Shown here: positions 1-24,000 of the stretch, piece by piece | Numbering within the stretch: position 1 is the first letter of the stretch | Layout: each line of letters opens with the position of its first letter | Program-made: the position numbers and the translations under genes | DNA from: Methanooceanicella nereidis | Lineage (GTDB): Archaea; Halobacteriota; Methanocellia; Methanocellales; Methanocellaceae | Reading direction: 5' to 3' | Assembly: GCF_021023085.1 (NCBI RefSeq) | Contig: NZ_PGCK01000001.1 | Span: 361,851-385,850, forward strand | Length of the DNA stretch: 24,000 nt | Notes under the pieces: generated by a model | Database searches by the model: none | Told to the model about the DNA's origin: nothing | What the model saw: the letters and a program-made list of their open reading frames with translations, nothing else

Positions 1-93
1 TATCAGGTTTATACAATCCCTGACGCACCTTTTCGGGTCGAGCCTGTAGCCCCTTCCGGAGTACACCGATATGCCGTTATCGAGATAGATCAT
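1..93 (-). CDS. N-terminal fragment of an unidentified CDS that runs off the left edge (start codon at 93..91)
   Basis: An ATG lies at 93..91 with a GAGG about 9 nt upstream. The frame stays open to the window edge for 31 codons (MIYLDNGISVYSGRGYRLDPKRCVRDCINLI). This is too short to assign a family. Confidence 0.3.
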   Translation of the reverse strand, partial: MIYLDNGISVYSGRGYRLDPKRCVRDCINLI

Positions 94-254
94 TTTTCCT
101 CGGTAGTAGCGTGCCTTATGAAATTAAATATATTTCGGCATCGAAACTGCATTATAGGAAAATTAGAGGAGTTTACATTCATTGATGCCATATTCTTAAT
201 ATATAATCTATAATCTGCCTTTTTTATAAAGGATAACAGGTTTTAAAACCACAA

Positions 255-340
255 AAATCTTTTATTTAGCAAAAGATTTATATATTGTCTTTTTTAACTA
301 GTATATAGTCGAAATATAACGAATTTTCTTTAAAGGAGGT
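255..340 (+). promoter_or_regulatory. Histone gene promoter region: TATA-like box, adjoining 9-bp inverted repeat, and Shine-Dalgarno sequence
   Basis: The sequence aaaagatttatatatt (271-286) looks like an archaeal BRE/TATA. An inverted repeat aaatctttt (255-263) / aaaagattt (271-279) abuts it. AAAGGAGGTG at 333-342 lies just upstream of the ATG at 346. Confidence 0.35.
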
Positions 341-345
341 GTACG

Positions 346-555
346 ATGAAAGAACTTCCAGTTGCATCCGTCGACAGGATAATTAGGAACGCAGGCGCTG
401 ACAGGGTCAGTGAAGACGCAAAAGAAGCTCTTGCGACCATTTTAGAAGACTACGGCACAAAAGTATCCGTCGAGGCAATAAAGCTTTGCAGGCATGCAGG
501 CCGCAAGACCGTAAAAGAAGAAGACATTAAGCTAGCTTCTCAGAGACTTCATTAA
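346..555 (+). CDS. Archaeal histone (HMf/HMt family, single histone fold)
   Basis: The 69-aa protein aligns by eye along its whole length to HMfB (ELPxAxxxRIIxxAGAxRVSxDA...EAIKLxRHAGRKTxKxEDIxLA). It has a strong RBS. Confidence 0.93.
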   Translation: MKELPVASVDRIIRNAGADRVSEDAKEALATILEDYGTKVSVEAIKLCRHAGRKTVKEEDIKLASQRLH

Positions 556-562
556 TATTACC

Positions 563-606
563 GGACAATGCCGCCTATGGCGGTTCACTGTCCATCTTTT
601 GTTTTT
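563..606 (+). terminator. Hairpin plus T-run downstream of the histone gene
   Basis: The stems are ggaca(563-567)/tgtcc(589-593) and ccgcc(571-575)/ggcgg(579-583). They are followed by cttttgttttt, and oligo-T tracts act as archaeal terminators. Confidence 0.4.
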
Positions 607-755
607 AATATCTTATTTAAGCTTACCTTTTTGATTTTAAATGAATTTCTGACTTTTTACATGGATGATAGCGCCGTAATGGTTCGTTCCCGGGGTCGGC
701 AAGTTTTAATGTACAGCCATTCATGAAGCGAATGATGCGTAAATGTTCATATTTG

Positions 756-870
756 TTAACCACGAAGCGCACGAAGGCGAGCAAAGAACACAAAGGACTC
801 TTTTAGAAAATTAGTATATATATTAAAAAAATTAGTGTACCTTATTCGCCTTCGTGCGCTTCGTGGTTAA
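756..870. repeat. Perfect 25-bp inverted repeat flanking an AT-rich 65-bp core; single-unit member of the CACRAAG repeat family seen at 9720-10546
   Basis: ttaaccacgaagcgcacgaaggcga (756-780) is the exact reverse complement of tcgccttcgtgcgcttcgtggttaa (846-870). The core contains aaaattagt twice. The element lies between two convergent 3' ends (histone and panE). Confidence 0.85.
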
Positions 871-1010
871 AAATAGTCCGCATATTCTTCATTTCATAGA
901 TCAGTAAAGGTATAAAGCTCAGTAATCGTATAGCTAAGCGATTATAATCTTCTCTAAAAACCACGAGATTATTGAACGAGAAATAAGATAGAGCTAAAAA
1001 GATAAATGGA

Positions 1011-1904
1011 TCAATTCCCGTGCCTTTTCTCTATACCTTTGACCAGGGCGGTTATCGTATCGTTCACAGGCGTCGGGATCCCGAGCTTATGCCCGATCTC
1101 GCTGACCTTGCCGTTCAGCACATCGATCTCGGTGGGTTTTTCCTTTGAGATGTCCTGGAGCATTGAGGACCGGTTATTGTAGGTATCCTTTATGACCTTA
1201 AAGGTCTTATCGACAGGATCAACATCCGTTTTTATGCCTGATGCCGCGGACACACGCCCAGCCTCTTCTACGGCAGACACTACAAGTGATCTTAGTGAAG
1301 GGACCTCAAGAAGCATACCGTTCTTCAGGCCCGTAATGGCAGTGATCGCGTTGATGCCCACGTTCGCATATAACTTTTCCCACTGGGCCGACCGTATATC
1401 TTCCGCGACCCTGGCTTTTAGTCCCGAAGACTCAAGTATTTTTACGACTTCGCCTAGCCTTGCGCTCACATCATTTTCGATAGAGCCAAAAACAGTCTCG
1501 GTATACCCTGCCACAGATACGGTGCCGGGCCGGACGAACGTCACGCCGCTATATGATACGCCTATCCCTACATGCCCTTTTCCGAGCTTCGATGCAGCGA
1601 TCTCATCGCACCCGAGGCCATTATGGATAATGATGACCACGGTATCGGGCTTAAGGGGAAGATCACTTATTGCCGACTCTACATCATAGGATTTAACGGC
1701 CGTGAACACTATATCGGATAAGGGAGGGCTTGATGACACATCCGGGTTAGCCTGTTTCTCGATCTGGCCTTTGATATTGATACCTTTTTTTAGGGTCTCA
1801 ACATCTTTCTCTCGACATACTATTGTCACGTCGTATCCTGCGGCAGACATCATACCGCCATAGAACGTGCCAAGCGCCCCCGCGCCAATTACTGTGATCT
1901 TCAT
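1011..1904 (-). CDS. panE: 2-dehydropantoate 2-reductase (ketopantoate reductase, ApbA/PanE family)
   Basis: The N-terminus has a Rossmann motif (ITVIGAGALGTFYGG). The C-terminal domain carries the SSMLQD motif typical of KPR. The length is 297 aa. Confidence 0.75.
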   Translation of the reverse strand: MKITVIGAGALGTFYGGMMSAAGYDVTIVCREKDVETLKKGINIKGQIEKQANPDVSSSPPLSDIVFTAVKSYDVESAISDLPLKPDTVVIIIHNGLGCDEIAASKLGKGHVGIGVSYSGVTFVRPGTVSVAGYTETVFGSIENDVSARLGEVVKILESSGLKARVAEDIRSAQWEKLYANVGINAITAITGLKNGMLLEVPSLRSLVVSAVEEAGRVSAASGIKTDVDPVDKTFKVIKDTYNNRSSMLQDISKEKPTEIDVLNGKVSEIGHKLGIPTPVNDTITALVKGIEKRHGN

Positions 1905-1996
1905 GCTGAAAATGTTTGATCGATTAATATTATATTATTTTCCCCATAACCAAAATTAAAAAAAATAAAAAAAAGTCGTCCCCCCGGTCGCAGATA

Positions 1997-2365
1997 TTAA
2001 TTAGGAGTAATTGATTCGATCTTAAAGACATCCTTGAAACGTTCTTCGTTAAGCTTTAAACGAATCTTAGGCCGGCCATATGGCGTCTTCACGCTCTCTT
2101 CGTATAGCAGTCCTATCTTTTCCAGGAAATCCTTCCGTCTTGAAAAGGTAGCTTTTGAGGCCACCTTCGAATGCTCCCCCCACGCTACAACATCGTAGAA
2201 TAATTCGTTATTGCGAGCCGCTGCCAGCAAAATGATAGCGACAACGTCGATGGTATTCGATTTTAATATCGTATACCGTGGGTCCGACAGTAGTTTACTG
2301 AAATTTATGAAATCCTGAATTGTGTTGTGCCCCAGATACTGTGGCATAGATTCCGTCGGTTCCAT
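1997..2365 (-). CDS. Small hypothetical protein, possibly a winged-helix DNA-binding protein
   Basis: This is a clean 122-aa ORF with AT-rich flanks. The C-terminal half (TFSRRKDFLEKIGLLYEESVKTPYGRPKIRLKLNE) resembles a recognition helix plus wing. I recognise no family. Confidence 0.4.
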   Translation of the reverse strand: MEPTESMPQYLGHNTIQDFINFSKLLSDPRYTILKSNTIDVVAIILLAAARNNELFYDVVAWGEHSKVASKATFSRRKDFLEKIGLLYEESVKTPYGRPKIRLKLNEERFKDVFKIESITPN

Positions 2366-2569
2366 GCTATAGGAATATATAGCTGATAATATAACTATGT
2401 TTTGCTTAATAATAAAAAAATAAACATAGATATATAAAGCTACCTTTAAAAAAATCAGCTATAAGTTTATTATCGGTTACCCCGGAAAATTTTGCTTTGT
2501 TTTGATTGGCTAAGCTATATGAGCGGTATTGCCCCCCCATATTAAATTGTAATATCTTGGATAAAAAGG

Positions 2570-3733
2570 TTATGTTAATTGCATCTCCAGCCTGCTGTAG
2601 AGCTGGTTCAATACGCTTTCGCGAGCGTCCACCAGGACGCGGATGCACGGCTCATTGCCGCATCTGCCGTACTCGACGTTCTTGACGATGGCGACATTAT
2701 AAAGCCATGATAATATGGAAAGCCCTTCTTCTGACCGGGGTAAAATGACCTCCTCGGATATCCATTTTGGAAGATATTTTGATATTGCGGATTTCAGGTC
2801 GTCAAGTCCTTCGCCTGTCCTTGCGGAAATATATACAGGGCTGGGAGCCAGGTGTTTTATGGCGTCGCAGCGCTCCTCAAGTTCCTCTTCGCCTATCCTG
2901 TCGCATTTATTTAAGGCAGTTATGACCGGTATCGGCCCTATTTCCTCCCACAGGGTATCGTGGCAGGTCACAAGTTTTTCGACGATGACTTTCGCCGGCT
3001 CGCTTGCATCGACGACCAGAATGACGATGTCCGCCTGATAGATCTCTTCAAGCGTGGAACGGAAAGCTTCGACCATGAAGTGCGGCAGGTCTTTTATGAA
3101 CCCGACTGTATCGGTTAGCAAGACTTTACGGCGGTCCACCTCTAAAAGCCTGGTCGTAGGAACTAACGTAGTAAATAATTGATCCTTCGCGACCACAGAC
3201 TCGCCGACCAGTGCGTTCATGAGAGTGCTCTTTCCGGCATTCGTATATCCCGCAAGCGCCACCATGTCGAACCCGCGCTCCTTTCTCTGCCTTCTTGTCT
3301 GCGCCTGGCGCTTTCTGACTATCTCAAGCTCCGCCTCGATCTTTGCTATGCGGCCCGTGATCTCGCTCTCGTAAATATCGGCCTCATATCTGCCGAGCCC
3401 TTTGAATCCGGGCTGCTCGCCCCTTCTGGCCAGAGTGACTTTCATTCGGGCTTTCGGGCGCTCATAGATGAGCTTTGCAAGCTCTACCTGAAGCCGGGCT
3501 TCTCTCGTCCTGGCGCGGCTCGCGAATATTTCCAGGATGAGATGGAACCTGTCGATGACCTCGACCTTGTAAAGGCTTGAAAGATTGTATATCTGGACAG
3601 CGCTGAGCTTTTCGTCGAATACGACCTTATCCGGCTTTCTTTCGCGGACAATTTCGGCTATCTCGTGTGCTTTGCCCTTTCCGACACAGTAAGCTTTATC
3701 CGGAGTCCTGTACTGCGTCACTTTTTCAAGCAC
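2570..3733 (-). CDS. hflX: GTPase HflX
   Basis: It has the HflX N-terminal domain (GKGKAHEIAEIV, LILEIFASRARTREARLQVELA). The G motifs are GYTNAGKST, DTVGF and NKCD. The track start at 3733 is a GTG, but HflX-like sequence continues in frame upstream to 3850 (see findings). Confidence 0.9.
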   Translation of the reverse strand: MLEKVTQYRTPDKAYCVGKGKAHEIAEIVRERKPDKVVFDEKLSAVQIYNLSSLYKVEVIDRFHLILEIFASRARTREARLQVELAKLIYERPKARMKVTLARRGEQPGFKGLGRYEADIYESEITGRIAKIEAELEIVRKRQAQTRRQRKERGFDMVALAGYTNAGKSTLMNALVGESVVAKDQLFTTLVPTTRLLEVDRRKVLLTDTVGFIKDLPHFMVEAFRSTLEEIYQADIVILVVDASEPAKVIVEKLVTCHDTLWEEIGPIPVITALNKCDRIGEEELEERCDAIKHLAPSPVYISARTGEGLDDLKSAISKYLPKWISEEVILPRSEEGLSILSWLYNVAIVKNVEYGRCGNEPCIRVLVDARESVLNQLYSRLEMQLT

Positions 3734-3831
3734 GTCGTAGCCCGCGGAGTGCGCCAGCTCTTCCAGCTCATCCAGCGTCGCTCCCTTATCTCCCGGGTCT
3801 ATCCTTTTTACTAGTATGGCGCCTGGTATCT

Positions 3832-4203
3832 CTACAACTCCTGGATCATTCTATGTGCGGCCAGAGAGGCGTGATGCGCTATCTCAATGGCTTTTCGCTC
3901 ACCTATACTTTCAGCATATTTAAACTTTCTACCTAAAATAGCTTCAACTCTCCATTCTGGCAAATTATAGAACTCGCCGGGCTCTGTCACTATCACTCCC
4001 CCGAACTTAGCTGAAGAGCGCAAAACGAGTTCAGATATGACATCTATAGATACCTCGTCGGAAATGCTCTTTATCATCTTCATGTCGTCTATTTTTTGGA
4101 CGTTAAAAGGCGACAGGACCGCCGACACTGCCACGCATACAAGGCAGTAACGGCCGTCGGGAAGCTTATGCCGTCCGGAAATATCAACTGCGACAGCTCT
4201 CAA
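3832..4203 (-). CDS. Uncharacterised conserved-looking protein (123 aa)
   Basis: The ORF is packed tightly between thiI (stop at 4217) and hflX on the same strand. It has a TTG start at 4203 and a TAG stop at 3834..3832. I recognise no motif. Confidence 0.5.
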   Translation of the reverse strand: MRAVAVDISGRHKLPDGRYCLVCVAVSAVLSPFNVQKIDDMKMIKSISDEVSIDVISELVLRSSAKFGGVIVTEPGEFYNLPEWRVEAILGRKFKYAESIGERKAIEIAHHASLAAHRMIQEL

Positions 4204-4216
4204 ATGACTACATCCG

Positions 4217-5395
4217 TTACATTATAGTGATGCGAGCCCTGCTCAATGCGTCCCCGATCATCTTATCAAAATCGACCTGCTCGCTTTCCATCTTCATTAT
4301 TTCCTCGATCCGGCCATGTATCGCGGGATGTTTCGGGACGGCCTGGCAGCCCATTGCCGGCCTGACAGAGATGTCAAGGGTGCCGATCCTTTGAGCCATG
4401 TCGACTATCTCGTTCTTATCAAGCCCTATCAGGGGATGATATATCGGAAAGTCGATACCATGGTGTTCTATCAGAAGGTTCTCCGACGTCTGGGAGGCCA
4501 CCTGGCCAAGCGACGATCCGGTTATGATGCCGTGTGCGCCTTCTTTTTTTGCTATCTCGATCGCGACTTTATACATCATCCTTTTACAGAACACGCACGT
4601 ATACCTTATATTGCCTCTTTCCCGGAACGTCCTGAGGCATTCCCCGTGAGGCACCTCATAGACCTTGAAGTCGTGACCGGGAGACCATTCTTTTAGCTTC
4701 CTTATCGTATCGATAGCTTTTTGAGTATATGCCTCATCGACATACTGCTCATTGTTGAAGTACACGGGTATTATTTCGCAGCCCCGCCTCATCATCATCC
4801 ATGCGGCCACAGGCGAGTCAATGCCGCCCGATACGAGAGCGACCATCTTGCCCTGGCTGCCCAGCGGCATGCCTCCGGTGCCCCTTATGACCCCGGTGAA
4901 AATATATGACCGCTCCTCGCGTATCTCGACGAATATTTCATGGTCGGGGTTTTTAAGGTCTACTCTCGGGTGCCTGTCCTTTATGGCCTCCCATACGGCA
5001 TCTCCGCATTTTCTCCCTGCGTCCTGTGAGGTAAAATCATGCGCTCCCGCCCTTCTTGCATTGATCGCGAAAGACTCCCCATCCTTTATGACCTCTTTTC
5101 CGATGGCTGCCGCGACTTTGCAGGATTCTTCCAGCGTAGGGCCGGTGGTTATGACCGGGCTTGTCGAGACGACCCCGAATACATTGCTTATGACCGCAGG
5201 AGCCCTTTTGTCTTCGCTTATAACGTATATGCGGCCCCGCTCCCTGACTATTTCCTGATATTCGATCTTATGAAGATCGAGCATCGCCTCAATGTTCTTG
5301 ATGAGTATCTTTTCATACTTGTTCCGGACCTGCTCGCTCTTGATCGCAAGCTCGCCATACCGCACCATTACGGTATCATACTTCAGATCTTCCAT
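4217..5395 (-). CDS. thiI: tRNA sulfurtransferase ThiI (THUMP + PP-loop ATPase, no rhodanese domain)
   Basis: The N-terminus is ferredoxin-like/THUMP (VMVRYGELAIKS). The PP-loop is SGGIDSPVAAW. Conserved Cys residues (CVFC plus a downstream GC) fit the archaeal Fe-S-type ThiI. Confidence 0.9.
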   Translation of the reverse strand: MEDLKYDTVMVRYGELAIKSEQVRNKYEKILIKNIEAMLDLHKIEYQEIVRERGRIYVISEDKRAPAVISNVFGVVSTSPVITTGPTLEESCKVAAAIGKEVIKDGESFAINARRAGAHDFTSQDAGRKCGDAVWEAIKDRHPRVDLKNPDHEIFVEIREERSYIFTGVIRGTGGMPLGSQGKMVALVSGGIDSPVAAWMMMRRGCEIIPVYFNNEQYVDEAYTQKAIDTIRKLKEWSPGHDFKVYEVPHGECLRTFRERGNIRYTCVFCKRMMYKVAIEIAKKEGAHGIITGSSLGQVASQTSENLLIEHHGIDFPIYHPLIGLDKNEIVDMAQRIGTLDISVRPAMGCQAVPKHPAIHGRIEEIMKMESEQVDFDKMIGDALSRARITIM

Positions 5396-5525
5396 ATTAC
5401 CAAGATAAGTTACACCCTCATTGCAATAAAGCGTTACGTTTGCGCGATAATTCCATAATGACCGCTTTTTTACCGAATATTTAGAGATCTACCGCTTAGT
5501 ATTAAGCAAGCATTTAAAATTAAAG

Positions 5526-6752
5526 TTGTATTATAGAATTGATAGTATATATTGGGGGCGAAACTTGTTTTTTAAGTTAAAAAAGTTGAAAACGATCGCA
5601 ATGATCATAGTCATTTCGATCGTATTACTATCCTTGATCAGTATCATACTATTAGGTGCGGCTGATGATGAGGCAACTGGAAGGGTCAGAATAACTGTGG
5701 AAGACCAGAATGGAAATCCCCTTTCAGGCGCTAACATATATATTTATAATGGCTCTCCCTCCCCCGTGCGTACGGATACTACTGGTGCTAACGGAGTATC
5801 GACAATAAAAGACTTGCCTGTAGGAAGTTATAGTGTAACGGCTGAATATAAAGGCAGCCAAAACTCAGATTCATTCAGCATTACCGCAGCGAGTCTAAGC
5901 GTTATCACAATAGTTATCCCGGTGTATCCGACACCTACACCGACCCCCGCGCCGACCCTTATCCCGTCCCCGTCACCGTCCCCGTCGCCAACTCCGGCGC
6001 CAACTTCTACACCCACCGCAACACCAACTCCATCCCCCACGATATCCCCATCAAAACCGCCTTCCTATATTCCTCCCCCGGTAACTCAGTATACCGCCGG
6101 TACAGGCAAGTACCCCAGGGCAGTCCTGAATAGCAGCTGGCTGAGGGTGGGTAAGAACGAGATCGCCGTACTGGACGGCAGCGCATCTTACGATCCTGAC
6201 GGGGCCATTTTCAAATACCTCTGGGATCTCGGGGACGGCGAGACTGCCGAAGGGCAGATCGTGGAGCATACTTATTCACATGCCGGAGAGTACTTTGCGA
6301 AATTAACGGTCGTAGACAATAGTAACCTGAGATCAAGCGCGACAAGAAAAGTGATAGTCTCCACTGAAAAGCCTGTGTCTGTGCCGGGAGATCGTCAAAT
6401 AGTGACCATCGGAGAAAAAGCGGTGTTTGACGGCTCGGAATCATTCGATAGTGACGGCAGTATCGTAAAGTATGAATGGTCATTTGGCGACGGAACCTAT
6501 GCGGAAGGTACTGTCGCTGAGCATATGTTTGACTGGATCGATACGTATAAGGTATCTTTGAAGGTCACGGATGATGACGGTGTGAGCGACACCAGATGGA
6601 CCGTCGTCGAGGTCGTGGCTGAGGAAAAGGATGATGAGGATGCCGCCGGGGATGATAAAAACGTTAACAGCAAGTTCATAATATTCTCGGGAGCCGGCGT
6701 GGTCCTTGGCATCGCCGGTCTCTTCCTCCTGGTCCGTAGAAAGGATAAGTAG
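5526..6752 (+). CDS. Secreted or membrane-anchored surface protein: signal/TM, CarboxypepD_reg-like domain, Pro/Thr/Ser linker, two PKD domains, C-terminal TM anchor
   Basis: The N-terminal hydrophobic helix is IAMIIVISIVLLSLISIILL. GRVRITVEDQNGNPLSGANIYI...GSYSVTAEYKG resembles a carboxypeptidase regulatory fold. The PT-rich linker spans about 5930-6060. Two PKD-like repeats are present (DGSASYDPDG...YLWDLGDG and DGSESFDSDG...YEWSFGDG). The C-terminus is hydrophobic then basic. The true start is more likely the ATG at 5601 than the TTG at 5526. Confidence 0.8.
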   Translation: MYYRIDSIYWGRNLFFKLKKLKTIAMIIVISIVLLSLISIILLGAADDEATGRVRITVEDQNGNPLSGANIYIYNGSPSPVRTDTTGANGVSTIKDLPVGSYSVTAEYKGSQNSDSFSITAASLSVITIVIPVYPTPTPTPAPTLIPSPSPSPSPTPAPTSTPTATPTPSPTISPSKPPSYIPPPVTQYTAGTGKYPRAVLNSSWLRVGKNEIAVLDGSASYDPDGAIFKYLWDLGDGETAEGQIVEHTYSHAGEYFAKLTVVDNSNLRSSATRKVIVSTEKPVSVPGDRQIVTIGEKAVFDGSESFDSDGSIVKYEWSFGDGTYAEGTVAEHMFDWIDTYKVSLKVTDDDGVSDTRWTVVEVVAEEKDDEDAAGDDKNVNSKFIIFSGAGVVLGIAGLFLLVRRKDK

Positions 6753-6768
6753 ATCTGACGGTGAAAGA

Positions 6769-7878
6769 ATGAGGTCAGTTTGCATTATATTTGAGATGCG
6801 GCAGCCGCTGCCATTAAGATGGTACTGGCCGAAGGAAGGGTACAGGGAAGCAGACCCATACCCCCTTTATTTTGATGTGGAGAGACAGCGAGGGTCTTTC
6901 GAAAAGCGGGTGAACCGCTCATATCTTCCTTCAAATGAATTACTGTTAGACCTTATTGAGAAACAGGACGCTAAGTTCTCATTATCGATGACAGGTAACT
7001 TTCTCGAGCTATGTGCCGAGAATAAAGAACTGACGGGATCTTTAAAAAGCCTGGTAGATACCGGCAACGTCGAGCTCATCGGCAAGCCCTACTATGAGAC
7101 GCTGGCTTGCTTCCCGGAGCCTATGTGGGAGTTCATGGTGAATGTAATACTCCATAAGGACGCCCTGCTCGACATGTTCGGATATGTGCCCGCGACTTTT
7201 GCGAATACAGGGCTGATATTCAACGAAAAAATATGTAAGGCCGTAAAAGGGCTGGGATTCTCAAGGGCTTTGATACATTGCAACGGCCTCGACAGCAGGT
7301 TCGGGTATCTTACAGGCGATGACCTGATAGCGATACCTGTGCATAAGAACCTTTCATCAGATATCGAATCGAGGTTCTCGGATAGAAAATGGGAGGACTA
7401 TCCCCTTAAAGCCGATAAATATGCCGGATGGATAGCTAAGATGGATGCGGAGATCACCACTATTTATGTGGACTATGGTTCTTTCGGCTACAGGCATGAC
7501 AGAGATACCGGCATATTCAAGTTCCTGGCGTCCCTGCCCGGAGAATTCGAGCGCCATGGCATCAGGATGATAACTCCTGCCGAATATGAGGCGGTAGAGG
7601 CGGAGTATTCCGAGTTCTATACGGCGGTGTCCAGGTACCCCATGGATGACATACTCGGCAACCATATGCAGAACCTCTATTATTGCGAAGTGACGTCCAT
7701 CGAGGATAAAGTTAAAAAATGCCCCGAGTGGTATGTCGATATATGGCGCAGATTGCAGACCATAGATGTTTTAATGGATATGAAAGAGACCATGCCATGG
7801 TATCCCTGGGATAAGACCGTAAGCAATCTATTATTATTCTCGGATTTTAAAAGAAGGGTCATAGAGGCGATGCCTTGA
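6769..7878 (+). CDS. GH57-family alpha-amylase-like protein, catalytically degenerate paralogue
   Basis: It is collinear with the downstream GH57 enzyme, but region I reads EMRQP (not HQP), region III reads FANTGLIF (Gly codon 7210-7212 in place of the nucleophile Glu), and region IV reads VDYGSFGYRH (versus MDYETFGEH). I place the start at the ATG at 6769, because the track's upstream extension overlaps the PKD gene. Confidence 0.75.
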   Translation: MRSVCIIFEMRQPLPLRWYWPKEGYREADPYPLYFDVERQRGSFEKRVNRSYLPSNELLLDLIEKQDAKFSLSMTGNFLELCAENKELTGSLKSLVDTGNVELIGKPYYETLACFPEPMWEFMVNVILHKDALLDMFGYVPATFANTGLIFNEKICKAVKGLGFSRALIHCNGLDSRFGYLTGDDLIAIPVHKNLSSDIESRFSDRKWEDYPLKADKYAGWIAKMDAEITTIYVDYGSFGYRHDRDTGIFKFLASLPGEFERHGIRMITPAEYEAVEAEYSEFYTAVSRYPMDDILGNHMQNLYYCEVTSIEDKVKKCPEWYVDIWRRLQTIDVLMDMKETMPWYPWDKTVSNLLLFSDFKRRVIEAMP

Positions 7879-9086
7879 CTTCGGTATGCCTGTATTTCCA
7901 GGTGCATCAGCCTAACAGGCTAAAATGGTTCTTTCCGGGCATCGATAAGGTGAAAATGGACTATTTTAACGACAGGTTCAATGAAGAGGTCTTCAGGAAA
8001 GTCGCAAAGAAATGTTACTGGCCTGCCACAAAGACAATATTCCATCTATTAAAAAGACATGAAGGCAAATTTAAGGTCACTTATTCGCTGTCGGGCATCT
8101 TTCTCGACCAGTGTGAAAAATATGATCCGGAACTCATTGACCTTTTTAGAAAGCTGCTGGATACGGGGTGCGTGGAGTTCCTTGACGAGACGTATTACCA
8201 TTCTCTTGTAAGCCTTTTTGAAGATAAAAAAGAGTTCGTGGAACAGATCAAGATCCACAGGGAAGCAATGGAGTCCATATTCGGATACAGGCCCACGTCA
8301 TTCAGGAATACCGAACTGATATACAGTAATGAGATAGCGAGTACTGTCGATGGCCTGGGATATAAGTCCATATTGATGGAAGGGATCGAATCGGTCCTTG
8401 GCTGGAGGTCGCCGAATTATGTATACAGGGCAAAAAAAGGAGACATAAGGGTACTTGCGAGAAATTACCCCCTGAGCGACGATATCGCTTTCCGGTTCTC
8501 CGCAAACTGGTGGAACGAGTACCCGCTGACCGCGGATAAATGGGCAAAGTGGGCGAGAGCCAGCGGAGGGGATATAGTGAACATCTTTATGGACTATGAG
8601 ACATTCGGCGAGCACCAGTGGGAGGAGAGCGGCATATTCTGGTTCCTGAAAGCACTTCCTGACATGGTATTAAATGAAAAGATGCGCTTCGCGACCGTGA
8701 CCGAGAACAGTAAAAAGTACGGTCCGAAAGATATTATTGACGTGCCGGACGATCGCCCCGTATCCTGGGCCGACCTGGAGCGCGATACCAGCGCATGGCT
8801 GGGTAACGATATGCAGCGCCGGTGTTTCGAGGAAGGCATGCTTTTAGGCAATTATGTAAAGCTTACAGGGGACGCCAGAATGCTGGAGGCCTGGAGAAAC
8901 CTTCTCACTTCAGATAATATTTACTACATATGCACGAAATGGCTTGGCGACGGTGACGTCCACTCATATTTTAGCCATCACAGCTCCCCGTTTGACGCCG
9001 GCGTTAACTATGCCGCGATACTCAGCGATTTTAAAGGGCACATCTTTGAAAAGCTCAAAAAAAGTCCCGGCGGCCCTCTTCCATGA
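7875..9086 (+). CDS. Glycoside hydrolase family 57 (alpha-amylase type)
   Basis: The GH57 conserved regions are intact: VHQPNR, GCVEFL, FRNTELIY (Glu codon 8313-8315), MDYETFGEH and TSDNIYY. The TTG start at 7875 overlaps the upstream stop (cTTGA). Confidence 0.85.
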   Translation: MTSVCLYFQVHQPNRLKWFFPGIDKVKMDYFNDRFNEEVFRKVAKKCYWPATKTIFHLLKRHEGKFKVTYSLSGIFLDQCEKYDPELIDLFRKLLDTGCVEFLDETYYHSLVSLFEDKKEFVEQIKIHREAMESIFGYRPTSFRNTELIYSNEIASTVDGLGYKSILMEGIESVLGWRSPNYVYRAKKGDIRVLARNYPLSDDIAFRFSANWWNEYPLTADKWAKWARASGGDIVNIFMDYETFGEHQWEESGIFWFLKALPDMVLNEKMRFATVTENSKKYGPKDIIDVPDDRPVSWADLERDTSAWLGNDMQRRCFEEGMLLGNYVKLTGDARMLEAWRNLLTSDNIYYICTKWLGDGDVHSYFSHHSSPFDAGVNYAAILSDFKGHIFEKLKKSPGGPLP

Positions 9087-9582
9087 ACTTTTCAAAATAG
9101 ACCAGGTCCTTGAGGTCTTTTCTTGGCCTTTCTTCAGGTCTTTCGTCAGGATATCCCAGCGTCAGGCATGCCACTATTTTTCTGTCCTCCGGGATGTCCA
9201 GTATGGCCTTAATGAGGTCTTCGGTAAAATAGCCTATCCAGCATGACCCTACGCCGGAATCCCATGCTGTCAGCACCATATGCTCCATCGCCACTGACAG
9301 GTCCGTCACATACCATTTTTGTGACGGGTCGCCTACACCCACAATGAAAACGTTGCATTCTTCAACATACTTAGTATTGTTGCACGCGCTTGCCAGTGCT
9401 TTTTTAAGGTTTTTATTCCGTATGACGACAAGTGTCCACGGCTGCCTGCCCGATGCTGAAGGCGCCAGCCTTGCCGACTCCAGTATGCGCATCAGTATGT
9501 CATCAGGTATAGGGTCCGGCTTATATTTTCGAATGCTCCTTCGGGTCTTTATAGCCTCGAAAACGTCCATAAGAATGACCAT
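9055..9582 (-). CDS. Nitroreductase-family oxidoreductase (FMN-dependent)
   Basis: The N-terminus AIKTRRSIRKY...APSASGRQPW is the classic nitroreductase signature. The start is the ATG at 9582 or 9570. Its 3' end overlaps the GH57 3' end by 32 bp, convergently. Confidence 0.8.
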   Translation of the reverse strand: MVILMDVFEAIKTRRSIRKYKPDPIPDDILMRILESARLAPSASGRQPWTLVVIRNKNLKKALASACNNTKYVEECNVFIVGVGDPSQKWYVTDLSVAMEHMVLTAWDSGVGSCWIGYFTEDLIKAILDIPEDRKIVACLTLGYPDERPEERPRKDLKDLVYFEKFMEEGRRDFF

Positions 9583-9972
9583 TATAAATATAATTAATTA
9601 TGTATAAAATATCTCGTGTCGGGTTTATTATTTTAAAGGCTCGCACAAAAAAGCATATTACAGACACAAAGCACCAGTATCCGCTAAGGCCACACTACAA
9701 AGCGCAAAAAGGCGAATAAGGACCACTATTTTTCACCACGAAATCTTTGATGAGTGTGCCCCGCTCAGGTTTTAAGAATGAAAAAGTGTTGATAGTCCGC
9801 GGATCATAAAATTGTTTCTTGTGAATTCTTTAGTTTATGATCCTTGACATATAGTCGTACATGATCTTGACATCTGATGCTGTACGCGGGGTAATGCATT
9901 ACCCCGATGAACACCGGCAGGATCATAATCGGCAAGAAGTTTTTCATGGGAGTACACAAAGGCGACAAAGGT

Positions 9973-10178
9973 ACACAAGCTTAACCACAAAGGACACAAG
10001 GGCAACCAAGTAACACAAGCTTAACCACAAAGGACACAAGGGCAACCAAGTAACACAAGCTTAACCACAAAGGACACAAGGGCAACCAAGTAACACAAGC
10101 TTAACCACAAAGGACACAAGGGCAACCAAGGAACACAAGCTTAACCACAAAGGACACAAGGGCAACCAAGGAACACAA
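9973..10178. repeat. Left tandem array: five head-to-tail copies of a 40-bp unit (acacaagcttaaccacaaaggacacaagggcaaccaagta) plus a partial sixth
   Basis: Units start at 9973, 10013, 10053, 10093 and 10133. Units 1-3 are identical and units 4-5 differ by one base (ta to ga). No spacers separate them. The top strand is strongly A+C rich. Confidence 0.95.
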
Positions 10179-10306
10179 ATTTTTTTAAAAATATAAAATT
10201 TTAAAAGTTATCCAATAGTTCTGTAAATTAGACATGATGAATAATAAACACAGTTATGGATTATAAAATATGAAAAACACATACACCGTTTTAAAAAAAA
10301 TCCTTT

Positions 10307-10499
10307 GTGTTACTTGGTTACCTTCGTGTACTTTGTGGTTAAGCTAGTGTTACTTGGTTACCTTCGTGTACTTTGTGGTTAAGCTAGTGTTACTTGGTTA
10401 CCTTCGTGTACTTTGTGGTTAAGCTAGTGTTACTTGGTTACCTTCGTGTACTTTGTGGTTAAGCTAGTGTTACTTGGTTACCTTCGTGTACTTTGTGGT
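10307..10499. repeat. Right tandem array: five copies of a 40-bp unit (gtgttacttggttaccttcgtgtactttgtggttaagcta), inverted relative to the left array
   Basis: Units start at 10307, 10347, 10387, 10427 and 10467. Units 1-4 are identical. The reverse complement of this unit matches the left-array unit at 35 of 40 positions by my alignment. Confidence 0.95.
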
Positions 10500-10616
10500 G
10501 AGAAATAGTGGCCCTTGGTAGCCTTCGTAGTGAAAAATAGTGGACCCTAGAGCCCATAGAGCCCTGAGCAATGAAAAAGTCAATGGCAGATATCCGGGCA
10601 GTTTTTTATAACGGTG

Positions 10617-12965
10617 TCATCCCCGCAATAGTCTCATGCCGTTCAGAATGACCAGTATCGCGGCGCCGGTATCCGCGAACAGCGCCATCCATAAGTTTGC
10701 CATCCCGAATATGGCTAGAACTATGAAAGCCGCCTTTATTGTAACGGAGAATGCCACGTTCTGCTTAATGATTTTCATAGTCCTCTTACCGAGCCTGAAA
10801 ACGTAAGACAGCTTTGAAAGGTCATTGGACATAAGGGCAATGTCCGCTGTCTCTATCGCAGTGTCCGAGCCGGTGGCGCCCATGGCTATCCCCACGTCCG
10901 CCTCGGCAAGCGCAGGAGCGTCATTTACCCCGTCGCCGACCATGGCCACGCTGCCGTTCCGATCTTTCATCCTGCGGACCATGTCCACTTTATCGGCCGG
11001 TAAAAGCTCTGCGTGATAACCATCCACTCCGGCCATATTTGAGATCGCCTTTGCCGTGATAGTACTATCGCCGGTGAGCATGACTATCTCATCGATGCCG
11101 GCATCGTGCAGGCTCTTTATGGATGTGCTGCTACCGGGCCTTAATTTATCCATGATGCCCATTACTGCAATGATCCCTTCGGGACCGCCCAGTATCACCG
11201 GGATCTTACCATCTTCCTGAAGCTCCCTCAATTTCTCGCTCGCGTCGCCGGGCAACAGGTCGAACATCCTGTAGCTGCCTATACGGTACTCGTTCCCGTC
11301 CACCCTGGCCTTGATACCCATGCCGGTGATAGACTCGAAAGACGCGACCTTCATCAAGCCATTATCGCCATATGCCTTCATGATAGCGCCGGCCAGCGGA
11401 TGCTCGGAGCGGGATTCCAGCGATGCGGCTATTCTGAGTGCTTCTTCCTTTGTGACACCATTGAATGTGACCATATCCGTCACCTCGGGCTTTCCTTCGG
11501 TCAGGGTACCCGTCTTATCAAAAGCGAGAGCTTTGACCTTCGAGCATTCCTCAAGATACGACCCGCCTTTTATAAGGACGCCGTTCCGCGACGCGCTGCC
11601 GATCGCGGCGACTATGGATACTGGCGTGGATATCACCAGAGCGCATGGGCAGGATATGACAAGCAGTACCAGCGCCCTGTAAAACCACATGTCGAACGGC
11701 TGTCCCAGTATCAGCGGAGGCAGGGCTGCTGTCGCTATCGCTCCGCATATCACCAGAGGAGTGTAATATTTAGCGAACCTGTCCACGAATTCCTGCGCCG
11801 GGGCTTTACGGTTCTGGGCCTCCTCTACCATATGTATGATCTTTGACAGAGTATTATCCTCGAAGCGACCCGTCACCCTGACCTCGAGCGTTCCGCGTTC
11901 GTTTATGGTGCCGGCGAAGACCTCGCTTCCCGGAGACTTCATGACAGGTATGGATTCCCCGGTTATTGGCGCCTGGTTAACGGTACTGGCGCCTTCCGTG
12001 ACTATCCCGTCCATCGGGATACGCTCTCCCGGGCGTATGACGATTATGTCCTCCGGCTCGATGGCTTTAACAGGGACTCTTTTTTCTATCCCGTTACGTA
12101 TCACGGATGCATCGTCCGGTGACAGCGATATTAGAGATTTGATAGAGTTACGCGTTTTATCGAGAGTATATGATTGAAGCGAGTTCCCTACGGAGAATAA
12201 GAACACAACAGCTGCAGCCTCTTCCCATTGGCCTATCGCAATAGCGCCTAAGACCGCTATCGTCATGAGCATGTTCATGTCAGGCGTCAATGCCTTGAAA
12301 GAGTAGATGGCGCTGCGTGCGACATAAAATCCGCCCACAAGGATAGCTATGAGGTAAAACGCTGTAGAGATCTCGGGCGGGAACCCTAAGAACGGTGCTG
12401 TAAAGCCTGCGGCGAACCCTGAGCCGGATACTATCGTACTGATCGCTCTTTTATTCCTGCTCAGGAATGATGCCTTTGTCTTACCGTCGGTCAATACATT
12501 AAATGAGTATCCCATTCCGGATATCGCGTCGCTTATCTCTTCCCTTCTGCATGAATGCTTTACTGTAAGGACTGCCGTAGAAAAATTAAGGCTTGCTTTC
12601 AAGACGCCCTGCATGCCTGCGATATACTTTTCCAGCTTTTGGGCGCAATCGGCACAATCCAGCCCTTGTATCTCAAAGACGTCAGTGCGCTCGTTCTCAC
12701 AGGTGACACCGTAGCCTGACTCTTCGATCAATGATATGATCTTTCCTGTATCCAGAGTATGTTTTACTGTGAGCGTGCCGGTGCCGAAATTCAGGCTGGA
12801 GCTGATGATACCCGGAGTGGAGTTCAGATGTGACTCCAGTTTAGAGGCGCAATCGATGCAGTCAAGTCCTTCGACCCGTATCCTGTCAGTCTTTGCGGAA
12901 GATAACAGCATTGCATTACAACTGGCACACTCGCATGCATGGGAAGTATTTTTTGTCTCGCTCAT
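10617..12965 (-). CDS. Heavy-metal translocating P1B-type ATPase, Zn/Cd/Pb (P1B-2, ZntA/CadA-like), with two N-terminal HMA domains
   Basis: There are two GLDCxDCAxKLE HMA motifs plus an N-terminal CECASC. TM6 carries CPC (VISCPCALVISTP). The catalytic motifs are DKTGT, SEHPLA and GDGVNDAP. The last TM reads ADTGAAILVILNGMRLL (DxG), and the preceding TM has a Lys, which together fit the Zn/Cd/Pb subgroup rather than Cu. Confidence 0.9.
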   Translation of the reverse strand: MSETKNTSHACECASCNAMLLSSAKTDRIRVEGLDCIDCASKLESHLNSTPGIISSSLNFGTGTLTVKHTLDTGKIISLIEESGYGVTCENERTDVFEIQGLDCADCAQKLEKYIAGMQGVLKASLNFSTAVLTVKHSCRREEISDAISGMGYSFNVLTDGKTKASFLSRNKRAISTIVSGSGFAAGFTAPFLGFPPEISTAFYLIAILVGGFYVARSAIYSFKALTPDMNMLMTIAVLGAIAIGQWEEAAAVVFLFSVGNSLQSYTLDKTRNSIKSLISLSPDDASVIRNGIEKRVPVKAIEPEDIIVIRPGERIPMDGIVTEGASTVNQAPITGESIPVMKSPGSEVFAGTINERGTLEVRVTGRFEDNTLSKIIHMVEEAQNRKAPAQEFVDRFAKYYTPLVICGAIATAALPPLILGQPFDMWFYRALVLLVISCPCALVISTPVSIVAAIGSASRNGVLIKGGSYLEECSKVKALAFDKTGTLTEGKPEVTDMVTFNGVTKEEALRIAASLESRSEHPLAGAIMKAYGDNGLMKVASFESITGMGIKARVDGNEYRIGSYRMFDLLPGDASEKLRELQEDGKIPVILGGPEGIIAVMGIMDKLRPGSSTSIKSLHDAGIDEIVMLTGDSTITAKAISNMAGVDGYHAELLPADKVDMVRRMKDRNGSVAMVGDGVNDAPALAEADVGIAMGATGSDTAIETADIALMSNDLSKLSYVFRLGKRTMKIIKQNVAFSVTIKAAFIVLAIFGMANLWMALFADTGAAILVILNGMRLLRG

Positions 12966-13058
12966 GGAATGGTTCTCCGATCTTGAGTGCCCGGCCTGTA
13001 CAGGTTAAATCGTTCAGCACCCATGGTAGAGCCCGGGCTGGTACACACATAAATCATG

Positions 13059-13085
13059 TGAACATATGAATAATGGTTCATATGT
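13059..13085 (-). promoter_or_regulatory. Operator-like dyad between the AT-rich TATA region and the ATPase start codon
   Basis: acatatgaa (13062-13070) and ttcatatgt (13077-13085) are exact reverse complements separated by taatgg. There is also TGAAC (13059-13063) / GTTCA (13076-13080). TGAACA-type half sites recall ArsR/SmtB-family operators. Confidence 0.4.
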
Positions 13086-13185
13086 ATTTTTTGCTTAAAT
13101 ACTTTATTTATCTTAATAAAAAAAATTTTAATTTTTCAAGATATTTACAAAAAAATCTAATTTATGAAAATCCTGTGATACTATG

Positions 13186-13218
13186 CTGGCATACAGGATA
13201 ATTGGCCTGGCATACAGG
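13186..13218. repeat. 12-bp direct repeat ctggcatacagg, two copies 21 bp apart
   Basis: The copies lie at 13186-13197 and 13207-13218. They sit between the Cys mini-ORF stop and the ATPase promoter. Confidence 0.8.
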
Positions 13219-13222
13219 TATT

Positions 13223-13366
13223 CTAAGAATCCTGGCCTGCGCTTGCAAGAATATCATCGGACCCGTAAATACGATAGTATACGCTCCTGCATTCACAGCT
13301 GCAGAACCCTTCCAGAGCATCTCCATGCTCTTCGCTATATTTACGTTCACACATAATACAACGCAT
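13223..13366 (-). CDS. Small Cys-rich FCS-type zinc-ribbon / TRASH-like protein (47 aa), not in the supplied ORF track
   Basis: My translation of the minus strand from the ATG at 13366..13364 to the TAG at 13225..13223 gives MRCIMCERKYSEEHGDALEGFCSCECRSVYYRIYGSDDILASAGQDS. The pattern is CxxC-x15-FCSCEC. It lies directly upstream of the metal ATPase on the same strand. Confidence 0.45.
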   Translation of the reverse strand: MRCIMCERKYSEEHGDALEGFCSCECRSVYYRIYGSDDILASAGQDS

Positions 13367-13416
13367 AATCCAATCCCGGGATAACCTTTGCACTAAAACT
13401 ACTTAAGTTATTTGCT

Positions 13417-13445
13417 AAAAAGATTAAAAAAGCGAGACATCTCGC
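13417..13445 (-). terminator. Hairpin plus T-run downstream of the lipoprotein gene
   Basis: gcgaga/tctcgc (13432-13445) starts 7 nt after the stop at 13453. On the minus strand it is followed by ttttttaatcttttt. Confidence 0.4.
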
Positions 13446-13452
13446 AAGAAGA

Positions 13453-14070
13453 TTAAAAAGTAAGTTCCCCGAAGTTCATATCAGGGACATCGACCACAGT
13501 TTCAAAGACCTTCTCTGAGCCGCCTCTCCAGTTAACGTAGATCGCGACACCCGTAGGCACCTTTAAATGCCCGCTTGTCTCGATATGTACCGACTTTTCC
13601 TCTCCCGGGACCATGGCACCCAGAGGCTTTGTGAAATTCTTTGTCATTGTCGAGCTTTGCGTTGTACCGTCCGGGTTCGTGATGGTGGTGGGCGTGGTAA
13701 TGCTATAGACCACATTGACATCCAAAAGGATCTGGTCCTTGTGTATATTCTTTATGACAAGATCGATCTTATCGTACTGTAGCTGTTCCGTTGTATCCCA
13801 CTGGATCTTTACATCCTTTGCCTCTACGAAGTCATTTCCCGGCACAGGTGTTGGTGCAGGTGTAGGTGATGGTGTCGCTTCGGGAGTTGGCTCCGGCGTA
13901 GCTTCGGGGGTTGGCTCTGGAGTCGGCTCCACGGTCGGTGTGGCCGTAATACTGGGAGCAGGAGAGGTTTCCGGCGTCGTACAGCCCGAAACAGCTATCG
14001 CTGCCACCATAAATATTGCTAATAGTATATGGGGTTTCATGCTATCATCTCGGTTAATAATTGATAACAT
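13453..14070 (-). CDS. Putative lipoprotein or secreted protein with a Pro/Thr/Glu-rich linker and a beta-rich C-terminal domain
   Basis: The signal peptide with a lipobox-like VSGC is MKPHILLAIFMVAAIAVSGC, so the likely true start is the ATG at 14040. It is followed by PTPEPTPEATPEPTPEATPSPTPAPTPVP repeats and then an unassigned domain of about 125 aa. Confidence 0.65.
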   Translation of the reverse strand: MLSIINRDDSMKPHILLAIFMVAAIAVSGCTTPETSPAPSITATPTVEPTPEPTPEATPEPTPEATPSPTPAPTPVPGNDFVEAKDVKIQWDTTEQLQYDKIDLVIKNIHKDQILLDVNVVYSITTPTTITNPDGTTQSSTMTKNFTKPLGAMVPGEEKSVHIETSGHLKVPTGVAIYVNWRGGSEKVFETVVDVPDMNFGELTF

Positions 14071-14247
14071 AAGTTTATTTCACATAATACTAATAATCCT
14101 TTTCTGTCCAGGCGCCTGAGTTACCTGGCAAAAGAAAAACCATTAAGTAATTTATATAAAAAGATATATAATTTAGATATTGATAATGACTGTACACAAG
14201 ATTTATATGCGATTTAGCCAGAAATTAGGTGTCATCCGGAGAATATT

Positions 14248-15573
14248 ATGGTACTAGATAATCTTGGAAGCTCATTAAAGGACGCTTTAAAGAAGCTTGC
14301 CAATTCAAGCAAGATAGATAAAGAGGTCATCGACGATGTGGTCAAGGACATCCAGAGGGCGCTGATACAGGCCGATGTCAACGTGAAGCTCGTCATGAAG
14401 CTCTCAAACCAGATCAAGAACAGGGCGCTGACAGAAGCCCCTCCTGCGGGAATGAACTCGAAGGAGCATGTGTTAAGGATAGTTTATACTGAGCTCGTCA
14501 ACATCGTAGGCAAGGCCACGCCCATAAAATTAGAGCCTCAGACAATAATGATGGTGGGATTGCAGGGTTCGGGTAAGACCACCACGACCGCAAAACTCGC
14601 CAGGTATTTTGCCCGTAAAGGCCTGAAGCCGGCGGTCATATGTGCGGATACCTACAGGCCGGGAGCATACGACCAGCTAAGCCAGCTTTGTACGAAGCTC
14701 GGCGTCACTTTCTATGGCGAAAGGGATAACAAGGACGCAGTCTCGATAGTCAGGAACGGCCTTAAAGAGATAGCGAAGTATGACATTAAGATCGTCGATA
14801 CCGCAGGCCGCCACGCGCTGGAAACGGACCTTATCCAGGAAATGAAGGACATATACGGGCTGACGGACTTTGACCACAAATTCCTCGTACTTGACGCTGC
14901 TATCGGACAGCAGGCCAGCGAGCAGGCAAAGACTTTCAATGAAGCGATAGGCATTACAGGCGTCGTGATCACCAAGCTCGACGGTACGGCAAAAGGAGGC
15001 GGCGCGCTTTCAGCGGTATCGGACACTAACACATCCATAGCTTTCATCGGTGTGGGCGAGACTCCGGAGGATCTCGAGCGTTTCGACCCGGACGGTTTCA
15101 TTTCAAGACTTCTCGGCATGGGGGACCTTAAAGCCCTGGTGGAGAAGGCTAACGAGGTGCTGACCAAAGACGACGTGAACCTGGACAGGATGATGACCGG
15201 TAAGTTCACCCTTAATGACATGTACTCCCAGCTGGAAGCCATCAATAAGATGGGCCCGCTAAAGCAGATAATGTCGATGCTGCCGCTCGGAGGGCTGGGC
15301 GGGAACATAACCGATGATATGTATAAGGTCACTCAGGACAAGCTCAAAGGCTATAAGATCATCATGGACTCGATGACCGGTGAGGAAAAAGAGGACCCGA
15401 AGCTTATAGGCAGCAGCAGGATATCCCGCATATCCAGGGGTTCGGGCAAGACTCCCGATGAGGTCAGAGAGCTTTTAAAGTATCATAAGATGATGCAGAA
15501 GGCCGTAAAAGGCATGAAGGGCGGTCCGGGTAAGATGAACATGCAGAAGCTCATGAAGCAGATGAAATTCTGA
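14248..15573 (+). CDS. srp54: Signal recognition particle protein SRP54
   Basis: It has the N domain, a G domain ([20 protein letters not shown]) and a Met-rich M domain ([13 protein letters not shown]). Confidence 0.95.
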
Positions 15574-15602
15574 GCTTTGATCCTTTTTAATGAGGTTTAA
15601 GA

Positions 15603-23815: not shown

Positions 23816-24000
23816 ATGGCTCATTCGAGGGACTTCACCCATATAGAAGGCGATAAAATAAAAATGGTAGACGTCGGAGAAAAAGAAGACGTACTGAGAA
23901 TAGCACGTGCCAGCGGCACGATAAAATTATCATCGGAAACCATGGCTCTGATTAAGTCAGGTAGCGTAAAGAAAGGCAACGTTCTGGCAACTGCCAGGGT
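23816..24000 (+). CDS. moaC: Cyclic pyranopterin monophosphate synthase MoaC, N-terminal fragment (runs off the right edge)
   Basis: My translation from the ATG at 23816 gives [61 protein letters not shown]. This fits the MoaC N-terminal pattern (MVDVxxKxxxxRxAxAxGxI...KGxVLxTA). Confidence 0.75.

Follow-up and report, generated by a model that had tools for sequence, protein, structure and literature searches.

A large non-coding palindrome occupies the spacer between a nitroreductase gene and a heavy-metal P-type ATPase gene of Methanooceanicella nereidis, raising the question of whether it is a replication origin, a plasmid iteron or centromere site, or a MITE-like repeat element. An earlier note on this DNA had proposed these three options without ranking them. 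We analysed the palindrome together with the 24-kb stretch of DNA in which it lies (hereafter the window). The features of the spacer and its flanking genes are as follows:

9055-9582, minus strand: nitroreductase gene, its promoter side towards the palindrome
9686-9742, plus strand: outer-left degenerate arm, CCACACTACAAAG CGCAAAAAGG CGAATAAGG ACCAC, then TATTTTT and the next head, CACCACGAAA
9745-9822, plus strand: lodged non-repeat block, conserved with the relative L001 (pairwise alignment, L001 5830-5690)
9951-9973, plus strand: degenerate part-unit ahead of the left array, GTACACAAAGGCGACAAAGGTA
9974-10173, plus strand: left array of five 40-bp units, each CACAAGCTTAACCACAAAGGACACAAGGGCAACCAAGTAA, with GGAA replacing GTAA in the last two
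10174-10186, plus strand: left-arm end, CACAAA and then T7 (10180-10186), towards the core
10179-10306, no strand: core, 81% A+T, its sequence differing among family members and not conserved
10293-10309, minus strand: end of the right arm, CACAAAGGA followed by T8 (10300 to 10293), towards the core
10300-10499, minus strand: right array of five inverted 40-bp units; the minus-strand unit is CACTAGCTTAACCACAAAGTACACGAAGGTAACCAAGTAA
10492-10549, minus strand: outer-right degenerate arms with two CCACTATTT(T/C)TCAC heads, CCACTATTTTTCACTACGAAGGCTACCAAGGGCCACTATTTCTCACCACAAAG
10617-12965, minus strand: heavy-metal P-type ATPase gene, its 3' end towards the palindrome

Tandem Repeats Finder and a register check recovered the two opposed arrays described in the earlier note, five 40-bp units on the plus strand and five inverted. 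The left array was reported at 9954-10178 (period 40, 5.6 copies, 96% matches) and the right array at 10307-10499 (period 40, 4.8 copies, 100% matches), in agreement with the near-identity of units that had been noted within each array. Units of the two arms were identical at 35/40 positions, as expected from the five differences counted previously, and the proposal that each arm was homogenised separately stands. TTAACCACRAAGNNCACRARGG was matched exactly five times in the left array and the arm 22-mer exactly four times in the right array, whose innermost unit is a variant ending in CACAAAGGAT where the others have CACTAGCTTA. A 17-mer taken from the unit occurred 11 times (0.05 expected). 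Each left-array unit equals one entire arm of the repeat family described below, with a TTAACCAC head and four CAC-RR-AG-type sub-repeats. The four sub-repeats of roughly 10 bp that had been noted per unit are thus present; however, autocorrelation (lags 9, 19, 21 and 31) gave a 9-11-bp periodicity, and the sites therefore do not fall exactly once per helical turn, as had been suggested. Together the arms make up an inverted repeat of 203 nt, with 86% complementarity and 110 nt between them. The AT-rich core and the switch in composition at the centre were likewise borne out, A+C making up 76% of the left array and G+T 71% of the right. Folded as single-stranded DNA, positions 9945-10505 gave -188.9 kcal/mol (z = -25 relative to shuffles).

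The outer inverted repeat reported to bracket the structure is present (9717-9742 versus 10524-10549, 26 nt, 88% complementary). It is not a separate bracket; it consists of further degenerate arms of the same family. A second outer pairing joins 9709-9742 with 10492-10525. The outer-left arm (9686-9742) supplies the left side of two of these inverted repeats, I9 and I11, and it aligns to the right arm (829-870) of a smaller element elsewhere in the window.

As stated earlier, no ORF explains the structure: 9608-10616 contains none of 60 aa or longer. The lack of an ORF spanning the region, together with sub-repeat spacings that vary between 9, 10 and 11 bp, led us to reject a coding repeat. 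The units are contiguous, without the unique spacers of a CRISPR array, and no ORF follows the repeats as it would in a type III toxin-antitoxin RNA. A likeness of part of the 40-bp unit to the 3' region of 16S rRNA was judged to be probably a low-complexity coincidence.

The arm is not confined to this spacer. Exact matches to the arm 22-mer numbered 11 in the window (0 expected), and the smaller element is an unamplified member of the same kind:

756-870, no strand: small unamplified member, 115 bp; TTAACCACGAAGCGCACGAAGGCGAGCAAAGAACACAAAGG, AT core, inverted arm

It lies between convergent histone and ApbA genes, 9 kb from the large palindrome, and carries a T7 run on the minus strand at 825-831 within its AT core. 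Alignment of its arms with the 40-mers, the outer arms and arms from bacteria and phages showed that the array unit equals the arm. A profile HMM built from 163 bacterial and viral arms only detected the M. nereidis units at E-values of 2e-7 (right array) to about 1e-5 (left array), and had no other matches within the window. Two loci were thus seen in M. nereidis, both within the 24-kb window, one amplified and one unamplified.

In other Methanocellales, the spacer between the ATPase and nitroreductase genes varies widely. It is 1034 bp long in M. nereidis. In L001 it has 693 bp and three copies of the arm; in L003/L004, 147 bp and 4+4 nonamers; in L006, 265 bp and no arm; and in L005 it is down to 62 bp and empty of the element. 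Presence and absence at orthologous sites, as in MITEs, was therefore found over Methanocellales spacers of 62 to 1034 bp. Further members occupy other spacers (L003 6121-6223 and L001 2050-2220), and the sub-repeat flavour is genome-specific among Methanocellales.

Outside the archaea, the arm 22-mer was found at no fewer than 120 bacterial loci, versus about 9 expected by chance, and in 33 viral contigs. Among the matches listed, the bacterial loci included 44 from Acidobacteriota, 36 from Bacteroidota, 11 from PVC and 11 from Chloroflexota. The basic element measures about 70-150 bp, its two inverted arms of ~40 bp being separated by a short core of variable sequence. An arm opens with (T-rich)TTAACCAC and continues with three or four CAC-RR-AG sub-repeats of 9-11 bp, in which CAC and AG are fixed family-wide and the two middle purines vary. 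The arm thus differs little between archaea, phages and many bacterial phyla. Copies within one genome have private variants in common; three Chitinophagaceae loci, for example, all carry C at a position where it is otherwise rare. Searches for the exact 40-mer in metagenomes gave no match, a metagenome search with nitroreductase relatives returned no close relative, and 79 other metagenome loci (343 kb), used as a background control, contained no such arrays. Complete elements had no BLAST match among annotated plasmids or cultured phages, and literature searches with sequence strings returned nothing relevant.

These distributions bear on the first two options. A chromosomal or integrated-plasmid origin, with inverted ORB-like iterons around a DNA-unwinding element, would fit the 81% A+T core between inverted arrays. 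Archaeal oriC has ORB elements around a DUE, adjoins orc1/cdc6 and keeps a conserved position. The palindrome resembles it superficially in having repeat blocks on either side of an AT-rich centre, but differs in lacking both that adjacency and the conserved position. ORF translations and Pfam searches of the neighbours revealed no orc1/cdc6, rep or par gene in the 24 kb; the relatives' syntenic spacer is merely 62-147 bp in some cases; the motif recurs at 756-870; and GC skew in the window tracks the direction of the genes and shows no particular inflection at the element. The motif is moreover common to bacteria and phages, which to our knowledge do not use Orc1/Cdc6. An origin is accordingly a most improbable reading. 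The string TTAACCACA matches the DnaA-box consensus, TTATCCACA, at 8/9 positions; this likeness was discounted, since archaea have no DnaA and the copies are located at the 3' ends of genes. The plasmid iteron or centromere option fares no better. The parC site of plasmid R1 has 2 x 5 direct iterons around a promoter, next to parMR; it is superficially alike in the same way, but its repeats are direct, whereas the arrays here are inverted and no partition or replication gene adjoins them. A false lead is thus removed for the window, in which the palindrome is in all likelihood neither origin nor centromere.

The third option, a MITE-like large palindrome, is favoured by the evidence because the arm recurs: in the second element of the window, at other Methanocellales loci, in published Methanocella satellites, and at the bacterial and viral loci above. 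We conclude that the structure is probably an overgrown member of a family of palindromic, non-coding repeat elements that are dispersed and resemble MITEs or REP/BIME sequences in type. Each arm may have been tandemly amplified to five copies through replication slippage or unequal exchange, and the amplified units would then have been homogenised inside their own array. The same process could have produced the 4-18-copy satellites of Methanocella conradii. Several observations speak against an overgrown repeat element: no autonomous partner was found in about 150 loci; the two separately homogenised arrays have equal copy numbers, 5 and 5; and, as described below, TTAA on both sides is limited to about a third of complete elements, the arm is nearly identical across phyla and domains, and one phage lineage shows signs of a selected RNA hairpin.

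The closest published counterparts are the satellites of Methanocella. In Methanocella conradii, Fam_27_37_5 comprises dispersed non-coding satellites, and similar arrays occur in M. arvoryzae (Subirana and Messeguer 2019, PMC6749651). Their units are 31-37 nt long, with perfect copies within an array and several loci, as in TTCACCACGGAGGTTCACAGAGGTCACAGAGAGGATT x 18; the authors proposed "transposed satellites" and assigned no function (PMC6749651). The M. nereidis arrays share with them the archaeal order and the form of non-coding tandem arrays (31-40-nt units). Compared by eye, the block order is also the same, a T-rich head and ACCAC followed by CAC-NN-AG sub-repeats. Like Fam_27_37_5, our arrays combine a constant period (40) and 96-100% matches with the lack of any ORF of 60 aa or more. 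The published satellites differ in their purine flavours, CACAGAG or CACGGAG. They are also listed as single arrays, and neither opposed pairing around an AT core nor a link to small palindromic elements or bacteria is described for them (PMC6749651). These satellites, unexplained in print, are now tied to a concrete small palindromic element.

The element also shares features with two broader classes. REP/BIME sequences of enterobacteria, BIME-2 clusters especially, are found outside genes, mostly at their 3' ends, have inverted copies that form hairpins, and can be tandemly amplified into clusters. The palindrome resembles them in its extragenic 3'-end location, inverted copies, tandem amplification and species-specific variants at orthologous spacers. 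REP is a lineage-specific palindrome of 20-40 bp with a GTAG or CGTC head; in contrast, the arm of the present element is non-palindromic, is built of nonamer sub-repeats and has the head TTAACCAC in place of GTAG or CGTC by a short palindrome. With MITEs (Correia, ERIC, MITEEc1) the element shares small size, terminal inverted repeats, a dispersed intergenic location, presence/absence variation and occurrence in phages; it has no coding capacity and measures under about 800 bp. In a MITE census, about 98% of clusters were genus-specific at 95% identity (PMC11602168). The present arm differs in being conserved across phyla and domains and internally repetitive, and such cross-domain breadth is unexpected for MITE or REP-type repeats. 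No parent IS was found in about 150 loci, a limited sample; in the same sample, no transposase lay between distant inverted arms, and the ORFs found there were ordinary genes, e.g. Dcm in L041.

Arm conservation begins sharply at TTAA, as at the boundary of an element; only about one complete element in three has TTAA on both sides. A same-strand gene ends within 60 nt upstream of 45-50% of arms, versus 8% of random positions, and the copies lie in 29 convergent, 51 tandem and 10 divergent gene contexts. Single arms made up 83/139; in 13/83 of these, an open frame of 100 codons or more is terminated by the TAA within TTAA. One phage spacer exists both in a 4-nt form (L243) and in palindrome-bearing forms. 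This phage empty site, the only one found, is too diverged for the junction to be defined. The family may spread within genomes as TTAA-bounded selfish DNA that is tolerated in 3' intergenic DNA.

The location after ORFs and the element sizes of 57-150 bp also resemble attC, the recombination site of integrons. GCTTAAC and GTTAAGC at the unit junctions fit RYYYAAC and GTTRRRY, and some arms flank small accessory genes. However, the two extra consensus positions were satisfied in only 65% and 51% of the family, the flanking genes are conserved syntenic housekeeping genes rather than cassettes, no integrase is present, and both tandem-nonamer arms and single arms are foreign to attC. It is thus scarcely credible that the arms are integron-type sites.

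A different possibility is that the phased CAC-RR-AG sub-repeats are sites for a sequence-specific protein that coats both arms and uses the AT-rich core, for example a chromatin, regulatory or partition-like factor, or a domesticated transposase. The fixed CAC and AG with variable middle purines, the 9-11-bp spacing and the conservation of the arm across phyla are consistent with this. Non-complementary arms are tolerated (L010, L101 and L248), which together with the many single arms suggests that the arm sequence is kept for more than the hairpin alone. On the other hand, the spacing is inconstant (9, 10 or 11), some relatives have the same spacer without the element, and no candidate protein gene is linked to it in the window or at about 150 loci. 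We know of no single reader common to Methanocellales, many bacterial phyla and phages. We consider such a binding platform unlikely.

Transcription of the arms may alternatively yield a functional long hairpin or an A/C-rich repeat RNA. It might serve as a terminator or stabilise transcripts between cistrons or at the 3' end, or the products might be convergent small RNAs whose ends lie at T7/T8. Read inwards, the arms each finish in T7 or T8, and the T7 at 10180-10186 resembles an archaeal oligo-T terminator on the plus strand. The arms of L001 have a conserved outer module containing a TATA-like box. Bacterial copies fold at about -0.44 kcal/mol per nt and, like those of phages, usually lie directly 3' of stop codons. 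In one phage lineage, changes at the variable purines turn A-U into G-U, and so keep the pairing, in the mRNA-sense strand only (22 G-U versus about 7 A-C), which points to an RNA hairpin under selection in that lineage. No such strand asymmetry was observed over 34 unrelated elements, however (delta-G p = 0.41; 38 G-U versus 25 A-C). A T5 run precedes each M. nereidis arm, so read-through from the neighbouring genes should end before the arm, and the ATPase gene is followed by a T5 terminator of its own, 39 nt past the stop codon. A T-run past the hairpin is found in just about a third of bacterial copies, and a classical intrinsic terminator was rejected on this ground. Rfam gave no match at the gathering threshold in the window and none at E-values up to 10 in 9400-10800; bacterial members gave only sub-threshold chance matches, and a tRNA scan found nothing. 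An RNA-level function of the arms thus seems improbable.

If the palindrome is an overgrown repeat element, its local effect would be at most transcription insulation: the T7/T8 runs would halt transcription from either side short of the nitroreductase promoter. Oligo-T runs also lie 3' of the stop codons of terminal genes in the window.

The near-identity of the arm across phyla and domains hints at functional constraint or a conserved reader. Such breadth would mean either that a tiny mobile element is often transferred between domains or that a molecular reader of the arm has been conserved. We tentatively suggest, as a possibility that we hold with some doubt, that the CAC-RR-AG/TTAACCAC nonamer-array palindromes form one coherent, undescribed family in Methanocellales, at least nine bacterial phyla and phages. 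A reader, either a transposase acting at TTAA ends or a DNA- or RNA-binding factor, would conserve this family, which would seed Methanocellales satellites such as the 2 x 5 palindrome.

Two minor observations concern the surroundings of the arrays. The lodged block at 9745-9822 contains a C-box-like TGATGAG at 9748-9754, and its L001 counterpart contains C, D', C' and D boxes; the block is a candidate C/D box sRNA. Rfam gave no match to it. Metagenome contigs of the closest relatives end at such arrays, and a practical consequence of the arrays is that they break metagenome assemblies.

Tandem Repeats Finder revealed period-40 arrays at 9954-10178 and 10307-10499 in the 1034-bp spacer that extends from the nitroreductase gene (9055-9582, minus strand) to the 3' end of the heavy-metal P-type ATPase gene (10617-12965, minus strand) of Methanooceanicella nereidis (also named Methanocella sp. 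CWC-04). No ORF of at least 60 aa was present in this spacer. The encoded nitroreductase was 100% identical to a Methanocella sp. CWC-04 protein. A search of the window for phased CAC-RR-AG nonamers revealed, in addition, a small unamplified element.

Repeat arms in the window
756-870: small element, a 115-bp palindrome in the spacer where the histone and ApbA genes converge
9686-9742: outer-left decayed arm, an additional arm of the same family
9974-10173: left array, five units in register with a degenerate part-unit in front
10499-10300: right array, five inverted units, the innermost being a variant
10492-10549: outer-right decayed arms, additional arms of the same family

Units within an array were identical, except that one position in the left array was T or G, and unit identity between the two arms of the palindrome was 35/40. 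The arms were complementary over 203 nt (86%), and the whole palindrome, folded as single-stranded DNA, gave -188.9 kcal/mol (z = -25). The composition flipped across the core (81% A+T): the left side was 76% A+C and the right side 71% G+T. The earlier note had described the two period-40 arrays, the 35/40 identity and the composition flip correctly. The sub-repeats of ~10 bp that it reported were also found, but their spacing was 9-11 bp rather than strictly 10 bp. Its outer 23-bp inverted repeat was present; this is not a separate structure, but belongs to the further degenerate arms of the same kind. Every left-side arm points right and every right-side arm points left. The palindrome is real, non-coding and striking in size.

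The left arm of the small element, TTAACCACGAAGCGCACGAAGGCGAGCAAAGAACACAAAGG, is followed by a 40-bp AT core, with a plus-strand T4 and a minus-strand T7 run, and then by the inverted arm. The 40-bp unit aligned end to end with one such arm (TTAA CCACAAAG GACACAAGG GCAACCAAG TAACACAAG C), indicating that an array consists of five copies of a single arm. The outer-left arm, T-run included, nearly matched the small element's right arm.

Syntenic contigs of uncultured Methanocellales were reached via nitroreductase homologues.

The same spacer in other Methanocellales (contig, nitroreductase identity, spacer)
L001: 67%; 693 bp; three unit copies, two direct and one inverted
L003/L004: 60%; 147 bp; four CAC(G/A)GAG nonamers, GC hairpin, four inverted nonamers
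L005: 61%; 62 bp
L006/L007: 67%; 265 bp; without arms
L009 (closest): 71%; one arm (CGCACGAAG CGCACAAAGA AACACAAAGA CCACAAAGG), then CCTTTTTAAA, then contig end

The L001 unit ended in CACAAAGG CCGCAAAGA AACACTAAG, and the small GC hairpin of L003/L004 lay, with a T5 run, between the opposed nonamer sets. Further family members were found at other spacers of L003 and L001. The purine flavour of the arms was genome-specific and uniform over all copies in each genome. Gain, loss and within-genome uniformity fit a proliferating or concertedly evolving repeat family; this pattern is at odds with a fixed chromosomal site, for instance an origin. A replication origin or a centromere site, both offered in the earlier note, also found no support among the neighbouring genes: the 24-kb window contained no Orc1/Cdc6, Rep, ParA/B or SegA/B gene, and the neighbours were ordinary archaeal genes (histone, ApbA, TbsP-like regulator, HflX, ThiI, two GH57 enzymes, SRP54, HgcA/HgcB-like proteins, Pus10 and KsgA). 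The palindrome is probably an overgrown member of a family of dispersed repeats, and neither origin nor centromere.

All L001 arms (2040-2100, 5590-5545, 5700-5655 and 5400-5440) had a further conserved module of ~45 nt on their outer side, which includes a TATA-like box (TTTATACCGGGTGGTTGTCCTTCTCGCACGTGGAGCAGAATGGCAACCGTTTTAG); judging from this module, the L001 arms could possibly be small transcription units. Closest-relative contigs stopped inside or beside arms (L008 1-151, L009 1-221, L163 1676-1706). The arm repeats appear to break metagenome assemblies, and amplified arrays are therefore probably under-represented in MAGs.

Satellites of the same kind have been published for Methanocella (supplementary file, PMC6749651): in M. 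conradii, TTCACCACGGAGGTTCACAGAGGTCACAGAGAGGATT (18 copies), CACAGAGGTCACAGAGGAATTTTACCACGGAGGTT (4 copies) and the reversed array CTCTGTGTCCTTTGTGGACCTCTGTGGTGAATATAAT (7 copies), and in M. arvoryzae, AGAGGCACAGAGGTGCACAGAGAACTGGTAACCAC (4 copies). They share a block plan with the 40-mer: a T-rich head, ACCAC, and then CAC-NN-AG repeats. The palindrome is thus the M. nereidis counterpart of known, unexplained Methanocella satellites; this analysis adds the opposed-array layout and the link to a small palindrome. It is best filed as a variant of extragenic palindromic repeats/MITEs and of the Methanocella satellites.

Pattern TTAACCACRAAGNNCACRARGG was scanned against one genome per prokaryotic species (596 Gb), for which ~9 chance matches were calculated. 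At least 120 loci matched. Those listed were all bacterial: Acidobacteriota (44), Bacteroidota (36), Verrucomicrobiota and other PVC (11), Chloroflexota (11), Desulfobacterota (6), Ignavibacteriota (2), Spirochaetota (2), Cyanobacteria (1) and other groups (7). Another 33 matches were viral contigs. The matches showed features that the pattern did not specify, namely a third and often a fourth sub-repeat, and GA favoured at the two free positions. Also beyond the pattern, conservation of the bacterial and viral arms began sharply at TTAA, and ~45% of matches had an inverted partner; the resulting palindromes spanned 57-275 bp, most of them 75-125 bp. A profile built from 163 bacterial and viral arms alone found the archaeal units (E 2e-7 to 1e-5). 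No such arrays were found in 79 unrelated archaeal and bacterial loci (343 kb, fetched via nitroreductase). BLAST against annotated plasmids and cultured phages gave no match, no Rfam family covered the bacterial elements, and no paper with the arm sequence strings was found in the literature searched. We found neither an explanation nor an earlier description for the near-identity of the arm over archaea, many bacterial phyla and phages; this near-identity deserves follow-up. A Flavihumibacter contig (L037) carried an inverted pair of Acido-Lenti-1 RNA (RF01687) matches at 5592-5636 and 5746-5790, which scored slightly over the gathering threshold. This palindromic repeat is of another kind and has no relation to the arm family.

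Bacterial and phage arms were intergenic (29 convergent, 51 tandem and 10 divergent contexts). A same-strand gene end lay up to 60 nt upstream of TTAA in 45-50% of arms, versus 8% of random positions, and for 13 of the 83 single arms, an open frame of 100 codons or more terminated at the TAA within TTAA. This position would fit an element that inserts at TTAA and regenerates the stop codon; it fits equally well selection that spares harmless copies beside gene ends. In ~150 loci from the family search, no transposase lay between distant inverted arms. Among related phage contigs, one intercistronic spacer held the palindrome in ten, 4 nt in one and a different insert in three. In the ten aligned contigs, the variable purines gave A-U to G-U changes in the mRNA-sense strand only, suggesting that an RNA hairpin is maintained in that phage set. 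Across 34 unrelated elements there was no significant strand asymmetry, and a T-run followed the hairpin in only about a third of elements. This evidence is compatible with a purely selfish repeat, with an RNA hairpin that serves 3'-end functions and with a DNA motif read by a protein, and does not decide between the three.

In two family-search loci with the same phage spacer, all three sub-repeats of one arm were changed alike: CTTTGTG/CTTCGTG in L155 versus CTCTGTG three times in L248, with the partner arm remaining CACAAAG. This difference is a concerted change within one arm. In locus L140 (minus strand, reverse-complement position 6290), an arm lay inside a coding start, where its translation forms the N-terminus of a signal peptide of lipoprotein-like type (MFNHEGHEGTRKGICCLLIVACC...). 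Several phage contigs had single arms 2-50 nt upstream of start codons, supplying an AAGG(A) Shine-Dalgarno-like sequence.

The perfect units within each M. nereidis array, together with five fixed differences between arrays, point to separate, recent amplification or homogenisation of each arm. Slippage or unequal exchange between 40-bp units would be the simplest mechanism. The process is evidently common in Methanocellales, since the M. conradii arrays have 4-18 copies. The equal number of copies (five and five) could reflect chance, an array that was duplicated in inverted orientation long ago, each arm having since evolved in concert, or selection favouring a symmetric hairpin.

Oligo-T is an established archaeal terminator, and oligo-T runs stood behind the stop codons of terminal genes throughout the window, in agreement with this role. 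Read inward, the left arm ended in T7 (10180-10186, plus strand), the right arm in T8 (10300-10293, minus strand), and the small-element arm in T7 within its core. A T5 run also stood ahead of each M. nereidis arm. With a T5 run of its own, 39 nt behind the stop, the ATPase gene does not need the arrays to end its transcript. At most, the inward T7 and T8 runs would provide back-stop insulation ahead of the nitroreductase promoter.

The ~210 bp separating the outer-left arm from the left array had no partner on the right side. Block 9745-9822, within this stretch, was conserved in L001 (5808-5730; nitroreductase 67% identical). It contains a C-box-like TGATGAG (9748-9754), and C, D', C' and D boxes are clear in the L001 counterpart. 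The block looks like a candidate C/D box sRNA lodged between outer-left arm and left array; Rfam gave no match for it. The stretch 9800-9930 has no counterpart on the right of the palindrome. ATGATC(C)TTGACAT occurred twice (9837-9850 and 9861-9873), as did GATCATAA (9802-9809 and 9922-9929), and a GC hairpin, cggggtaatgcattaccccg, lay at 9877-9896.

An ArsR-type HTH gene was located directly upstream of the ATPase gene in L001, L003 and L006. The sole ORF in 12966-13452 of the window (13162-13350) had no Pfam match, and the ArsR-type regulator may be missing or diverged in M. nereidis. The HgcA-like protein (17046-17954, minus strand) has an NVWCAAGK motif, a CdhD domain and C-terminal membrane helices. 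Its gene overlaps that of an HgcB-like two-[4Fe-4S] ferredoxin (16726-17055, minus strand), and the two (16726-17954) look like a mercury-methylation pair.
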